Shown: piece after piece, positions 1 through 53,584 of the stretch | Numbering within the stretch: position 1 is the first letter of the stretch | Layout of the letters: each line of letters begins with the position of its first letter | Origin: a virus | DNA: 53,584 bases | Direction: 5' to 3' (one strand) | Virus genome (UHGV): UHGV-0183426 | Position numbers and translations under genes: made by a program | The notes under the pieces: model-generated | What the model was told of the DNA's origin: nothing | Seen by the model: the letters and a program-made list of their open reading frames with translations, nothing else | Databases searched by the model: none

Positions 1-109
1 CCCTTCCAGGCGTTGACACCAATAGTCATTGTAAATCCTGTATTCTTCCACCTTCTTTCCCGCCCGGATGGCGTAAAAGTATTCTCCTTTCAGGTTTAAA
101 TGTAGATCT

Positions 110-391
110 TTACTTGCCATCACCATGATCCTGTAAACAGTCGTTATAGCCTTCGATGTATCCGGTTAATCCTGTATTACTTACTGACCATTCAGCCGAA
201 CGGCGCTTGATGGCTTCGTCCATCGTGATTTCTCCGCCTGGCCTGCCTGGTTCAATATATTTTCTTAAATCCCTTGCTATCCACGCCCTTAATTGTTGCG
301 TATCACGACACAACCGCGCAGATAATGTCAGGTCATTAACCAGCTTTGCAAATAGATGTTCTTTTAATTTAGGCTTCATCATCGTCACCAC
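110..391 (-). CDS. hypothetical protein (93 aa), downstream of Q
   Basis: ORF track; no recognisable motif. Confidence 0.4.
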   Translation of the reverse strand: MVTMMKPKLKEHLFAKLVNDLTLSARLCRDTQQLRAWIARDLRKYIEPGRPGGEITMDEAIKRRSAEWSVSNTGLTGYIEGYNDCLQDHGDGK

Positions 392-569
392 GCTTGTAAA
401 TTTTTACAGGATTAATAGGGATGGCTGGCAATTCGCCTTCATTTAACGCGCTTGCCATACCCAATATTAAACGCGCTTCCGCGCCAGTGACTTTCTTACA
501 CCATGCGCCGCCTGTTTTATCTTCAAATAAGATAACGGCAAACTGATCGTTTATTTCCAGCTTATCCAT
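369..569 (-). CDS. hypothetical protein (66 aa)
   Basis: ORF track; start abuts Q stop. Confidence 0.4.
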   Translation of the reverse strand: MDKLEINDQFAVILFEDKTGGAWCKKVTGAEARLILGMASALNEGELPAIPINPVKIYKRGDDDEA

Positions 570-1291
570 TATTCACCCCGCGTCACTCGCTTAATTTCGT
601 TGTCAGCCCGCACCTCTTCTTTGAACAATTCAGCAATGGCGTCTTCATAGAAAGCCCGGTATTTCTTCCACCATGTTGATCGGCTTACCGGGAAAACAAG
701 CTGATTAACCGCCTGCCGGACAAGATCTACAGGGAAACGCGAGTACCCGCGCCCGCCGCAATGCTGGCACGTTTTGAACACTGGCATTTCCGCCGCTTCA
801 CTGGCTGCTTTATCCGGTACTTCGCCACGGCCCTTGCATTGTTTACAATGATTGCGAACTGTCCCATGCCCCTTGCATTTTTTGCAAAGGTGTTTTTCAC
901 CGTATTCGTCAAACGTAAATTTATATCCGCCGCACTCCATGCAAGTTTTTTCCGTCGCGGCGCTCTGGCAATAATCCCGAAACGCGAAAACGGCAATAAG
1001 AATAATGAGATCATTGCGTTTGGCCTCGTCCAGTTCCATAACGTATTCATAGTCTTTTGCCATAGCCCTTAAACGTTCTATAAGCAAAACTACGGCCTTA
1101 TGTTTTTCGGCTTGTGATAGTTCCATCTTCCCTAAAAAAGCGCTGTAACCAAGCTCTACGCGCGATTGCGCCATACCTGCGGCAGTTAGTGCATCCGTAG
1201 TATTAAGCGCATCAGGGGACGTGCCCCGGCTTTCATCTGACAAACGAGGTGATTTTGGGAAGTGGAATTTAAGAATTGATTCCAGATTCAT
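569..1291 (-). CDS. Q: late-gene antitermination protein Q-like
   Basis: 240 aa; N-terminus MNLESILK... and paired CxxC motifs resemble Q of lambdoid prophages as I recall them; sits directly after rusA/ninG. Confidence 0.65.
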   Translation of the reverse strand: MNLESILKFHFPKSPRLSDESRGTSPDALNTTDALTAAGMAQSRVELGYSAFLGKMELSQAEKHKAVVLLIERLRAMAKDYEYVMELDEAKRNDLIILIAVFAFRDYCQSAATEKTCMECGGYKFTFDEYGEKHLCKKCKGHGTVRNHCKQCKGRGEVPDKAASEAAEMPVFKTCQHCGGRGYSRFPVDLVRQAVNQLVFPVSRSTWWKKYRAFYEDAIAELFKEEVRADNEIKRVTRGE

Positions 1292-1473
1292 TATTTGCCC
1301 CCGTAACGCGCAACCAGTCTTTTGCGATCAGATATTGCCTGCACCAACTTTCGTTCAAGCTCTTTAAGCGCAAGCAATTCTCGCATGTGGAAAGCCTGTA
1401 TTTGTCGCACGGTTTCTAAATCATGCTCATCGCGCTGAATATCTATTTGCAGATCTTTAATTTCGTTTTTCAT
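1291..1473 (-). CDS. hypothetical protein (60 aa)
   Basis: ORF track; coupled to neighbours. Confidence 0.35.
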   Translation of the reverse strand: MKNEIKDLQIDIQRDEHDLETVRQIQAFHMRELLALKELERKLVQAISDRKRLVARYGGK

Positions 1474-1706
1474 TGTTCTACCACCTTAAACCTAGTTTTA
1501 AAATTACCCTGCAAGAAATACTCGTTTTTTGATGGGAAATACTGGACTAATCGCCATGCGTCTGCTTCGTCGAAATCAGATACAAGATCATCTTGTAAAA
1601 TGAAGGCAAAGCATCCATGCTTTATAAAACCTGAATATTTTTTACCTTCAGTGAAAAAATCGACGCTTGATTGAGTACATTTAACAACAATGTTTATTAG
1701 CTCCAT
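1470..1706 (-). CDS. hypothetical protein (78 aa)
   Basis: ORF track. Confidence 0.35.
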   Translation of the reverse strand: MELINIVVKCTQSSVDFFTEGKKYSGFIKHGCFAFILQDDLVSDFDEADAWRLVQYFPSKNEYFLQGNFKTRFKVVEQ

Positions 1707-2109
1707 TGTCGCCCCACATATCAGTTAAGTATTCATTAATATCCGGCAACATGTCGTTGCGTTCTCGTACCTTGATAAATAAGAGTCCGCCTTTTACCTT
1801 CCGGCAACGAACAAACTTCATTGCGGCAACCTGGCTGTCATCGGCCCAAAAGCCGGAATAGGTTATAGCGTCAAATAACGCTTTCCCTATATTATCTATA
1901 TCGCGTCTTCTGTTGTCTGGCGGCGCAATATAAACCGTTATCGATAACCTGCACTTTAGATTTATATCAAGATTAAAACGCCTTATAACCTCCCTCACCC
2001 ATTCCCTGTATTTCTTCCCCTCCTTGCTTATATAGTTAACCCCTCTTGCGTGGCGGTAATATCTGTTACATGATGGCGGGTAAGGCAGGATAAATGTATA
2101 TTCGTTCAT
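1681..2109 (-). CDS. rusA: Holliday junction resolvase RusA
   Basis: 142 aa; LPYPPSCNRYYR signature typical of RusA. Confidence 0.85.
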   Translation of the reverse strand: MNEYTFILPYPPSCNRYYRHARGVNYISKEGKKYREWVREVIRRFNLDINLKCRLSITVYIAPPDNRRRDIDNIGKALFDAITYSGFWADDSQVAAMKFVRCRKVKGGLLFIKVRERNDMLPDINEYLTDMWGDNGANKHCC

Positions 2110-2711
2110 GCTGCCTTTCTCCTTAAGGCGTCTAATTTAGACTGATAGACTTTTATGATTTCCTTACATTCTTCTATCGTCCATTTGTGAGTTTCGTTGT
2201 TGTTCTCCAGCGCCACCACCCTGGCGAGGCCAATTTTTCGAATCAGCGCCGGGCGATACCCTCCGATGTTGCCATCTAATGTCTGGTTGCAGTGCCTGCA
2301 TTGTTTATGAACGTTATCTTCATTGAAGCGAAGGTGTCCGGCGGCGGCTACAGTCCTATAATGGCCCGCATCGTATCCGCATTGCTCACCGTAATAAGTC
2401 CCGCAGGATATACACGGCAAACGCGCATCACGTTCGCGGATATAGGCATTAAATACCGCTTGCGCCTGTTTCAGCCAGTAGCTACGCGGATTTAACTGCT
2501 TACGCTTCCGGTTGCGTTCTTCCCGCTGGCTGTTGCGGCGTTTCTTCCGTTCCATCGCCTTCATAGCCTTTTCACGGTCGCGGCATAGCTGGTCAAACTT
2601 CAGTTCTTCCAGACATTCATCGCTGCACCACGTTTGATTATGATATTTAGGCTCAAAAAAAACGCCGCAGCACTTGCAACGGCGTCTTATGGGTTTTTTA
2701 GGGTTTTGCAT
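2106..2711 (-). CDS. ninG: NinG/Rap recombination protein
   Basis: 201 aa; Cys clusters and PRSYWLKQAQ...LPCISCG...DAGHYR...LRFNE...HKQC...WTIEECK match lambda NinG as recalled. Confidence 0.85.
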   Translation of the reverse strand: MQNPKKPIRRRCKCCGVFFEPKYHNQTWCSDECLEELKFDQLCRDREKAMKAMERKKRRNSQREERNRKRKQLNPRSYWLKQAQAVFNAYIRERDARLPCISCGTYYGEQCGYDAGHYRTVAAAGHLRFNEDNVHKQCRHCNQTLDGNIGGYRPALIRKIGLARVVALENNNETHKWTIEECKEIIKVYQSKLDALRRKAA

Positions 2712-3060
2712 AAAACCACCCCGATTATTTTTGATTCTCTGTTTCGTTCAGCCTTTCGGCGTGTCCGGCCCTTAGCCAATGTTCTAAGCATTCGTTGCAC
2801 TCGTTACAGCCTCCTTTCTTCGTGCTGCATACATTGCACATTGCACGCATAACGCTTTCTCGTTCATAGTCGTCATGCCATTGGTAATTATCAAAAGGCA
2901 TAATGCTCTCTCCTTTTCAGGTGATTTCTACGCATTTCAGCGCTGCCGGATTTTTAAAGAGCATTTTGTTTGCTTGAAGTATACAAAATGGATACGTGCT
3001 AACAAAGTGTAAAGCGCCATTATGTGACATTCATCACACAATGACGCCATTTTGTAAACT

Positions 3061-3824
3061 TCAGTCCGGCAAAACGCGGTTGAGCGTAGTACGATTGATG
3101 GCCCGGTCGTTAGCTAGGAATACAGCACGGGCGAAGCCACGCGGCGTTAGTGAGCGGATCATCTTTGTTCGCTTTGATTTTCCGCCTAACTTCGCGTGCT
3201 GCTTACTGTCTTCCCATTCATCTGGCATCGGCACAGGACGGAATAGCGGCTGCTTAAATCCATTCCCGCACCAAATACAAGTTTTCTTCGTGTAGGCATC
3301 GCGGTCGGCAATGTATTCCGGGAAAGCAGGATGTTTGTCATCTTCAGGCAGGTAGCCACCGTAAACGCAAGGATTGAAGATAAAATCCGGTTTACGCCAT
3401 AACGTTGACAGTGCGCCAACTGGATTTTCCACCATCCACGGCACGTTATACATATTCGCCAGTTTTTCTACAATTTTTGCGTTATACGCCGCCTTTACCT
3501 GGAAGCCAGGATCTTTTTTCCGTTTATCAGCGAACCAACGAGCGCCTGATACGGCAAGATCATCACACGGAGGAAAGCCCAAGATAATGTCAGGATCTGG
3601 ATAAACAGACAATTCAGGGGAGAACATTACCAGGAAATGGCTGTCAATCCATACGTTAACATATTCAATATTTGGATGAATTATTTTTACCCCGTCATAA
3701 TCCCCGTGATTAGCGCCGTCATAGTTGAAGCAATAGCATTTATACCAGCTTCCGCCCAATCTTTAACGGCGTACCCGCTTCCGTCGTACAGCGACCAGAT
3801 AACCCAATTTCTAAGCCCGCTCAT
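3061..3824 (-). pseudogene. C5-cytosine DNA methyltransferase-like gene split between two frames
   Basis: Small ORF 3687..3824 encodes a motif-I-like N-terminus (VIWSLYDGSGYAVKDWAEAG); ORF 3061..3759 in another frame carries motif IV-like GFPPCDD, motif VI-like VENPVG and motif IX/X-like RSLTPRGFARAVF; no target-recognition domain. Confidence 0.5.
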
Positions 3825-4366
3825 TTTCTACCCTCAAACGTGAAATAGCGGCGCATGATGATAGTAATCACCGTTACCGCTGCCATTTTTGAGATGAATT
3901 GAATAGCTGATATTTCCGGCATAAATGCCATAAACGATAGCGTGGGAAAAATTAACGCATCGCCAATGGCGGACGCTATATTTGCAGGCCAGCGTTTGGA
4001 ATCGAAATCACCAGGTAGAACCCGGTAAACGCCGCCAGAAATAAGCGCACCGGAAACAACCGCGACGAATGACGCGATCGCCACCATTCCGGCGTCGTAA
4101 TTTATCAGCACCGTGATTGCGCCAGCGGCGGCGCATGTTGTAGCCGACCATTTCAGGCCGCCGTCATATAACAGAAGGTCACGGATCATCATATTGACAC
4201 ACACTGCGGCTACCGTGGTGATCGGAATCACCCACGGGCCGCAATGGTTAACAATAAGATTGATAATCACGAAAACGGCGACATAAACGCAGGCTAATAA
4301 CCTGTCAATTGTCACCCTTTCCATTTGGATCGTACCTCTTATCATGAATACATTCCGATCTGTCAA
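3821..4366 (-). CDS. integral membrane protein (speculatively YhhQ/VUT-like transporter)
   Basis: 181 aa, several hydrophobic segments; WPANIASAIGDALIFPTLSF loosely resembles a YhhQ motif; true start probably an internal Met near 4321. Confidence 0.45.
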   Translation of the reverse strand: MTDRNVFMIRGTIQMERVTIDRLLACVYVAVFVIINLIVNHCGPWVIPITTVAAVCVNMMIRDLLLYDGGLKWSATTCAAAGAITVLINYDAGMVAIASFVAVVSGALISGGVYRVLPGDFDSKRWPANIASAIGDALIFPTLSFMAFMPEISAIQFISKMAAVTVITIIMRRYFTFEGRK

Positions 4367-4817
4367 ACTTCAAATCAAGCCAATTAGCGACCTCACCGTT
4401 AAACTTCACAGTAGGAATTATTTTCCCAGGAATAATCGACTGGTCAGGCACTGAAATATCAGAGTAAAGTTTTATCCCTCCGCTGATAGGGAGATCAAAA
4501 ACAGCCTGTTTCTTTCTTTGTTCTTCCTCACGTTCCGTTAATATTTGCTCAGCTTTTAGCGCGTTATAGCTAATTAAATCAATTAGTGTGTCTGTCGGAT
4601 CGCTGTTATTGCTCAAAATGGCTTCTAAACGCGCCTCCTTGAGACAAATTAGCAGATCCCATACATCAAGCGGTGTTAAATTTGCTCCCTTCTTAGCGTT
4701 GTAAATAGTTGCTATTTTTGGCGCTGATTTTTCCTCTTTTTTGTCGTATCCGTTTTGCTTACCTCTTTGCTCTATGGTTTCTGCTGCAAGTCTTAATAAA
4801 TCTGCTGCCTTAGTCAT
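4305..4817 (-). CDS. hypothetical protein (170 aa)
   Basis: ORF track; between dam and membrane protein. Confidence 0.45.
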   Translation of the reverse strand: MTKAADLLRLAAETIEQRGKQNGYDKKEEKSAPKIATIYNAKKGANLTPLDVWDLLICLKEARLEAILSNNSDPTDTLIDLISYNALKAEQILTEREEEQRKKQAVFDLPISGGIKLYSDISVPDQSIIPGKIIPTVKFNGEVANWLDLKFDRSECIHDKRYDPNGKGDN

Positions 4818-5349
4818 TATTTTCGCCTCTCGCGTATAGCTCTTTACGTGTTATCTGCGTGAAAATACATTCATGTCTGCACCGTGGATGCCAGATCAAG
4901 AACAAGCTCCCTTTATTGTTTCCGCTTGCTGGCTTACCAGTAGCGGCATTAATAAATGCCAGCCTCCCGCGCGTTATTAATCGGCATTCGTTTGCCGTCT
5001 CCACGCCGTTCATAAACCAGCTAACAGAAATGTCAGCTGGCAATAACATTACGCATCCGATATGGTTTCTATGGTGTTCAAGCGCCGCCTTATCGACGAA
5101 TGGTCCAGGATTTGAATATGGTGGATTCATCCAGACATACTCACCAGGCATCGCCACCGCTCCCCACGGATAATGTAGCGTGTCCATTTCTTCTGTTATA
5201 TATCGCGGAACTAATGCGTTTTCCTTGTTTGCAGCCACATCCGCGACGAATTCGAATTCACGATCCATACCTCTAAAAACAGGTTTCGGCGTCTGCCATA
5301 GGTCTTTTATTTCTTTCGGCGTGTGGCTGCCGCCGTAATCATTTTTCAT
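4810..5349 (-). CDS. dam: phage-type DNA N6-adenine methyltransferase
   Basis: 179 aa; WQTP...EFVADVAA...WMNPPYS (NPPY catalytic motif) typical of small phage Dam. Confidence 0.8.
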   Translation of the reverse strand: MKNDYGGSHTPKEIKDLWQTPKPVFRGMDREFEFVADVAANKENALVPRYITEEMDTLHYPWGAVAMPGEYVWMNPPYSNPGPFVDKAALEHHRNHIGCVMLLPADISVSWFMNGVETANECRLITRGRLAFINAATGKPASGNNKGSLFLIWHPRCRHECIFTQITRKELYARGENND

Positions 5350-5358
5350 TACGCCCCC

Positions 5359-5592
5359 TTAGAAATAATCCTGATCAGTTCCCCATCGGTTGTTTAAATA
5401 CCCCACCAGCCAGACAAAACGTTCGATACTGATTAGCGGGGCGACCTTGCGATAATGCTTTTCTAATATCAGCCGCGTAGCTTTATCGCTGTAGCCGTTT
5501 TTCTCCACCTCCGCTTTGCAGGCAGAAAGCGCTGCGCGGGCGGCAGCTTTTACGGCGTTAAATTGCGGCTCTGACAGGTTAAATAAAGCCAT
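5359..5592 (-). CDS. hypothetical protein
   Basis: ORF track 5359..5649; start trimmed to internal Met to avoid overlap. Confidence 0.35.
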   Translation of the reverse strand: MALFNLSEPQFNAVKAAARAALSACKAEVEKNGYSDKATRLILEKHYRKVAPLISIERFVWLVGYLNNRWGTDQDYF

Positions 5593-5593
5593 T

Positions 5594-5836
5594 TCATAAA
5601 TAATCAGTAGAATCAGCGAAAAAGAACCCAACAAATACACTAACAGCAATAATGATCCTTAACATATAAAGCGCATCATCAGGTGATGGCATTTCTGGTA
5701 GTTCCCATGTAACAAAAGACACACCGCATAAAATTCCAATAAGAACCGTAGCTATGCATGAGAATACAAAAAAAGAACAAAATAGCCAGCCCATAATGAA
5801 GTCAATAAGTGCACGCATCATTCTAAACGTCCTCAA
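5594..5836 (-). CDS. hypothetical membrane protein (80 aa)
   Basis: two hydrophobic segments. Confidence 0.4.
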   Translation of the reverse strand: MRTFRMMRALIDFIMGWLFCSFFVFSCIATVLIGILCGVSFVTWELPEMPSPDDALYMLRIIIAVSVFVGFFFADSTDYL

Positions 5837-6026
5837 TCACACCGTCTGGCACGCGAAGTTTTATATCAAGTACATGATAATCACACATTTCCTGATAATG
5901 GTGATCCGGCCTGCTGCCGAAATACCATTTACCTTCCATATAAAAATAAACGCCGAAAACATTTCCGGGCGCTGCCTTTGTTGCTGATTCTGGAATCTTC
6001 CATTCCCTATAGTGTTTAAACTTCAT
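5823..6026 (-). CDS. hypothetical protein (67 aa)
   Basis: ORF track. Confidence 0.35.
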   Translation of the reverse strand: MKFKHYREWKIPESATKAAPGNVFGVYFYMEGKWYFGSRPDHHYQEMCDYHVLDIKLRVPDGVIEDV

Positions 6027-6207
6027 ACATTAACACCGCCTTTTTAAGTGCGCTCAATTCAAAGTGCATAAGACAAAAATGCTGTACACCACCAACAATA
6101 CTGACCTGATAAATATCACCAACGCAGTTATAGTAATAACAACCAAATTGACCGATTCCGGCTAATTTAGCGTTATCCGGTATCATGTATTCGCCAACCT
6201 TTTTCAT
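6016..6207 (-). CDS. hypothetical protein (63 aa)
   Basis: ORF track. Confidence 0.35.
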   Translation of the reverse strand: MKKVGEYMIPDNAKLAGIGQFGCYYYNCVGDIYQVSIVGGVQHFCLMHFELSALKKAVLMYEV

Positions 6208-6305
6208 AGATCACCTCATATGGTATTCAATAAACCACCTGATAAACAGGCATAAGGCAATAAAACCCCAGCAACAGCACATATAAAACAATGTATCGTC
6301 CATAA

Positions 6306-6584
6306 TTAAGCCTCAATAACACCGTAATCAAACGTCCCTAAATACCGTTCTATACTTACAACCTCAATACCATCAATGCACCGTTTCCACACAGACACCT
6401 GGCTTTCATTTTCTCTGAAGTGCATATTAGAAAGCACTTCATCGGCTGGATAGCCTTTCCCAGCGACGTAGGCATCGTGACCTACGCCACCTTCTACGCA
6501 ATAAAGCATCAATTCGCGTTCCATTTCGCTTCCTCCGCACCGTAAACCTTTTGATTTTGGCTTACAAAACGGATATGCGATCAC
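6306..6584 (-). CDS. hypothetical protein (92 aa)
   Basis: ORF track. Confidence 0.4.
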   Translation of the reverse strand: MIAYPFCKPKSKGLRCGGSEMERELMLYCVEGGVGHDAYVAGKGYPADEVLSNMHFRENESQVSVWKRCIDGIEVVSIERYLGTFDYGVIEA

Positions 6585-6622
6585 AATACATAATGTATAT
6601 TTATGTAATCGGAATCACTCGG

Positions 6623-7243
6623 TTAATGCAGTACACGTTTTTCCTGTTCAGGCATCGGCTGTGCGTTTTTCCGTGCATCATTAAGCACAGCGATAGCCGC
6701 CTGTACACCGAAATCATTTGCGCGCATATCATTGCCAACCATTTCACAGTAAAACAGCGGCATAAACGCTTTTACTTCTTCTTCTTTGTGGCCTTCCTCA
6801 ATGCATTTCTGCAACATCTTAACTTCAAAGATGTTTTTCATCAGGCCGCGCATAGAATGCAGTGAAACACTACCAAGCTGATCCTTGTTCAACGGGAAAA
6901 TAACAGCACTTCCGAACGCGAGCGGATCAACCTCTTCCGGCACTGGTACGCGTCCATATTCCTCTTCCATTTGTTTTACGAAAGTAAGGCAGAAGACATA
7001 ACGAACTACGGCAGTTTTTTCTTCAGCATTTAAAGACATATAATCGCGGATCGACGCATCCATCACAATATCAACAATCTGTAACGCCAGATTCAAATCA
7101 GCGTCATACTTGCCAGCTTCCATATCTTTCAATACTTCGTGATAATCTTTAATTTCAACTTCATGAAAACTTGCGTCTTCAGTGTAGCGAGTGATTAACA
7201 TGCCTTCGCTGCCGAGTGAATAAGCCGTTTTGATGTCTTTCAT
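6623..7243 (-). CDS. hypothetical protein (206 aa)
   Basis: ORF track; largest unknown early-left gene. Confidence 0.45.
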   Translation of the reverse strand: MKDIKTAYSLGSEGMLITRYTEDASFHEVEIKDYHEVLKDMEAGKYDADLNLALQIVDIVMDASIRDYMSLNAEEKTAVVRYVFCLTFVKQMEEEYGRVPVPEEVDPLAFGSAVIFPLNKDQLGSVSLHSMRGLMKNIFEVKMLQKCIEEGHKEEEVKAFMPLFYCEMVGNDMRANDFGVQAAIAVLNDARKNAQPMPEQEKRVLH

Positions 7244-7256
7244 GATATTTATCCTT

Positions 7257-7589
7257 TTATAGTGGGTGATGCCATTTCATTTCAGTTTCTGAATTAAACG
7301 GGTTTCCTTCGCTTGAAAGGAATAAATCACGCTCCCGTTTCAGTTCTTCCGGGCTTATTTCTATTTCATCAATCTGACCGAACGATCCCGGCATCATTCG
7401 TTTTAAATCAGATAGCGGACGCATAAGGCCGCAGCCGCGTAACAGCATATCAACCGCGAATTGTCTGCGTCCGCCAGCGTCATTGAAGCGCCGCGCCCAG
7501 GGCACAACCACGATCCGGCGTTCGAATTCGATAAATAGTGATAGCTTGTTTGTTTCGCTATCATATGCTTTATGGAATTTAATTTTCAT
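7257..7589 (-). CDS. hypothetical protein (110 aa)
   Basis: ORF track. Confidence 0.45.
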   Translation of the reverse strand: MKIKFHKAYDSETNKLSLFIEFERRIVVVPWARRFNDAGGRRQFAVDMLLRGCGLMRPLSDLKRMMPGSFGQIDEIEISPEELKRERDLFLSSEGNPFNSETEMKWHHPL

Positions 7590-7770
7590 TTAACACCTCG
7601 ACGTATTGCTCAAGATGCCATTTACCAACTTCATCCATGTTTTCGTCGTATATAATGACCTCTCCGCCTTGCCTGAATCTGAAAGCAGTAGCTGTAAATT
7701 CACGGCCCCACCACGCCTTTAAGCGCTCCCCACCTTTCAGGTGTTTAACCTTTACTTCTTTTATAGCCAT
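7579..7770 (-). CDS. hypothetical protein (63 aa)
   Basis: ORF track. Confidence 0.4.
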   Translation of the reverse strand: MAIKEVKVKHLKGGERLKAWWGREFTATAFRFRQGGEVIIYDENMDEVGKWHLEQYVEVLNEN

Positions 7771-8030
7771 ACGCCGAACATCCCATTCAGCCCGGCGAAC
7801 AATTTCCGCCAGTGGTTTTCAGCATAAGCCCGGAACGGCTTAACGCGAACATTTCGGGCCTTCAGTTCAATATTGTCAAAGAAACGCGGCTCTATTATTG
7901 TTCCGTCAAGATATTTAACCAGTAACGGGCGCTGATCGTAGCTCCCCTTATTCAGCACAACCAAGCCAGGGTCATCACGATATTCAGGCAATACGACAAG
8001 ATCACCAGCCTTTGCATCCCACGTTTTCAT
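7761..8030 (-). CDS. hypothetical protein (89 aa)
   Basis: ORF track. Confidence 0.45.
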   Translation of the reverse strand: MKTWDAKAGDLVVLPEYRDDPGLVVLNKGSYDQRPLLVKYLDGTIIEPRFFDNIELKARNVRVKPFRAYAENHWRKLFAGLNGMFGVWL

Positions 8031-8266
8031 TACATCAACCCTCTGAAAATAAAGCTAACAAGCGCAGCAAATGCGCCACAAAACACAACAACAAAAAGGA
8101 AGAAAATAATGCAAAACGCGACCGTCACAATGTCCTTACCGACTTTCATGATTGGCCTCACATGTTAGTAATGAGTTTAATGATCGCTACCGTGATATAA
8201 AGCGACACGCTGAGATACAGCACGCGATAGATAAAGCCGCAAGCAATGCGGCAATTTTTGCAAGAT

Positions 8267-8491
8267 TCATTTGCCACCCTCCGCAATGAACTTATCAAGC
8301 CATTTGTTATTAGCCAGCCGTTCTGCATCTTCGCCGAATGCTTTGCGGTCACTTAATTCCTGGCGAGTAGGGAAAGGCCATTTATCGTGCCACCCCGCAG
8401 ACGTTTCGAACTCGTACAGCCTGCCGCCGAAAGTGATAAGCTCATCAGCGCCGTCAGGAATTTCTCCGTCAACTTCTTTATCTTCGATCAT
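8267..8491 (-). CDS. hypothetical protein (74 aa)
   Basis: ORF track. Confidence 0.4.
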   Translation of the reverse strand: MIEDKEVDGEIPDGADELITFGGRLYEFETSAGWHDKWPFPTRQELSDRKAFGEDAERLANNKWLDKFIAEGGK

Positions 8492-8505
8492 GATTTAATA
8501 CCTCA

Positions 8506-8784
8506 TTAATCGTTAATAACCCGGCCCATACGCCCGCGATATTTGCGCATACGTGGATCGACATATTCAGGCCAGTGCATATCCGGTTTTCTTTGCAGCG
8601 GATAAAAACTTGCCTGCCAGTTGTCGAGCCATATTTGTTTTGCGTACAGGTCACTAAATCTTTTTGCCATCCGTTCCGCTGCCGTTCCGCATAAAAAAAG
8701 CCCATGATCGATTTGATCACGGGCTTCTCTTAGAACTTGCTCTTTTGTTCGCGGTGGCGGTGGCGGTTTTAAATAATCACCCAC
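8506..8784 (-). CDS. hypothetical protein (92 aa)
   Basis: ORF track. Confidence 0.4.
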   Translation of the reverse strand: MGDYLKPPPPPRTKEQVLREARDQIDHGLFLCGTAAERMAKRFSDLYAKQIWLDNWQASFYPLQRKPDMHWPEYVDPRMRKYRGRMGRVIND

Positions 8785-8799
8785 AGCTAACCTATTGAT

Positions 8800-9204
8800 T
8801 TAAAACGGGATGTCGTCATCGAAGTCAGGAGGAACATTATTCCCGTTATTATTCTGCTGCTGCGGCGGCGCTTTCTGCTGCTGGCCTTGCTGGTTAACAG
8901 CCATGAACTCAAACTCATTGACCGCCACTTCTACCGCAGTTCCCTTCGTGCCGTCGTTCCGGTCATATTGCCGAACATCCAGGCGACCGCTTACCACTAT
9001 TTTTCCACCCTTGCGGATATGTGGCGCTAATTTTTCCGCACGCTCACCAAATACCAGGCAAGTGACCCACATTGTCCGCTTATTATCGCCGTAGCCATTC
9101 GTTACAGCTAACGGAAAACTACCAATCGCTTTCCCGTTTTGTGTGTAGCGAACCTCCATATCATTACCGATATTCCCGCCCAGCGTGATTGAATTTAAAC
9201 TCAT
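8800..9204 (-). CDS. ssb: single-stranded DNA-binding protein
   Basis: 134 aa; OB-fold-like N-terminus, Gln/Pro-rich linker, acidic C-terminal tail DFDDDIPF. Confidence 0.9.
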   Translation of the reverse strand: MSLNSITLGGNIGNDMEVRYTQNGKAIGSFPLAVTNGYGDNKRTMWVTCLVFGERAEKLAPHIRKGGKIVVSGRLDVRQYDRNDGTKGTAVEVAVNEFEFMAVNQQGQQQKAPPQQQNNNGNNVPPDFDDDIPF

Positions 9205-9845
9205 TAACCCATCTCCCCGTTAAGCTCTGCTACCCGGATGTCATAAACATCTTTTGCCTTGATTCGATGCTCCGATCCTTCCGGTAGTAATTTCCAGCAT
9301 TTGCCAAATATTTCACGCAGCTTGTTAGCGTCCTGCGCTTTCGCTGCTGCATCACAGAAACGTGCTAATACTTCATCAGGATTTGGCGGCGCTTTCTTCT
9401 GCTGCGGTTGTTGTTTTGGTGGGTTTTTCTGTTGTCGCGGCTGCTGGCCTGTCTGCTTCGCGTAAGCGTCGCTATCCAGATCTTTTGCGTCGTCGATACA
9501 GAACAAGCCGTTTAAACAATATTTGCGAGCATAAGAAGAAGTCGCGCCAGTTAACTGACCAGACGACATGCCTTTTTGTTCTTTTTCCTCGCGGGCGAAA
9601 GCAGTAGCCGTTATTTCATCTTCACCATCGCTCAATATCGCTGTTGCTTTAATGTAATAACGATCACCAATTAACACCACTTCATCATTAAGCGTTAACG
9701 TAATGCCTTCCAATAAAGGCTTAACAGCCTCTAAAATATCCTCCGCCGATCTGTAATTATATCCACCGTATGAATTGCGCTGAGATTTTGGCGCTTTTAA
9801 TTGTTGCTGAATTAGCCACAATTTTTTGTATAAATCTTTCTTCAC
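9204..9845 (-). CDS. erf: ERF-family single-strand annealing recombinase
   Basis: 213 aa; N-terminal region (YRSAEDILEAVKPLL...IGDRYYIKATA...TGATSSYARKYCLNGLF) matches P22 Erf as recalled. Confidence 0.75.
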   Translation of the reverse strand: MKKDLYKKLWLIQQQLKAPKSQRNSYGGYNYRSAEDILEAVKPLLEGITLTLNDEVVLIGDRYYIKATAILSDGEDEITATAFAREEKEQKGMSSGQLTGATSSYARKYCLNGLFCIDDAKDLDSDAYAKQTGQQPRQQKNPPKQQPQQKKAPPNPDEVLARFCDAAAKAQDANKLREIFGKCWKLLPEGSEHRIKAKDVYDIRVAELNGEMG

Positions 9846-18631: not shown

Positions 18632-19291
18632 ATGAATAAACTAAAAGCAATTGGCGTGATTAGCCATCGCACTAACCCTGAATGTTACCCATCGTTTGAG
18701 GTAACAACATGCCGCACAGAATATAATTTTGGATCATACTATTTATTGGGTGTCCGCGCTGACACTGGCGGCACTTATTCGGTTATGGCTGCAAGCTGGA
18801 AATTTGATAAATACGCTAATTTATCGAATAAGGATGATGACGGCATGAATAAAGAAAGTGAAATCATTGATGAATTAATCGAAGATGAACGCCATGATTG
18901 CGAAACACAACAAGAAAAAACAGAATGGAAGCCAGGAGAAAAGCCGCCGTGCGGCGTGTGGCTTGATTGTTATTATCCTGATGGCTATTACATTGGGATT
19001 GTAATGTTTAAGTTTATCGGTGATAAATACGGGGTATACACAGAAAAAGGCAGTATACAGAAAGAAAATGCTATTGAATGGGGTTTTTATAATTATTATT
19101 TATACGTTGATCCGAAAGAAAAAGCACTGGCGCAAATTGCGTTTGCTCTGGCTACGAAGGTTATTGGTGAGGATGCGGCAGGAGAAATAAATTTCAATCG
19201 TGATAATGATTATTCGCGTGATTATCGCAATATGGCACAAGCTATTATTGACGGATGTATCGGACACGTTGAATACACGGGAGGTAAATAA
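18632..19291 (+). CDS. hypothetical protein
   Basis: ORF track 18617..19291; start set at the Met preceded by GAGGA. Confidence 0.45.
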   Translation: MNKLKAIGVISHRTNPECYPSFEVTTCRTEYNFGSYYLLGVRADTGGTYSVMAASWKFDKYANLSNKDDDGMNKESEIIDELIEDERHDCETQQEKTEWKPGEKPPCGVWLDCYYPDGYYIGIVMFKFIGDKYGVYTEKGSIQKENAIEWGFYNYYLYVDPKEKALAQIAFALATKVIGEDAAGEINFNRDNDYSRDYRNMAQAIIDGCIGHVEYTGGK

Positions 19292-19521
19292 TGGATAAAA
19301 CAGGGACAATCCTTCTTAGTCGCCCTGCCATCTGCCGGATGCTTGGTGGAATTAGCAGGGGAACATTTTATTTATGGCGTAAAAAATGGGAACGGAACGG
19401 AACTCCGTTCCCCGACCCGGTTGATGTACTTGGTAACGGTCGTGGCGTTATGTACCGCTATCAGGACGTAATGCAGTTCTTTGATCAGATTGGTTTAACG
19501 TCAGCCAAAGATAATACATAA
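19291..19521 (+). CDS. AlpA/excisionase-like small DNA-binding protein
   Basis: 76 aa; RPAICRMLGGISRGTFYLWRKK...FPDPV pattern typical of AlpA/Xis-type HTH proteins. Confidence 0.5.
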   Translation: MDKTGTILLSRPAICRMLGGISRGTFYLWRKKWERNGTPFPDPVDVLGNGRGVMYRYQDVMQFFDQIGLTSAKDNT

Positions 19522-20114
19522 TCAGCAAACTTATTTAGCGCCTCCTTTTGTTCGTCAAGATAATCGTATTTATCGTACACCGCCAGTATTCCCCTTAATG
19601 AATGGCCTAAGATCTTTTCCGCAATATGTACCGGAACACCTATAGCTGAAAGGTGTGTCCGGCACGTCCTGCGGAGGTCGTGACAGGACCATGATTTACC
19701 GCCCATCCTTTTACGCACGAAGATTGCGGCTACTTTTATCACCGATGCGTTTACTGGCCTGTTACCGCCGTTAATCACTGGCGGGAACACGTAATCATAC
19801 TCATGGGAGGATAACACCTCCCTGAGCATTTTTATCGACAAATCTGATAATCCCCGCCTGATTTCACTTCTTGTCTTCGCCACCGCTGCCGGGACGGTCC
19901 ACACCCCGTTATCCAGGTCGAGGTGCTCCCTTCTCATTTTCTGCAACTCCCCCACCCTGCACCCGGTGAGCAATAATAGCTTTAATGCTATCTTGTTCTG
20001 ACGGTAGATCTGCGAATCATCCACCGTTCGCCAGAAATGGCCTATTTCATCGCATGATAAATAACGCTCGCCAACCGCATAATTTTCGCCAACGTCAATA
20101 ACCCTGATATTGTT
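19485..20114 (-). pseudogene. int: tyrosine integrase remnant (catalytic domain only)
   Basis: contains LLLLTGCRVGEL (R), HDLRRTCRTHL (HxxR), LGHSLRGILAVYDKYDY (Y); frame is closed by a stop about 30 codons upstream of the GTG start and nothing upstream encodes the N-terminal domains. Confidence 0.65.
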
Positions 20115-20219
20115 TATCGCTGGAATGATTAGCGCAACGAATAATCATTTATAAAACAGCACATTACATTATTTTTGTTTTTGATTTTTGATATTTGGTC
20201 ACAATTTGGTACACAAAAA

Positions 20220-20243
20220 GAAACGAGGCGTTAGCCTCGTTTC
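20220..20243 (-). terminator. hairpin GAAACGAGGC-GTTA-GCCTCGTTTC, end of the late operon
   Basis: perfect 10-bp stem followed by T-run on the minus strand. Confidence 0.5.
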
Positions 20244-20286
20244 GCGGCGATGTCTTCAACATCACCATGCTGTTACTATCGCACCA

Positions 20287-20571
20287 TCAAGCCCACACGC
20301 GGACGCCTGGATCTGGAACGATGAATTTTTCCAGCGGCGACAAATCAACATCGTCACCAGTTATGCGCATGTTGACATAATAGCATTTTTTCTCAATCAG
20401 TACAGGCGTCTCGCTTTCTGGATCATCGAATACAAGAACAAAACCTATATCATCGACAAATACGGTAGACCAGTTGGCATCCAGCCATCCGCTATTAATC
20501 ACAATGTCGTTGTATTGCTGTTTATCAGTAAATTGCAAGCTAACATCTTTCATATTCACCACCTTAAACAA
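20287..20571 (-). CDS. hypothetical protein (possible tail fiber assembly/accessory protein)
   Basis: 94 aa, immediately downstream of and overlapping the tail fiber gene; function inferred from position only. Confidence 0.35.
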   Translation of the reverse strand: MFKVVNMKDVSLQFTDKQQYNDIVINSGWLDANWSTVFVDDIGFVLVFDDPESETPVLIEKKCYYVNMRITGDDVDLSPLEKFIVPDPGVRVWA

Positions 20572-22360
20572 TCTCGCTCATTTGCGCATCGGTTAATGCT
20601 TTGTGCCATACCCTGAAATTTCTAATATGTCCAAAAAGATGTCGCTCCCCTGCTGTTGTTTGACCGCCGAAACGGAATATTGCTGCGTTAGATATATATC
20701 TCCATGTTGTTTTTGCTTCGCTTGATATGCGTCCATTACTGACACAACATGTATCATAGGTGCTTTTAACCCTCATACCGATAATCATTTTTTGTAGTGA
20801 TGCGTTTTCGTTAACGCGCCTGTTTGACTCACCAATATCGCAATAAGGAAATCCGTCGTATTCTTTCGACGACCCAAAAGCAAGGATCATAGCCGCGCCA
20901 CTCTGATGACCTCCTGTGTCAAAAACACGCGTTGCTGCATTTGGCGTTTTATACCAATTTTTATGCGCCTCGCAAAGAATAGTAAATGGTGCACCATAAA
21001 GGTTATTTTTCATCGTGACCGATACCATGTCACTTGCGCGCGTTGTTGCTGTTTCCGCAGTGATAATAAACGAAGAAGCACACGCGCCACCTTCTACTTG
21101 AGGGGTTGAAACATATATATAATCGTCAACACCAGTGCTTCCACCCACAGGTGGAGCATATTGCACCATTGCACCGATCATATTTTCTGTATCAAGTGCC
21201 TTAATTGTTGCTTCAAAGAAGATCCATTCACTTGCTTCATCTTTAACAGCTTTTGCAGTAATACGATCTGATGCAACGCCTGTCTTACTAATAGATAAAT
21301 CTGTCAAATTCACGTATGCGTCACCAAGAAAAGTGTAGCCAGATTCACCATATTCCTCAAATCTCAAGCAGCATCTTATGTTTGGAGTGCCACTTTGTAC
21401 CCTGCATGATGCTGTTACATACTTTTCACCGCCTGTTACATCAAAACCTTTATTGCCACTAACGGTTACTATGTTAATCGCTGAAGTTTGCCCTACCATT
21501 GTTTCTTTTAATGTGAATTTTCCGTAAGTGAAGCCAAAATTATCCACTCCTGATGTATTTAAAATCATATTTGATGATTTGTTCCACTTTGAAGGGTCTA
21601 TACTGTTTATTAACAGGTTTGTACGCGTCCCCTCAATCAGCAATCCTTCGCGTTCAAAACGTGGCTCATTAATACCAGCCACAGTTAAAACACCTGATTT
21701 ATTAATGTAAGTAGCCGTGCTTGCGCGTGAGAAAGAAACAACCTTATCTGATGGTATTGTTTTTTCTTCCTCATCAATGGTTACTTTTTTAGTGCCAGGG
21801 CCGTATCCAGTGATCATATCAAGTGAATCATTAAACGGTATCCATACGTCCGGCAGTGGCTGCAAAACATATGCGTAAGGCTGCGCAGTCTGATTGGCGT
21901 ATTCGTGTGCCTCATCTCTGTATTTCTTTGCTGAATCAGCTGCGGTTGTCGCTGTTTTTGCTGCGTTAGTTGCAGTGGTAGCTGATTGTGACGCTAATTT
22001 TGAGGCTGAAATCACATCTTTGTTGTCGCTGAAAAATTCGACGGCGTCAGCTATTTCTGATTCCTTGCCCTGATAGTAACGCAGTGTTTCGGCAACATCC
22101 TGAGCAAGACCATCCACAGAGATCGAATCTGAAAGCAGGATGCTAAATTTAGTTCCAGCCGGAATAGCCGGACTTGCCGCCGGAGTTACCGACAAACTTG
22201 TTGCGCTTTTTACCTCTGTGATTGAAAAAATCTGCACAGGATCGCTAATAGCAATAAGAGTGCAACCCACTCTGATCAGAGATAATGCGGCGTTGAATTC
22301 AGTCCCCGTTCCGGTAACTGTTTTTCCGCTAACGGCTATCGTGCCTGTTGTGTAAATCAT
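20564..22360 (-). CDS. side tail fiber protein with lectin-like C-terminal domain
   Basis: 598 aa; Ala/Thr-rich shaft, C-terminus ends with a LamG/concanavalin-like signature (RNFRVWHKALTDAQMSEI). Confidence 0.65.
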   Translation of the reverse strand: MIYTTGTIAVSGKTVTGTGTEFNAALSLIRVGCTLIAISDPVQIFSITEVKSATSLSVTPAASPAIPAGTKFSILLSDSISVDGLAQDVAETLRYYQGKESEIADAVEFFSDNKDVISASKLASQSATTATNAAKTATTAADSAKKYRDEAHEYANQTAQPYAYVLQPLPDVWIPFNDSLDMITGYGPGTKKVTIDEEEKTIPSDKVVSFSRASTATYINKSGVLTVAGINEPRFEREGLLIEGTRTNLLINSIDPSKWNKSSNMILNTSGVDNFGFTYGKFTLKETMVGQTSAINIVTVSGNKGFDVTGGEKYVTASCRVQSGTPNIRCCLRFEEYGESGYTFLGDAYVNLTDLSISKTGVASDRITAKAVKDEASEWIFFEATIKALDTENMIGAMVQYAPPVGGSTGVDDYIYVSTPQVEGGACASSFIITAETATTRASDMVSVTMKNNLYGAPFTILCEAHKNWYKTPNAATRVFDTGGHQSGAAMILAFGSSKEYDGFPYCDIGESNRRVNENASLQKMIIGMRVKSTYDTCCVSNGRISSEAKTTWRYISNAAIFRFGGQTTAGERHLFGHIRNFRVWHKALTDAQMSEIV

Positions 22361-22449
22361 CGCAATGACTCCATTATGTTAATTAACCATACTATTTTAA
22401 CGTCTTGTCATTGCGCGGACGAACTTGTGTTTACGATATGTATTAAAAA

Positions 22450-22465
22450 CCCCGCCGTAGCGGGG
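22450..22465 (-). terminator. hairpin CCCCGCCGTAGCGGGG between J and the tail fiber gene
   Basis: GC stem plus T-run on the minus strand; near-identical to the hairpin at 29832-29847. Confidence 0.45.
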
Positions 22466-22471
22466 TTGGTG

Positions 22472-25400
22472 TTAGTCGTGTGATTCTTCCCATTTCGACC
22501 ATGTGCCGTTACTGCGACCGATAAACATAGTCGGGCAACTTAACGTAATCCCGGTGATGTTACCTGTTGACCACGGAGTGTGGATCTCGATAATAACATC
22601 GACCGTCTGATTTGTTACACCATCCCTACCGAAACAGAACATGCCGTTTGAGTTTTCGTTACCGTATTTCTTACCGACCAATACCTGAGTACCTGCTATC
22701 CAGGTATTGATCTGTGAGTTGCCGGTAGCCCCTGATAACCTTGCCTGGAACATAACGTTTTTATAAGTCCCATCGGATGTTGAGTCCACATAGCGATAAC
22801 AGAAACGCGCTACACGCTGGTTTGAGTTATAGACAGTGCTGGAATCAGGGAAAGTGTGAATAGCCACAATATCACCGACAAATTTGTTAGCCTGTACAGT
22901 CCCTTTAAACGTCCCGCTTGTGGCCTGAATCTCACCAGTAAATTTACCGTTTGTGGCGTATACCGTACCCCGAACAGTGACGTTATTGAACTCCGCGTTA
23001 CCGTTTTTGTTTAGCATCCAGCCAGCCGAACCAGATGCATAGTTGGTTGACTGGATTTGCTGCGCGATCTTCGCGGTAGTGATGGATGCGTCTTTGATCC
23101 ACGCTTCACGAATGTAGCAAGCGCCGTTAGTAACATAGAACGGGGTCTGATATGAACCGTTTGCCGCAGTCATTAACACGAAGCGGTCAACGAGGAAAAT
23201 ACACTGCGATTGCACGTTAGTTCCGCTACCAGTAAGGCCAAGTGACATACCAGTAGCGTATTTTACGCCCCGGCTGTCTGTCGCGATCTTAATAGAGTAT
23301 GATGCATCGACATCCCCCTTAAAGTCCGTTAACGCTTTCGATGTTGTCTCTATGGCTGTTGTGTTTCCGTCAATAGTTACTTTCAACTGGTCGATTCTGG
23401 TTGATAATGCCTCGTCTGCCGTTGCCATAGACTGTGACCATTCCGTGATGCTTGAGTTTACATCATCGAAAGACGCCGAGATCTGGACAAATTTTTCAGC
23501 GCTTGATGCCTCGTGAGTTGCGAGTGCCGTTGAAACATCCGTTATTTTTGCTGAAATGTTTTCATTAATATTTGCCTCAAGCGATGCTATAGCCTCCGCG
23601 CGGGCCTGGGTTTCGTCTGCTATTGCTGTGTCGATCCTTGCTATTTCCGCTTTTGTTTTTGTCTGGCCTTTCCTGTACTTCGCCTCAATAACGGTGCTCA
23701 TCTTGCTTTGCGCTATTGAGTTGTTGATAAGTGCAATCGAGGCGTTTTGCAGACTTGCTTTCGCCTGATCTATTTCGTCGCTGTTTTTATCAACCTCATT
23801 TTCAACAAGACCAAGCTCCGCACTAATTCCTGATATTGCCTGAGCGCGGGCGCTTGACTCATCAGCGATAGCTTGATCGAGACGAGAAACGCTAGCATCA
23901 GTTTTATTTTCCAGGCTGCTGATACTGGCGTTAACGTTGCTTATAGCCTCCGTTCTCGCCTGCGTTTCGGTTGCTATTGCTTTGTCTACGCGTGCTATTT
24001 CTCCTTTGATGTTTGAGTCCATCGTGCTTATTTCGGCTGTGATGGTTTCCAGTGATTCCGCTGTCGCTTTTTTCTCCTCTGCGATAACGTTGTCAATGCG
24101 GTCAATCTGCGCTTTTGTTTCGTTGCGACCTTTCTTATATTGAGCGGTAAGAGTAACCCGCGTGTTAGTTTGAGCAAGCGAGTTATTGATTAGAGCAAGC
24201 GAGGCGTTTTGTAAACTTGCTTTTGTCTGTGCCAGTTCATTGTTAACGTTTTCGTTTGATACCTCTAATGAGTCTATTCTTACCTCATGTTTGCCTATTT
24301 CATCGGCGTTTTCTTCGACTTTTTTATAAAGGTCTTCGGTGTCTTTTTTAAGTGTATCTGTGTCAGCTTTAAGATCCCTTGTAGCTATTTTAAGGTCTTC
24401 GGTAGCTCCTTCTACAATATCAGTGCGATCACCAAGATCTTTAATGTCGCTAATCATCTCCTTGAATTGCTCTGATTTCATTACATCCTTTGTAACGTAA
24501 TCAGTGATTTCGTCAAAATCCTCTGTTGGCTTACCTGATACCTCGACGAAATCAGACACACCAAAAGCATTACGAGTGCGCACATAAACGTAATAAGTAT
24601 GGCCCGTATTCATGCCGCCGAACGTCCACTGATACCCGCGCCCGGTAAACTGTGCCGACGTGGTTATTTTTGCCGGATCTGTGATCTGGTTTTCCCCTGC
24701 ATAGTAGAATTCGTATGACGTATCGGTAGTAAGTGTGGTTTTGCTAATAGGGTAAACTGTCGCCTGGAATACACCGGGAACCCAATTAACGCCGATCGGT
24801 GCTGCTGGCGCACCGATAACAAGGTCAACGATACTTTCGGCACCCTTCATGCCAGTATCATTTCTTCCTCGAACTCCTAACGAGTACGATCCGGCATCAA
24901 TACCGTAAAAATCATAACTATATTTATTGGTTTCGTAGCTTTTTACCACCGCACCATCCGTGTTATATATGCGGATCTCAAATGTCATGCGATGCGTAGT
25001 TGTCTGCGTTTCCCATGTTGCGCGGCATTGAACCGTTTCAGATCCGATGTTTACCACTTTCAGATTTTCAATATTCGGTACACGGAAGTGATTAAGCGTG
25101 TCGTTGTTGATTTCAAATACCGCGCCTTCATCGACTACTGCTTGTTTGTTAGGGTCATGTTGCGCGGCTTCGATGGTATACACGCTATTATTTTCGGTTT
25201 CGGCTACACTGGTGATTCTGCATAAAACGGGTTTTGCTGCTTCGGTTGATACAGCAAAAACAGTACCGTTTCTAATCCATGCAGGGGCCGCAGCCAGTGT
25301 GATTTTGTTCCCGTTGATACCAGTGATCTGATGTTTTTTAAATTTGCCATCGCTATCAAGCAGGCTGATAGTGTCGCCTGCCGTGATGTACTCGCTGTCA

Positions 25401-26926
25401 ACCTTATCAACTGTTATCACGTTCCCATTATTCGCCACGATACGACCGCCTAAACGCGCACCTGCGCGGTTATTGTCGAGGATCTCGATAATATCCCCTG
25501 GCGTAAAGTGAATCGCGTCACGGGCCATTTTAAATGTGAATTTTGACGGCTCGCGTTTTGCTGTTTCTATCAGCCACTTCCCAGCGCGGTGGGCTTGCCC
25601 GCGTGACGTGCACCCGAACGCCTCCAACGTGGTTTCGTTATAACCATCGCGGGCGATTAGTTCATCATCTGCTACGTATTCTTTTGATTGCTCCCAGCCG
25701 TTTTCCGGGTCAGTCCATGATACGATCACGGCATTGTAACACTCTGCAAGCGGAAGACTTGAACGAGTAAACGCGCCATCAACGACGTTTGCATTTGTAA
25801 TGGTGGCAATTGGATCTTGCGGTGCATCAATCATCACCGTAAGGCGCTGCCCGTCCCATAACGCGATACCACGGAACATACCTGCAATGTTATCCAGCAA
25901 GTCGCGTGCGCTCATTTGCTCCGTAATGTAGGCGTTGAGCGTCATGCGAGGTTCAAGGCCACCATAGCCATCATCAACCAACTGATCGCAGTATTGAGAA
26001 AGCACATACAAAGCGCCATCATCAACATCAATGTAACCAGCATGTTTAGCAAGCCCGAAGCGCTCGTTTTTAACCAGATACCGGAAAATCCACGCAGGGT
26101 TGTTGGTGTACGCTTTTTTGAATCCACCAAGCCATAATCCCGAATATGTGCGCGTTTCTGTGTTGTAGTTATCAGGCACGTCAACAATCAAGCCGCGAAG
26201 ATGATAGGTGCGGGTAGGCGTATCAGTGTACTGGTCATGGTCAATCACCGCGCCAGCTACAGCGGTATGAGGATAAGACAGATTGTCGTCTATGATTTCG
26301 CTGTAGCTACTCCACCGCGTATCATTCTGCAATAGATCGCTGTTGCTGTCTGCTGTTATGCGGCGCACGCGAATATCAAACGGTTTTTCATTAGGCGCAT
26401 CTATGATATGAGATTCAAGATACTCACCACTCTGTTTGCCTGGACCGATGGTAATGATTTTAATTTGCGACCACGTAGAAGATAATGATGGTTTAACATC
26501 AACCATCAACATAACGGATGTGTTATATTGGTTACCCTTATTATCTGACTGAACCAGAGAATCAACGCCAAGATTCAGCCTTACGCGGTTAACGTTTGGA
26601 TCTGAAACAGTCCTGATTATTGGCGTGTCGTGAGTTACCTTTGCGTTGACAATAACGGTTGACTCAATGGCATTAAAACCATTAATCGGCGATTGGTCAG
26701 CCGTGCCGTTGCGCCAGGCTATACTAACCCCCGGTATTGATGTATTCCCGTTTGCGTCAGTAACAGGCGTGTCATTAAGCATCACATCATTCAGTGGCGC
26801 TTTCTGGTTTACCGGACCGTATATCGGCCCTTCGCTGAGAATATCTAAAACACGATAAAACTGTTTATGATACAGGTTATCGTTTAATAATACTGGTGTT
26901 TTGGTTTTGCCGCCGCCGCTACTCAT
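22472..26926 (-). CDS. J: tail tip / host specificity protein J-like (central tail fiber)
   Basis: 1484 aa; follows I; N-terminal two-thirds typical of lambda J; extended coiled-coil region with internal repeats, then a distal domain. Confidence 0.9.
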   Translation of the reverse strand: MSSGGGKTKTPVLLNDNLYHKQFYRVLDILSEGPIYGPVNQKAPLNDVMLNDTPVTDANGNTSIPGVSIAWRNGTADQSPINGFNAIESTVIVNAKVTHDTPIIRTVSDPNVNRVRLNLGVDSLVQSDNKGNQYNTSVMLMVDVKPSLSSTWSQIKIITIGPGKQSGEYLESHIIDAPNEKPFDIRVRRITADSNSDLLQNDTRWSSYSEIIDDNLSYPHTAVAGAVIDHDQYTDTPTRTYHLRGLIVDVPDNYNTETRTYSGLWLGGFKKAYTNNPAWIFRYLVKNERFGLAKHAGYIDVDDGALYVLSQYCDQLVDDGYGGLEPRMTLNAYITEQMSARDLLDNIAGMFRGIALWDGQRLTVMIDAPQDPIATITNANVVDGAFTRSSLPLAECYNAVIVSWTDPENGWEQSKEYVADDELIARDGYNETTLEAFGCTSRGQAHRAGKWLIETAKREPSKFTFKMARDAIHFTPGDIIEILDNNRAGARLGGRIVANNGNVITVDKVDSEYITAGDTISLLDSDGKFKKHQITGINGNKITLAAAPAWIRNGTVFAVSTEAAKPVLCRITSVAETENNSVYTIEAAQHDPNKQAVVDEGAVFEINNDTLNHFRVPNIENLKVVNIGSETVQCRATWETQTTTHRMTFEIRIYNTDGAVVKSYETNKYSYDFYGIDAGSYSLGVRGRNDTGMKGAESIVDLVIGAPAAPIGVNWVPGVFQATVYPISKTTLTTDTSYEFYYAGENQITDPAKITTSAQFTGRGYQWTFGGMNTGHTYYVYVRTRNAFGVSDFVEVSGKPTEDFDEITDYVTKDVMKSEQFKEMISDIKDLGDRTDIVEGATEDLKIATRDLKADTDTLKKDTEDLYKKVEENADEIGKHEVRIDSLEVSNENVNNELAQTKASLQNASLALINNSLAQTNTRVTLTAQYKKGRNETKAQIDRIDNVIAEEKKATAESLETITAEISTMDSNIKGEIARVDKAIATETQARTEAISNVNASISSLENKTDASVSRLDQAIADESSARAQAISGISAELGLVENEVDKNSDEIDQAKASLQNASIALINNSIAQSKMSTVIEAKYRKGQTKTKAEIARIDTAIADETQARAEAIASLEANINENISAKITDVSTALATHEASSAEKFVQISASFDDVNSSITEWSQSMATADEALSTRIDQLKVTIDGNTTAIETTSKALTDFKGDVDASYSIKIATDSRGVKYATGMSLGLTGSGTNVQSQCIFLVDRFVLMTAANGSYQTPFYVTNGACYIREAWIKDASITTAKIAQQIQSTNYASGSAGWMLNKNGNAEFNNVTVRGTVYATNGKFTGEIQATSGTFKGTVQANKFVGDIVAIHTFPDSSTVYNSNQRVARFCYRYVDSTSDGTYKNVMFQARLSGATGNSQINTWIAGTQVLVGKKYGNENSNGMFCFGRDGVTNQTVDVIIEIHTPWSTGNITGITLSCPTMFIGRSNGTWSKWEESHD

Positions 26927-26939
26927 GGCTTTTCTCCTG

Positions 26940-27470
26940 TTAACTTACAACGTCTAGGGCGTCTCTGTTGTTACTTGTATCTATGCCTAACGATCCGACG
27001 TTTGAACCTATTTTCATTTCACCCAACAGGATCGGCACTGGTCTACCCTGGCCAACCTTGTTTTCAACGCTGGTGTATGTGTTGTTAGATATGGTGTTAT
27101 CTTGTGCGCTTTCTGCTGATGTTTTTATCTTCATGTTGCGAGACATGAAGATCGAGAACACAACGCTAACAACCGAAACACCGATCAAAATCCAGCCTAC
27201 AACGCCAATCCCTGCAATACCGCCTTCCACCACTGGCGCAACAATGACGGTAGTCCCTTCCGGGTATTTACTGTTAACCGCTGCGGGAGCGGTCTTTTCG
27301 TCATAATCTTTTCCGGCAATTCGCAAGCGCAATGGGGTGCTTAAAAACGCCTTTTTGAACTCATGATTCTGCGCAACCAATAAGCTAAGACCTTGCGCTG
27401 GCGTATCAACGTTCAAACACACTTTGCCGTAATATCTTCGAAGATTGCCCGTAAATCTAAATTTGAGCAT
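26940..27470 (-). CDS. I: tail assembly protein I-like
   Basis: 176 aa; position between K and J; central hydrophobic Gly-rich segment. Confidence 0.75.
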   Translation of the reverse strand: MLKFRFTGNLRRYYGKVCLNVDTPAQGLSLLVAQNHEFKKAFLSTPLRLRIAGKDYDEKTAPAAVNSKYPEGTTVIVAPVVEGGIAGIGVVGWILIGVSVVSVVFSIFMSRNMKIKTSAESAQDNTISNNTYTSVENKVGQGRPVPILLGEMKIGSNVGSLGIDTSNNRDALDVVS

Positions 27471-28144
27471 TTATCCGATCTCCATATTGAATGCGTTTGT
27501 CGAACATAAGCAGGCCGCATTTGCTCGCGGCGGCTTAATAATCCGGCATGGTCATGATGCAAAACCGTGTTATCACCCAGGTAAATCATTGCGTGACACG
27601 GGTCAGCGCCTTTGAATGGCTGGCGAATGATCACATCACCAGGCTGTATGCTTTGCGCATCAACCTGATAAAACCCGTTCAATGGCAGGTTTTTCAAATA
27701 CAGGTTTTCACCGCGCAGCCACCAGCCATCAAGGCGCTCGAAGTCCGGCAGGTCTACACCACAAAGGTGATAAGCGTCGCGAAAAAGCGCGTAGCAGTCT
27801 GTCGTTCCGTGTACGAATTTACGTCCTAACAGGTGCGCCACCGGACGGAATTTCCTGATCCTGCCGCCTGAATACAAAAGCCACGGTAGCCCGGAAATAA
27901 CCTGCTGTTGTCGATCCCGCGCTGACAATACCGGAATGTCATCAACGTGGGAGTGGAAAACGGCGGTTATAACGCCTAATTCGTCAGCTTTGATATAATC
28001 GTCAGGCGAGATTTTGAAGCTGTTGTAGGGCGTTTCAGACACGTTAGCGCACGGGTAAAAATATTCGTTATCTATTACCAGTCCGCAAACTTCTTCAAAC
28101 GGATGCGCGGCGGCATAACGCAACATTTTGTCTTCCATTACCAT
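27413..28144 (-). CDS. K: tail assembly protein K-like (JAB/MPN plus NlpC/P60 domains)
   Basis: ORF track 27413..28240; start moved to the Met just after the L stop; cysteine-peptidase-like core. Confidence 0.75.
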   Translation of the reverse strand: MVMEDKMLRYAAAHPFEEVCGLVIDNEYFYPCANVSETPYNSFKISPDDYIKADELGVITAVFHSHVDDIPVLSARDRQQQVISGLPWLLYSGGRIRKFRPVAHLLGRKFVHGTTDCYALFRDAYHLCGVDLPDFERLDGWWLRGENLYLKNLPLNGFYQVDAQSIQPGDVIIRQPFKGADPCHAMIYLGDNTVLHHDHAGLLSRREQMRPAYVRQTHSIWRSDKCSNLDLRAIFEDITAKCV

Positions 28145-28146
28145 GA

Positions 28147-28884
28147 TTAACCTACCTTGCTGGAACCAGGGAAACAGGAAATCGGTAACGGATTCGGACG
28201 CGGGAAACGCAAACGACAACCGCTTAGACGGTGGCTGCATCTGTCGGCTTTAGGATCGCTTGTCGGCTCGTCTTTATCGTTTGCTACTGGTCCGCCAGCG
28301 TACATACACCCGTCGCCTCTGTATTGCCACTGGCAAACGTCAGCAAGGATGGTGCGCCCAGGGATAACGGCCTTATCAGCATCAATTGGCGTTGACAGCT
28401 CATATTGCACCTGATCCGCTGTTTCCTCGCTCATGGCCTCCACGACGTAAAAAGATACAGCCTCAATAGATGGATCTGCATCTGGATTGCCGTTTGGGAA
28501 GTTAACGGCGTCCAGGTATTTTACTTCCACCTGGCGGCGCGTAACCTTCATGCCTCTTAGGTCGTTGAAGTCGTTATTCATCCCTGTGATTAGCCCGCCG
28601 ATATTGGCTACAACCATTTGAGGCCGCGAATAAACGCCCTCGTTTTTCATTTCGAAGCCAGTAGCCTCGATCGGGTAGCTGTTGTAAGTTAATCCCTTCC
28701 AGATAACCGGGCCGTAATAGCCATTCGCGCCGGAATGGAAGCGGATAACCTCGCCACCCATGGGCGACAAGTCCAGTTCGAACAAGTCAATCACCGCGCC
28801 CACACCAGCGTCCACGGAATCAATAATCATCTCTGTAGGTATATTGCGCATTTTCTCACCTTCTGATTTTGTGATCTGCGTCAC
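28147..28884 (-). CDS. L: minor tail protein L-like
   Basis: 245 aa; C-terminal Cys cluster (CQWQYRGDGCMYAGG...CSHRLSGCRLRF) typical of lambda gpL. Confidence 0.85.
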   Translation of the reverse strand: MTQITKSEGEKMRNIPTEMIIDSVDAGVGAVIDLFELDLSPMGGEVIRFHSGANGYYGPVIWKGLTYNSYPIEATGFEMKNEGVYSRPQMVVANIGGLITGMNNDFNDLRGMKVTRRQVEVKYLDAVNFPNGNPDADPSIEAVSFYVVEAMSEETADQVQYELSTPIDADKAVIPGRTILADVCQWQYRGDGCMYAGGPVANDKDEPTSDPKADRCSHRLSGCRLRFPRPNPLPISCFPGSSKVG

Positions 28885-28895
28885 GCTAAATCATA

Positions 28896-28905
28896 CCAAA
28901 ATGGA
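28896..28905. promoter_or_regulatory. CCAAAATGGA variant of the recurrent element between L and plus-strand island 1
   Basis: motif at the boundary where transcription direction flips. Confidence 0.3.
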
Positions 28906-28980
28906 TTGATCGCGGTTTATACAATATGTATATTTTACTCAAACGGAAGCGCAGTTAACAAAATGGCGCGGAGGTGTGAG

Positions 28981-29136
28981 ATGGCTGATAAGGTGTGGAG
29001 GTTGACGGTATTCCTGACTGATGGCAGAAAAATGACTGTAGCTCTGTATAAGGATGAAGGCGAGGCACTTACTGACGCGCTTTTACTTGCTGAAGACGAA
29101 CGCGTTTTGGGGTACAGGATCGAACTTGTCAAATGA
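28981..29136 (+). CDS. hypothetical small protein (island 1)
   Basis: ORF track 28906..29136; internal Met with GGAGG 7 nt upstream. Confidence 0.35.
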   Translation: MADKVWRLTVFLTDGRKMTVALYKDEGEALTDALLLAEDERVLGYRIELVK

Positions 29137-29148
29137 GAGGTTAACGAA

Positions 29149-29496
29149 ATGCAAAAATATAGTCTTGATGTGTGGTTAAGTGGTTGCAAGGAGTGTTTCG
29201 GATTATTTGATAGCGAAGAGGCAGCTTTGGAAGAAGGAAGGATTCTTGAATGTAGTTTAGGCCATCCAGTGAAATATGCTGCTAATCCGGTGCAGATAAT
29301 TGATGAGGTGGAAAACATGAATCCGAAAGATATTAACTTTAACGTCAATGTTGAATTTGCTGATTCTATGGATCAGGCTTGCCCTGGTGAAATACACGCA
29401 AAAGGCTTCCCGGCTGACAATCCAGAAGCAAAACGCGAATACGAAAAAGCTGCGAAAGACTTCTGCATAGATAACCTGGCCGCATTCGATAAATAA
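29149..29496 (+). CDS. hypothetical protein (115 aa, island 1)
   Basis: ORF track; AT-rich. Confidence 0.45.
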   Translation: MQKYSLDVWLSGCKECFGLFDSEEAALEEGRILECSLGHPVKYAANPVQIIDEVENMNPKDINFNVNVEFADSMDQACPGEIHAKGFPADNPEAKREYEKAAKDFCIDNLAAFDK

Positions 29497-29505
29497 GGCG
29501 GCAAC

Positions 29506-29754
29506 ATGGGGCGGCGCAATCACGGCGATTATGTGTACACGCTGAAACAGGCCGCCCGCCTCATCGGTTATCATGAGCACGAATTTATTGATTTGCTGAT
29601 TGAGCGCGGGATACTGTACCAGGTCTGTTTAACGCTGTACCCGAAAGCGAAATACCTACAGGAAAAGTTATTCATCATCATGACGGATGAAAACCAGGTT
29701 AATCATTCATTCGTCACTGATAAGGGATTGACATATTTGAAGGGGGCGTTATGA
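29506..29754 (+). CDS. hypothetical protein, possible HTH (island 1)
   Basis: 82 aa; YTLKQAARLIGYHEHEFIDLLIERG looks helix-turn-helix-like. Confidence 0.4.
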   Translation: MGRRNHGDYVYTLKQAARLIGYHEHEFIDLLIERGILYQVCLTLYPKAKYLQEKLFIIMTDENQVNHSFVTDKGLTYLKGAL

Positions 29755-29831
29755 GATGTGCGAACATTACGTTCTGGAAATGATCATTATCATTATTGGA
29801 TTGTTATGCATTCTGCTATCGACACTATAAA

Positions 29832-29856
29832 CCCCGCCGTGGCGGGGTGTTTTTTA
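29832..29856 (+). terminator. hairpin CCCCGCCGTGGCGGGG plus T-run, end of island 1
   Basis: GC stem followed by TGTTTTTT on the plus strand. Confidence 0.55.
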
Positions 29857-30066
29857 ATCGTAGGATAGAAATGCTACTTCTTTGCCATCCCAAGTCGTAC
29901 AGCCGATATATCCATCACCCATATCATGAAGATACCACGTCTCGCCGTTATCAGCTTGTACAGTTAGATCATTAATTTCATAGTCGGCAAACAATGTAAA
30001 AGCGCCAGTGCGCTCCACTACACAAAAATAAGGCATATCCCCTCCCCTAATTAATAACTTGCTCAA
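29854..30066 (-). CDS. hypothetical protein (70 aa) downstream of M
   Basis: ORF track. Confidence 0.4.
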   Translation of the reverse strand: MSKLLIRGGDMPYFCVVERTGAFTLFADYEINDLTVQADNGETWYLHDMGDGYIGCTTWDGKEVAFLSYD

Positions 30067-30400
30067 ATGTTGCGTTTAGCGTGTATAGCGGTCCGTCTTT
30101 AGTCATGCTCCAGCTACGGCAAACAAAAAGCCTTTGCACGTTATCCATTGACGGCGACCAGTAAAAAGCCTCGACCGCGCCGCGCGCCCTCAAGAATGCT
30201 TCCGCCTGGATTGCTACGTTTTCACCATCACCACATCCGGCGCTACTGCCCTTAAACACCATGGTGTAGCTATCAAGTAACGGGTTGATACCTTTAACCT
30301 GTCTTTGCTCATAACCATCGCCCAGCTTAACAACTGATACGTCCGGCTCCCTGGTCACGCTGTAGCTTCGTTGCGGCGTCCATCTGAACACTTCCGGCAT
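30047..30400 (-). CDS. M: minor tail protein M-like
   Basis: 117 aa; FRW...GDGYEQR...FL...G...FYWSP...ATFEQVIN mirrors lambda gpM. Confidence 0.8.
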   Translation of the reverse strand: MPEVFRWTPQRSYSVTREPDVSVVKLGDGYEQRQVKGINPLLDSYTMVFKGSSAGCGDGENVAIQAEAFLRARGAVEAFYWSPSMDNVQRLFVCRSWSMTKDGPLYTLNATFEQVIN

Positions 30401-30485
30401 AAAACCCCCATAAGTTACATTTTGTATATATCTTTACGCGCCTCTACGCGAAAAATGAGATCTTAATCACAATGATTATAGCTAG

Positions 30486-30497
30486 TTTACAAAATGG
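30486..30497. promoter_or_regulatory. TTTACAAAATGG element between M and plus-strand island 2
   Basis: recurrent motif at a direction-switch boundary. Confidence 0.35.
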
Positions 30498-30568
30498 CTT
30501 CACATAGTACGCAACAAGATGTATATAGAAAGCAAGAAGAAAAGCAGTACCAACGAAGGAGGCCAAAA

Positions 30569-30724
30569 ATGAAACGCTATGTAGTGGTAATGCTGAACAA
30601 CGCATTCGAACAAGTGGAAATAGCAATCGTTAAGGGGTTCGACGACGCATTCAAATACGCTCAATTCATGATGAATGCAAAAGAAGATGAATACCGTGAT
30701 TTCTTCCTGAAGGCACTCAACTAA
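30569..30724 (+). CDS. hypothetical small protein (island 2)
   Basis: ORF track 30494..30724; internal Met with AGGAGG upstream. Confidence 0.4.
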   Translation: MKRYVVVMLNNAFEQVEIAIVKGFDDAFKYAQFMMNAKEDEYRDFFLKALN

Positions 30725-30741
30725 GGATGATGGGGTGAGTT

Positions 30742-30996
30742 ATGAAACTGGTAGCGATTGATAAAAACCTGAAAGTACAGAAAAACGCACAAGACAGGAC
30801 TATCAAGAAAGGGAAGGAACTGCTTAAAGCATTTTTGAAGAAAGAGGCGCGCCCCAAAAAGTTACGTGATGGTTATGGCTTTAAATTCGACATCAACCCT
30901 GACTGGAGGCTGTTTAGCGAAGACCTAAAAGTCTGGTTAATTATCGATCATCTGGAATATAACAGGCACTGTGGAGTCAAAGGGGTGCATAAGTGA
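30742..30996 (+). CDS. hypothetical protein (84 aa, island 2)
   Basis: ORF track. Confidence 0.45.
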   Translation: MKLVAIDKNLKVQKNAQDRTIKKGKELLKAFLKKEARPKKLRDGYGFKFDINPDWRLFSEDLKVWLIIDHLEYNRHCGVKGVHK

Positions 30997-31105
30997 GGTG
31001 GGACATGGAGGACGATAAATTCACCTGGCGGGAGATCTGGAATATTTGGTTGGTGATGTTCGGCAGTGGTTACGTCGCACGTAACGGAAGATTATAGGAG
31101 GAAAA

Positions 31106-31291
31106 ATGATTATTGACGAAACAGAGTTATGTTACGGAGTTAGGTTAGATCTTGATGAGGATGGTCGGCTATGGATAACCGAACTCATGGGGACTGACAT
31201 CCTCGTAATTGACAAATCGCAGGCGACGCAACTTATCGCCGGGCTTCAAAAATTTATAGATGGCACATTTGAGAACGATCAGGAGGATTAA
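31106..31291 (+). CDS. hypothetical protein (61 aa, island 2)
   Basis: ORF track. Confidence 0.4.
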   Translation: MIIDETELCYGVRLDLDEDGRLWITELMGTDILVIDKSQATQLIAGLQKFIDGTFENDQED

Positions 31292-31293
31292 CA

Positions 31294-31581
31294 ATGGATT
31301 TAACCGTCATTGGTCACGCACTGGCTGCGGCGGCTATGCAGGTTGTTATCGGCCTGCTTACTGGTGATTATCTCACTGGCGGCCTGATTGGATGTACATT
31401 CTTTTTTGCACGCGAACACACGCAGGCTGAATATCGTTACATAGCGGAATTTTGCGGTGGAAAACGGGAAAGAATGCCGTGGTATGGCGGATTATTACCT
31501 AAAGCATGGAATATGGCTAGCGTTTGCGACTTCGCCGCACCTGTATTCCTGTGCTGTTTGATTTATATTCTCACCATGTAA
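31294..31581 (+). CDS. hypothetical membrane protein (95 aa, island 2)
   Basis: hydrophobic N- and C-terminal segments. Confidence 0.45.
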   Translation: MDLTVIGHALAAAAMQVVIGLLTGDYLTGGLIGCTFFFAREHTQAEYRYIAEFCGGKRERMPWYGGLLPKAWNMASVCDFAAPVFLCCLIYILTM

Positions 31582-31586
31582 AATAA

Positions 31587-31605
31587 AGGCCGCTTATAGC
31601 GGCCT
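31587..31605. terminator. hairpin AGGCCGC-TTAT-AGCGGCCT between island 2 and the tape measure gene
   Basis: stem-loop with T-rich flanks on both strands. Confidence 0.45.
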
Positions 31606-31610
31606 TAGTG

Positions 31611-33956
31611 TTATTTGCGGCGCGGTTGCAACATCCCGCCAGGTCTTTGCGATTCCCTTGTTATCATCTTCATTGCTACACGTTCCATTGTTGATTCAAG
31701 TCTGCGGCTGTCTTCTTCGCTAAATCCGTTTGTGGTTTGAATACTGATACTGACAGGCATACTAAAACCGCCACCGCCGCCAATATCACGACCAGGAATA
31801 ACCCTGCCGTTCTCGCCTGGGATCATATATTGGTTGCCGTTAGACGTCTGGAATAGCTCCGGCCTGTTGTGTTCCCCTACGCGGTACATATTGCCACCAA
31901 TGACGCTACCACCATTAAAGCGACCGCCGCCGAAAATTGACGTAGCCAGCGACATGATCGCAGTGAGCGCAGCCGAACCAGCCGCCGCCCAGCTACCGCC
32001 AGTTGATGCAGCCGTTGCCGCCGCCGCCGGGGCCGCCGCCGCCGCGATGCTTTCCTGAGCGGCAACCGCGCTTGCCGTTGTACTTGCTTGAGTTGCCTTG
32101 CTTTGTGTTTCCATCATGATCTGATCTGCTATCCAGTCGGCTGCTATATCAGAAAGTCTGTTGCCAATATTCCCTAGTATATTGCTCCCTAAGTTAGCAA
32201 AAACATCGCTCAATGATTGAGTACCGTTAAGCAGGCCGACAAGCGCATTGCTCATGCCACCTTTAAGGCCATTAACGCAATCACCGATCAGGCCGTTTGT
32301 CTGGCTTTGCGCCTGCCATTGCTCCCATTTCAGATCGCGGATCTGTTGCTCATAGGCTAACAATGCCTGTTTCTGTTGCGCTTCGGTAGCGCCCAGGTCG
32401 ATAAGCATTTGCTTACGGACGGCCCATTCATTTTGTACCTGCTGAATAGGGTCAACCTCGCCTTTAAGCTGATTCATCGGGCTTACTATTTGCGCCCATT
32501 TATCACGCAATTCATCTACCGGAATTTGGGCTAATTCTTCCTTCAGTTCCTTACCTATCCCTTTTTGCGCGGCGCGGTACTCAAGGAGGGTGATTTTACC
32601 CTGGGCGAATGCAGCATCAATGGCCTTGCCGTTCTCTAACGCTTTGCGCATGGCGGCGGCGTCTTTATTGTACTGGTCAGAAACGCTTATACCCTTGTCA
32701 CCAAGCGTATCCTCTTTGCTTTTCTTGCTGCCAGTCTTCTTACCCTTTTTAGGCTTATCAACTGGCTTGTCGAATCCGGTGATCTTGCCGTCGTTGGCTT
32801 CTGCCTGTTTCTGCATAAACTCATCATAAGCGGCAGTCGCGTTTTTAATGTCGTTTGCAAAAGTCATGACTTTACCGACTGTAGGGCCGAATTTCTTCTC
32901 ATTGTTGCTATTTAGTTCTTCCTTGCGCTTATCTACAACCTCCTTCATCCATTTGTAGGCGTCCATAAGTGCCTTGATTGGCGTCACCATTGCGATGATC
33001 TTCTCTGCCACCTCGCCAGCCTTCACAGCCACATCATCAAACATGTCGATGAATTCGCCACCAGCCGTTTTGAGTGTATCGAAGCAGGTTTTAGCGAATT
33101 TAGCGCCCTCACCTAACCCCTTAACGCCTTTTGTGATTAAGTCGATAGCTGAGACTACGCCATCTGATACGCCGAAAAGATCATCAAGCTGTTCAACAAG
33201 ACCCATGATTTCGACTTTAAGCTCATTGATAGCCATGCCGGATGTGCGCGGCAACTGAGCAAACTGCTCGTTTGTTTCCTGCGTAGCCGCCTGGATTGCG
33301 TTAACCATCCTTTCTGCCGTGATCTTGCCGTCCAGCATTTCGGCGCGGAACTGGCCCATAGATAACCCCATCTGACGGGCCATTGTCTGTACGATGGTCG
33401 GGGTGTTTTCAAGTAGGCTGTTAAATTCTTCAGCACGCAGCACGCCGCCGTCTATAGACTGGCGGAACTGGCGCATAGAGTTAGACATCTGTTCCGCTGA
33501 TGCGCCGCCTAACGCCCCCATTTTCTGAATAGTGCCAACCAGGTTAAGTAATTGCCCTTCCGTAGCTGACGTGTTCTTCAGTGAGATGGCAAGACCTTGC
33601 CATAGCTCGCCAGTATCCTTCAGGCTTTGCCCCGTTTCCCTGGATATTGCTTTCAGGCCGTCGAAAACCCGTCCGGCGGACTCCGCATCGCCCGTAAGCA
33701 TTTTGATTTTTACGCGAAGCATTTTTGCTTGCTCCGCCATATCCATAAATTGGCGCACAGCCTCGGCAGCAATTAGCAAATGGATAACCCTGGTCAGTGC
33801 TTTGATGGATGTTTTCAGGGTGTTTACCTGGCGGTCAGCCTGTTTTGCGCCGCGCTCTATACGGTCAAAGGCCTGGTCTGCCTGTCGTTGTGCAACGAGA
33901 AGTTGACCAGTTTTTGCATCAACTTCGTAATAAATTGTACCTACACTGGTAGCCAT
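31611..33956 (-). CDS. tail tape measure protein
   Basis: 781 aa; largely alpha-helical low-complexity composition, Gly/Ala-rich C-terminus; position between chaperone and M. Confidence 0.8.
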   Translation of the reverse strand: MATSVGTIYYEVDAKTGQLLVAQRQADQAFDRIERGAKQADRQVNTLKTSIKALTRVIHLLIAAEAVRQFMDMAEQAKMLRVKIKMLTGDAESAGRVFDGLKAISRETGQSLKDTGELWQGLAISLKNTSATEGQLLNLVGTIQKMGALGGASAEQMSNSMRQFRQSIDGGVLRAEEFNSLLENTPTIVQTMARQMGLSMGQFRAEMLDGKITAERMVNAIQAATQETNEQFAQLPRTSGMAINELKVEIMGLVEQLDDLFGVSDGVVSAIDLITKGVKGLGEGAKFAKTCFDTLKTAGGEFIDMFDDVAVKAGEVAEKIIAMVTPIKALMDAYKWMKEVVDKRKEELNSNNEKKFGPTVGKVMTFANDIKNATAAYDEFMQKQAEANDGKITGFDKPVDKPKKGKKTGSKKSKEDTLGDKGISVSDQYNKDAAAMRKALENGKAIDAAFAQGKITLLEYRAAQKGIGKELKEELAQIPVDELRDKWAQIVSPMNQLKGEVDPIQQVQNEWAVRKQMLIDLGATEAQQKQALLAYEQQIRDLKWEQWQAQSQTNGLIGDCVNGLKGGMSNALVGLLNGTQSLSDVFANLGSNILGNIGNRLSDIAADWIADQIMMETQSKATQASTTASAVAAQESIAAAAAPAAAATAASTGGSWAAAGSAALTAIMSLATSIFGGGRFNGGSVIGGNMYRVGEHNRPELFQTSNGNQYMIPGENGRVIPGRDIGGGGGFSMPVSISIQTTNGFSEEDSRRLESTMERVAMKMITRESQRPGGMLQPRRK

Positions 33957-33996
33957 GATTTAACCTCATGCAAAAATGTGATCTGTGTATCTATTT

Positions 33997-34038
33997 TATA
34001 CAAAATGGCTTTACTTCAACGACTCCATTTTGTATAAG
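33997..34038. promoter_or_regulatory. inverted pair TATACAAAATGG ... CCATTTTGTATAAG (candidate bidirectional promoter/operator)
   Basis: two copies of the recurrent motif in opposite orientation between the tape measure start and the lipoprotein island. Confidence 0.4.
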
Positions 34039-34083
34039 TAAGCCAAAGGGAAAGGTCAGTAAATCAAGTTAGCGTGGTGGGTT

Positions 34084-34743
34084 ATGAAACGGTTAGCAAA
34101 AGTGGCAATGATTGCGGCGGTATTGGGTCTGGTTGGTTGCAATGAGGATAATGAAAAAGCGCCTATAGTGACCAATCAAGAACAACAAGCATTAGCAGAG
34201 AAAAATGCTAAATGGCTTGCAGAACAACAAGCAAAACAAGCCGCATACGATGCACAGTTAGAAAAAGAAAATGCTGGTAAACAGTGGCTTGTAGTTGAAA
34301 GAAAAGATGATATGCAGGACGCAAAAAACGTATTCCTTTTTGTGAAAGCAGAACAATTCAGCGGAAGTCTTGATGCTTTCCCGACACTGAAGGCACAGGA
34401 TAAGAATAAACCGGTATTAACAATCGCTTGCCAGGGTAATAAAACAAAAATGTTCGTAGCATGGTCACACCATGTAACTGACGCCGGGGACACTACTTAT
34501 ATTAACTACCGGATCGGCGTTCACAAAGCTGTAGCTACTGAGTGGGGGCGGTCAACTAATTATAAAGCTCTTGGATTATGGGATGGCAAAAAAGCCATCC
34601 CAATGATTAAAAAAATGGTTAACGAAAAACAATTCATCATTGAAGTAGTGCCGGAAGCTGGCGACATTGAGAAAGCAGTGTTTAACATTGATGGTCTTTA
34701 TAACCACATCGACAAAGTGAAAAACGCTTGCAACTGGAATTAA
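34084..34743 (+). CDS. lipoprotein (219 aa), moron
   Basis: signal peptide with lipobox LGLVGC; AT-rich; opposite strand to the tail genes. Confidence 0.6.
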   Translation: MKRLAKVAMIAAVLGLVGCNEDNEKAPIVTNQEQQALAEKNAKWLAEQQAKQAAYDAQLEKENAGKQWLVVERKDDMQDAKNVFLFVKAEQFSGSLDAFPTLKAQDKNKPVLTIACQGNKTKMFVAWSHHVTDAGDTTYINYRIGVHKAVATEWGRSTNYKALGLWDGKKAIPMIKKMVNEKQFIIEVVPEAGDIEKAVFNIDGLYNHIDKVKNACNWN

Positions 34744-34753
34744 GGGGTAAATC

Positions 34754-35128
34754 ATGAAAAACATAATCAAAGCGGCTCTCATTGGTGTTATGGCTTTAGC
34801 TCTTACAGGGTGCGCAAGATCAACTGATTTCGTTAAGTTAGCTGATAAAAAATTGCAAGTTGGAATGACTTGTGAGCAAGTGAATAAAATAATGGGGGAA
34901 CCACAAAGAATCGAGCATGACGGTAATTATAGTTATCACGTATGGTATTCAGTAACCAGCACGATAGGATTTACTTACATGGATGTTGAAGAATTATCCC
35001 CTTCAAGGGTTATCGCAAAGTTTGATAACTGCATCCTAAAAGAATGGAAAGATCGCAGTAAGGCAAAGTCTGTATACAATACAATCACACACAGTTCACC
35101 AGGTACAGCAATTAAAGATTTCAATTAG
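34754..35128 (+). CDS. lipoprotein, BamE/SmpA-OmlA-like (124 aa), moron
   Basis: lipobox LALTGC; ...LQVGMTCEQVNKIMGEPQ... pattern reminiscent of the OmlA/BamE fold. Confidence 0.5.
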   Translation: MKNIIKAALIGVMALALTGCARSTDFVKLADKKLQVGMTCEQVNKIMGEPQRIEHDGNYSYHVWYSVTSTIGFTYMDVEELSPSRVIAKFDNCILKEWKDRSKAKSVYNTITHSSPGTAIKDFN

Positions 35129-35134
35129 CAAAAC

Positions 35135-35156
35135 GCCCGGATCTACCGGGCTTTTT
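35135..35156 (+). terminator. hairpin GCCCGG-ATCTA-CCGGGC plus T-run after the lipoprotein genes
   Basis: GC stem followed by TTTTT. Confidence 0.55.
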
Positions 35157-35829
35157 CTTGCTCACGATTTTTCATTCTTTCTAGTGCCTTTTTAGCGGCC
35201 TCCATTTGCTCGTCATAAGCACGTTTATTTATGTGAATGTTTGGCTTGCTTCTCTCGTTTCTTTCGTCTGGCGGCGTTTTAGCGCGTACAGCGGCCCTAT
35301 ATCCGGTCATTGTCATATTCCATGCTTCCGATTCTGACAAGCCCAGGTGAGCAACGGCAGAATAAACGAATTCCAGCACGTTAAAAGTAGGCTTATATTC
35401 CCCTTCCCGGATCTCTCCGGCGTCTTCTTCCGGCCCGTCACCGATTAAGCCGTGGTACATGCAATGCTGCGCCAGCGTGATAACGTCACTGGTAGGCATC
35501 AGTCCTGGTCTTAGTCGTAACTTGCCGGAAGGAGTAAACCTACATTCGCCTAATAGCGTGCCTATTTCGTCGTCTGAGCAACATTTCAGGATGTGCATGG
35601 ACGTTTGCACCATTTCACCATAACACCGCGCCATAATGCGATTGCGAAGGTCTGGATCCGCTGGCAATCGTGATGGATATTTGCCACCGTGTATGGTTGC
35701 GAAGTATTCGACCAGTTCGCTGTCACTGCCGATTTTAGCCATTGCAGCGAAGCAGGGATTAAACACGTACCGCCTGCCGTCTACCACCGCCGCAAATTGT
35801 CCCGTTCGAACATGGATCATAGCTGTCAC
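35143..35829 (-). CDS. putative tail assembly chaperone
   Basis: 228 aa; position between the tail tube gene and the tape measure gene; no slippery-site frameshift partner seen. Confidence 0.45.
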   Translation of the reverse strand: MTAMIHVRTGQFAAVVDGRRYVFNPCFAAMAKIGSDSELVEYFATIHGGKYPSRLPADPDLRNRIMARCYGEMVQTSMHILKCCSDDEIGTLLGECRFTPSGKLRLRPGLMPTSDVITLAQHCMYHGLIGDGPEEDAGEIREGEYKPTFNVLEFVYSAVAHLGLSESEAWNMTMTGYRAAVRAKTPPDERNERSKPNIHINKRAYDEQMEAAKKALERMKNREQEKAR

Positions 35830-35874
35830 CTTAAAAGAAAGGGGCCAGATGGCCCCGATTGTTAATATTGATTA

Positions 35875-36351
35875 TTATGCTACTGAGATGTCGCCAACCG
35901 TCACCTTGCCAGCACTTGAACACTCAATGGACCAGGTGGAAACGTCGTCGTAAGGGTCTTCTTCTTTAAAGGAAGTGCAAAGAAACGGACCTTCAATCAC
36001 ATCAGCCGGGGAAACAATTTTAAGCCAAACATATGGTTGCGATCCGGTTGTTTCGCCTGGGTTAATAACGTGGCGTTTAAGTGCCTTCTGATTATGAATT
36101 TCTTCAGTACGGGATACGCCGTCACCTGAGAAAGAAACAGATTTGTAAGTGACAAGTGATTCTTTGGTGTAGTCTGCTGATTTATCAGCGGTGGCGTCTG
36201 CGGTTTCCCATTCTACGGAAAGCGTTTTGCCGCGCATCATGCCTAACGCTTTATAAGAGCCGTCTTCAGGTTTCACGTTAGGACAAGCGATAGCGTAGAA
36301 TACAGCAACGTCGCGGCCTAAAAACGAGCCTTTTTCGCAAGTCTGAGACAT
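35875..36351 (-). CDS. putative major tail (tube) protein
   Basis: 158 aa; position immediately upstream of the chaperone. Confidence 0.5.
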   Translation of the reverse strand: MSQTCEKGSFLGRDVAVFYAIACPNVKPEDGSYKALGMMRGKTLSVEWETADATADKSADYTKESLVTYKSVSFSGDGVSRTEEIHNQKALKRHVINPGETTGSQPYVWLKIVSPADVIEGPFLCTSFKEEDPYDDVSTWSIECSSAGKVTVGDISVA

Positions 36352-36364
36352 GTTTAATTACCTC

Positions 36365-36751
36365 TTATCTGGATATGATGGTTTGAAAAGCTACGGTAAA
36401 AATAAAGCGCCCTTCTCTTGTCTGCATCGCAGGAATAGCGCCAACTGGCTTCATGTGTGTAATTTTATCAGTTTTATATTCTGTTAACATACTTTGACGG
36501 ATGGCGTCAGCCAGATCTTCCACTTCACTGATATTTGCATCATTACGCGCAGAAATAACCAGGATGCGGAAATAGTCGCGGGTTATTGCTTCCTCGCCAG
36601 CCGCGCCGCCGTTTTGCTGGATAACAATATATCGGTCGTTATTCGAATTGGATTTTTCATTCCAGAAACGGGCCTGCAAAATATAGCCTTCATCGTATCC
36701 GTGGGATTTAATCCAATCCCTTATATTGTCGTACACTTCGCTGCGTTTCAT
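36365..36751 (-). CDS. tail-completion/terminator-type protein
   Basis: 128 aa; position only. Confidence 0.4.
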   Translation of the reverse strand: MKRSEVYDNIRDWIKSHGYDEGYILQARFWNEKSNSNNDRYIVIQQNGGAAGEEAITRDYFRILVISARNDANISEVEDLADAIRQSMLTEYKTDKITHMKPVGAIPAMQTREGRFIFTVAFQTIISR

Positions 36752-37212
36752 ACCTTGTAACCTTCTACAATTTCTTTGTAAATATCATCAGCGTGGTTAG
36801 GGTCTTCGAATGCCTTGCGCAAGAATTCCGGCTCCGCGTTTGGATCCCAGTATTTACCCTTACCAGTACCGCCGCCGAATTCTATTACCTGTTTGGGTCC
36901 GAAATCTGAAAGGTTATTTGTTTTTCCGAAATGCTCGCGCGGCTGTCCTTTTAATGTACCTGGCATGTTGTGCACCCATTCAGCGTAGCGTGCCGTATAT
37001 CCCAGGCGTAATTGCATACCGTCAGCAGTGTTCCCTATATACTGAAACTGGCTGTTAATTAAAAAGCCCGTATCAACCGGGGTCATGTTTGCAGCGAAGC
37101 CACCAGCCAGCATACCAACGCGCCATAAAACTTCGTGCGTCTTTTTATCTGTGATTTCCTTTAACTCCTGCCTTAATCGCTCCCTTACGCGTTTAACACC
37201 CTTAATAGGCAT
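36748..37212 (-). CDS. head-tail joining protein (HK97 gp10-like by position)
   Basis: 154 aa; position only. Confidence 0.4.
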   Translation of the reverse strand: MPIKGVKRVRERLRQELKEITDKKTHEVLWRVGMLAGGFAANMTPVDTGFLINSQFQYIGNTADGMQLRLGYTARYAEWVHNMPGTLKGQPREHFGKTNNLSDFGPKQVIEFGGGTGKGKYWDPNAEPEFLRKAFEDPNHADDIYKEIVEGYKV

Positions 37213-37214
37213 AA

Positions 37215-53584: not shown

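Follow-up and report, generated by a model that had tools for sequence, protein, structure and literature searches.

The window analysed is a stretch of viral DNA of 53,584 nucleotides (UHGV virus genome UHGV-0183426). Four overlapping genes lie on its minus strand in the order dam, a DUF6378 gene, a membrane protein gene and a compact C5-methyltransferase gene (dcm) that is read in two frames. All four genes of the cluster put forward in the original prediction were found at their positions on this strand. The features of the region are as follows.

4810..5349, minus strand: dam, phage-type N6-adenine DNA methyltransferase, 179 aa (PF05869, TIGR01712)
4305..4817, minus strand: DUF6378 protein, 170 aa (PF19905)
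3821..4324, minus strand: mini-VUT (YhhQ-family) polytopic membrane protein, 167 aa (phrog_4899, VUT homologues)
3687..3824, minus strand: dcm 5' fragment, 45 codons, of which 27 are native (including DGSG), followed by 18 out-of-frame codons and a stop
3774-3785, minus strand: motif-I-like DGSG, within the dcm 5' fragment
3743..3744, minus strand: one-base deletion (GCTGG-TATAAA) dividing dcm into its two frames
3061..3759, minus strand: dcm body in the -1 frame, with homology from 3744 downwards
3562-3573, 3418-3429, 3277-3288 and 3136-3159, minus strand: dcm body motifs PPC, ENPV, KKTC and IRSLTPRG, respectively
3013..3048, minus strand: hairpin of 16-17 bp, directly 3' of the dcm stop and conserved

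Dam matched PF05869 over its full length (4.5e-52, 176.6 bits, cutoff 28.1) and the TIGR01712 equivalog at 142 bits (cutoff 97.05). The catalytic (D/N)PPY motif was located as NPPY at residues 75-78 (window 5116-5127), which agrees with the earlier reading of the gene as a phage-type N6-adenine methyltransferase carrying NPPY. Its dN/dS against relatives was 0.03-0.07. The gene is intact, and its predicted product is an adenine methyltransferase, an ordinary member of the phage Dam family (PF05869/TIGR01712) with no notable difference.

The first 8 nt of the DUF6378 gene lie within the end of dam (ATGACTAA). This 170-aa ORF had been listed as an unknown, and only the DUF6378 domain (PF19905, 1.9e-7) could be attributed to it; no other family was matched in Pfam at E up to 10. 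In alignment the protein has an N-terminal domain of about 100 aa that is conserved and all-helical, followed by a variable tail; dN/dS was 0.03-0.09 in the domain and 0.2-0.5 in the tail. The AF2 model was unusable (pLDDT 44.6, pTM 0.25), a profile search of PDB sequences returned noise only, and the titles and abstracts of the literature on DUF6378 give no function. We had presumed that the domain would resemble MazG-like or DUF1599 helical domains. The single MazG-like protein compared using hhalign, the VUT neighbour in L008, showed no similarity (probability 1.5%).

The membrane protein ORF is present as noted and is open from 3821 to 4366, where it begins with TTG. The true start is probably the ATG at 4324, 42 nt downstream, which yields the 167 aa annotated in relatives. 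The gene shares 20 nt with the end of the DUF6378 gene and 4 nt (ATGA) with the beginning of dcm, and the tightness of the overlaps makes translational coupling within the block probable.

The membrane protein and the methylase were assigned using PHROGs, exhaustive phmmer searches, a structure model and the literature. The membrane protein matched phrog_4899 (4.5e-46); no match was obtained in Pfam or NCBIfam at E up to 0.1 (Vut_1 included) or among PDB sequences. Exhaustive phmmer, cut at E 1e-3, returned 148 representatives, and PF02592 Vut_1 was matched by 51 of 54 aligned distant homologues (best 1.9e-16). The link takes one step: P0140, similar to the window protein at E 2e-16, itself carries PF02592, and the homologues in phages PEAT2 and AB3P2 match this family at about 1e-9. 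The close-family profile aligned moderately with the single E. coli YhhQ sequence (hhalign probability 69%, E 4.3e-5, 127 columns). Hydropathy revealed five to six hydrophobic segments, and the annotation of the mEp021 homologue gives 6 TM helices (TMHMM, Phobius), as expected of the polytopic protein first described. Its dN/dS against relatives was 0.01-0.08. The protein is thus placed by homology in the VUT/YhhQ family, and its transport substrate can be predicted from the literature and the gene neighbourhood. A YhhQ-type transporter had been offered as a guess that a match to an unrelated family would overturn; VUT/YhhQ was found instead, and homologues elsewhere pair with a DpdA-like gene. 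E. coli YhhQ, a queuosine-precursor (preQ0/preQ1) transporter with PF02592, is a polytopic inner-membrane protein of the same family, whereas the window protein is phage-encoded, shorter (167 aa versus 221 aa) and about 21% identical to it. Separately, a QueF match was observed in one member of the VUT homologue alignment.

The reported split of dcm was reproduced, with a 45-codon head at 3687-3824 and a body at 3061-3759 in another frame. At the break (3743/3744) the window reads GCTGG-TATAAA, the deletion-allele reading being GCTGGTATAAA, where the alignment of MagusPhagus, mEp021 and mEp010 shows GCTGGTTATAAA and GC(T/A)GGATATAAA. The frame switch was placed at 3744 by tblastn. Homologues were checked for a methylase made of two separate genes; MagusPhagus, mEp021, mEp010 and the E. 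coli 09-00049 prophage all carry a single uninterrupted gene of 252-260 codons. Insertion of one base restores a protein of 254 aa that matches phrog_757 'DNA methyltransferase' (3.6e-88). The window copy, with its interrupted reading frame, is a disrupted member of the compact Dcm-like family. The deletion, at codon 28, cuts the SAM-binding motif I off from the remainder of the enzyme, so the phage, to judge from the sequence, most likely makes no active cytosine methylase.

Over 232 residues the repaired protein shared 61% identity with the Dcm (bas06_0055) of phage KarlJaspers (E 1e-100). Homologues of the compact Dcm numbered 2387 and were carried by 1520 of 50,697 phage records. The repaired reading contains motif I (GxG), the PC cysteine, the ENV glutamate and the KK pair, none of which varies among 25 homologues; GSG, PPC, ENPV and IRSLTPRG are invariant in the family. 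The repaired methylase matched nothing in Pfam or NCBIfam at E up to 0.1 (PF00145 DNA_methylase included) and nothing among PDB sequences, and a precomputed PF00145 match was held by just 2 of 120 homologues among the matches listed. The AF2 model of an intact homologue that is 96% identical (P0001; pLDDT 83, pTM 0.83) was compared using Foldseek with known structures. It matched the catalytic domains of DNMT3A and DNMT3B, which were the best PDB matches (E about 3e-6), and the methylase of prophage CP-933R (3g7u), at E 3e-6 to 3e-5 and TM 0.4-0.5. The repaired gene is accordingly predicted, from homology and the modelled fold, to encode a compact Dcm-like C5-cytosine methyltransferase, as the label C5-MTase-like had implied. 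The further statement that it has no target-recognition domain is better replaced by a stretch of about 40 residues between KKTC and IRSLTPRG, predicted at lower confidence.

An experimentally characterised member of the family is the Dcm of phage K42, a phage 95.4% identical to KarlJaspers (10.1101/2023.08.16.553469). This Dcm places 5mC on msDNA and triggers retron Ec86, and K42 escapes the retron through dcm mutants, a 1-bp frameshift among them; the CCWGG specificity given in the preprint was partly assumed by analogy with the host Dcm (10.1101/2023.08.16.553469). Residues C87, E133, K180 and K181 of the repaired methylase align with C82, E128, K175 and K176 of the KarlJaspers/K42 Dcm, so that the catalytic Cys, ENV Glu and KK pair are spaced exactly as in this Drexlerviridae enzyme. 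Both proteins are compact (236 aa in KarlJaspers/K42, 254 aa in the repaired window protein), and the Dcm model in the preprint superposes on DNMT3A, as the P0001 model does (10.1101/2023.08.16.553469). Activity and triggering of retron Ec86 were demonstrated for the K42 enzyme, whereas the window copy is frame-broken. The neighbours also differ: a helicase and small ORFs flank dcm in KarlJaspers, a VUT gene and a terminator in the window.

Three causes of the split had been named: a real frameshift mutation, a programmed frameshift and a sequencing indel. Relative to the head, the body is in the -1 frame, with about 75 nt shared between the two frames, an arrangement in which programmed -1 ribosomal frameshifting might fuse them into a full-length methylase. 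However, the overlap, read directly, contains no X XXY YYZ heptamer, four relatives have the gene in a single frame with the extra base at exactly 3743/3744, and a shift after 3744 would garble the family-invariant C32, N34, H40, G41 and Y43. Because the relatives' gene is uninterrupted and a slippery heptamer is lacking, programmed frameshifting is for practical purposes excluded. It is extremely improbable that both fragments are made and reassemble into an active split enzyme. The head ORF does still have an ATG and remains coupled to the VUT stop, and a TTG is available at 3759 in the body ORF, but the head comprises just 27 native residues and 18 unrelated ones, the two-gene arrangement at this site is absent from all relatives compared, and the lesions in relatives fall at different places, like decay.

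An indel introduced in sequencing or assembly, with an intact dcm in the phage itself, has more in its favour and is still unlikely. Only one base differs, no further decay is seen once the gene is repaired (dN/dS 0.09-0.16), and a second one-base difference from MagusPhagus (A5 versus A4) occurs in a repressor-proximal intergenic region. Against this, the site is a TT or AT dinucleotide with no long homopolymer, and dcm is the only real gene frame-broken in 53.6 kb when the window is compared by tblastn with MagusPhagus ORFs at least 50 aa long; every other spot that was flagged corresponds to an antisense ORF, an intergenic region or a mosaic junction. The identical allele also occurs on three contigs (Logan, ENA, NCBI) on which the exact 45-aa head product is public as DAH35074.1, and the ENA contig, k119_115368 of assembly ERZ27289114, is 100% identical to the window over 6138 nt, deletion included. 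The three contigs may all stem from one read set, which strictly leaves room for a systematic error. We infer that a real mutation is the more likely cause, and a recent one, since the repaired dcm still shows the dN/dS given above.

The region is an accessory block of early genes common to the mEp021-like (mEpimmI) temperate coliphages. The nearest relative of the window is MagusPhagus (94% identical). In mEp021 (MH706966), genes mEp021_30 to mEp021_33 are the same four genes in the same order, at a DNA identity of 86-88%; their annotations read putative Dam, hypothetical protein, putative membrane protein and putative DNA cytosine methyltransferase. mEp021 has the methylase gene intact, at 252 codons, whereas in the window it is split by the one-base deletion. 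In both phages the block is followed by the same hairpin, NinF, NinG, RusA and Q. The hairpin at 3013-3048 has a fold energy of -26.8 kcal/mol (z -5.75), is kept in mEp021, MagusPhagus and mEp010 with a varying loop, and corresponds in mEp021 to a site annotated as a predicted terminator (TERM_4). In the paper on the mEpimmI group, nutR2 is located downstream of the methylase gene (PMC11893012). No tRNA genes or Rfam families, preQ1 riboswitches included, were found in the window. The block was found in 35 of 5426 complete E. coli genomes; all four genes were present in 30 of these prophages and the dam-DUF6378-VUT trio in all 35. A VUT-dcm pair was not found among phages outside the mEp021-like lineage. 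There, dcm is neighboured by helicases or HNH genes, and VUT by DpdA-like genes, by DNA ligase and a MazG-like protein, or by an N6/N4 methylase two genes away. Taken as a whole, the region is probably a block shared by mEp021-like phages in which dcm has been killed by a single-base deletion and the other three genes are intact.

The DpdA-like neighbours bear on 7-deazaguanine DNA modification. In one metagenome contig and 8 further phage records, a VUT homologue lies immediately next to a DpdA-like gene. Such mini-VUT and DpdA-like pairs occur in Pectobacterium PEAT2, Acinetobacter AB3P2, Escherichia Opt-719, LHE71, RCIP0319, Enterobacter Phc and others. Their VUT proteins are 28-35% identical to that of the window and of similar length (about 155-160 aa), and the DpdA-like partner, of 243-275 aa, abuts or overlaps the VUT gene and is annotated 'queuine tRNA-ribosyltransferase' in PEAT2 and AB3P2. 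In the window the position next to VUT is taken by dcm instead. The absence of a DpdA/TGT-like gene, already remarked upon, held up in ORF scans and in searches of the window by tblastn and with an HMM built from three VUT-adjacent DpdA-like proteins (best E about 0.1). There was no TGT hit among the larger non-structural ORFs of the window and none is annotated in MagusPhagus; the preQ0 synthesis genes FolE, QueD, QueE and QueC were likewise missing from the scanned ORFs and from the relatives' annotation. Since no DpdA-like gene is present, 7-deazaguanine modification of the DNA is unsupported.

The block might nevertheless be a 7-deazaguanine module in which preQ0 is imported and then built into phage DNA by an unrecognised enzyme (the DUF6378 protein or the methylase-like one). 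The family of the transporter, the pairing of its homologues with DpdA-like genes, and the constancy of the trio in the 35 prophages under strong purifying selection all point that way. We consider it very improbable, however: besides the blank searches for DpdA, TGT and Que families, the gene in the DpdA position has a C5-methyltransferase fold, DUF6378 was never seen beside VUT outside the mEp021-like lineage, and every virus known to carry 7-deazaguanine modifications encodes a DpdA (Hutinet 2023, PMC10516641). In mEp021-like phages very strong purifying selection (dN/dS 0.01-0.08) maintains a mini-VUT that has no DpdA partner. This orphan is predicted to import a 7-deazaguanine base (preQ0, preQ1 or queuine), which in the present phage would feed host tRNA queuosine only and not phage DNA. 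Such import might reset tRNA queuosine in favour of phage translation or might feed a new enzymatic activity of the DUF6378 protein. We give only a small chance to the broader proposal that, while the phage grows lytically, the orphan takes up such a base, another nucleobase or a vitamin for some use unrelated to DNA modification. Retention of the transporter without a transglycosylase in this lineage raises the question of what the phage gains from queuosine-precursor import.

Other lesions of dcm occur in close relatives. The dcm of the KKa019 prophage is split at another place, that of P0089 is frameshifted after ENPV, that of P0004 is N-truncated and that of P0114 is without its catalytic core; phage LHE71 also carries a split dcm. 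Recurring knock-outs in sequenced phages and prophages fit a gene that would be dispensable or counter-selected. As most E. coli hosts have a Dcm of their own, losing the gene would be cheap for the phage; since retron Ec86 is triggered by the Dcm of a related phage, the loss may even be advantageous.

The gene families are known, the phage group has already been described and the dcm allele is dead. With the block already annotated in mEp021 and the K42 Dcm characterised in a preprint, the finding is more ordinary than first implied, and the window case alone, a dead allele of a known phage methylase, carries little weight. The wider value lies in annotation. More than 1500 phage records contain compact 'C5-MTase-like' genes of the same family as the retron Ec86 trigger, and what is called a 'hypothetical membrane protein' in mEp021-like phages and prophages is a predicted VUT/YhhQ-type transporter. 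In T1-like and other phages, the pair of a mini-VUT and an unannotated DpdA-like gene flags candidate 7-deazaguanine modifiers.

The four-gene block was located at the following positions, which for all four genes are those of the original prediction.

4810-5349, minus strand: dam
4305-4817, minus strand: DUF6378 gene, 170 codons
3821-4366, minus strand: membrane-protein ORF (VUT), likely start ATG at 4324, giving 167 aa as in relatives
3687-3824 and 3061-3759, minus strand: methylase-like gene (dcm), in two frames

The genes overlap by 8 nt (dam/DUF6378), 20 nt (DUF6378/VUT) and 4 nt (VUT/dcm, ATGA), an arrangement that points to one translationally coupled unit. Directly 3' of the dcm stop lies a conserved hairpin (16-17 bp, −26.8 kcal/mol, z −5.75), and mEp021 carries a predicted-terminator annotation at the matching site. 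The whole genome of Escherichia phage MagusPhagus was collinear with the 53.6-kb window, circularly permuted. Over window positions 2900-5500, DNA identity was 94% to MagusPhagus and 86-88% to the group of mEp021, mEp010, mEp013, mEp044, mEp515 and mEp554, described as the 'mEpimmI' Nus-dependent non-lambdoid temperate coliphages (PMC11893012). Exact protein matches (DAH35072.1, DAH35074.1) belong to an uncultivated metagenome-assembled 'Caudoviricetes sp.' genome, and positions 687-6824 were 100% identical to a 54,081-bp ENA contig. Of 5426 complete E. coli genomes, 35 carried the block, in every case on the chromosome; dam-DUF6378-VUT was present in all 35 and the full set of four genes in 30. 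A more diverged metagenomic phage (VUT 54%, Dcm 64% identical) had the same gene order, with NinG, RusA and Q next. Known families make up this block, which belongs to an already described phage group and is unremarkable as an accessory module; it does not represent a new modification system.

The division of the methylase-like gene between two frames was confirmed and traced to a single absent base. When the junction was aligned with MagusPhagus, mEp021 and mEp010, the window read GCTGG-TATAAA against GCTGGTTATAAA or GC(T/A)GGATATAAA. These three phages and the 09-00049 prophage of E. coli each have dcm as one uninterrupted ORF of 252-260 codons, not as two separate genes, and restoring one base in the window gave a 254-aa protein that matched phrog_757 along its full length. 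A programmed frameshift, one of the options originally raised, was ruled out: the split is not conserved among relatives, the overlap of the two frames holds no slippery heptamer, and a shift anywhere downstream of the deletion site destroys family-invariant residues.

The split is very probably a real mutation, and a sequencing or assembly error is unlikely. All MagusPhagus stop-to-stop ORFs of at least 50 aa were translated and compared with the window; dcm was the only real gene with a frame switch, the other flags fell on antisense ORFs, at mosaic junctions and, as an A5/A4 difference, in the intergenic region near the repressor. Furthermore, the deleted base sits in a dinucleotide, not in a long homopolymer, and the exact 45-residue aberrant product was present on three contigs (Logan, ENA and NCBI). 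An error would nevertheless be repeated on all three if they derive from one read set, as they possibly do, and it is this uncertainty that keeps the mutation short of certain. If real, the lesion would be recent, since the repaired gene retains a dN/dS of 0.09-0.16 against relatives.

The compact methylase family comprised 2387 homologues, mostly of 227-260 aa, with the invariant motifs GSG (motif I), PPC (catalytic cysteine), ENPV and IRSLTPRG. Among 50,697 phage records, 1520 carried a homologue, with T1-like Drexlerviridae, rV5-like phages, Klebsiella Webervirus, Dhillonvirus and Campylobacter phages represented. The AlphaFold model of a 96%-identical intact homologue was confident (pLDDT 83), its best solved-structure matches being the DNMT3A/3B catalytic domains (E ~3e-6, TM 0.4-0.5), and the repaired window protein was 61% identical (E 1e-100) to bas06_0055 of phage KarlJaspers; both results support the initial assignment as C5-MTase-like. 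In gene length (711 bp) and in residues C82, E128, K175 and K176, bas06_0055 matches the 'Dcm' of a preprint (10.1101/2023.08.16.553469), in which a related member of the same family is characterised. The phage used there, K42, is a close relative of KarlJaspers; its Dcm places 5mC on the msDNA of retron Ec86, which triggers that defence, and dcm was disrupted in four of four escape mutants, once by a 1-bp deletion (10.1101/2023.08.16.553469). The CCWGG specificity of K42 Dcm, partly assumed there from analogy with the host Dcm, is likely. In the window gene, a single missing base appears to knock out a cytosine methylase. The original observation stood, and its interpretation was supported and sharpened.

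Loss of dcm was recurrent. The gene is split at another position in the E. coli KKa019 prophage; among homologous proteins, P0089 is frameshifted directly after ENPV, P0004 has lost its N-terminus, and the catalytic core of P0114 is deleted in frame. In five E. coli prophages (STEC306-308, E21845/O/A and RM9245, among H134-H138 and H120) an HNH endonuclease gene replaces or interrupts dcm. We read the window lesion as one more loss of a dispensable gene; by analogy with K42, such loss may be selected, e.g. by a retron. The E. coli N921 prophage carries an extra HNH-motif gene within the block; HNH genes in place of dcm, interrupting it or inside the block suggest homing-endonuclease traffic at this locus. 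In T1-like Escherichia phage LHE71 (OP455115) a Dcm-like gene at L023:1187-1920 (minus strand) is split into two overlapping frames, with HMM matches to ORFs 1498-1920 and 1187-1627, apparently another independent disruption of the family.

The orphan VUT transporter is the remaining point of interest in the block. Searches of Pfam and NCBIfam with the window protein gave no match, and a word-based search returned close relatives only. Exhaustive phmmer searching yielded 148 representatives, and 51 of 54 aligned members matched PF02592 (Vut_1), so the YhhQ-family guess was right and the protein does not fall in an unrelated family. The alignment of a close-family profile with YhhQ of E. coli spanned 127 columns (probability 69%, E 4.3e-5). 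Because its dN/dS of 0.01-0.08 makes it the most constrained of the four genes, the transporter is still functional in some way; our best guess, held with low confidence, is that it imports a queuosine precursor for host tRNA.

Outside the mEp021 group, tblastn against phage genomes found VUT homologues of 28-35% identity in 14 records (13 distinct phages). Neighbourhoods were inspected in eight of the 13 and in one metagenome contig, and in all nine loci the small VUT is immediately adjacent to, or overlaps, a gene encoding 243-275 aa. These neighbours form a single homologous family; PEAT2 and AB3P2 label theirs 'queuine tRNA-ribosyltransferase', and in the others it is called 'hypothetical'. 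In the mEp021 lineage, by contrast, dcm fills this slot. As had been cautioned, no DpdA-like ORF was found in the window, nor TGT/Que families among its larger ORFs or in the MagusPhagus annotation. The pairs of the other phages correspond to the DpdA-plus-importer arrangement considered by Hutinet et al. for phages without preQ0 synthesis (PMC6884629).

L020-L027 and L017, e.g. L022:4989-6289 and L023:4016-5319: VUT/DpdA-like pairs

A ~155-aa VUT lies directly beside the DpdA-like gene in T1-like Opt-719 and LHE71, Enterobacter Phc, RCIP0319, ECO111 5-P, Flyfo Tbat1_6, Pectobacterium PEAT2 and Acinetobacter AB3P2. The three DpdA-like proteins scanned had no Pfam match. Such phages are candidate DNA modifiers, which would import the 7-deazaguanine precursors. 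In a ~95 kb phage (L008:8001-9198, Logan contig ERR11478511_293) a 35%-identical mini-VUT is flanked on one side by a DNA ligase gene and on the other by the gene for a 234-aa protein that matches MazG and PRA-PH weakly, seemingly a third kind of neighbourhood, with nucleotide-metabolism genes. A 46%-identical mini-VUT in the early region of another temperate phage (L014:6001-8258 and L016) is two genes upstream of a 300-aa N6/N4 DNA methyltransferase (PF01555), which the otherwise similar contig L015 lacks.

The DUF6378 protein has a conserved N-terminal domain of ~100 aa (dN/dS 0.03-0.09) and a variable tail. No solved structure or other Pfam family was linked to it; a MazG-like relationship was expected, but the sole comparison run gave no support. 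DUF6378 and VUT were not seen to travel together outside the mEp021-like lineage.

Elsewhere in the window, the integrase ORF (19485-20024, minus strand; 179 aa, PF00589) comprises the C-terminal catalytic half only, 52% identical to residues 199-411 of the 411-aa MagusPhagus integrase, with no N-terminal half upstream; the phage may be integration-incapable, or its int module mosaic or decayed. At 12015-12035, in the region separating the cI-like repressor gene from the replication genes, the window and MagusPhagus differ by one base (A4 vs A5), and this breaks the PHANOTATE-called 'CDS0002' of that phage. The call is probably spurious, since on the opposite strand it overlaps the start of the repressor. 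NinG is annotated longer in MagusPhagus (687 bp), overlapping NinF (window 2106-2901 vs L001:706-1502); NinF (58 aa) and NinG (201 aa) are separate genes in the window, mEp021 and E. coli 09-00049, and the frame difference at ~2700 is peculiar to MagusPhagus and not to the window.

Follow-up and report, generated by a model that had tools for sequence, protein, structure and literature searches.

An mEp021-type early operon

Positions 5359 to 8784 of the virus genome UHGV-0183426 (the window, 53,584 nucleotides) carry at least 13 small protein genes and form the middle of a long early operon in a phage of the mEp021 type (mEpimmI). The best explanation, to which we assign a probability of about 0.6 as a joint reading, is that an Abc2 module is followed here by delayed-early small genes most likely devoted to host takeover. 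The reality and conservation of the genes, the assignment of A and L to families and the anatomy of the operon are results of this analysis; the function of Gp17, the t2 terminator and the phenotype of Ipe are taken from the literature.

The window belongs to a temperate coliphage that is 86 to 93% identical at the nucleotide level to mEp010, mEp021, MagusPhagus and 35 E. coli prophages. The original prediction had called the phage lambdoid, but the mEpimmI group, published in 2025 (PMC11893012), is not strictly so. The block is flanked by ssb and dam, all 11 of the ORFs first listed lie on the minus strand, and the position after recombination genes that had been proposed is correct, the genes being erf and ssb.

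9204 to 9845, minus strand: erf (phrog_155), first gene of the recombination module (8800 to 9845)
8800 to 9204, minus strand: ssb (phrog_44), second gene of the recombination module
4810 to 5349, minus strand: dam, the 3' flank of the block

Two DNA methyltransferase genes (dam and dcm) lie directly downstream of the block, and the transcription unit continues past them through nutR2, ninF/ninG, a resolvase gene and Q. Upstream, also on that strand, stands the repressor gene. A "left" layout, ending at int/xis and separate from replication, nin and Q, was ruled out because the unit reaches the nin genes and Q, and the authors describing the group label the nut sites of its early unit "R" (R1 and R2), not "L" (PMC11893012). 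What remains of the proposed N-dependent early-left operon is its predicted N dependence, represented by an N-like gene, a nutR1-like site and a t2-like terminator.

Antitermination signals and operon structure

10437 to 10727, minus strand: N-like antiterminator at the operon head, Gp17 ortholog (phrog_271, 1.3e-13)
About 10785 to 10821, minus strand: nutR1-like site read from the sequence, boxA CGCTCATTAA, boxB GCCGC-TGGAAGT-GCGGC
8236 to 8252, minus strand: intrinsic-terminator-like hairpin from a pattern scan (GCCGCATTGCTTGCGGC plus TTTATCT), counterpart of mEp021 t2
6525 to 6622, minus strand: noncoding gap with two predicted RNA hairpins, conserved in 39 to 40 distinct relatives

The N-like protein has arginines at positions 17, 19, 20, 21, and 24, the arginine-rich motif published for Gp17 of mEp021 (PMC11893012). 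The nutR1-like site sits between the promoter and the N-like gene, in a position consistent with that report, and a nutR2-like TGCTCTTTAA occurs at 2963, both being sequence-level matches only. The hairpin and T run at 8236 to 8252 stand directly 3' of gene B, where the mEp021 record has TERM_2, and t2 of mEp021 is among the terminators demonstrated experimentally (PMC11893012).

The genes had been described as tightly coupled, which holds inside each of three sub-blocks, where junctions overlap or span 1 to 14 nt, but not between them. The sub-blocks are split by a 117-nt gap, which holds the t2-like hairpin, and by the structured 98-nt gap at 6525 to 6622. The terminator stands between A/B and all later genes of the block, and the 98-nt gap divides those later genes. 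Internal promoter-like sites were not above chance (18 found versus 21.5 expected).

The sequence of the 98-nt gap is found once in the window and has a minimum free energy (MFE) z-score of −2.8. Its second hairpin (6540 to 6567) has an A-rich loop and abuts the ribosome-binding site of gene H. Variation in the stems is almost wholly wobble compatible, with zero double compensatory changes. The gap was considered as a nut site and rejected because it lacks boxA.

In the proposed mechanism, transcription from an early promoter near 11076 to 11104 would cross nutR1, where Gp17 and host Nus factors would render RNA polymerase resistant to termination. Since t2 comes after A and B, the 11 genes from C to L would be delayed-early, produced only upon antitermination.

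Gene content and conservation

The 11 ORFs of 60 to 206 amino acids originally listed are real genes, not chance ORFs, but the count is at least 13, as two conserved membrane peptides, C (39 aa) and h2 (30 aa), had been missed.

8506 to 8784, minus strand: A, divergent Abc2-family (anti-RecBCD 2) protein, 92 aa (phrog_656); GTG start here, ATG in most relatives
8267 to 8491, minus strand: B, acidic 74-aa protein with a DUF2737-like C terminus (phrog_28542 and a weak phrog_4684 match)
8030 to 8149, minus strand: C, 39-aa hydrophobic single-helix peptide, in all relatives at 38 to 40 aa
7761 to 8030, minus strand: D, 89-aa basic protein (phrog_28396 only)
7579 to 7770, minus strand: E, 63-aa protein (phrog_34199)
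7257 to 7589, minus strand: F, 110-aa protein (phrog_34371)
6623 to 7243, minus strand: G, 206-aa acidic protein of a narrow family
6306 to 6524, minus strand: H, 72-aa acidic protein (phrog_28996 matches residues 21 to 92 of the long ORF)
6211 to 6303, minus strand: h2, 30-aa Cys-rich hydrophobic peptide between H and I, with an ATG start and 30 aa in 28 of 28 relatives
6016 to 6207, minus strand: I, 63-aa protein (weak phrog_37004 match)
5823 to 6026, minus strand: J, 67-aa protein with an N-terminal DUF7274 (PF23939; phrog_36823)
5594 to 5821, minus strand: K, 75-aa membrane protein with two hydrophobic segments by hydropathy (phrog_14059)
5359 to 5592, minus strand: L, ortholog of Ipe (inducer of pleiotropic effects), 77 aa (phrog_303), the last gene before dam

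The ORFs are judged to be real because lengths and start codons are kept in 27 to 28 relatives, pN/pS values are low (0.06 to 0.36, compared with 0.07 for dam), gene order is colinear in 42 to 43 of 43 loci (the window and 42 relatives, each spanning ssb to dam), and alternative-frame and plus-strand ORFs of the stretch had no family matches. In RefSeq, near-identical E. coli prophages carry NCBI pipeline gene calls for these same 11 genes. No presence/absence variation of block genes, the outcome envisaged when a comparison with related phages was first proposed, was seen among the 43 loci. What varies, within a fixed architecture, is which allele stands at I, K, C, E, and B. K, C, and I are the most polymorphic positions, while purifying selection is strong on D, F, H, and L, each of which has one allele type or nearly so. 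Replacement of alleles at those five genes, together with purifying selection inside each allele class, is what would be expected of proteins in contact with host partners that vary.

A and B next to the recombination genes

None of the block genes had been credited with a recognizable motif, yet A, J, and L fall into named families, and B does so in part. By its profile matches and alignments, A is a divergent member of the Abc2 family. The match to phrog_656 ("abc2 anti-RecBCD") reached 1.8e-30 and covered residues 3 to 92 of 92. Searches with tblastn aligned A at 35 to 39% identity over 84 to 97% of its length (5e-9 to 3e-6) to proteins annotated as Abc2/DUF2856 in P22-like and Stx phages, and these aligned partners match PDB 8b1t_A at 8.5e-43. 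We call A divergent because it falls below the Pfam model (no family at an E value of ≤0.1, DUF2856 included) and did not match the solved P22 chain directly (8b1t was not retrieved by single-sequence phmmer against the PDB at an E value of ≤1). In the full-length alignment (A1), the C-terminal PEY.DPR.R.YR.R.G..ND is invariant, as is Pro62, which aligns with Pro68 of P22 Abc2, the residue engaged by host PpiB. The pN/pS of A is 0.24.

Gene order agrees with this assignment, as A adjoins an Erf-type recombinase module (erf, ssb, A) comparable to erf, abc1 or a gp40-like gene, and abc2 in HK542, JEP4, and VSe13. In those three phages, DUF2737 proteins encoded directly after abc2 are 38 to 40% identical to the C-terminal ~35 aa of B. 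B has a pI of 4.5 and two N-terminal allele types; it matched no Pfam family at an E value of ≤0.1, and the DUF2737 name is carried by one RefSeq ortholog and one MAG copy (an identical protein). A belongs to the erf-ssb recombination module, and B probably does. Together, A (Abc2 type) and B (DUF2737-like partner) would complete a P22-style module of Erf, SSB, and Abc2, in which Abc2 would bind RecC and reprogram RecBCD to serve the phage recombinase rather than destroy phage DNA.

L and the Ipe phenotype

At the other end of the block, L is 96% identical to the mEp021 gp29 ipe product, with the same length and position, which identifies it at the sequence level as an ortholog of the published toxic protein Ipe. 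The active form of Ipe is the 77-aa ORF-4.3 (PMC6379469). L has the lowest pN/pS of the block (0.06), and its AlphaFold model (pLDDT, 88.7) has three main helices. Overexpression of Ipe is described as toxic, with HlyE-containing vesicles released from the cells, hemolysis, shape change, and death (Martinez-Penafiel 2012, as relayed in PMC11893012 and PMC6379469), and the hemolytic phenotype, first seen in an mEp021 lysogen, is attributed to Ipe.

Homologs of L at 34 to 48% identity occur in ~290 phages, mostly Drexlerviridae (virulent T1-like phages). The presence of the family among small early genes of virulent phages argues for a lytic-cycle role and against lysogenic conversion, and the first appearance of the phenotype in a lysogen leaves room for some expression without full induction.

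Small group-specific genes C to K

C has a GAGG 8 nt 5' of its ATG, and its stop overlaps the start of D (TAATG). Its maximum 19-residue hydropathy is 3.05, its pN/pS is 0.24, and it has three allele types; one source names it "putative membrane protein." D has one allele type and tblastn matches confined to mEpimmI phages. Searches of Pfam (E ≤ 0.1), of NCBIfam and PADLOC (both E ≤ 0.01), and of PDB sequences (E ≤ 5) gave no match to it. Its RefSeq and mEp021 label, "toxin-antitoxin system toxin subunit," is unsupported, as no toxin or antitoxin family model matched. E shares 10 nt with D and 11 nt with F and has two allele types with a conserved C terminus (pN/pS, 0.27).

F (one allele type) and H each have a pN/pS of 0.10, and H starts at the ATG behind GGAGGA, not at the upstream GTG. 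F, G, and H are coinherited, with homologs together on one remote contig (L037) where an F homolog (55% identical) lies directly upstream of the G homolog, followed by an H homolog (33%). Profile searches of F and H against the PDB found no match. For h2 (pN/pS, 0.18), an annotated copy exists in MagusPhagus, and h2 and I are naturally fused in P0346. I has at least three major allele types, with identity down to 36% and the common motifs PDN.KL and G.IY...GVQH, and its profile search against the PDB gave no match.

J scored 36 bits against PF23939 (cutoff, 24.5), with residues 2 to 37 aligned to positions 9 to 44 only of the 75-position model, and has a pN/pS of 0.36. K has two major allele types, the other being 28 to 36% identical to that of the window by tblastn; both keep the same architecture and a TW(S/E)LP(E/D) loop motif. 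The RefSeq label "FtsK" on the other K allele was unsupported.

A host-takeover role for the block genes other than A and L is plausible. For C to K, which are small group-specific proteins including three membrane peptides, we infer that they would most likely bind host proteins stoichiometrically or insert into the inner membrane during lytic growth. Two observations temper this reading: C to K had no sequence resemblance to known host-takeover or anti-defense proteins in Pfam, NCBIfam, PHROGs, or PADLOC, and the structure prediction and fold search originally proposed yielded two models with no functional fold match. Known counterdefense loci usually differ by presence or absence, and the invariant gene content counts against both takeover and counterdefense.

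Alternative roles for the block

A possible but clearly weaker explanation is an anti-defense island, in which several genes encode proteins dedicated, like Gam, Ral, and Ocr, to inhibiting the restriction, nuclease, or abortive-infection systems of the host. Location behind recombination genes in an antiterminated early operon, a first gene from a RecBCD modulator family, and two methyltransferase genes directly downstream are all in keeping with such an island. B, G, and H are acidic (pI 4.5 to 4.8), like DNA-mimic inhibitors, and an arms race could produce discrete allele classes such as those at I, K, C, and E. However, Abc2 excepted, no named anti-defense family was matched, known inhibitors had no structural match among the models, and gene content did not differ among loci. 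The near-uniform alleles of D, F, H, and L look more like fixed phage physiology than fast-turnover counterdefense. A scan of PADLOC-DB 2.0 that covered B through I, K, and L, with C included, gave zero matches, and there is so far no sign of a new defense or anti-defense family in the block.

Prophage-benefit genes (morons, superinfection exclusion, or defense), especially C, h2, K, and Ipe, expressed in the lysogen and protecting or altering it, are an unlikely alternative. The hemolysis of the mEp021 lysogen would suit this idea, exclusion factors are typically small membrane proteins, and K, C, and I vary most. The tight junctions leave no gene with a moron's promoter-plus-terminator structure, though, and the genes lie downstream of t2 in a lytic operon. 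Strictly virulent T1-like phages carry Ipe homologs, PADLOC defense models had no match, and mEpimmI exclusion was reportedly mapped experimentally to Lpp lipoproteins encoded elsewhere. A toxin-antitoxin or abortive-infection module that pairs D with either the coupled peptide C or E is very improbable. D bears such product names in RefSeq and mEp021, the three genes are translationally coupled, and C is small and hydrophobic like type I toxins, but none of the three matched a toxin or antitoxin model (Pfam, NCBIfam, or PADLOC). D has no PDB sequence relative and is restricted to mEpimmI phages, a separate promoter is absent, and the name looks like a label propagated without support.

Comparison with known systems

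Three known arrangements come closest to the block. One is the small early-gene block of Drexlerviridae, upstream of the terminase genes, where an Ipe-family protein of the same length as L (34 to 48% identity) shares the motif FVW.GY..GR.G and has translationally coupled small ORFs as neighbors. Unlike the phage of the window, T1-like phages are virulent and lack N/nut control, and the neighbors of the gene differ; none of the other 12 block genes was found in their block.

In the PL operon of P22 and P22-like phages, as in the window, Abc2 comes after an Erf-type recombinase. The next gene there encodes a small DUF2737 protein, to which B with its DUF2737-like C terminus corresponds in position, and both operons combine N-type antiterminator control with a subsequent string of small "ea"-like ORFs. 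The Abc2-DUF2737 synteny is present in P22-like and HK97-like phages. A keeps the C-terminal motif and the PpiB-site proline of P22 Abc2 (PDB 8B1T) but is only 33 to 36% identical to P22-type Abc2, below Pfam DUF2856 detection. Where P22 has abc1 the window has an SSB gene, its small genes farther downstream bear no relation to the P22 ea genes, and its operon leads to methylases, nin genes, and Q, whereas that of P22 ends at int/xis. Gam, Kil, Ral, and Abc had been offered as comparison functions; Abc was apt, as A itself is of the Abc2 family by sequence, but no kil, ral, arf, or gam homolog could be named.

The third arrangement is that of mEp021 (MH706966). At I (42% identity) and K (28%) the two phages carry different alleles, the window has an HNH endonuclease gene where mEp021 has the tiny gp18, and its abc2-ssb spacer is shorter. 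J, C, and h2 are unannotated in the mEp021 record, which puts a predicted terminator, t3, within the sequence that is J in the window. Otherwise, gp21 to gp29 follow the gene order of the window with 72 to 96% protein identity for most genes, and the flanks (erf-ssb upstream and dam downstream), the position of t2, and the layout of the N-like Gp17 and nut sites are shared.

Gene content and conservation

The 3.4-kb region between ssb and dam shares 86 to 90% DNA identity with seven sequenced mEpimmI phages (mEp010, mEp013, mEp021, mEp044, mEp515, mEp554, and MagusPhagus), and the subject therefore belongs to an already published phage group, described as “Nus-dependent non-lambdoid” temperate coliphages (PMC11893012). 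The same region is 85 to 93% identical to prophages in 35 of 5,426 complete Escherichia coli genomes (about 0.6%), and one IMG/VR contig, L005, is nearly identical to it. The counterpart of the block in mEp021 is gp21 to gp29. Block genes are lettered A to L from the ssb side, with h2 between H and I; the flanks and the two genes missing from the original prediction are as follows.

8800-9204, minus strand: ssb, upstream flank of the block
8030-8149, minus strand: C, a 39-aa hydrophobic peptide with a GAGG ribosome-binding site and a stop codon overlapping the start of D
6211-6303, minus strand: h2, a 30-aa Cys-rich hydrophobic peptide between H and I
4810-5349, minus strand: dam, downstream flank of the block

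All 11 ORFs originally predicted between ssb and dam are present on the minus strand, and the NCBI pipeline calls the same 11 in two close prophages. Lengths and start codons are kept in related loci, and pN/pS values range from 0.06 to 0.36, compared to 0.07 for dam and 0.23 for ssb. Proteins from the window were compared first with 28 and later with 54 related loci, and colinearity was counted in 43 loci (the window and 42 relatives spanning ssb to dam). Each block gene occurred in 42 or 43 of these, always in the same order, with ssb-to-dam distances of 3,855 to 4,406 nt. Shared gene calls, stable lengths and starts, low pN/pS, and colinearity together identify the ORFs as genes. Plus-strand and alternative-frame ORFs within the block had no family matches and were dropped as gene candidates.

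Eleven was nevertheless an undercount, as C and h2 are found in all relatives with conserved length (pN/pS of 0.24 and 0.18, respectively). The tight coupling first described holds at most junctions, where genes overlap or lie 1 to 14 nt apart, but is interrupted by gaps of 117 nt after B and 98 nt between G and H. A repeat search of the block returned just short imperfect two-copy matches, and an Rfam search of the whole window returned no known RNA.

Comparison with related phages, the check proposed for presence/absence variation, showed instead that gene content is fixed and that variation takes the form of mosaic allele replacement. Gene I (6016-6207) has at least three allele types, with identity as low as 36%; three were seen for C and two each for E and B, the B pair differing at the N terminus. 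K has two major types, each a membrane protein in which a TW(S/E)LP(E/D) loop accompanies two hydrophobic segments. Only one type was seen for each of A, D, F, and L. Selection inside allele classes is purifying.

Operon structure and regulatory features

An N-like gene (phrog_271) upstream of the block encodes Arg17, Arg19, Arg20, Arg21, and Arg24 as published for the antiterminator Gp17 (PMC11893012). The best promoter-like site in a scan lies at 11076-11104, and a putative nutR1 with boxA- and boxB-like elements lies at about 10785-10821. Within the block, two intergenic regions contain predicted RNA structure.

8236-8252, minus strand: t2-like hairpin in the 117-nt gap after B, counterpart of mEp021 t2
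6525-6622, minus strand: 98-nt G/H gap, conserved as much as the coding sequence around it

The t2 of mEp021 is among the terminators that its authors list as experimentally shown (PMC11893012), and because the hairpin after B corresponds to it, genes C to L are expected to be delayed-early and to need antitermination for their expression. The N-like gene, nutR1-like site, and t2 thus agree with the N dependence proposed for an “early-left” operon. The “early-left” part survives as an analogy only, since the unit runs past dam to Q, has the repressor gene upstream of it on its own strand, and carries nut sites that the group's authors named R1 and R2 (PMC11893012). In mEp021, the unit past dam consists of a DUF6378 gene, a membrane protein gene, dcm, nutR2, ninF, ninG, a resolvase gene, and Q.

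The G/H gap contains two predicted hairpins (z = −2.8). The second, at 6540-6567, is modeled with an A-rich loop (AAAATCAAAA) and a 3′ arm that abuts the ribosome-binding site of H. Almost all stem changes among 39 distinct gap sequences are wobble compatible, and a scan for sigma-70 promoters in the gap detected none. This hairpin was dropped as an extra nut site, as it is without a boxA and its loop differs, and it may control translation of H or mark an RNA-processing site.

A putative 27-aa hydrophobic Cys-rich ORF (MNLAKIAALLAALSIACCISACRFISR; 8187-8270, minus strand) begins at an ATGA overlap with the stop codon of B and spans the t2 hairpin. It is 37 aa long in 14 relatives, and small ORFs are annotated at this position in MagusPhagus. 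The t3 predicted in the mEp021 record (5953-5968, minus strand, in the window; 6605-6625 in the related locus L001) falls inside the coding sequence of J, a gene conserved in 42 of 43 loci and omitted from the mEp021 annotation, and probably does not represent a true terminator between genes.

Outside the block, an HNH endonuclease gene (9757-10287, minus strand; phrog_3377, 1.7e-48) separates the N-like gene from erf and extends 89 nt over the beginning of erf. It is full length only in L003 and L005 among 54 related loci, its position in mEp021 and MagusPhagus being taken by a tiny ORF of about 40 aa; the gene has the appearance of a homing-endonuclease insertion. Another gene (3821-4366, minus strand), flanked by the DUF6378 gene and dcm, encodes a multi-pass membrane protein of 181 aa. 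Its similarity to Vut_1, a putative vitamin uptake transporter family in Pfam, is weak but covers nearly all of the model (E = 0.22; residues 27-171 versus positions 6-149 of the 152-position model), so that a transporter-like protein is encoded with a DNA methyltransferase gene to either side.

A probable recombination module tail at the ssb end

The original view that none of these ORFs has a recognizable motif fails for three of them, as A matches Abc2, J matches DUF7274, and L matches Ipe, and partly fails for B, which has a DUF2737-like C terminus. Gene A matched phrog_656 (“abc2 anti-RecBCD”) at 1.8e-30, and in P22-like and Stx phages tblastn paired it with annotated Abc2/DUF2856 genes at 35 to 39% identity over 84 to 97% of its length. 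A full-length alignment with Abc2 of JEP4, HK542, and VSe13, which match the solved P22 Abc2 chain 8b1t_A at 8.5e-43, showed an invariant C-terminal motif and placed Pro62 of A opposite P22 Abc2 Pro68, which occupies the active site of PpiB (PMC9836394). Pfam returned nothing for A, and phmmer did not link it directly to 8b1t. Judged by sequence, A is a divergent Abc2 member. The C-terminal ~35 residues of B align with the DUF2737 proteins encoded directly after abc2 in JEP4, HK542, and VSe13. A, and probably B, thus close a P22-style Erf-SSB-Abc2 recombination module.

Genes C to K

Gene J passed the DUF7274 threshold over its N-terminal half only, and this was the sole match in Pfam, NCBIfam, and PADLOC scans of block proteins, the PADLOC scan covering B, C, D, E, F, G, H, I, K, and L. 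The products of C, D, E, F, G, H, h2, I, and K had function-less PHROGs or no match, with no NCBIfam or PADLOC model match, and PDB sequence and profile searches with D, F, G, H, and I returned nothing significant. RefSeq names D orthologs (D, 7761-8030, minus strand) “toxin-antitoxin system toxin subunit” and the other allele of K (K, 5594-5821, minus strand) “cell division protein FtsK.” Neither name has Pfam, NCBIfam, or PADLOC support, and both look like propagated labels.

The family of G is very narrow, with 5 clusters among 1.84 billion cluster representatives and one remote relative only. That relative lies on a 1.8-kb metagenomic contig (ENA ERZ27253218, k141_50865), the sole relative of F-G-H found outside the mEpimmI group, where positions 282-1581 carry homologs of F (55% identity), G (28%), and H (33%) in the same order as in the window; F-G-H therefore behave as a co-inherited trio. 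An F profile had no match in contigs of species-representative genomes, and a metagenome scan with it found mEpimmI copies only.

A natural 96-aa fusion of h2 (6211-6303, minus strand) and I (6016-6207, minus strand), protein P0346, occurs on four public contigs. It hints that the two proteins act together, or it may be a sequencing or stop-loss artifact.

Gene L and the Ipe family

Gene L encodes a 77-aa ortholog of mEp021 Ipe (96% identity) and is the most constrained gene of the block (pN/pS of 0.06). Overproduction of the 77-aa Ipe is reported to cause hemolysis via HlyE-containing vesicles, altered morphology, and death (as cited in PMC11893012 and PMC6379469). Family members (phrog_303) 34 to 48% identical to L occur in about 290 phages, mostly virulent Drexlerviridae (T1-like), whose homologs carry the motif FVW.GY..GR.G. 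In T1-like phages the gene is one of the small early genes that precede those for terminase, and an Ipe-dam module was dropped on this basis.

3001-3231 in L029: Ipe-family gene of a T1-like phage
3001-3228 in L030: Ipe-family gene of a T1-like phage
L034 to L036: further Ipe-family genes of T1-like phages

For two T1-like phages, L029 and L030, the ORF preceding the Ipe homolog was translated; in both it encodes a soluble 42-aa protein and is translationally coupled to the homolog. Xanthomonas phage DIBBI encodes a predicted structural relative of the family (BFVD TM of 0.74 to 0.79). A word-indexed search with Ipe alone found close copies only, while the family alignment recovered 103 proteins; PDB sequence and profile searches with the family returned nothing significant. 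In E. coli K-12, hlyE is repressed by H-NS (PMC2156107), and because its product is the one released by Ipe, Ipe might antagonize H-NS-type silencing. The Ipe structural model showed no resemblance to known H-NS antagonists among the matches listed.

Interpretation

The best-supported reading places the block in the mEpimmI early operon as a segment of recombination-accessory and delayed-early “host-modulation” genes. Abc2 and Ipe account for its two ends, and the position and size of the small group-specific proteins between A and L, including the three membrane peptides (C, h2, and K), make it probable that they bind host components in lytic growth. A dedicated anti-defense role for some block genes is possible, as B, G, and H are acidic, allele classes exist at some positions, and methylases adjoin the block, although none of this is direct support. 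Prophage benefit or exclusion is a less likely role, considering the position of the genes in the operon, the absence of moron-type signals and of defense-model hits, and the occurrence of Ipe homologs in virulent phages. A toxin-antitoxin role has the unsupported RefSeq name of D as its sole basis.

The proposal that at least one protein encoded beyond t2 is a previously undescribed inhibitor of a host defense or nucleoid-silencing factor is tentative and, on balance, rather unlikely; the co-inherited F-G-H trio and the Ipe family are its most plausible candidates. If any of the uncharacterized block proteins did block a host defense or housekeeping hub, it would add to the catalog of phage countermeasures, and Ipe-family results would carry over to T1-like phages. 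The annotation is also tidied, with two genes added, Abc2 and Ipe identified, and the “toxin” and “FtsK” labels found unsupported, leaving the F-G-H trio, the three membrane peptides, and Ipe as a short list of experimental targets.

Phages of the mEpimmI group occur as prophages in ~0.6% of complete E. coli genomes and are frequently encountered in human gut metagenomes. About 11 uncharacterized small proteins form a fixed part of their early operon and are under strong purifying selection. The 11-ORF observation is real, yet such a series is ordinary for the early operon of a temperate phage, here from a group already in the literature.

Follow-up and report, generated by a model that had tools for sequence, protein, structure and literature searches.

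The 53,584-nt stretch of DNA analysed here (hereafter the window) very probably represents a mEp021-like phage that a single deletion of about 735 bp in the integration module has left integration-defective. The missing segment comprises 4 nt of the att core, the whole P arm, the ribosome-binding site of int and integrase codons 1-185, and it is present in every type-I relative examined (eight phage-form contigs, 19 Escherichia coli prophages and three isolated phages). A preliminary description of this DNA had offered an integration-defective derivative and a deletion at attP as separate possibilities. Compared with the attP, attB, attL and attR sites of relatives, on which the deletion reading is based, the two would be one event, running from the core to codon 186.

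Genome and relatives

The window aligned to mEp021 (MH706966) by blastn in collinear blocks of 72-95% identity over nearly its full length, in reverse orientation. Because of this collinearity, because both ends map to neighbouring mEp021 positions (~22,330) and because the 53,584 nt contain no terminal repeat, we take the window to be a complete, circularly permuted genome of the mEp021-like group of mEpimmI coliphages, which are described as temperate and Nus-dependent (PMC11893012). It is in phage form, with host DNA absent from its flanks. Genome-wide synteny with mEp021 is accompanied by the same immunity region (10296-12173, 92.4% identical to that of mEp021 by blastn), as expected of a member of the mEpimmI group, and the phage is accordingly assignable to mEpimmI with an integrase of type I. 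Whole-genome nucleotide identity to the type I mEpimmI phages mEp021, mEp554 and mEp515 is 82-93%. These three are the closest phages, at ~90% identity, and the closest prophages, which occur in 35 of 5426 complete E. coli genomes, are also ~90% identical; the collections searched did not include the genome itself.

Two parts of the tail region stand apart from mEp021. The distal tail-fibre gene (598 aa) and a small PHROG 1361 gene, together at 20287-22360 on the minus strand, are unlike the tail-tip genes of mEp021 and share ~75% DNA identity with tail-fibre genes of the virulent T1-/T5-like coliphages AV105, swan01, tuinn and VSe12. This module, which the PAR prophage also carries, appears to be a mosaic exchange between temperate and virulent phages. 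Farther along, two plus-strand genes at 34084-35128 lie inside the minus-strand tail region and have no DNA match in mEp021. One encodes 219 aa and has a domain resembling VasI of type VI secretion (PF11319, E=1.4e-15), the other encodes 124 aa and matches DUF7738 and BamE weakly, below threshold (E ~4e-4), and the pair look like a moron cassette.

Attachment site and deletion junction

The att anatomy of the group was worked out from five kinds of site: attB, attL (junctions L004, L007 and L009), attR (junctions L005 and L008), the attP of mEp021, built by joining the end of its record to the start, and eight phage-form contigs of metagenome and viral origin. The core common to them is CTGTCTGGA (9 bp, in window-plus orientation), which lies inside dgcM; an empty attB inside the 5' end of dgcM was found in 5368 of 5426 E. 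coli genomes. The core position obtained by comparison agrees with published work in which PCR verified that mEp021 inserts into ydaM/dgcM in its 5' region (PMC11893012), and the target of the window phage would likewise be the 5' end of this gene.

Intact attP sites run in the order tail operon, terminator, P' arm, core, P arm, and ribosome-binding site and start of int. The P' arm is AT-rich and ~95 bp long, and the P arm (~175 bp) carries TGAACG-type repeats together with the second, int-proximal copy of an 18-nt motif, GGTCACNATTTGGTACAC. One copy of this motif occurs per arm, in direct orientation and exactly 241 bp from the other, in 9 of 9 intact attPs examined (for example at 11715 and 11956 of L041, at 3144 and 3385 of L027, and in the mEp021 attP). 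The copy before the core is 160 nt from it and the copy after it 81 nt, and at these distances the motif was rejected as a candidate for the core itself. Since the terminator-proximal copy is also kept in loci with other att and integrase types, and since the N-terminal domain of Int is conserved across integrase types (PMC11893012), the motif is probably an arm-type Int binding site. The comparison thus defines a type-I attP anatomy for the mEpimmI group (core, P arm repeats and two motifs spaced by 241 bp) that appears to go beyond the detail given in PMC11893012.

Two further observations concern att regions elsewhere in the group. At loci L021, L037 and L043 (contigs of 51,636 and 40,933 bp) an integrase of another type (MLTDTKLRNIHGKPYDGPEE...) abuts the 18-nt motif and the terminator, with no att region in between; either attP is located at the int start or spans it, or recombination between the two motif copies removed what lay between them. 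Locus L004 (E. coli MLI107, NZ_CP116987 2,532,9xx) has a type-I attL consisting of the dgcM 5' end, the core and a type-I P' arm, and its prophage was assigned a type-II integrase, with a host deletion of >7 kb noted (PMC11893012). This arrangement is consistent with deletion or recombination, either between the att regions of dgcM and abgT or between two prophages in tandem.

In the window, the stretch at 20121-20221 has 26.7% G+C, against 45.7% for the window as a whole. The preliminary description had placed an AT-rich, att-like segment with TTTTTG repeats here, between the integrase remnant and the late-operon terminator, and both its position and its att-like nature are upheld by comparison with relatives, which identifies it as the phage's own P' arm of attP (20125-20219, with approximate limits of 20123-20219). 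The arm is collinear with the mEp021 P' arm and with prophage attL junctions, and is 84-95% identical to those of relatives, the best being strain PAR (95.3%). As in a functional attP, it lies between the core and the tail-operon terminator. It contains an inverted repeat, AATGATTA/TAATCATT (20124-20131 and 20142-20149), three TTTTTG units (20172-20177, 20178-20183 and 20185-20190) and the 18-nt motif as GGTCACAATTTGGTACAC (20197-20214), the only copy in the window, where intact attPs have two. The tract also matches the E. coli chromosome beside zntB/ynaN, which gave rise to the idea that it was host DNA acquired by aberrant excision in the manner of lambda gal/bio phages. This idea was rejected because the boundary between host and phage is the core in dgcM, the tract lies on the phage side of it, and it is part of mEp021 virion DNA.

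The tail (late) operon ends beyond the P' arm in a strong intrinsic terminator (20220-20243, minus strand), GAAACGAGGC-TAAC-GCCTCGTTTC followed by TTTTTGTGTA, with a 10-bp stem, a 4-nt loop and a T-run. It is conserved in mEp021 as well as in 37 metagenome and viral loci. The last gene of the operon (20287-20571, minus strand; 94 aa, PHROG 1361) forms the tail-side border of the att region.

Followed from the tail side, the P' arm enters the core and ends after CTGGA (20120-20124), the residual half of a core that reads CTGT-CTG-GA in full; the next base belongs to integrase codon 186. Integrase-derived DNA therefore lies to the left of the junction and attP-derived DNA to the right, and the sequence across 20110-20133 is ...TTGTTTATCG-CTG-GAATGATTAGCGC..., where CTG (20120-20122) marks the junction and is common to a site inside the integrase gene and to the second half of the att core. 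At this internal site the closest int alleles (mEp554 and STEC308) read TTTATCG-CTG-TACTGG, giving the 3-nt overlap CTG; with a parent allele of the mEp021 type the overlap would be only 1 nt. All eight independent phage-form contigs with intact attP align on both sides of 20120 and carry 722-736 extra bp there. Homology starts at 20120 in 10 of 10 type-I attL junctions (37 loci) and in 22 of the 35 E. coli prophage matches. Two elements of a functional attP, a P arm and a complete core identical to attB in dgcM, are lacking, the whole 9-mer being absent from both strands of the window. No exact match to the junction was found in the viral, genome and metagenome collections, nor did the exact protein of 179 aa encoded by the remnant have a match in the collections searched.

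How the deletion arose is a separate matter. Its att-side endpoint falls after the fifth base of the 9-bp core, and an endpoint within the core is what an Int-promoted deletion predicts. Under such a mechanism, a core-like sequence lying within int would serve Int as a secondary site for recombination with the att core, and the P arm and the N-terminal half of Int would be excised. The exchange could have been intramolecular, within attP on a free genome, or could have involved attL and the secondary site as the prophage of a lysogen excised; the retained CTGGA is compatible with both routes and does not tell them apart. Compared in the register of the junction, the integrase-side site and the attP core region share 11 of 19, 13 of 23 and 14 of 27 positions. 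The similarity of the 19-mer is reached by 0.38% of genome positions and by 5 of 1331 positions in int and the P arm, which suggests, without proving, that the att core paired with a secondary att-like site.

The deletion could equally be real and independent of the integrase, a microhomology join by replication slippage or end joining at CTG that ended in the core by chance. Several features are consistent with such a join. The junction identity is only 1-3 nt, and the product misfits a simple conservative exchange: any 7-bp overlap placed inside the identity block mixes the parents, with CG from int and GA from attP, and would need mismatch correction, so that the exchange would not have been a clean conservative one if the overlap lay wholly within the 9-bp block. 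Similarity of the integrase-side site to the core in a gapped alignment is not significant, as 2% of positions score equally. The junction is also unique across the collections searched, where a favoured secondary site would predict recurrence, and the chromosomal scar that an aberrant excision should leave as its reciprocal product was searched for and not found. Against a chance join stand the location of one endpoint within the 9-bp core of an att region of ~450 bp, the rarity of the in-register, core-like similarity at the other endpoint, and the precedent of lambda, in which deletions ending at att are classically Int-dependent. We would place the integrase-independent join only a little short of an even chance. 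That the integrase destroyed its own gene by recombining the att core with an internal core-like site is a tentative proposal, which we rate slightly lower still, and the choice between the two origins stands at roughly even odds. If the internal site CTGTACTGG found in mEp554/STEC308-type alleles is indeed preferred by the integrase, variants of this kind should recur in type-I mEpimmI populations, and the reaction would offer a natural one-step route from a temperate gut phage to a permanently non-integrating one.

An assembly or sequencing artefact, in which the true attP-int region is intact and the contig has collapsed or derives from a rare chimeric molecule, would explain why the deletion is seen in one sequence only, but is improbable. 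The flanks keep their native order and orientation, and the rest of the window is fully collinear with relatives. CTG is the sole sequence shared at the join and is far too short for a k-mer misjoin, and the nearest true repeat, the 18-nt motif, lies away from the junction.

Integrase remnant and probable loss of integration

What is left of the integrase gene begins, as an open reading frame, with a GTG at 20022-20024 and encodes 179 aa (19485-20024, minus strand). The product scores 77.2 bits against Pfam Phage_integrase PF00589 (curated cut-off 27.1; E=1.7e-21; profile positions 20-166 of 172) and matches PHROG 1 'integrase' with E=1.2e-39. The R-K-H-x-x-R-H/W-Y set of tyrosine recombinases is complete, with R23, K50, H115, R118, H141 and Y150 in the numbering of the 179-aa frame, located through a HMMER alignment to XerA 4A8E and counted by hand. 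The preliminary description was right in recognizing a catalytic domain with its R, HxxR and Y residues, but its size of about 180 codons was too small: homology to full-length integrases extends past the GTG to 20120 and leaves 212 homologous codons, so that the remnant with its start-less homologous part occupies 19485-20119 (about 20120; minus strand), from Int codon 186 to the C-terminus and the stop at 19485-19487. In tblastn, residues 186-404 of mEp021 Int align to window 20120-19464 at 97.7% identity. The proposed alignment with full-length integrases thus located the break at codon 186, window position 20120. Integrases of relatives are 404 aa long in mEp021, mEp554 and STEC308 and 396 aa in PAR.

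Residues 1-185 have no tblastn counterpart in the 53,584-bp window (the best match outside the remnant has E=1.8), in agreement with the earlier statement that the N-terminal domains are encoded nowhere upstream; nor did tblastn reveal an upstream exon or a split gene in the window. The arm-binding (N-terminal) and core-binding (central) domains of a lambda-Int-like heterobivalent integrase are thus absent. Upstream of the GTG, the frame continues without a start for 40 codons (20025-20144, minus strand) and not for about 30 as first described, although the closing stop had been correctly seen (TGA, 20145-20147). The first eight codons of this extension (LFVALIIP) derive from P' arm and core DNA, and the extension has neither a canonical start codon nor a Shine-Dalgarno sequence. 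The GTG itself is preceded by no Shine-Dalgarno sequence, consensus scans found no promoter-like site on the minus strand between the GTG and the terminator (20024 to 20220), and the tail-operon terminator lies directly upstream.

The remnant is 96.5% identical in nucleotide sequence to int of the STEC308 prophage, with 17 synonymous and 4 non-synonymous changes across the 212 codons that remain. The reference comparison between two intact genes, mEp554 and STEC308, gives 29 and 5. The substitutions in the remnant resemble those between intact genes and carry no sign of decay, and the attP/int deletion therefore appears to be recent. We infer that the remnant is a recent pseudogene and not a working minimal recombinase.

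Two leads were rejected. The early stop (...VKPI*) is not pseudogene decay, as the full-length PAR Int stops at the same place. A metagenome 'integrase' of 150 aa (P0002, 99% identical) is not a second truncated copy but a contig-end product: its contig of 53,857 bp overlaps itself by 136 nt at the ends, carries attP and int intact, and is a circular sequence linearised inside int. Contigs L010, L011 and L012, from different samples (one from JGI, two from ENA), all start within 2 nt of one another inside int, at a position equivalent to window ~19938-19940, just before an internal ATG. The start of the JGI contig is the break of a circular assembly with the 136-nt overlap, and the break shared by the ENA contigs may reflect a boundary between mosaic segments at which assembly graphs split.

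At its 3' end, int overlaps by 37 nt (19485-19521) with a convergent, intact gene for a 76-aa HTH protein (19291-19521, plus strand). This gene adjoins int in mEp021 too, and its product is a candidate excision/directionality factor. A terminator-like hairpin on the minus strand (19388-19412; 11-bp stem, then a T-run) lies ~75 nt downstream of the int stop, antisense within the HTH gene, in an arrangement kept in mEp021. The 3' overlap and the hairpin may permit antisense or retro-regulation of int.

The complete set of catalytic residues and a frame free of internal damage would also suit a remnant that works as a stand-alone recombinase, or that is complemented by the N-terminal half of Int from a resident prophage, so that the phage still integrates. 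The isolated catalytic domain of lambda Int does keep weak cleavage and topoisomerase activity. The remnant, however, has no core- or arm-binding domains, no start linked to a Shine-Dalgarno sequence and no promoter, and stands directly behind a terminator. Its substrate went with the att core and the P arm, and a recent deletion is enough to explain the intact frame; continued integration is thus highly unlikely. Least credible of all is that the short form is ancestral or reflects a module swap, in which a block of tail-fibre genes and P' arm was imported and the missing segment was never present. In its favour, the adjacent tail-fibre genes are unlike those of mEp021 and closer to those of virulent T1-like phages. 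The P' arm, however, is a normal type-I arm, 95% identical to that of PAR, a strain that combines these tail genes with a full-length int; the 735 bp are present in all type-I relatives examined; and half a core joined to half a gene cannot have been a working ancestral form.

With a deletion as the preferred reading, site-specific integration and excision have almost certainly been lost, because Int has no arm- or core-binding domain and attP has lost half of its core and the P arm. Int supplied in trans should not rescue integration, since attP too is broken. An intact CI-like repressor is encoded (11227-11874, with complete HTH_3 and Peptidase_S24 domains). The expected phenotype is a plaque-forming phage that gives only abortive or unstable lysogens, except where it recombines into a resident related prophage. 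Persistence without integration, which had been put forward earlier, gained nothing from the comparison: mEp021 is collinear and integrates, and the ORFs of segments that are not collinear with it include no second integrase or other recombinase, no partition gene and no protelomerase, so that we see no support for a plasmid-like state.

In annotation, the gene should be entered as an integrase pseudogene, in a genome classed as an attP/int deletion derivative; to call the phage 'temperate, integrating' from its Pfam integrase match would be wrong. The genome would represent a natural, one-step loss of lysogenic capacity in a recently described and prevalent group of gut coliphages, and the breakpoint inside the att core is a testable hint that the integrase may itself cause such losses.

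Comparison with known systems

Lambda provides the classical counterpart. Parkinson, and Davis and Parkinson in 1971, reportedly described lambda mutants with att deletions, such as b2, and deletions promoted by Int that have att as one endpoint. Like the att-deletion mutants, the window represents a viable phage in which a deletion starts in the core and removes one arm, and the phage would likewise be integration-defective and plaque-forming. The origin proposed here, recombination between att and a secondary site inside the phage, is that of the Int-promoted deletions. Unlike the window phage, the lambda mutants were selected in the laboratory; b2 spares int, whereas the deletion in the window enters int, and its dependence on Int is only proposed.

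A second parallel is HK022, whose Int rearranged the prophage by recombining att with a secondary attachment site that the prophage itself carries (Dorgai et al. 1993, as cited in PMC6379469). In both cases, by proposal for the window, the integrase acts on att and a core-like site within its own genome. The HK022 event was an inversion in a lysogen, whereas that in the window would be a deletion on a genome in free, circular form. The same review describes 'grounded' or cryptic prophages, in which the integrase is truncated or an att site has been resected (PMC6379469), and these resemble the window in having lost integrase or att function by deletion. A grounded prophage is trapped in the chromosome, whereas the window is in phage form with the P' arm joined to int, and the effect is the opposite one: the phage cannot enter.

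Integrase genes are reported for 48 of 48 mEpimmI genomes analysed, and no truncated one is described (Front Microbiol 2025, PMC11893012). Like the type I (Ia/Ib) modules of mEp021, mEp554 and mEp515, the window has an Int catalytic domain, a P' arm, the terminator and the 18-nt motif, and unlike them it lacks residues 1-185 of Int, the P arm and 4 nt of the att core. From its sequence, we regard it as a natural derivative of a known phage group, formed by deletion in attP and int.

Follow-up and report, generated by a model that had tools for sequence, protein, structure and literature searches.

Analysis of the late tail operon of a temperate coliphage indicated that it harbors a conserved plus-strand accessory operon of four genes, which runs convergently to the surrounding tail genes and appears to be autonomous. 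We propose that this operon is a repressor-controlled early lytic unit, which would be silent in the lysogen and fire on infection or induction, and we assign this reading a probability of roughly 55%. The window, i.e., the whole 53,584-nucleotide stretch of DNA analyzed (UHGV-0183426), is a complete genome of an mEpimmI (mEp021-like) phage, and the operon, here called island 1, is conserved in this family.

A convergent four-gene operon among the late tail genes

The island is located amid minus-strand tail genes, with L (28147–28851/28884, PF05100) on one side and M (30047–30400, PF05939) on the other; J (22472–26926) lies beyond L, and I and K lie between J and L, all on the minus strand. 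Three plus-strand ORFs are present where the preliminary description had placed them, namely ORF1 (28981–29136, 51 aa), ORF2 (29149–29496, 115 aa), and ORF3 (29506–29754, 82 aa), and each has its own ribosome-binding site as proposed, with the Shine-Dalgarno sequences GGAGGTG, GAGAGG, and AAGG, respectively. The intergenic gaps between ORF1 and ORF2 and between ORF2 and ORF3 are 12 and 9 nt. A fourth gene had been overlooked: ORF4 (29755–29829, plus strand) encodes a 24-aa hydrophobic single-helix membrane peptide (MCEHYVLEMIIIIIGLLCILLSTL). Comparison of the window with the relative L009 revealed differences at 13.5 of the 16 synonymous sites of ORF4 and at 5.5 of the 53 nonsynonymous sites; since the peptide is kept despite saturated synonymous change, ORF4 counts as a real gene. 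The island does not adjoin M, as a 61-aa minus-strand ORF (29854–30039, phrog_3249), likewise missed, intervenes directly downstream of M. This ORF is conserved (dN/dS of 0.10), converges on the island terminator, and is unannotated in several RefSeq records. The reported AT-richness of the island is present but modest, with a GC content of 41–45% compared with 49–55% in L and M, and the GC skew changes sign across the island.

As described initially, the island is bounded on one side by a copy of a recurrent motif and on the other by a real rho-independent terminator. The terminator (29831–29855, plus strand) consists of ACCCCGCC-GTGG-GGCGGGGT followed by GTTTTTT, and its stem (29831–29848) comprises 7 bp, six of them GC, with a fold energy of −14.1 kcal/mol; read on the minus strand, it has a TTTA tail only. 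A related terminator copy (family D9) is located 3′ of J at 22444–22484, and an Rfam scan of 28700–31700 returned nothing credible. With a predicted sigma-70-type promoter, four tightly packed genes, and the intrinsic terminator, the unit appears to be autonomous. Lambdoid morons, such as HK97 gp15 and lambda bor and lom, are promoter-gene-terminator units among late or tail genes, and the island has in common with them the extra unit at such a location, the lower GC content, and small membrane proteins. Its own promoter and terminator (both sequence predictions), its opposite orientation, and a composition that differs, modestly, from that of the flanking genes are in line with a classical moron, whose promoter would fire while the prophage is repressed and whose products would provide superinfection exclusion, defence, or stabilized lysogeny. 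We consider this alternative doubtful for reasons given below.

The first three ORFs are under purifying selection, with dN/dS values of 0.24 (ORF1), 0.22 (ORF2), and 0.10 (ORF3). The plus frames are the coding frames, being free of stops, with the lowest pN/pS and an excess of third-position variation. [quoted passage not shown] Open antisense stretches of 111–155 aa do cover the island in all relatives, and one antisense frame has a pN/pS near the plus-frame value for ORF1. However, the wobble positions of that frame coincide with those of the plus frame, a known artefact, and it contains stops in ORF2 and ORF3 and is without homologues, whereas the plus-strand ORFs are preceded by ribosome-binding sites, their boundaries are conserved, and they yield a KilAC HMM match and confident folds.

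The L–M region was matched in 35 of 5,426 complete E. coli genomes, with the island (ORF3 beside L) retained in 34 of the 35, and the island is near-universal in the phage family rather than sporadic. No ancestral empty L–M site was seen among the 35 genomes, and no divergent island variant was found in the complete E. coli genomes. The “empty site” of strain MS 21-1 was rejected as the ancestral state; it stems from a recent deletion in an island-bearing relative, with 2-bp microhomology and a right flank 100% identical to that of an island-bearing relative, and the 61-aa minus-strand ORF was deleted along with the island. In lambda, M and L are contiguous. Phages mEp021 (mEp021_71 to _74, MH706966) and MagusPhagus (PP925836) carry the island at the same position, in the same orientation, and with the same gene order, at a DNA identity of 84–91%. 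mEp021 differs in having an extra ORF (gp72) and another peptide, of 45 aa, where the window encodes the 24-aa peptide, and 3 to 5 island ORFs, with alternative alleles, are annotated in relatives; such differences in gene content would also suit a classical moron. The manual pangenome analysis of the mEp021 study lists a KilAC-like protein among the core proteins; by keyword, the main text of that study contains no named operators and no discussion of the regulation or function of the island, and it refers to the KilAC-like protein solely as a core protein (PMC11893012).

Promoter, recurrent motif, and predicted operator

The predicted island promoter (28906–28934, plus strand) is of the sigma-70 type, with the −35 element TTGATC (28906–28911), a 17-bp spacer, and the −10 element TATATT (28929–28934); transcription is predicted to start at about 28941. 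It is almost invariant among 10 relatives. Two copies of the recurrent motif are located nearby on the plus strand. Copy 1 (28893–28907, ATACCAAAATGGATT, the motif itself at 28897) abuts the −35 element and occupies the same position as the good operator of the early promoter, but it matches the operator poorly, with a position weight matrix (PWM) score of only 0.2 bits. Copy 2 (28954–28968, GTTAACAAAATGGCG, the motif itself at 28959) is located in the 5′ leader directly before the ORF1 Shine-Dalgarno sequence, scores −4.3 bits, and coincides with the left breakpoint of the MS 21-1 deletion.

The recurrence of this motif, noted in the preliminary description, is far above expectation, as CAAAATGG occurs 16 times (2.4 expected) and ACAAAATGG 14 times (0.56 expected). 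The core ACAAAATGG is strictly conserved and asymmetric, which is unusual for a dimeric CI-type repressor, and the orientation of the sites across the genome is not uniform. Besides short A/T-rich stretches, the motif is the sole 12-mer (with at most two mismatches) common to both regulatory regions flanking the repressor gene. A role of the motif as a −35 or −10 element was rejected, since the hexamer spacing is inconsistent among copies. Only four places in the window show, at this quality, the arrangement of ACAAAATGG, 1 nt, a −35 element, 17 bp, and a −10 element, namely the early promoter (minus strand, 11114) and the three islands; these four promoter regions align over approximately 90 bp. 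The promoter of island 1, like those of islands 2 and 3, is a paralogue of the early promoter, which lies immediately 3′ of the CI-like repressor gene, and the motif is predicted to belong to the operator family of the phage’s CI-like repressor. In the divergent L012–L015 lineage, a concerted motif change across the islands was not seen, with ACAAAACG occurring in island 1 only.

A perfect 15-bp palindrome, TATACAATATGTATA, covers part of the spacer and of the −10 element (28918–28932) and is the predicted operator of the CI-like repressor. With a PWM built from 11 out-group sites of three out-group phages only, it is the top match in the window at 18.4 bits, a score attained in 0.7% of simulated genomes; nine matches reach at least 13 bits in the window (0.96 expected). 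The counterpart of the palindrome in the relatives is TTTACAATATGTATA. The sites beside the repressor gene itself score below the island site, at 13.4, 8.9, and 5.3 bits. The recognition helix of the repressor (TKGGLSHWLN) is nearly identical to that of Erwinia phage Midgardsormr38 and Enterobacter phage ENT1 (TKGAVSHWLN) and similar to that of Salmonella phage L c2, and the region between cI and cro contains three TATAC(A/G)-N3-TGTAT-like sites in each of these three phages; these out-group operators were taken from the cI–cro intergenic sequence and are not experimentally mapped. The dyad characteristic of this operator clade, TATAC(A/G)-N3-(T/C)GTATA-like and accompanied by the helix T(K/Q)G..(S/G)HWLN, is present at 28918–28932. 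Sites are paired at a distance of 25 bp at the early promoter and at islands 1–3, the upstream partner in island 1 being the motif with its score of just 0.2 bits. A crude count of palindromes matching TATACA-N3-TGTATA at 9/12 positions showed only modest enrichment (46, with 33 expected), and the out-group PWM is far more discriminating. Several points weigh against the proposed reading: repressor binding is extrapolated from out-group operators, the two motif copies of island 1 score poorly, the motif core is asymmetric, and the sites beside the repressor gene score lower than the island site.

The preliminary description had considered expression in the lysogen plausible. Silence is predicted instead by the operator-family motif, the strongest operator match on the −10 element, and the paralogy with the early promoter; the cassette is therefore probably silent in lysogens, and the operator match in particular speaks against transcription from the repressed prophage. 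Lambdoid morons are transcribed in that state, whereas in the island a predicted operator overlaps the −10 element, and the island belongs to the family core rather than being sporadic. A classical moron would be hard to reconcile with a perfect operator-type palindrome at this position, where a bound protein should exclude RNA polymerase, or with a promoter paralogous to an early lytic one, which is necessarily off in lysogens. Under that alternative, the motif would be a UP-like or activator element and not a repressing operator. Its position at about −45 to −37, from which lambda CI activates P_RM, and its resemblance to a proximal UP-element A-tract would fit. A repressor sitting directly 5′ of the −35 element might, in principle, stimulate transcription, a further point against the proposed reading. 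In the repressor-controlled reading that we prefer, the prophage repressor would bind 28918–28932 and keep the operon off in the lysogen, and the operon would fire alongside the early promoters right after infection or induction. Later, antiterminated late transcription would cross the island head-on and silence it.

A CRP-like dyad (28870–28885, TGTGATCTGCGTCACG) with one mismatch to TGTGA-N6-TCACA is located upstream of the promoter and also lies in the minus-strand 5′ leader of L. Relatives retain the dyad, and in L006 and L012–L015 it agrees perfectly with the consensus; its centre is at about −63.5 from the predicted start, and at −61.5 in the L013 lineage. The conservation of the dyad suggests an input from host physiology, which would suit a classical moron. 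It could also indicate a constitutive or CRP-modulated unit that is independent of immunity and on in both states at a level governed by cAMP-CRP, with the palindrome a by-product of cassette duplication devoid of regulatory function. The perfect consensus at −61.5 in two lineages agrees with such control, as does the finding that all four CRP-like sites with at most one mismatch in the window lie within approximately 50 bp of a motif copy. We nevertheless regard it as unlikely: matches with at most two mismatches are at chance frequency (23 in the window, 22.5 expected), the centre at about −63.5 is off the canonical class I phase, and the genome’s best operator match on the −10 element would be left unexplained. 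The dyad may be conserved because the same bases form the 5′ leader of L.

Proteins encoded by the island

ORF3, the most conserved island gene, encodes a stand-alone KilAC/ANT domain (PF03374). It scores 28.7 bits against the family HMM (gathering cut-off of 25.3; E-value of 1.8e-6), with residues 10–79 aligned to profile positions 23–102 of 108. RefSeq names it a KilAC domain protein, and its counterpart in mEp021 and MagusPhagus is annotated as a “putative antirepressor”. ORF3 consists of the KilAC domain only and does not have the two-domain architecture of antirepressors and AriS; no AntA/AntB, Bro-N, or pRha N-terminal domain was matched in the adjoining ORFs, and a PDB sequence search with ORF3 gave a chance-level match only. 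[quoted passage not shown] The KilA/ANT domain of Gp07 of the staphylococcal phage phi11 alone causes growth inhibition and filamentation of E. coli (PMC5944126), and such inhibition by expressed KilA-type domains argues against a classical moron. By analogy, ORF3 may be a kil-type or SOS/RecA-modulating effector. A KilAC protein would harm or destabilize the lysogen and so would have to be repressed there; a classical moron would, for example, use it to damp RecA/SOS. The function of the KilAC domain is extrapolated from distant two-domain proteins, a further point that weighs against the proposed reading.

ORF1 (phrog_29559) and ORF2 encode orphan small proteins. ORF1 shows a strand-strand-helix-strand pattern, as read from its sequence only, and the N-terminus of ORF2 is a hypervariable strand-strand-helix-strand domain, followed by a highly conserved C-terminal tail (…SMDQxCPGEIHAKGFPADDPEAKREYEKAAKDFCIDNL…). 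In the lineage L012–L014, ORF1 is fused in frame with ORF2. Structure prediction, which had been suggested for the three initially described proteins, gave confident AlphaFold2 models for the ORF2 N-domain (pLDDT of about 90) and for ORF3 (pLDDT of 82). Searches of Pfam, NCBIfam, and PADLOC returned nothing for ORF1, for ORF2, or for the additional ORFs seen in relatives; ORF1 and the ORF2 N-domain had no Pfam match at E ≤ 1, and PHROGs gave unnamed families only. The NCBI name “transporter” for ORF1 was rejected as unsupported in the Pfam and NCBIfam searches. Comparison of ORF1 and the ORF2 N-domain with BFVD by Foldseek gave matches to proteins of approximately 55 aa, some of them named DUF7336, at E-values no better than 5.7e-3 and target TM-scores of 0.6–0.8. 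An hhalign comparison of ORF1 with the ORF2 N-domain gave no significant support for paralogy, and ORF1 has no similarity to the 51-aa first gene of island 2. By weaker analogy, ORF1 and ORF2 may constitute a fast-evolving binding pair.

In other relatives, the ORF4 slot is occupied by a different one-helix peptide of 38–45 aa, by a 67-aa ORF, or by nothing. ORF4 displays features of type I toxin-like peptides, with fewer than 60 aa and one membrane helix, and no RNA family was matched; by analogy, the 24-aa peptide may act at the inner membrane. Small one-helix peptides in a variable slot resemble known exclusion proteins, as expected of a classical moron. Against this, no exclusion or defence protein was matched in PADLOC, Pfam, or NCBIfam: the PADLOC-DB search at E ≤ 0.1 returned no match for ORF1–3, the 61-aa minus-strand ORF, or the extra ORFs of relatives. 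In the repressor-controlled reading, the island products may, again by analogy, target the host or influence the lysis-lysogeny decision in the early lytic phase.

Sibling islands and comparison with known systems

Island 1 (28981–29829) is one of three opposite-strand islands in the tail operon, the others being island 2 (30494–31581) and island 3 (34084–35128), all running backwards to the late genes. The cargo of the two sibling islands comprises a ParE-like toxin, a VasI-like protein, and a protein with a weak BamE/DUF7738-like match; such genes are more typical of morons expressed from the prophage and weigh against the proposed reading. We tentatively extend the repressor-controlled reading to a possible wider regulon, a reading that is less likely than not. 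In it, the lambda-CI-type repressor would control, beyond the two early promoters, at least three paralogous tail-operon promoters and other dispersed sites, a distributed immunity like that of P1 or L5, and the tail region would hide immediate-early effector operons encoding the KilAC protein, the ParE-like toxin, and membrane peptides. Under this reading, the islands, which run against late transcription, could also serve as an internal timer that holds back the synthesis of L, K, I, and J until antiterminated late transcription overrides them.

P1 offers a likeness, in that the primary immunity repressor C1 acts at scattered sites on several separate early operons, including kilA-repL, which encodes the founding KilA protein. 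C1 is, however, unrelated to CI/LexA-type repressors and recognizes another operator, and ORF3 corresponds to the C-terminal KilA domain only. In mycobacteriophage L5 and Cluster A, many short repressor sites, the stoperators, are reportedly dispersed in largely intergenic positions and block elongation. The L5 repressor is not CI-like, and, unlike in L5, the best site of the island lies across a promoter and the sites vary in orientation. P22 immI (mnt-arc-ant) is an antirepressor-type module in the late region with its own tightly repressed promoter, and it resembles the island as a regulatory module embedded among late genes. P22 P_ant is controlled by the dedicated regulators Mnt and Arc and not by the primary c2 repressor, whereas no Mnt/Arc-type regulators are encoded in the island. 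AriS and phi11 Gp07 share PF03374 with ORF3, and their isolated domains are active; they differ in having an N-terminal AntA/AntB or Bro-N domain and in belonging to the early regions of Firmicutes phages, and ORF3 is distant from them and stands alone. The Gifsy antirepressor paper (PMC3121763) contains no tail-operon parallel.

Opposite-strand islands in tail operons are routinely called lysogenic-conversion “morons”; here, the sequence suggests immunity-repressor wiring instead. Reagents for testing repressor control already exist in the form of the cloned repressor pRep021 and mEp021 lysogens. If the proposed reading is true, it would define the operators of a widespread family of gut coliphages, none of which is named, by keyword, in the main text of PMC11893012, and it would show a CI-type repressor running a dispersed regulon. 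The orphan pair, the KilAC protein, and the 24-aa peptide would then be candidates for effectors of early host takeover or SOS modulation and not genes that benefit the host.

Gene content and setting of the island

The window (53.6 kb) is the complete genome of a temperate coliphage belonging to the mEpimmI group, whose archetype is mEp021 (family described in PMC11893012), and it runs opposite to the orientation in which mEp021 is deposited in GenBank. Over the island region, identity to Escherichia phage MagusPhagus, mEp010, 013, 021, 044, 515, and 554 ranges from 84 to 91%, and in mEp021 the locus is already annotated (genes 71–74), without comment. The minus-strand tail genes include J (22472–26926), I, K, L (28147–28851/28884, PF05100), and M (30047–30400, PF05939), with the tape-measure gene (31611–33956) after M. 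An HNH endonuclease gene lies between I and J in mEp021 (512–1078 of its locus, L002) and is absent from the window and MagusPhagus.

Between L and M, the plus strand carries ORF1 (28981–29136), ORF2 (29149–29496), and ORF3 (29506–29754; a stand-alone KilAC/ANT domain, PF03374), exactly at the positions assigned in the preliminary description, with gaps of just 12 and 9 nt. Shine-Dalgarno sequences precede ORF1–3, in keeping with the ribosome-binding sites it proposed, and the AT-richness and terminator it reported are borne out: GC is 41–45% against 49–55% in the flanking genes, with the GC skew reversed, and the terminator occupies 29831–29848 plus a T-run. This terminator (29826–29866) and the post-J terminator (22444–22484) are 78% identical and belong to one hairpin cassette (repeat family D9). 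Analysis of ten relatives gave dN/dS values of 0.24 (ORF1), 0.22 (ORF2), and 0.10 (ORF3); the tail genes M and L scored lower, at 0.06 and 0.03. Variable columns cluster at third positions of the plus frames, which are free of stops, while the antisense frames contain stops or have pN/pS near or above 1, with the exception of one frame sharing wobble positions with a plus frame, a known artefact. AlphaFold2 models are confident for the ORF2 N-terminal domain (pLDDT ~90) and ORF3 (pLDDT 82). Together, these features demonstrate that the three ORFs are genes.

A fourth ORF, overlooked in the preliminary description, begins straight after the ORF3 stop codon: ORF4 (29755–29829, plus) encodes the 24-aa hydrophobic peptide MCEHYVLEMIIIIIGLLCILLSTL, with 2 nt separating its end from the terminator stem. 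Compared with the relative L009, the window's copy differs at 13.5 of 16 synonymous sites but at only 5.5 of 53 nonsynonymous ones. The slot holds a different 38–45-aa one-helix peptide in mEp021 and two other relatives (L007 and L008) and a 67-aa ORF in strain N25, and is empty in strain LSU61. The placement between L and M holds, but the island does not adjoin M: a 61-aa minus-strand ORF (29854–30039; phrog_3249; dN/dS 0.10) lies directly downstream of M and converges on the island's terminator. Among the relatives examined, it is missing only from the deletion variant described below, and several RefSeq records leave it unannotated. Lambda is not known to have a counterpart of this ORF.

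In ORF2, a hypervariable N-terminal strand-strand-helix-strand domain is followed by a C-terminal tail that hardly varies. Only 14 small proteins were recovered when 1.84 billion representative proteins were searched exhaustively by profile; no significant match to PDB folds was found, and the fold weakly resembles that of phage proteins of ~55 aa, some of which carry the name DUF7336. ORF1 occurs only in E. coli and E. coli phages; many homologues are named "transporter" by NCBI, a name unsupported by Pfam, NCBIfam, or PHROG annotation of this 51-aa, soluble-looking protein. In a divergent lineage (L012–L014), a single ORF of 172–192 aa (3413/3473–3991) joins an ORF1-like domain in frame to ORF2, a fusion that suggests joint action of ORF1 and ORF2. 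PADLOC defence models gave zero matches for ORF1–3, the 61-aa ORF, and the relatives' extra ORFs.

Conservation and a natural deletion

Among 5,426 complete E. coli genomes, 35 contain the L–M region, and ORF3 is kept in 34 of these. Relatives carry three to five annotated plus-strand ORFs in the island, including an alternative ORF1 allele and, optionally, a 75–93-aa ORF between ORF2 and ORF3. The sole genome without the island, strain MS 21-1, retains the entire regulatory region through GTTAACAAAAT, followed by the end of M. An ancestral empty site is ruled out by the right flank, where every base from the 61-aa ORF's start codon on matches an island-bearing relative (100% identity), and by the 2-bp microhomology at the junction; 1,131 bp are missing through a recent deletion. 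This deletion and the retention of ORF3 in 34/35 genomes argue that the island is core-like in the mEpimmI family. The manual pangenome analysis in the mEp021 paper lists the KilAC-like protein among the core proteins (PMC11893012).

The promoter family and sibling islands

Relatives show almost no variation in the 129 bp separating L from ORF1, a stretch that contains a predicted promoter, TTGATC-17-TATATT. The recurrent motif of the preliminary description is strongly over-represented (ACAAAATGG, 14 copies against 0.56 expected). The layout of ACAAAATGG, 1 nt, -35, 17 bp, and -10 occurs with that offset and quality at exactly four sites: the minus-strand early promoter at 11114, just downstream of the CI-like repressor gene (TTGACT/TATATT); the plus-strand island promoter; and the promoters, at 30489 and 34000, of two more islands that lie backwards in the tail operon. 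A weaker, fifth instance is found at 51177. These promoter regions align as one ~90-bp cassette, and by sequence the island promoter is a paralogue of the early promoter. Short A/T-rich stretches aside, the motif is the only 12-mer (≤2 mismatches) common to the regulatory regions on either side of the repressor gene. A conserved CRP-like dyad (28870–28885), whose bases also form the leader of L, lies upstream of the island promoter and may add host input; no genome-wide enrichment of CRP-like matches was found. In the L012–L014 lineage this dyad agrees perfectly with the consensus (TGTGATCTGCATCACA), and ACAAAACG is the sequence of both motif copies.

Island 2 (30401–31606, between M and the tape-measure gene) comprises the cassette at 30489 (TTCACA-17-TATATA), a CRP-like site (30456–30471, TGAGATCTTAATCACA), a 51-aa ORF (30569–30724), a ParE-like toxin (30742–30996, PF24732), ORFs of 61 aa and 95 aa (the latter hydrophobic-looking), and a bidirectional terminator (31586–31606). 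Island 3 (33957–35128, upstream of the tape-measure gene) has inverted motif copies at 34000 and 34025 (TATACAAAATGG-N16-CCATTTTGTATA), corresponding to -35-flanking and -10-overlapping sites, and codes for a VasI-like protein (34084–34743, PF11319), along with a protein of 124 aa that weakly matches BamE and DUF7738.

Elsewhere, inverted motif copies at 2983 (+) and 3047 (-) in region 2926–3060 surround a perfect TGTGACATTCATCACA dyad (3023–3038), which at the equivalent mEp021 site falls inside the hairpin annotated TERM_4. Just upstream on the minus strand, a boxA-like GCTCTTTAAAAA forms an inverted repeat with a copy at 12038–12074; the pair are probably the nutR2 and nutL sites. Region 51144–51180, between the lysis genes and the small genes downstream of Q, contains the inverted pair ACAAAATGGCA…TGCCATTTTGT and a possible minus-strand promoter (TTGTTT-17-TATAAA), and may be a candidate late-promoter region; the exact motif form is not conserved in mEp021.

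Operator match and predicted control

Repressors with a related DNA-binding domain were sought outside the mEpimmI family. The recognition helix of the window's CI-like repressor, TKGGLSHWLN, is almost identical to that of Erwinia phage Midgardsormr38 and Enterobacter phage ENT1 (TKGAVSHWLN) and similar to that of Salmonella phage L c2. The cI-cro intergenic regions of Midgardsormr38, ENT1, and phage L each hold three TATAC(A/G)-N3-TGTAT sites (for example TATACAAAATGTGTC in Midgardsormr38). A weight matrix built solely from 11 such out-group sites gave nine matches scoring 13 bits or more across the window, where 0.96 would be expected. The top match genome-wide, TATACAATATGTATA (28918–28932, 18.4 bits, a score attained in 0.7% of simulated genomes), overlaps the spacer and -10 element of the island promoter and outscores the sites beside the repressor gene, with 13.4 bits beside the early promoter. 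The upstream and leader motif copies of the island score poorly on this palindromic matrix, and the conserved core of ACAAAATGG is asymmetric. We conclude from these comparisons that the motif belongs to the repressor's predicted operator family.

Further strong matches (13.7–16.1 bits) lie at 10424, 20741, 22430, 30414, and 43584, at least 20741 and 43584 being inside long-ORF spans. The second-best match, AATACATAATGTATA (6585–6599, 18.2 bits), sits in a plus-strand cassette of the island type (6563–6605; ACAAAACGG with TATGCG-16-TATATT). This cassette, also conserved in mEp021, lies inside the minus-strand early operon in antisense orientation and could serve as an antisense promoter or as a roadblock formed by the repressor.

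We estimate a probability of roughly 0.55 that the island is a repressor-controlled early operon. The operator-type palindrome on the -10 element and the paralogy with the early promoter suggest that the repressor most likely shuts the island promoter in the lysogen. The same palindrome speaks against prophage expression, one defining feature of a moron, and the lysogen-expressed moron proposed in the preliminary description is considered less likely. The sibling islands do encode cargo typical of prophage-expressed morons (the ParE-like toxin, the VasI-like protein, and the weak BamE/DUF7738-like match). In structure, as four genes with a promoter and a terminator of their own, the island fits a moron. 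Its predicted regulation is closer to that of P1, where operons under repressor control, kilA among them, are dispersed; the likeness to P22 immI and the L5 stoperators is looser.

In P1, kilA is under C1 control and is switched on during the lytic cycle (PMC4713147). On its own, the KilA/ANT domain of phi11 Gp07 causes growth arrest and filamentation of E. coli (PMC5944126), and the ANT/KilAC domain of Listeria AriS, likewise in isolation, inhibits the SOS response (PMC9043618). Genes acting in these ways would need to be kept silent in a lysogen. As a repressor-controlled early operon, the island would be silenced by the repressor in the lysogen and would fire alongside the early promoters upon infection or induction, and antiterminated late transcription, running from M toward L, would later cross it head-on. 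By analogy, its products might have an early effect, either on the host or on the choice between lysis and lysogeny.

Follow-up and report, generated by a model that had tools for sequence, protein, structure and literature searches.

The window analysed here, the whole 53,584-nucleotide stretch of virus genome UHGV-0183426, raises the question of why a group of small genes should be placed head-on between two phage tail genes, and what these genes might do. The genome matches mEp021, MagusPhagus, and Escherichia coli prophages with 82–88% nucleotide identity, and its gene order is that of mEp021/MagusPhagus-type relatives. By sequence, UHGV-0183426 can be classified as an mEpimmI (mEp021-like) temperate coliphage. 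In human faecal samples, phages of the mEpimmI type were reported to match lambdoid phages in frequency; the genes and the motif discussed below go unmentioned in that description (PMC11893012). A gene for the Q antiterminator is located at positions 569–1291 of the window (PF03589), and Q is also annotated in mEp021. The interval of interest, called the island here, extends from 30401 to 31610 (1210 base pairs) and contains five small plus-strand genes that point rightward, opposite to the tail genes, between the minus-strand gene M and the minus-strand tape measure gene. The GC content of the island is 43.2%, compared to 50.8% in each of the two flanking genes. The M protein is 28% identical to M of HK97, and a terminator scan placed a terminator 3′ of the tape measure gene. 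The features of the locus are as follows.

30047–30400, minus strand: minor tail protein M, the left flank (PF05939, 8.9e-28).
30417–30428, minus strand: degenerate motif copy TATACAAAATGT, facing M, 17–28 nucleotides before the M start codon.
30486–30497, plus strand: 12-mer motif TTTACAAAATGG, ending 1 nucleotide before the predicted −35 hexamer.
30499–30527, plus strand: predicted sigma-70-type promoter TTCACA-17 nt-TATATA, read from the sequence.
30569–30724, plus strand: ORF1, 51 residues (phrog_29810, 1.9e-38), with the SD sequence GGAGG at 30558–30562.
30742–30996, plus strand: ORF2, 84 residues (PF24732 ParE_like; phrog_1525, 2.4e-18).
31005–31097, plus strand: ORF2b, 30 residues, tryptophan-rich, MEDDKFTWREIWNIWLVMFGSGYVARNGRL, with ATG at 31005 and the SD sequence GAGGTGG.
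31106–31291, plus strand: ORF3, 61 residues (phrog_13627, 1.8e-9).
31294–31581, plus strand: ORF4, a 95-residue membrane protein (phrog_1443, 1.8e-36).
31586–31606, bidirectional: terminator-like hairpin AAGGCCGCT-TAT-AGCGGCCTT, between the stop codons of ORF4 and the tape measure gene.
31611–33956, minus strand: tail length tape measure protein, the right flank (PF20155, 1.9e-49).

The original prediction listed four plus-strand open reading frames, ORF1 to ORF4, and each of them has an SD sequence, a PHROG match, and signs of purifying selection at the predicted coordinates. The count of four was too low, since ORF2b at 31005–31097 had been missed. It was also correctly recognized that M is bracketed on both sides by plus-strand blocks, of which this island is the second, with the tape measure gene lying beyond it.

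Relatives of the phage were retrieved through the M protein and comprise 31 members of the mEpimmI group and a more distant set of 49 phages whose M proteins are 66–71% identical. The island is found in all 31 group members, and the gap between the tape measure gene and M is 681–1393 base pairs in 28 of them, the contigs of the other three being too short to measure. Among the 49 distant relatives, the two genes abut or overlap (−4 to +2 nucleotides) in 20, and inserts of 292–491 base pairs occupy the junction in 27. Twelve representative inserts were read, and the longest open reading frame was on the opposite strand in seven of them. The claim that opposite-strand genes are unusual for the H-M-L-K-I-J block does not stand in view of these inserts and of HK97, in which both a "moron product" and a "reverse moron product" are annotated in the same block. 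The junction of the tape measure gene and M is a general insertion hotspot, at which the mEpimmI lineage has fixed a two-gene core while swapping the cargo behind it.

When compared with the definition of a moron and the precedent of HK97 gp15 (PMC3594210), the island provides additional DNA where related phages have the two genes side by side (a 1210-base pair gap as opposed to abutting genes), a factor-independent terminator of its own, and a base composition unlike that of its neighbours. Its genes form a genuine accessory cassette of the "moron" type, a kind that is already known. The prediction of an opposite-strand moron island is supported by these properties, by a promoter-like element that is conserved, by a terminator that is present in every variant, and by the lack of kinship with tail genes in a tblastn comparison of the island genes with the HK97 tail region. 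A classical moron design fits the locus because it combines a conserved core, swappable cargo with its own terminator, and a GC content of 43% as opposed to 51%. On balance, the island is probably an autonomous multi-gene moron array, inserted head-on into the late tail operon that depends on Q, expressed in the prophage, and silenced by late antisense transcription.

The hairpin that closes the island has a stem of nine base pairs, six of them GC, and a three-nucleotide loop, and it is terminator-like on either strand. Its bidirectional character had been predicted correctly, and its coordinates are amended from 31587–31605 to 31586–31606. In every variant of the island, a GC hairpin closes the unit and separates the final cargo gene from the stop codon of the tape measure gene. 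The AAGGCCGCT/AGCGGCCTT type always accompanies ORF4 or a remnant of ORF4, and cargo other than ORF4 carries the hairpin AACCCCGG...CCGGGGTTTT. The 3′ cargo genes are exchanged together with their own terminator. A search of Rfam returned nothing relevant.

The island is presumably transcribed from the TTCACA-17-TATATA site. Both hexamers are conserved among the relatives and the spacer between them is variable; a consensus promoter scan scored the site below its threshold. Because the −10 hexamer lacks the usual final T, this is probably a weak promoter or one that depends on an activator. According to the moron reading, transcription would start at this weak sigma-70-type promoter, which abuts the phage-wide 12-mer, and the unit would be on while late transcription is off, most likely in the prophage. 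Passage of Q-modified RNA polymerase through the hairpin towards M-L-K-I-J would then silence the island by convergent antisense transcription, a step modelled on what has been proposed for taiEcA, a divergent gene of phi80. The island products would target the cell, not the virion. As weak best guesses, ORF2 could be a RelE/ParE-superfamily-like effector that is modulated by ORF1, and ORF4 could be an inner-membrane protein that alters envelope or entry properties, for example in exclusion.

The motif copy predicted at 30486–30497 is real, and the 12-mer is repeated far more often than expected by chance. It has four exact copies and six with one mismatch, and 27 matches are found when up to two mismatches are allowed, compared to 9.9 expected. 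The nine-nucleotide core ACAAAATGG has 14 exact copies, compared to 0.94 expected. The 12-mer occupies the same position in mEp021, MagusPhagus, and most of the 31 loci, with a few variants that differ in one or two bases, and the TATACAAAATGT block near the M start is kept in relatives. By eye, the motif gave no consistent fit to a −35, −10, sigma-54, Fis, IHF, Fur, TyrR, boxA, or boxB site. A scan of viral contigs for a motif-containing 15-mer was uninformative, as it returned a mixture of mEpimmI and seemingly random contigs.

It is possible, though not likely, that the island is instead an early lytic unit that is silent in the lysogen, with the 12-mer serving as an operator common to early promoters. 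Such a unit would come on as soon as infection or induction has taken place, would serve host takeover or anti-defence, and would be switched off through late antisense transcription. The island could be repressed in lysogens in this manner because the same 12-mer adjoins an early promoter and the repressor gene: it is positioned 1 nucleotide before the −35 hexamer both at the island and at TTGACT-17-TATATT, a strong promoter that lies downstream of the gene for the CI-like repressor, and further copies are located at and upstream of the start of that gene. The status of ORF1 and ORF2 as core genes of all group members speaks for the same interpretation, as does a relative of ORF2 with 53% identity that is located within a run of small same-strand genes resembling a phage early region. 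Island 1, which is also headed by the 12-mer, encodes a product with a KilAC antirepressor domain, which would be unexpected as a constitutive protein in a lysogen. However, the 12-mer lacks the dyad symmetry that a CI-type dimer would require, and it does not keep a fixed position with respect to promoters: in island 1 it is located downstream of a promoter-like site, 14 nucleotides before the ATG. The low GC content, own terminator, and mosaic 3′ end of the island are, moreover, the classical signature of a moron.

ORF1 and ORF2 form the 5′ core of the island and are nearly invariant throughout the phage group. ORF1 is present in 29 of the 31 mEpimmI loci and ORF2 in all 31. The two genes are on the same strand, ORF1 first, separated by 17 nucleotides; ORF1 is acidic (pI 5.1) and ORF2 is basic (pI 9.9, net charge +10). 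The start of ORF1 at 30569 is the conserved one; an in-frame ATG further upstream, at 30494, falls within the motif, and its frame is open in only some relatives. The dN/dS values of ORF1 and ORF2 are 0.05 and 0.06, and the comparison value of the tail gene M is 0.065. Because the two genes are universal in the group and constrained like a tail gene, a phage-essential role fits them better than that of optional cargo.

The arrangement resembles a classical type II toxin-antitoxin system of the ParDE/RelBE type, acting in addiction or abortive infection, in which ORF2 would poison gyrase or translation and ORF1 would be both a labile antitoxin and an autorepressor. ORF2 matches the Pfam family PF24732 with an E-value of 4.7e-10 and 39.8 bits, above the gathering score of 24.4, and is labelled "ParE family toxin-like protein" in RefSeq. 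The antitoxin-first order with its short gap, the acidic and basic partners, the strong purifying selection on both genes, and their co-occurrence in 29 of the 31 loci agree with such a system. By contrast, two genomes of the group (L011 and L012) have no ORF1, and yet their ORF2 is intact, with all invariant residues and the same promoter. The predicted structure of ORF1 (AF2, pLDDT 88.5) has a generic beta-beta-alpha-beta fold; fold searches matched it only to generic folds or uncharacterised phage proteins, and neither the model nor the searches indicated an antitoxin-type DNA-binding fold (RHH, Phd/YefM, AbrB, or HTH). The ParE/RelE fold of ORF2 was backed by none of the Pfam-independent tests that were run. 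The classical toxin-antitoxin interpretation is weakened by the partner-less ORF2, the generic fold of ORF1, and this lack of Pfam-independent confirmation, and is unlikely to be correct.

The tests of ORF2 covered both sequence and structure. A phmmer search of 1.84 billion representatives found only five proteins at E ≤ 1e-3, too few to give a good alignment. The AF2 model is of low confidence (pLDDT 66), with an order of strands and helices that is compatible with the ParE/RelE fold. Foldseek comparison of this low-confidence model with the PDB gave nothing below E = 3, and hmmsearch with the ORF2 profile found no matches among PDB sequences. For hhalign, six toxin sequences, with family membership confirmed by Pfam, were used as references; the alignment of ORF2 reached 7–16 against RelE, YoeB, YafQ, HigB, and ParE and shuffled controls reached up to 12.6. 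The values exceed those of the controls only marginally and are not significant. The local hhalign matches are co-linear, with PDW of ORF2 placed on the PDW motif of YafQ and a helix placed on helix 2 of YoeB. Co-variation of ORF1 and ORF2 (Spearman 0.51) is no greater than that given by linkage with M (0.45). ORF2 had no tblastn match in plasmids, and searches of all island proteins against NCBIfam and PADLOC returned only a weak match of ORF2 to PDC-M02A (E = 0.0026).

A broader interpretation, which is distinctly improbable as a whole, is that the oriented motif TWTACAAAATGG, built around the nine-nucleotide core, defines a regulon in which one factor acts on the immunity region, the early promoter, and three antisense cassettes of the late operon, and that ORF1 and ORF2 are a new, non-canonical effector/modulator pair. 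The three cassettes would be active during one set period and would then be erased by late transcription. ORF2 would have a ParE/RelE-like fold, and its ferredoxin-like partner ORF1 would be dispensable for viability. The pair would have been fixed in the mEpimmI lineage because it is useful to the phage, for example in host shut-off or counter-defence, and not because of addiction.

Behind the core, ORF2b, ORF3, and ORF4 are exchangeable 3′ cargo. The ORF2b peptide is kept in 19 of the 31 related loci, with codons that differ synonymously, and is annotated in phage MagusPhagus. ORF3 is very acidic (pI 4.05, net charge −11.5) and has a dN/dS of 0.17; its family is present in 17 loci and falls into two subtypes, with identities of about 90% and about 45%. 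Hydropathy shows two hydrophobic regions in ORF4, which has a dN/dS of 0.12 and the loop motifs AREHTQAEYR and MPW-x-GG, both invariant in the alignment. ORF4 is found in 7 of the 31 loci, and two more (L021 and L022) retain 3′ remnants left by deletion.

A toxin/immunity module made up of the membrane protein with its small partners had been proposed; it would consist of ORF3 and ORF4, possibly together with ORF2b. The membrane nature of ORF4, the spacing of only two nucleotides from the stop codon of ORF3 to the start of ORF4, and the presence of the about-90%-identity subtype of ORF3 in all seven loci with ORF4 are consistent with this proposal. However, about 10 loci end with a relative of ORF3 and lack ORF4, and the homologues of ORF4 in phage 21 and other lambdoid phages are preceded by a 92-residue gene that is unrelated to ORF3 (the phage 21 gene gave no alignment with it). 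Neither ORF3 nor ORF4 has a match in PADLOC, Pfam, or NCBIfam. ORF3 and ORF4 are not an obligate pair, the conserved pair of the island being ORF1 and ORF2, and a membrane toxin/immunity module is very improbable. That the reading frames arose by chance or are decayed remnants of a disrupted tail gene, a scenario suggested at most by their small size and by none of them being of known function, can be dismissed in view of the PHROG matches and SD sequences of ORF1 to ORF4, the dN/dS values of 0.05–0.17, the conservation of the frames in all 31 related genomes and of ORF4 also in unrelated lambdoid phages, and the tblastn result for the HK97 tail region.

A single Pfam model underlies the label "ParE family toxin-like", which is spreading in RefSeq for ORF2, and the natural partner-less variants of ORF2 contradict this label as a designation of a classical toxin-antitoxin pair. 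Should the genes of the island turn out to act in exclusion, defence, or host modulation, the list of traits that gut E. coli owes to prophages would grow. The layout of the island also makes it a compact natural test case for the control of genes by head-on late transcription.

In its resemblance to ParDE and RelBE, the island is limited to the match of ORF2 to PF24732 and the position of a small acidic gene directly upstream of a small basic one. It differs from them in that ORF1 has no antitoxin-type DNA-binding fold, and ORF2 persists intact without its partner and matches neither a canonical toxin family nor a solved structure. Homologues of ORF4 in phage 21 (CPT_21_24, "putative membrane protein", phrog_1443, annotated with two transmembrane domains) and other lambdoid phages are 54–59% identical over the full length and share both loop motifs. 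The lambdoid genes follow the side-tail-fibre gene stf, on the strand of the tail genes and among other neighbours, whereas ORF4 of the island is on the opposite strand.

Morons in the tail operon of HK97 and HK022 include gp15, which separates the G/T chaperone genes from the tape measure gene, as well as gp22 and gp23, both located between I and J; HK97 gp23 is the one annotated as the reverse product. The island shares with these morons the extra DNA between lambda-type tail genes, the terminator, the deviating GC content, the opposite-strand orientation of some of them, and small products that include an inner-membrane protein; their own promoter has a predicted counterpart in the island. 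Like HK97 gp15, ORF4 is a small predicted inner-membrane protein from a tail-operon moron, although BLASTP gave no alignment of the two at E ≤ 100. The island has no sequence similarity to the HK97 morons, consists of five genes and not one, and is located at the junction of the tape measure gene and M; furthermore, its 5′ pair is fixed in a whole phage group, whereas morons of the HK97 type are sporadic. In the "noncontiguous operon" taiEcA/atiEcA of phi80, a divergent gene interrupts the Q-controlled late operon (PMC11364771). The island has no Tai homologue and is located within the tail genes, whereas the phi80 gene is upstream of the packaging module. Both are opposite-strand units that split an antiterminator-dependent late operon, and the phi80 case provides a rationale for the presumed expression of the island from the prophage and its shut-off by late transcription.

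Island 2, located on the plus strand at 30401–31610 between the minus-strand genes encoding M and the tape measure protein, comprises five genes.

30569–30724, plus strand, ORF1
30742–30996, plus strand, ORF2
31005–31097, plus strand, Trp-rich 30-aa ORF between ORF2 and ORF3
31106–31291, plus strand, ORF3
31294–31581, plus strand, ORF4

The four numbered ORFs were confirmed at the coordinates of the original prediction, and each of them has an SD sequence and a match to a PHROG family, all of unknown function. The dN/dS values across relatives are 0.05 for ORF1, 0.06 for ORF2, 0.17 for ORF3, and 0.12 for ORF4, and that of the tail gene M is 0.065. Together, the SD sequences, PHROG matches, and dN/dS values show that ORF1–ORF4 are real coding genes. 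The 30-aa ORF, however, had been overlooked. Its SD sequence GAGGTGG overlaps the ORF2 stop codon, and the peptide is retained in 19 of 31 related loci despite many synonymous changes and is annotated in MagusPhagus. In a few prophages (L003, L015, and L029), a frameshift or stop codon disrupts the gene. The five genes are separated by short gaps, with a spacing of 2 nt between ORF3 and ORF4. The GC content of the island is 43.2%, compared to 50.8% in both flanking tail genes. An in-frame ATG (30494–30568 region) within a 12-mer motif at 30486–30497 extends ORF1 to 76 aa. Databases contain 51-, 68-, and 76-aa versions of the protein; the start common to all relatives is that of the 51-aa version only.

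The island region has 82–88% nucleotide identity to mEp021, mEp010, mEp044, mEp554, mEp515, and MagusPhagus, which together make up the "mEpimmI" group, Nus-dependent temperate coliphages that are not lambdoid (PMC11893012). Among 5,426 complete E. coli genomes, 34 contain prophages matching the island region. The surrounding genes and islands are arranged as follows.

569–1291, Q antiterminator (PF03589)
11227–11874, CI-like repressor (HTH_3 and Peptidase_S24)
22472–26926, minus strand, J, followed by I and K in tail-gene order
28147–28884, minus strand, L, after K and ahead of M in the listed order
28885–29853, plus strand, island 1, three genes (28981–29136, 29149–29496, and 29506–29754)
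30047–30400, minus strand, M (PF05939)
31611–33956, minus strand, tape measure gene (PF20155)
34084–35128, plus strand, island 3, upstream of the tape measure gene and opposite to it, two candidate lipoprotein genes

A 70-aa gene (phrog_3249; 29854–30066, minus strand), conserved across the group, shares 20 nt with the 3′ end of M, and thus one further same-strand gene lies between M and island 1. In mEp021, an HNH endonuclease gene is positioned between I and J (noted with L002 1619–2185 and 6682–8016).

Related loci were retrieved using the M protein, a query unbiased regarding the island, which provided 31 mEpimmI-type loci. ORF2 is present in 31 of 31 and ORF1 in 29 of 31, and the gap between the tape measure gene and M, measurable in 28 loci, spans 681–1393 bp. 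The content 3′ of the ORF1–ORF2 core is mosaic.

Cargo of island 2 across the 31 loci
30-aa gene, 19 loci
ORF3, 17 loci, two subtypes
58-aa gene, 15 loci
ORF4, 7 loci
49-aa gene, 5 loci
Two zinc-ribbon genes replacing ORF3 and ORF4, mEp021 (one putative zinc-ribbon protein and one hypothetical protein with a zinc-ribbon-like translation)

Two loci retain just the last 24 codons of ORF4 and its hairpin, a record of a deletion. A GC hairpin closes every variant immediately before the tape measure stop. The hairpin originally placed at 31587–31605 is real and terminator-like on both strands; however, it spans 31586–31606 with a 9-bp stem. Wherever ORF4 occurs, the hairpin is of the AAGGCCGC type; the AACCCCGG...CCGGGGTTTT type is found with most other cargo. 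Because the hairpin type tracks the cargo, terminator and cargo move jointly, while the promoter and the ORF1–ORF2 pair stay fixed.

The predicted promoter, TTCACA-17 nt-TATATA at 30499–30527, begins 1 nt past the motif. When the spacer between M and ORF1 is aligned for 28 distinct relatives, conservation covers the motif, the two hexamers, and the 5′UTR but not the promoter spacer, a footprint expected of a promoter. Since the −10 element lacks the usual final T and was not called in a consensus scan, we infer the promoter from this conservation, and its activity is probably low or reliant on a factor. Within the region, the sigma-70 consensus is matched best by TCGTCA-17-TATAAT (10/12; 31119–31091, minus strand), which lies inside the island facing ORF2, ORF1, and M. 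This site may be an antisense promoter internal to the island, a promoter of M, or a chance occurrence, as five sites were found versus 6.1 expected.

The motif is genuine, with four exact and six one-mismatch copies of the 12-mer. Its 9-mer core ACAAAATGG occurs in 14 exact copies in the window against 0.94 expected (2983+, 3047−, 11106−, 11860−, 11948−, 15516−, 28958+, 30489+, 34000+, 34025−, 38147−, 42567−, 51144+, and 51169−), most of them aligned with the direction of downstream genes. Copies are found at the early promoter and at the immunity region, including the repressor gene itself and the DNA upstream of it; they head all three antisense islands of the tail operon and lie on either side of the hairpin corresponding to TERM_4 of mEp021, close to where nutR2 has been reported. 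Two pairs of copies make up palindromes of 12+16+12; a single motif is not a dyad. Among the loose ends, the most intriguing is this motif, which recurs throughout the phage genome.

The position of island 2 suggests how it may be controlled. Q-modified RNA polymerase would read through the hairpin that follows the tape measure gene, as the late operon depends on Q, cross the island antisense, and reach M, whereas unmodified polymerase from either side would halt at the hairpin. With the hairpin passed by modified polymerase only, the island would be an insulated unit, active only in the absence of late transcription and silenced when late transcription meets it head-on. Such read-through, hairpin stopping, and antisense silencing are inferred steps; the same logic was put forward for taiEcA, a divergent gene within the Q operon of phi80 (PMC11364771). 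Expression in the prophage state and expression in the early lytic phase would both fit late transcription being off. The motif also abuts the −35 element of the strong early promoter that follows the repressor gene, a placement that would suit an early lytic unit. The position of the motif relative to promoters is not constant, since in island 1 it sits in the 5′UTR.

A promoter-like site of island 1 (TTGATC-17-TATATT, 28906–28934) is upstream of the motif copy, the terminal hairpin is at 29831–29848, and the gene at 29506–29754 encodes a KilAC antirepressor domain (PF03374, 1.8e-6). The candidate lipoproteins of island 3 have Cys-containing lipobox-like N-termini, as read by eye; the first gene matches T6SS VasI (PF11319, 1.4e-15), and the second has weak BamE and DUF7738 matches.

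The layout of acidic ORF1 (pI 5.1) directly upstream of basic ORF2 (pI 9.9), which matches Pfam PF24732 "ParE_like" over the gathering score (4.7e-10) and is named "ParE family toxin-like protein" in RefSeq, suggests a ParE-type toxin–antitoxin pair. This interpretation is possible but weakened. Two genomes, L011 and L012 (contigs that also appear as L054 and L057), cleanly lack ORF1, and one of the two is a prophage from an isolate genome. In both, at island positions 1–200, the same promoter is followed directly by an ORF2 keeping all 26 invariant residues. The model of ORF1 is a confident beta-beta-alpha-beta unit (pLDDT 88.5), whose structural neighbors are generic ferredoxin-like domains and uncharacterized small phage proteins, not RHH, AbrB, Phd, or HTH antitoxins. 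The ParE/RelE tie of ORF2 comes from the Pfam model, with no independent support found: the Pfam search matched no other toxin families, an exhaustive sequence search gave five representatives only, the AF2 model has low confidence and no neighbors in the PDB, and hhalign scores against RelE, YoeB, YafQ, HigB, and ParE are barely over shuffled controls. The order in which strands and helices are predicted to follow each other, together with the invariant R56, H70, H83, and K84, is compatible with a RelE-like protein, which is only a lead. A relative of ORF2 with 53% identity lies within a run of small same-strand genes with no obvious two-gene module.

The suggestion that the membrane protein ORF4 and its small partners form a toxin/immunity module is not supported, as about 10 loci have ORF3 relatives without ORF4, and ORF4 homologs follow an unrelated 92-aa gene; ORF3 and ORF4 are thus independent cargo rather than an obligate pair. 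The latter arrangement, directly after the side-tail-fiber gene and the 92-aa gene, was read in two lambdoid records, phage 21 (L004 3210–3794) and PhiR40_1. In ORF4, two hydrophobic regions enclose a polar loop in which AREHTQAEYR and MPW-x-GG are invariant, and homologs with 54–59% identity occur in 53 Escherichia and nine Aeromonas phage records. A role in exclusion or at the envelope would be only an analogy. ORF4 is unrelated to HK97 gp15.

Opposite-strand cargo on both sides of M had been regarded as unusual for the H-M-L-K-I-J block, which is not supported: in the same block, the HK97 record labels gp15 and gp22 each as "moron product" and gp23 as "reverse moron product", and the term moron was first coined for gene 15 (PMC3594210). 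Among 49 more distant phages with M proteins 66–71% identical (L064–L112), the tape measure gene and M abut in 20, and 27 carry inserts of 292–491 bp at this junction. The inserts read in 12 representatives of the 27 are of three kinds, each a single gene.

70–73-aa gene (MEYQIEDIT...), same strand
75–79-aa gene (MAAPTHEQL...), opposite strand
132-aa membrane protein, opposite strand

The M–L junction is as variable, ranging from 41 to 800 bp. The abutting of the two genes in 20 of these phages, the lower GC content, the conserved promoter-like element, and the terminator in every variant support the interpretation of island 2 as a moron island. Its particular feature is the fixation, in one lineage, of an antisense unit of several genes at the junction between the tape measure gene and M.

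Follow-up and report, generated by a model that had tools for sequence, protein, structure and literature searches.

The idea of the moron arose from the slot between the tail chaperone and tape measure (TMP) genes of tailed phages. HK97 gene 15, an extra gene with its own transcription that relatives lack, encodes an envelope protein (PMC3594210), gp15, which is a YebO-like inner-membrane superinfection exclusion protein (PMC3594210). The mEpimmI group of coliphages carries the lipoproteins Lpp021 and Lpp010, for which exclusion has been proven experimentally and in which the lipoprotein type goes with the receptor used; the discoverers of lpp021 regard it as a superinfection-exclusion gene (PMC11893012).

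The window analysed here, i.e. the whole 53,584-nucleotide stretch of UHGV virus genome UHGV-0183426, is from a temperate coliphage of the mEp021-like (mEpimmI) group, and both a Q antiterminator gene and, at 11227-11874, a CI-like repressor gene were found in it. Two of its genes, ORFs A and B, form a plus-strand cassette that runs opposite to the minus-strand TMP and DUF6246 genes on either side (Table 1), the DUF6246 gene occupying the position of a tail assembly chaperone with the tail tube gene just upstream. A first-pass annotation had described two plus-strand lipobox genes at this site, preceded by an inverted motif pair and followed by a terminator, and all of these were located no more than 1-5 nt from where it had placed them. 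Its description of the chaperone as a single 228-aa ORF without a G/GT partner also holds. The DUF6246 gene has no XXXYYYZ slippery heptamer, and the longest open stretches in its alternative frames (64 and 43 codons) lie inside the gene, none running past the stop; no hidden G/GT frameshift, with slippery heptamer and overlapping extension frame, was found. An Rfam search of the whole window returned no matches.

Table 1. Coordinates of the cassette, its control elements and the flanking tail genes in the window (a slash marks the position before the lipobox cysteine).
Feature	Position	Strand	Details
Tape measure gene (TMP; left boundary)	31611-33956	-	781 aa; Pfam TMP_3 at 1.9e-49
Recently exchanged tract, this phage versus the E. 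coli 2017C-4173W12 prophage	33650-35400		junctions within both flanking tail genes
Control region between the divergent TMP and cassette genes	33957-34083		35% GC
Left arm of inverted pair	33996-34008	-	exact match; CCATTTTGTATAA read toward the TMP start, 40 nt off
Right arm of inverted pair	34025-34037	+	exact match; CCATTTTGTATAA read toward the ORF A start, 47 nt off
ORF A, predicted outer-membrane lipoprotein precursor	34084-34743	+	219 aa; lipobox LGLVG/C
ORF B, predicted outer-membrane lipoprotein precursor	34754-35128	+	124 aa; lipobox LALTG/C
Bidirectional intrinsic terminator	35135-35159		common to the convergent ORF B and DUF6246 genes
DUF6246 gene in tail-assembly-chaperone position (right boundary)	35143-35829	-	228 aa; Pfam DUF6246 at 2.7e-56

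The cassette is a horizontally acquired, self-contained pair of cargo genes of the moron type, lodged between the tail-chaperone-position gene and TMP. This agrees with the earlier proposal of two opposite-strand lipoprotein genes inserted as a moron, and is borne out by the GC offset, the variable slot, the conserved element upstream and the terminator. With a GC content of 39.7%, versus 50.8% for TMP and 50.1% for DUF6246, the cassette falls in the lowest 1% of sliding windows, and its GC3 is 0.34-0.37 versus ~0.5. It was found in 14-15 of the 34 complete E. coli genomes bearing this tail module, and among the phages compared the slot holds five cargo combinations. Besides A plus B, these are a single 138-aa Sec-secreted protein (mEp021 and MagusPhagus), a 59-aa membrane protein with B (85%; mEp013), the 138-aa protein with B (94%; IMG/VR locus L033) and an A homologue (61%) alone (IMG/VR locus L023). 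Presence or absence at the same site among relatives thus accompanies deviant base composition, as in a moron, and the cassette's own terminator is clear; in this phage group the slot is an exchange point for small envelope proteins. Pfam searches of the alternative slot cargos and of the other opposite-strand ORFs found no domains. Since each of A and B occurs without the other in the same slot (mEp013, L033, L023), they are not an obligate pair, which rules out an obligate two-component system; A and B are independent modules.

Comparison with the prophage of E. coli 2017C-4173W12 shows how the cassette travels. Identity between the two is 99.4% for A, 99.2% for B and 97.6% for the intergenic region, versus 89.6% for TMP, 88.5% for DUF6246 and 84.2% for the tail tube gene. 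Mismatches per 100 nt number 0-3 from ~33700 to 35300, 2-5 in the bins at the edges and 5-21 outside. Homologous recombination in the flanking tail genes carries the entire tract from one diverged prophage backbone to another, and the spread of the cassette through E. coli prophages outpaces the divergence of the tail genes around it. The inverted repeat upstream of A was considered as the recombination junction of the cassette and ruled out, because the near-identical tract extends past it, reaching ~300 bp into TMP and ~250 bp into DUF6246.

The control region has a 50-bp core that is nearly constant in MagusPhagus, mEp021 and mEp013 despite their different downstream cargo. Its inverted pair consists of TTATACAAAATGG and, after a spacer of 16 nt, the exact 13-nt reverse complement; a second such pair, likewise spaced by 16 nt, lies at 51143-51178. 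Allowing up to two mismatches, the 13-mer has 15 copies in the window versus 2.5 expected, a count reached in 0 of 100 shuffles. The repeat could fold as RNA (~-13 kcal/mol), but a hairpin is not favoured, as mEp021 alters one arm without compensation, and single copies of the motif elsewhere weaken this reading further. A strict sigma-70 scan of the intergenic region gave no promoter; a candidate picked by eye, TTTACT-N17-TATAAG, points rightward with its -10 at 34033-34038, overlapping the conserved motif.

The distribution of this motif bears on when the cassette is expressed. It is the sole sequence of at least 9 nt common to both regions flanking the repressor gene, where its copies overlap or abut promoter-like sites, and it is kept at corresponding places in mEp021, one copy preceding lpp021; the mEp021 group has one common immunity type (PMC11893012). 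If the motif near the repressor were an operator, lysogens would not express the cassette, which would act only after induction. On this account the motif pair upstream of A would bind the CI-like repressor, and A and B would serve the lytic phase, either as a T5 Llp-like guard against superinfection and the loss of progeny on debris, or in conditioning the envelope before lysis. The overlap of the motif with the putative -10 of the cassette promoter fits such control. CI-type dimers, however, usually bind palindromes, whereas the motif is asymmetric and neither repressor-flanking region contains a palindrome of 14-20 bp. Moreover, the same motif precedes lpp021, held to be a superinfection-exclusion gene, and expression in lysogens is suggested by VasI-domain genes (the family of A, see below) that share the orientation of the repressor gene in other prophages. 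We therefore regard lytic-phase action as unlikely.

At its other end the cassette is closed by a stem-loop, GCCCGG-ATCTA-CCGGGC (35135-35151), followed by TTTTTCTT. This terminator overlaps the DUF6246 stop codon and scores on both strands, with folding energies of -14.2 and -15.6 kcal/mol (z of -4.1 and -3.6); its T-run is strong on the plus strand and weaker (GTTTTGC) on the minus. The arrangement suggests that cassette transcription would begin at the conserved control region, with its back-to-back CCATTTTGTATAA pair, and would end at the terminator, sparing the tail genes antisense read-through. Late transcription modified by Q would presumably pass the terminator in the opposite direction and so reach TMP.

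Lipoboxes were identified by rule, as [LVI][ASTVI][GAS]C within ~35 residues of the start, following a positive n-region and a hydrophobic h-region. Those of A and B both fit and stay unchanged even in homologues of only 54-65% identity, so the earlier lipobox predictions stand. Across the window, the only matches on plausible genes were A, B and a nested Rz1-like spanin (47544-47738). The remaining matches of the scan fell on short ORFs or on overlapping ones in alternative frames, including one within the integrase fragment. ORF A begins MKRLAKVAMIAAVLGLVG/CNED, with a signal peptide at residues 1-18, the predicted lipidation residue at Cys19 and Asn20 at +2. ORF B starts 10 nt past the A stop, has its own Shine-Dalgarno sequence (AAGGGG) and begins MKNIIKAALIGVMALALTG/CARS, with predicted lipidation at Cys20 and Ala21 at +2. 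Because neither +2 residue is Asp, the E. coli Lol sorting rule predicts from sequence an outer-membrane anchor for both proteins, in the inner leaflet, with their domains toward the periplasm.

AlphaFold2 models of A and B are of moderate confidence (mean pLDDT 71-73), having been built from shallow alignments of 8-11 sequences. In the model of A, residues 31-63 form one long helix of 33 residues and residues ~66-219 a VasI/IalB-like beta-sandwich with conserved Cys116 and Cys216. The family assignment comes from Pfam PF11319 (VasI), which A matches over residues 55-218 with 57.9 bits (gathering cutoff 26.5), keeping the Trp, Cys, Tyr-Arg, Trp and C-terminal A-C-N-W positions of the family. 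Relatives with this domain occur outside type VI secretion (T6SS) loci, in prophages and as a lone gene in Devosia. In Brucella phage BiPBO1 and a B. pseudogrignonensis prophage, such a gene lies directly downstream of a CI-like S24 repressor gene and is co-oriented with it; in P2-like phages it sits in the variable cargo region from the end of the late genes to integrase, and in Pasteurella phage Pmp14 it follows the tail chaperone genes alongside other exported proteins. We count the VasI-domain genes of other temperate phages as support for a cargo role of the lysogen type, and the clade of ORF A itself appears to be restricted to particular prophages. A profile search with A of genome contigs, in a collection of one genome per species, found no relatives. 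Literature searches on the function of phage-encoded TagO/VasI and on links between IalB and phage lipoproteins found nothing relevant, and profiles of A and B run against PDB sequences gave nothing meaningful.

ORF B is modelled as a single BamE/OsmE/BLIP-type domain (alpha-alpha-beta-beta-alpha-beta-beta) with conserved Cys40 and Cys93. It had been called BamE/OmlA-like, which stands for the predicted fold but not for the sequence, since the match to PF04355 (BamE) reaches 20.2 bits, under the cutoff of 23.2, and spans residues 32-51 only. Its family is tiny, and the members found in this analysis all come from E. coli/Shigella records or from contigs of related phages; more distant sequence relatives bear BamE, DUF3192 and BLIP Pfam domains. 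A fold search of BFVD with B gave just weak matches, to phage 'lipoproteins' and BLIP-annotated proteins.

The VasI domain invites a T6SS-related explanation, in which A would modulate the host T6SS or shield the envelope and B would neutralize a periplasmic effector. In its favour, A passes the gathering threshold of Pfam VasI, the NCBI pipeline labels it TagO, A and B are both predicted to lie on the periplasmic side, the site of action of many T6SS effectors, and the fold of B is that of a T6SS immunity protein. The score of A against NCBIfam TIGR03360, however, is 45.8 bits, far under the equivalog cutoff of 124.2, and the N-terminal RLxCYD motif of the other aligned homologues is missing from it. 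No T6SS gene lies near A among the ORFs and annotated relatives examined, and VasI-domain genes are common outside T6SS loci. With that equivalog score and this genomic context, A is ruled out as a genuine orthologue of T6SS TagO. The fold of B, that of BamE, is a generic one, A and B also occur singly, and E. coli K-12, the strain on which related phages were isolated and grown, has to our knowledge no functional T6SS. A T6SS-related role is thus improbable in our view. VasI itself is a poorly understood T6SS accessory protein (PMC13584744), and that of V. cholerae (VCA0118) contributes to killing, not protection (PMC3166118).

The first-pass annotation had favoured Cor- or Llp-like receptor blocking, and this suggestion fares poorly. 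In that case A and/or B would bind the outer-membrane receptor on which this phage itself relies and would stop adsorption or triggering, in the manner of Cor, Llp and Lpp021. Both proteins are indeed predicted outer-membrane lipoproteins encoded in the tail module, the group does employ exclusion lipoproteins (PMC11893012), and this phage lacks the usual J-linked Lpp gene, which leaves that role vacant. Yet neither A nor B resembles Lpp021 or Lpp013 (tblastn of these against the window gave nothing better than E = 0.06), no Pfam or PHROG match links them to Cor/Llp/Lpp021-type lipoproteins, and they are two to three times larger than Cor, Llp and Lpp (Lpp021 has 72 aa, the type-C homologue of mEp013 82 aa). 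In the records examined (mEp021, mEp013 and strains 09-00049 and GF66.2) lpp genes adjoin the host-specificity gene J, whereas A and B lie ~11 kb from the receptor-binding end of J. The A+B cassette, moreover, is found alongside J C-termini of three unrelated kinds: the one in strain GF66.2 is like that of mEp021, with 63% identity over the final 158 aa of J, in 2017C-4173W12 the J end is 34% identical to that of the window, and the window has its own, third type. In GF66.2 the cassette coexists with a matched, J-linked Lpp, as does B in mEp013. Masking of the phage's own receptor is accordingly hard to credit, while exclusion at some other step is possible.

Our leading guess for the function of the cassette is periplasmic defence. 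A and B would be periplasm-facing envelope cargo, a moron expressed in lysogens that intercepts an agent crossing the periplasm or acting in it; we hold this reading tentatively, at somewhat less than even confidence. Each lipoprotein may display a protein-binding domain in the periplasm of the phage-carrying cell, which is the least certain step. Candidate targets would be the genome-delivery apparatus of other phages, following the logic of HK97 gp15, or a toxin or enzyme that acts in the periplasm, and the phage's own outer-membrane receptor would be left unmasked. A role has been demonstrated for none of the homologues of A and B, and no PADLOC model matches A, B or the alternative slot cargos.

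Another reading, conversion for host fitness or virulence in the manner of lambda Bor/Lom (serum resistance, adhesion or invasion, tolerance of envelope stress) with no connection to attack by phages or bacteria, would suit carriers that include human, food and STEC isolates, as well as the finding that VasI of V. cholerae is required for virulence toward amoebae with secretion unaffected (PMC3166118). But the predicted orientation of A and B is toward the periplasm and not the cell surface, a virulence mechanism has been defined for none of their homologues, and the other cargos of the slot are likewise small envelope proteins without virulence signatures, so that we judge conversion rather unlikely.

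A broader and bolder version of periplasmic defence, which we think very doubtful, would make phage VasI-domain proteins (phrog_1848) a widespread and so far unrecognized class of prophage 'envelope guards' that bind and stall puncturing structures in the periplasm, with A plus B as a carried defence island. If this were true, the targets would be incoming phage tail tips, tape-measure channels or T6SS spikes; the ORF A clade would be the lipoprotein version of a class with relatives downstream of repressor genes and at the P2 cargo locus; B would be a BLIP/BtiO-like inhibitor of a periplasm-acting effector; and VasI/TagO of the T6SS would have a related role in self-protection or at the target interface. 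More generally, if A or B protects lysogens, it would represent a new exclusion or defence family missing from current defence catalogues, and A would offer the first functional handle on the VasI/TagO domain. If there is no measurable effect, this is one more uncharacterized pair of prophage lipoproteins.

The VasI/TagO membership of ORF A, the separability of A and B and the identity of the slot with that of HK97 gene 15 are points added beyond the first-pass annotation, and they set the locus among known systems. In phage lambda, Bor (Iss-like) is an outer-membrane lipoprotein whose gene lies among the late genes and is expressed from the prophage, but its phenotype is serum resistance and no sequence or Pfam relation to A or B was found. 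With BamE, OsmE and BLIP-like proteins (SmpA_OmlA superfamily) B has fold and lipoprotein anchoring in common, although it falls under the Pfam threshold for BamE and nothing points to its joining the BAM complex. A shares the PF11319 domain and export with VasI/TagO of the T6SS (VCA0118; PF11319, TIGR03360), but has a lipobox and a long helix in place of the usual N-terminal region and lies outside a T6SS cluster. Cor (phi80, N15, HK022), T5 Llp and Lpp021/Lpp010 are likewise phage outer-membrane lipoproteins in or near the tail module, and the last two come from the same phage group as the window, lpp021 being preceded by the same recurrent motif. These proteins, however, have ~60-82 aa and tested exclusion activity, whereas A (219 aa) and B (124 aa) are without sequence relation to them, and, where examined, Lpp genes adjoin J and go with receptor type, whereas A and B do not track J. 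HK97 gp15 is one small inner-membrane protein with proven exclusion, whereas the cassette encodes two predicted outer-membrane lipoproteins of unrelated families; the slot between tail chaperone and TMP is the same in both.

The cassette of ORF A and ORF B, two plus-strand genes between the minus-strand tape measure and DUF6246 genes, is best supported as a recently spreading unit that occupies the classic moron slot and encodes two independent binding proteins, both predicted to sit in the outer membrane and face the periplasm. Both N-termini combine a basic n-region and hydrophobic core with a canonical lipobox (LGLVG before C19 in A, LALTG before C20 in B). A rule-based six-frame scan of the window recovered both genes, and the only other lipobox ORF matching a plausible gene was a nested Rz1-like spanin, the remaining matches, one of which lies within the integrase fragment, being short or overlapping ORFs in alternative frames. 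The lipobox and two more cysteines are invariant in each of A and B among homologues down to 54-65% identity. The +2 residue, which directs lipoprotein sorting under the Lol rule of E. coli, is Asn in A and Ala in B, and both proteins are therefore predicted to reside in the outer membrane. The observation made in the first-pass annotation, including its lipobox genes, flanking motif pair, terminator and chaperone gene without a frameshift partner, was confirmed in all parts.

Coordinates of the cassette and associated features (window positions unless another locus is named)
Feature	Position	Strand	Remarks
ORF A	34084-34743	+	219 aa; stop 10 nt before ORF B start
ORF B	34754-35128	+	124 aa; own Shine-Dalgarno
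Tape measure gene	31611-33956	-	Pfam TMP_3
DUF6246 gene	35143-35829	-	228 aa; tail-chaperone position, directly after tail tube gene
GC-rich hairpin with T-run	35135-35159	both	scores as terminator; overlaps DUF6246 stop codon
GC-rich hairpin with T-run	35841-35856	-	immediately after tail tube gene
Inverted motif pair, cassette	33996-34008 / 34025-34037		spacer 16 nt
Twin motif pair	51143-51178		16-nt spacing; at another strand switch
Other motif copies	2982-2991 (-), 3047-3056 (+), 10427, 11106, 11948, 15516, 30417/30488, 42567		mostly intergenic or strand-switch, like the pairs
Nut-like boxA/boxB elements	12038-12074 (+), 2926-2962 (-)		GCTCTTTAAAAATCCGG...; two copies, inverted orientation
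Integrase fragment	19464-20120	-	residues 186-404 of mEp021-type integrase only, 97.7% identical
Portal gene	42391-43782		Pfam Phage_portal_3
Further cargo slots in tail operon	28900-29600, 30400-31600	opposite to operon	each bounded by motif copies
Exported-protein island, Pmp14 (L039)	1497-5540		after tail chaperone genes
Lpp021-type lipoprotein ORF, GF66.2 prophage (L037)	~2430-2650	+	MRMFCVIAVAILMLSGC...; adjoins DUF6453 gene downstream of J

The cassette region matches E. coli temperate siphophages of the mEp021/mEp013/MagusPhagus group, called 'mEpimmI' in PMC11893012. The window looks like an entire, circularly permuted genome, encoding a CI-like HTH/S24 repressor, a lambda-Q-type antiterminator, a portal and, from comparison of its translation with the conserved arginine positions of PMC11893012, a Gp17-type arginine-rich antiterminator ORF. 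The N-terminal 185 residues of the integrase are absent from the window; this truncation may mean that the element is unable to integrate or excise, or that the sequence is rearranged there. Homologues of the portal gene in three E. coli prophages (L043, L036 and L037) bear the NCBI pipeline name 'anti-CBASS protein Acb1 family protein', probably a mis-annotation given the Phage_portal_3 match of the window copy and the portal annotation of the same gene in mEp021.

The cassette has a GC content of 39.7% (GC3 0.34-0.37) against about 50% in neighbouring genes, placing it in the lowest 1% of all equal-sized windows. Its slot holds a single 138-aa Sec-secreted protein in mEp021 and MagusPhagus, a 59-aa membrane protein and, after it, a B homologue (85%) in mEp013, the 138-aa protein with B (94%) in one IMG/VR contig, and an A homologue (61%) without B in a second. 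All slot cargos seen are exported or membrane proteins, A and B are separable modules, and the label of a moron with two lipoproteins is correct. A shares 99.4% and B 99.2% identity with its counterpart in the E. coli 2017C-4173W12 prophage, whereas the figures for the tape measure, DUF6246 and tube genes are 89.6%, 88.5% and 84.2%. Near-identity extends from about 33650 to 35400, which places the exchange junctions within both tail genes; the exchange was thus homologous replacement rather than a site-specific insertion at the inverted repeat. The tail module occurs in 34 complete E. coli genomes out of 5,426, and 14-15 of these 34 have the cassette. At the two further cargo slots, no Pfam domain is present in the window ORFs (e.g. 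31106-31291 and 31294-31581); the cargo of relatives there is a protein with a KilAC antirepressor domain and a ParE-like toxin.

The motif pair ahead of the cassette consists of TTATACAAAATGG and its exact reverse complement, both arms reading CCATTTTGTATAA in the direction of a gene start that lies 40-47 nt off, within a 50-bp core that is nearly invariant in four phages with differing cargo. The window contains 15 copies of the 13-mer at up to 2 mismatches, where 2.5 are expected, and the motif has the asymmetric consensus (T/G)CCATTTTGTA(T/A)A(C). The twin pair, which differs in spacer sequence, separates a minus-strand 90-aa ORF (50830-51102) from plus-strand ORFs and has no equivalent at that position in mEp021; motif positions, including a pair around lpp021, are syntenic in that phage. 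The motif is also the only sequence of at least 9 nt common to both regions flanking the CI-like repressor gene, where it overlaps TTGATC-N16-TAAACT, upstream of nut-like boxA/boxB, and abuts a leftward TTGACT-N17-TATATT; each nut-like element lies downstream of a forward copy. This conservation, sharing between repressor flanks, promoter-like overlap and mEp021 synteny make the motif a candidate promoter module or operator of the shared immunity repressor, and cassette expression in lysogens depends on which of the two it is. The mEpimmI operators are not defined, nor the motif described, in PMC11893012. A strict sigma-70 scan of the intergenic region found no promoter, and TTTACT-N17-TATAAG is visible there by eye.

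The DUF6246 gene has neither a slippery heptamer nor an alternative-frame extension. To reach the tape measure gene, late transcripts would have to cross the cassette antisense, which fits the lambda-Q-type antiterminator and the weakness of the terminator on the minus strand. The hairpin after the tube gene, at a place matching an annotated terminator in mEp021, may keep the tail genes downstream at a lower expression level than that gene.

The most interesting thread of the cassette is the VasI/TagO link of ORF A, which scores 57.9 bits against Pfam VasI (PF11319; gathering score 26.5), belongs to the function-unassigned family phrog_1848, and has copies named 'TagO' by the NCBI pipeline. 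Its AlphaFold2 model (mean pLDDT 72.5) comprises a disordered tether, a 33-residue helix (31-63) and a beta-sandwich. Reviews give VasI/TagO function as unknown (PMC13584744), and V. cholerae VCA0118 is needed for full killing and dispensable for Hcp secretion (PMC3166118). The variable cargo region ahead of the integrase in P2-like coliphages holds VasI-domain genes, and in Pasteurella phage Pmp14 they follow the tail chaperone genes together with genes for other exported proteins. Brucella phage BiPBO1 and a B. pseudogrignonensis prophage each have one directly behind the CI-like repressor gene and in its orientation, and Devosia has a lone chromosomal copy. P88-4B11 gp37, 500465-2 gp38, Pmp14_0015 and BiPBO1 gp67 have ordinary signal peptides, with an RLxCYD motif in addition in the P2-like and Brucella copies; in the E. 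coli clade of A, a lipobox and helix stand in place of this type of N-terminus. Given these contexts outside T6SS loci, the differing N-terminus and a score of 45.8 bits against the T6SS equivalog model TIGR03360 (cutoff 124.2), we dismissed 'TagO' as evidence of a T6SS role and treat it as a family name only. The Pmp14 island comprises three signal-peptide proteins, one with the VasI domain, and a 652-aa protein whose N-terminus by eye resembles a GHKL-type ATPase; it could represent a cargo island of defence type occupying the equivalent slot.

ORF B falls under every Pfam threshold (BamE 20.2 versus 23.2, DUF7738 21.4 versus 24.6). An exhaustive search of 1.84 billion representatives with its profile gave just two clusters below 1e-10, the weaker matches being BamE, DUF3192 and BLIP proteins.

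The first-pass annotation had suggested that the lipoproteins block receptors in the manner of Cor or Llp. The mEpimmI group does include lipoproteins with shown phage exclusion, Lpp021 and Lpp010; type-A lipoproteins are reported to pair with OmpA users and type-C with LamB users (PMC11893012). Lpp021 has 72 aa and the mEp013 type-C homologue 82 aa; such genes lie just downstream of the host-specificity gene J in the records examined, and neither type has a homologue in the window. Cargo masking the receptor of its own phage would be expected to vary with the receptor-binding domain, as is the case for Lpp, but A and B do not: the cassette co-occurs with three unrelated J C-termini, the window's own type being one. 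The J end of 2017C-4173W12 is 34% identical to the window's, and the last 158 aa of GF66.2 J are 63% identical to mEp021's. The GF66.2 prophage, with both A and B, also has an unannotated Lpp021-like gene adjoining J, and mEp013, a LamB user, carries a B homologue beside its own type-C Lpp. Receptor masking is thus not supported, and an exclusion role becomes less likely without being eliminated. Our leading guess is that A and B would intercept incoming phage delivery machinery or periplasm-acting toxins in the periplasm. The kind of element is already known, and the A and B families are catalogued but uncharacterised. HK97 gene 15, the archetypal moron, blocks genome injection without touching the receptor, and occupies the same slot between chaperone and tape measure genes as the cassette (PMC3594210).
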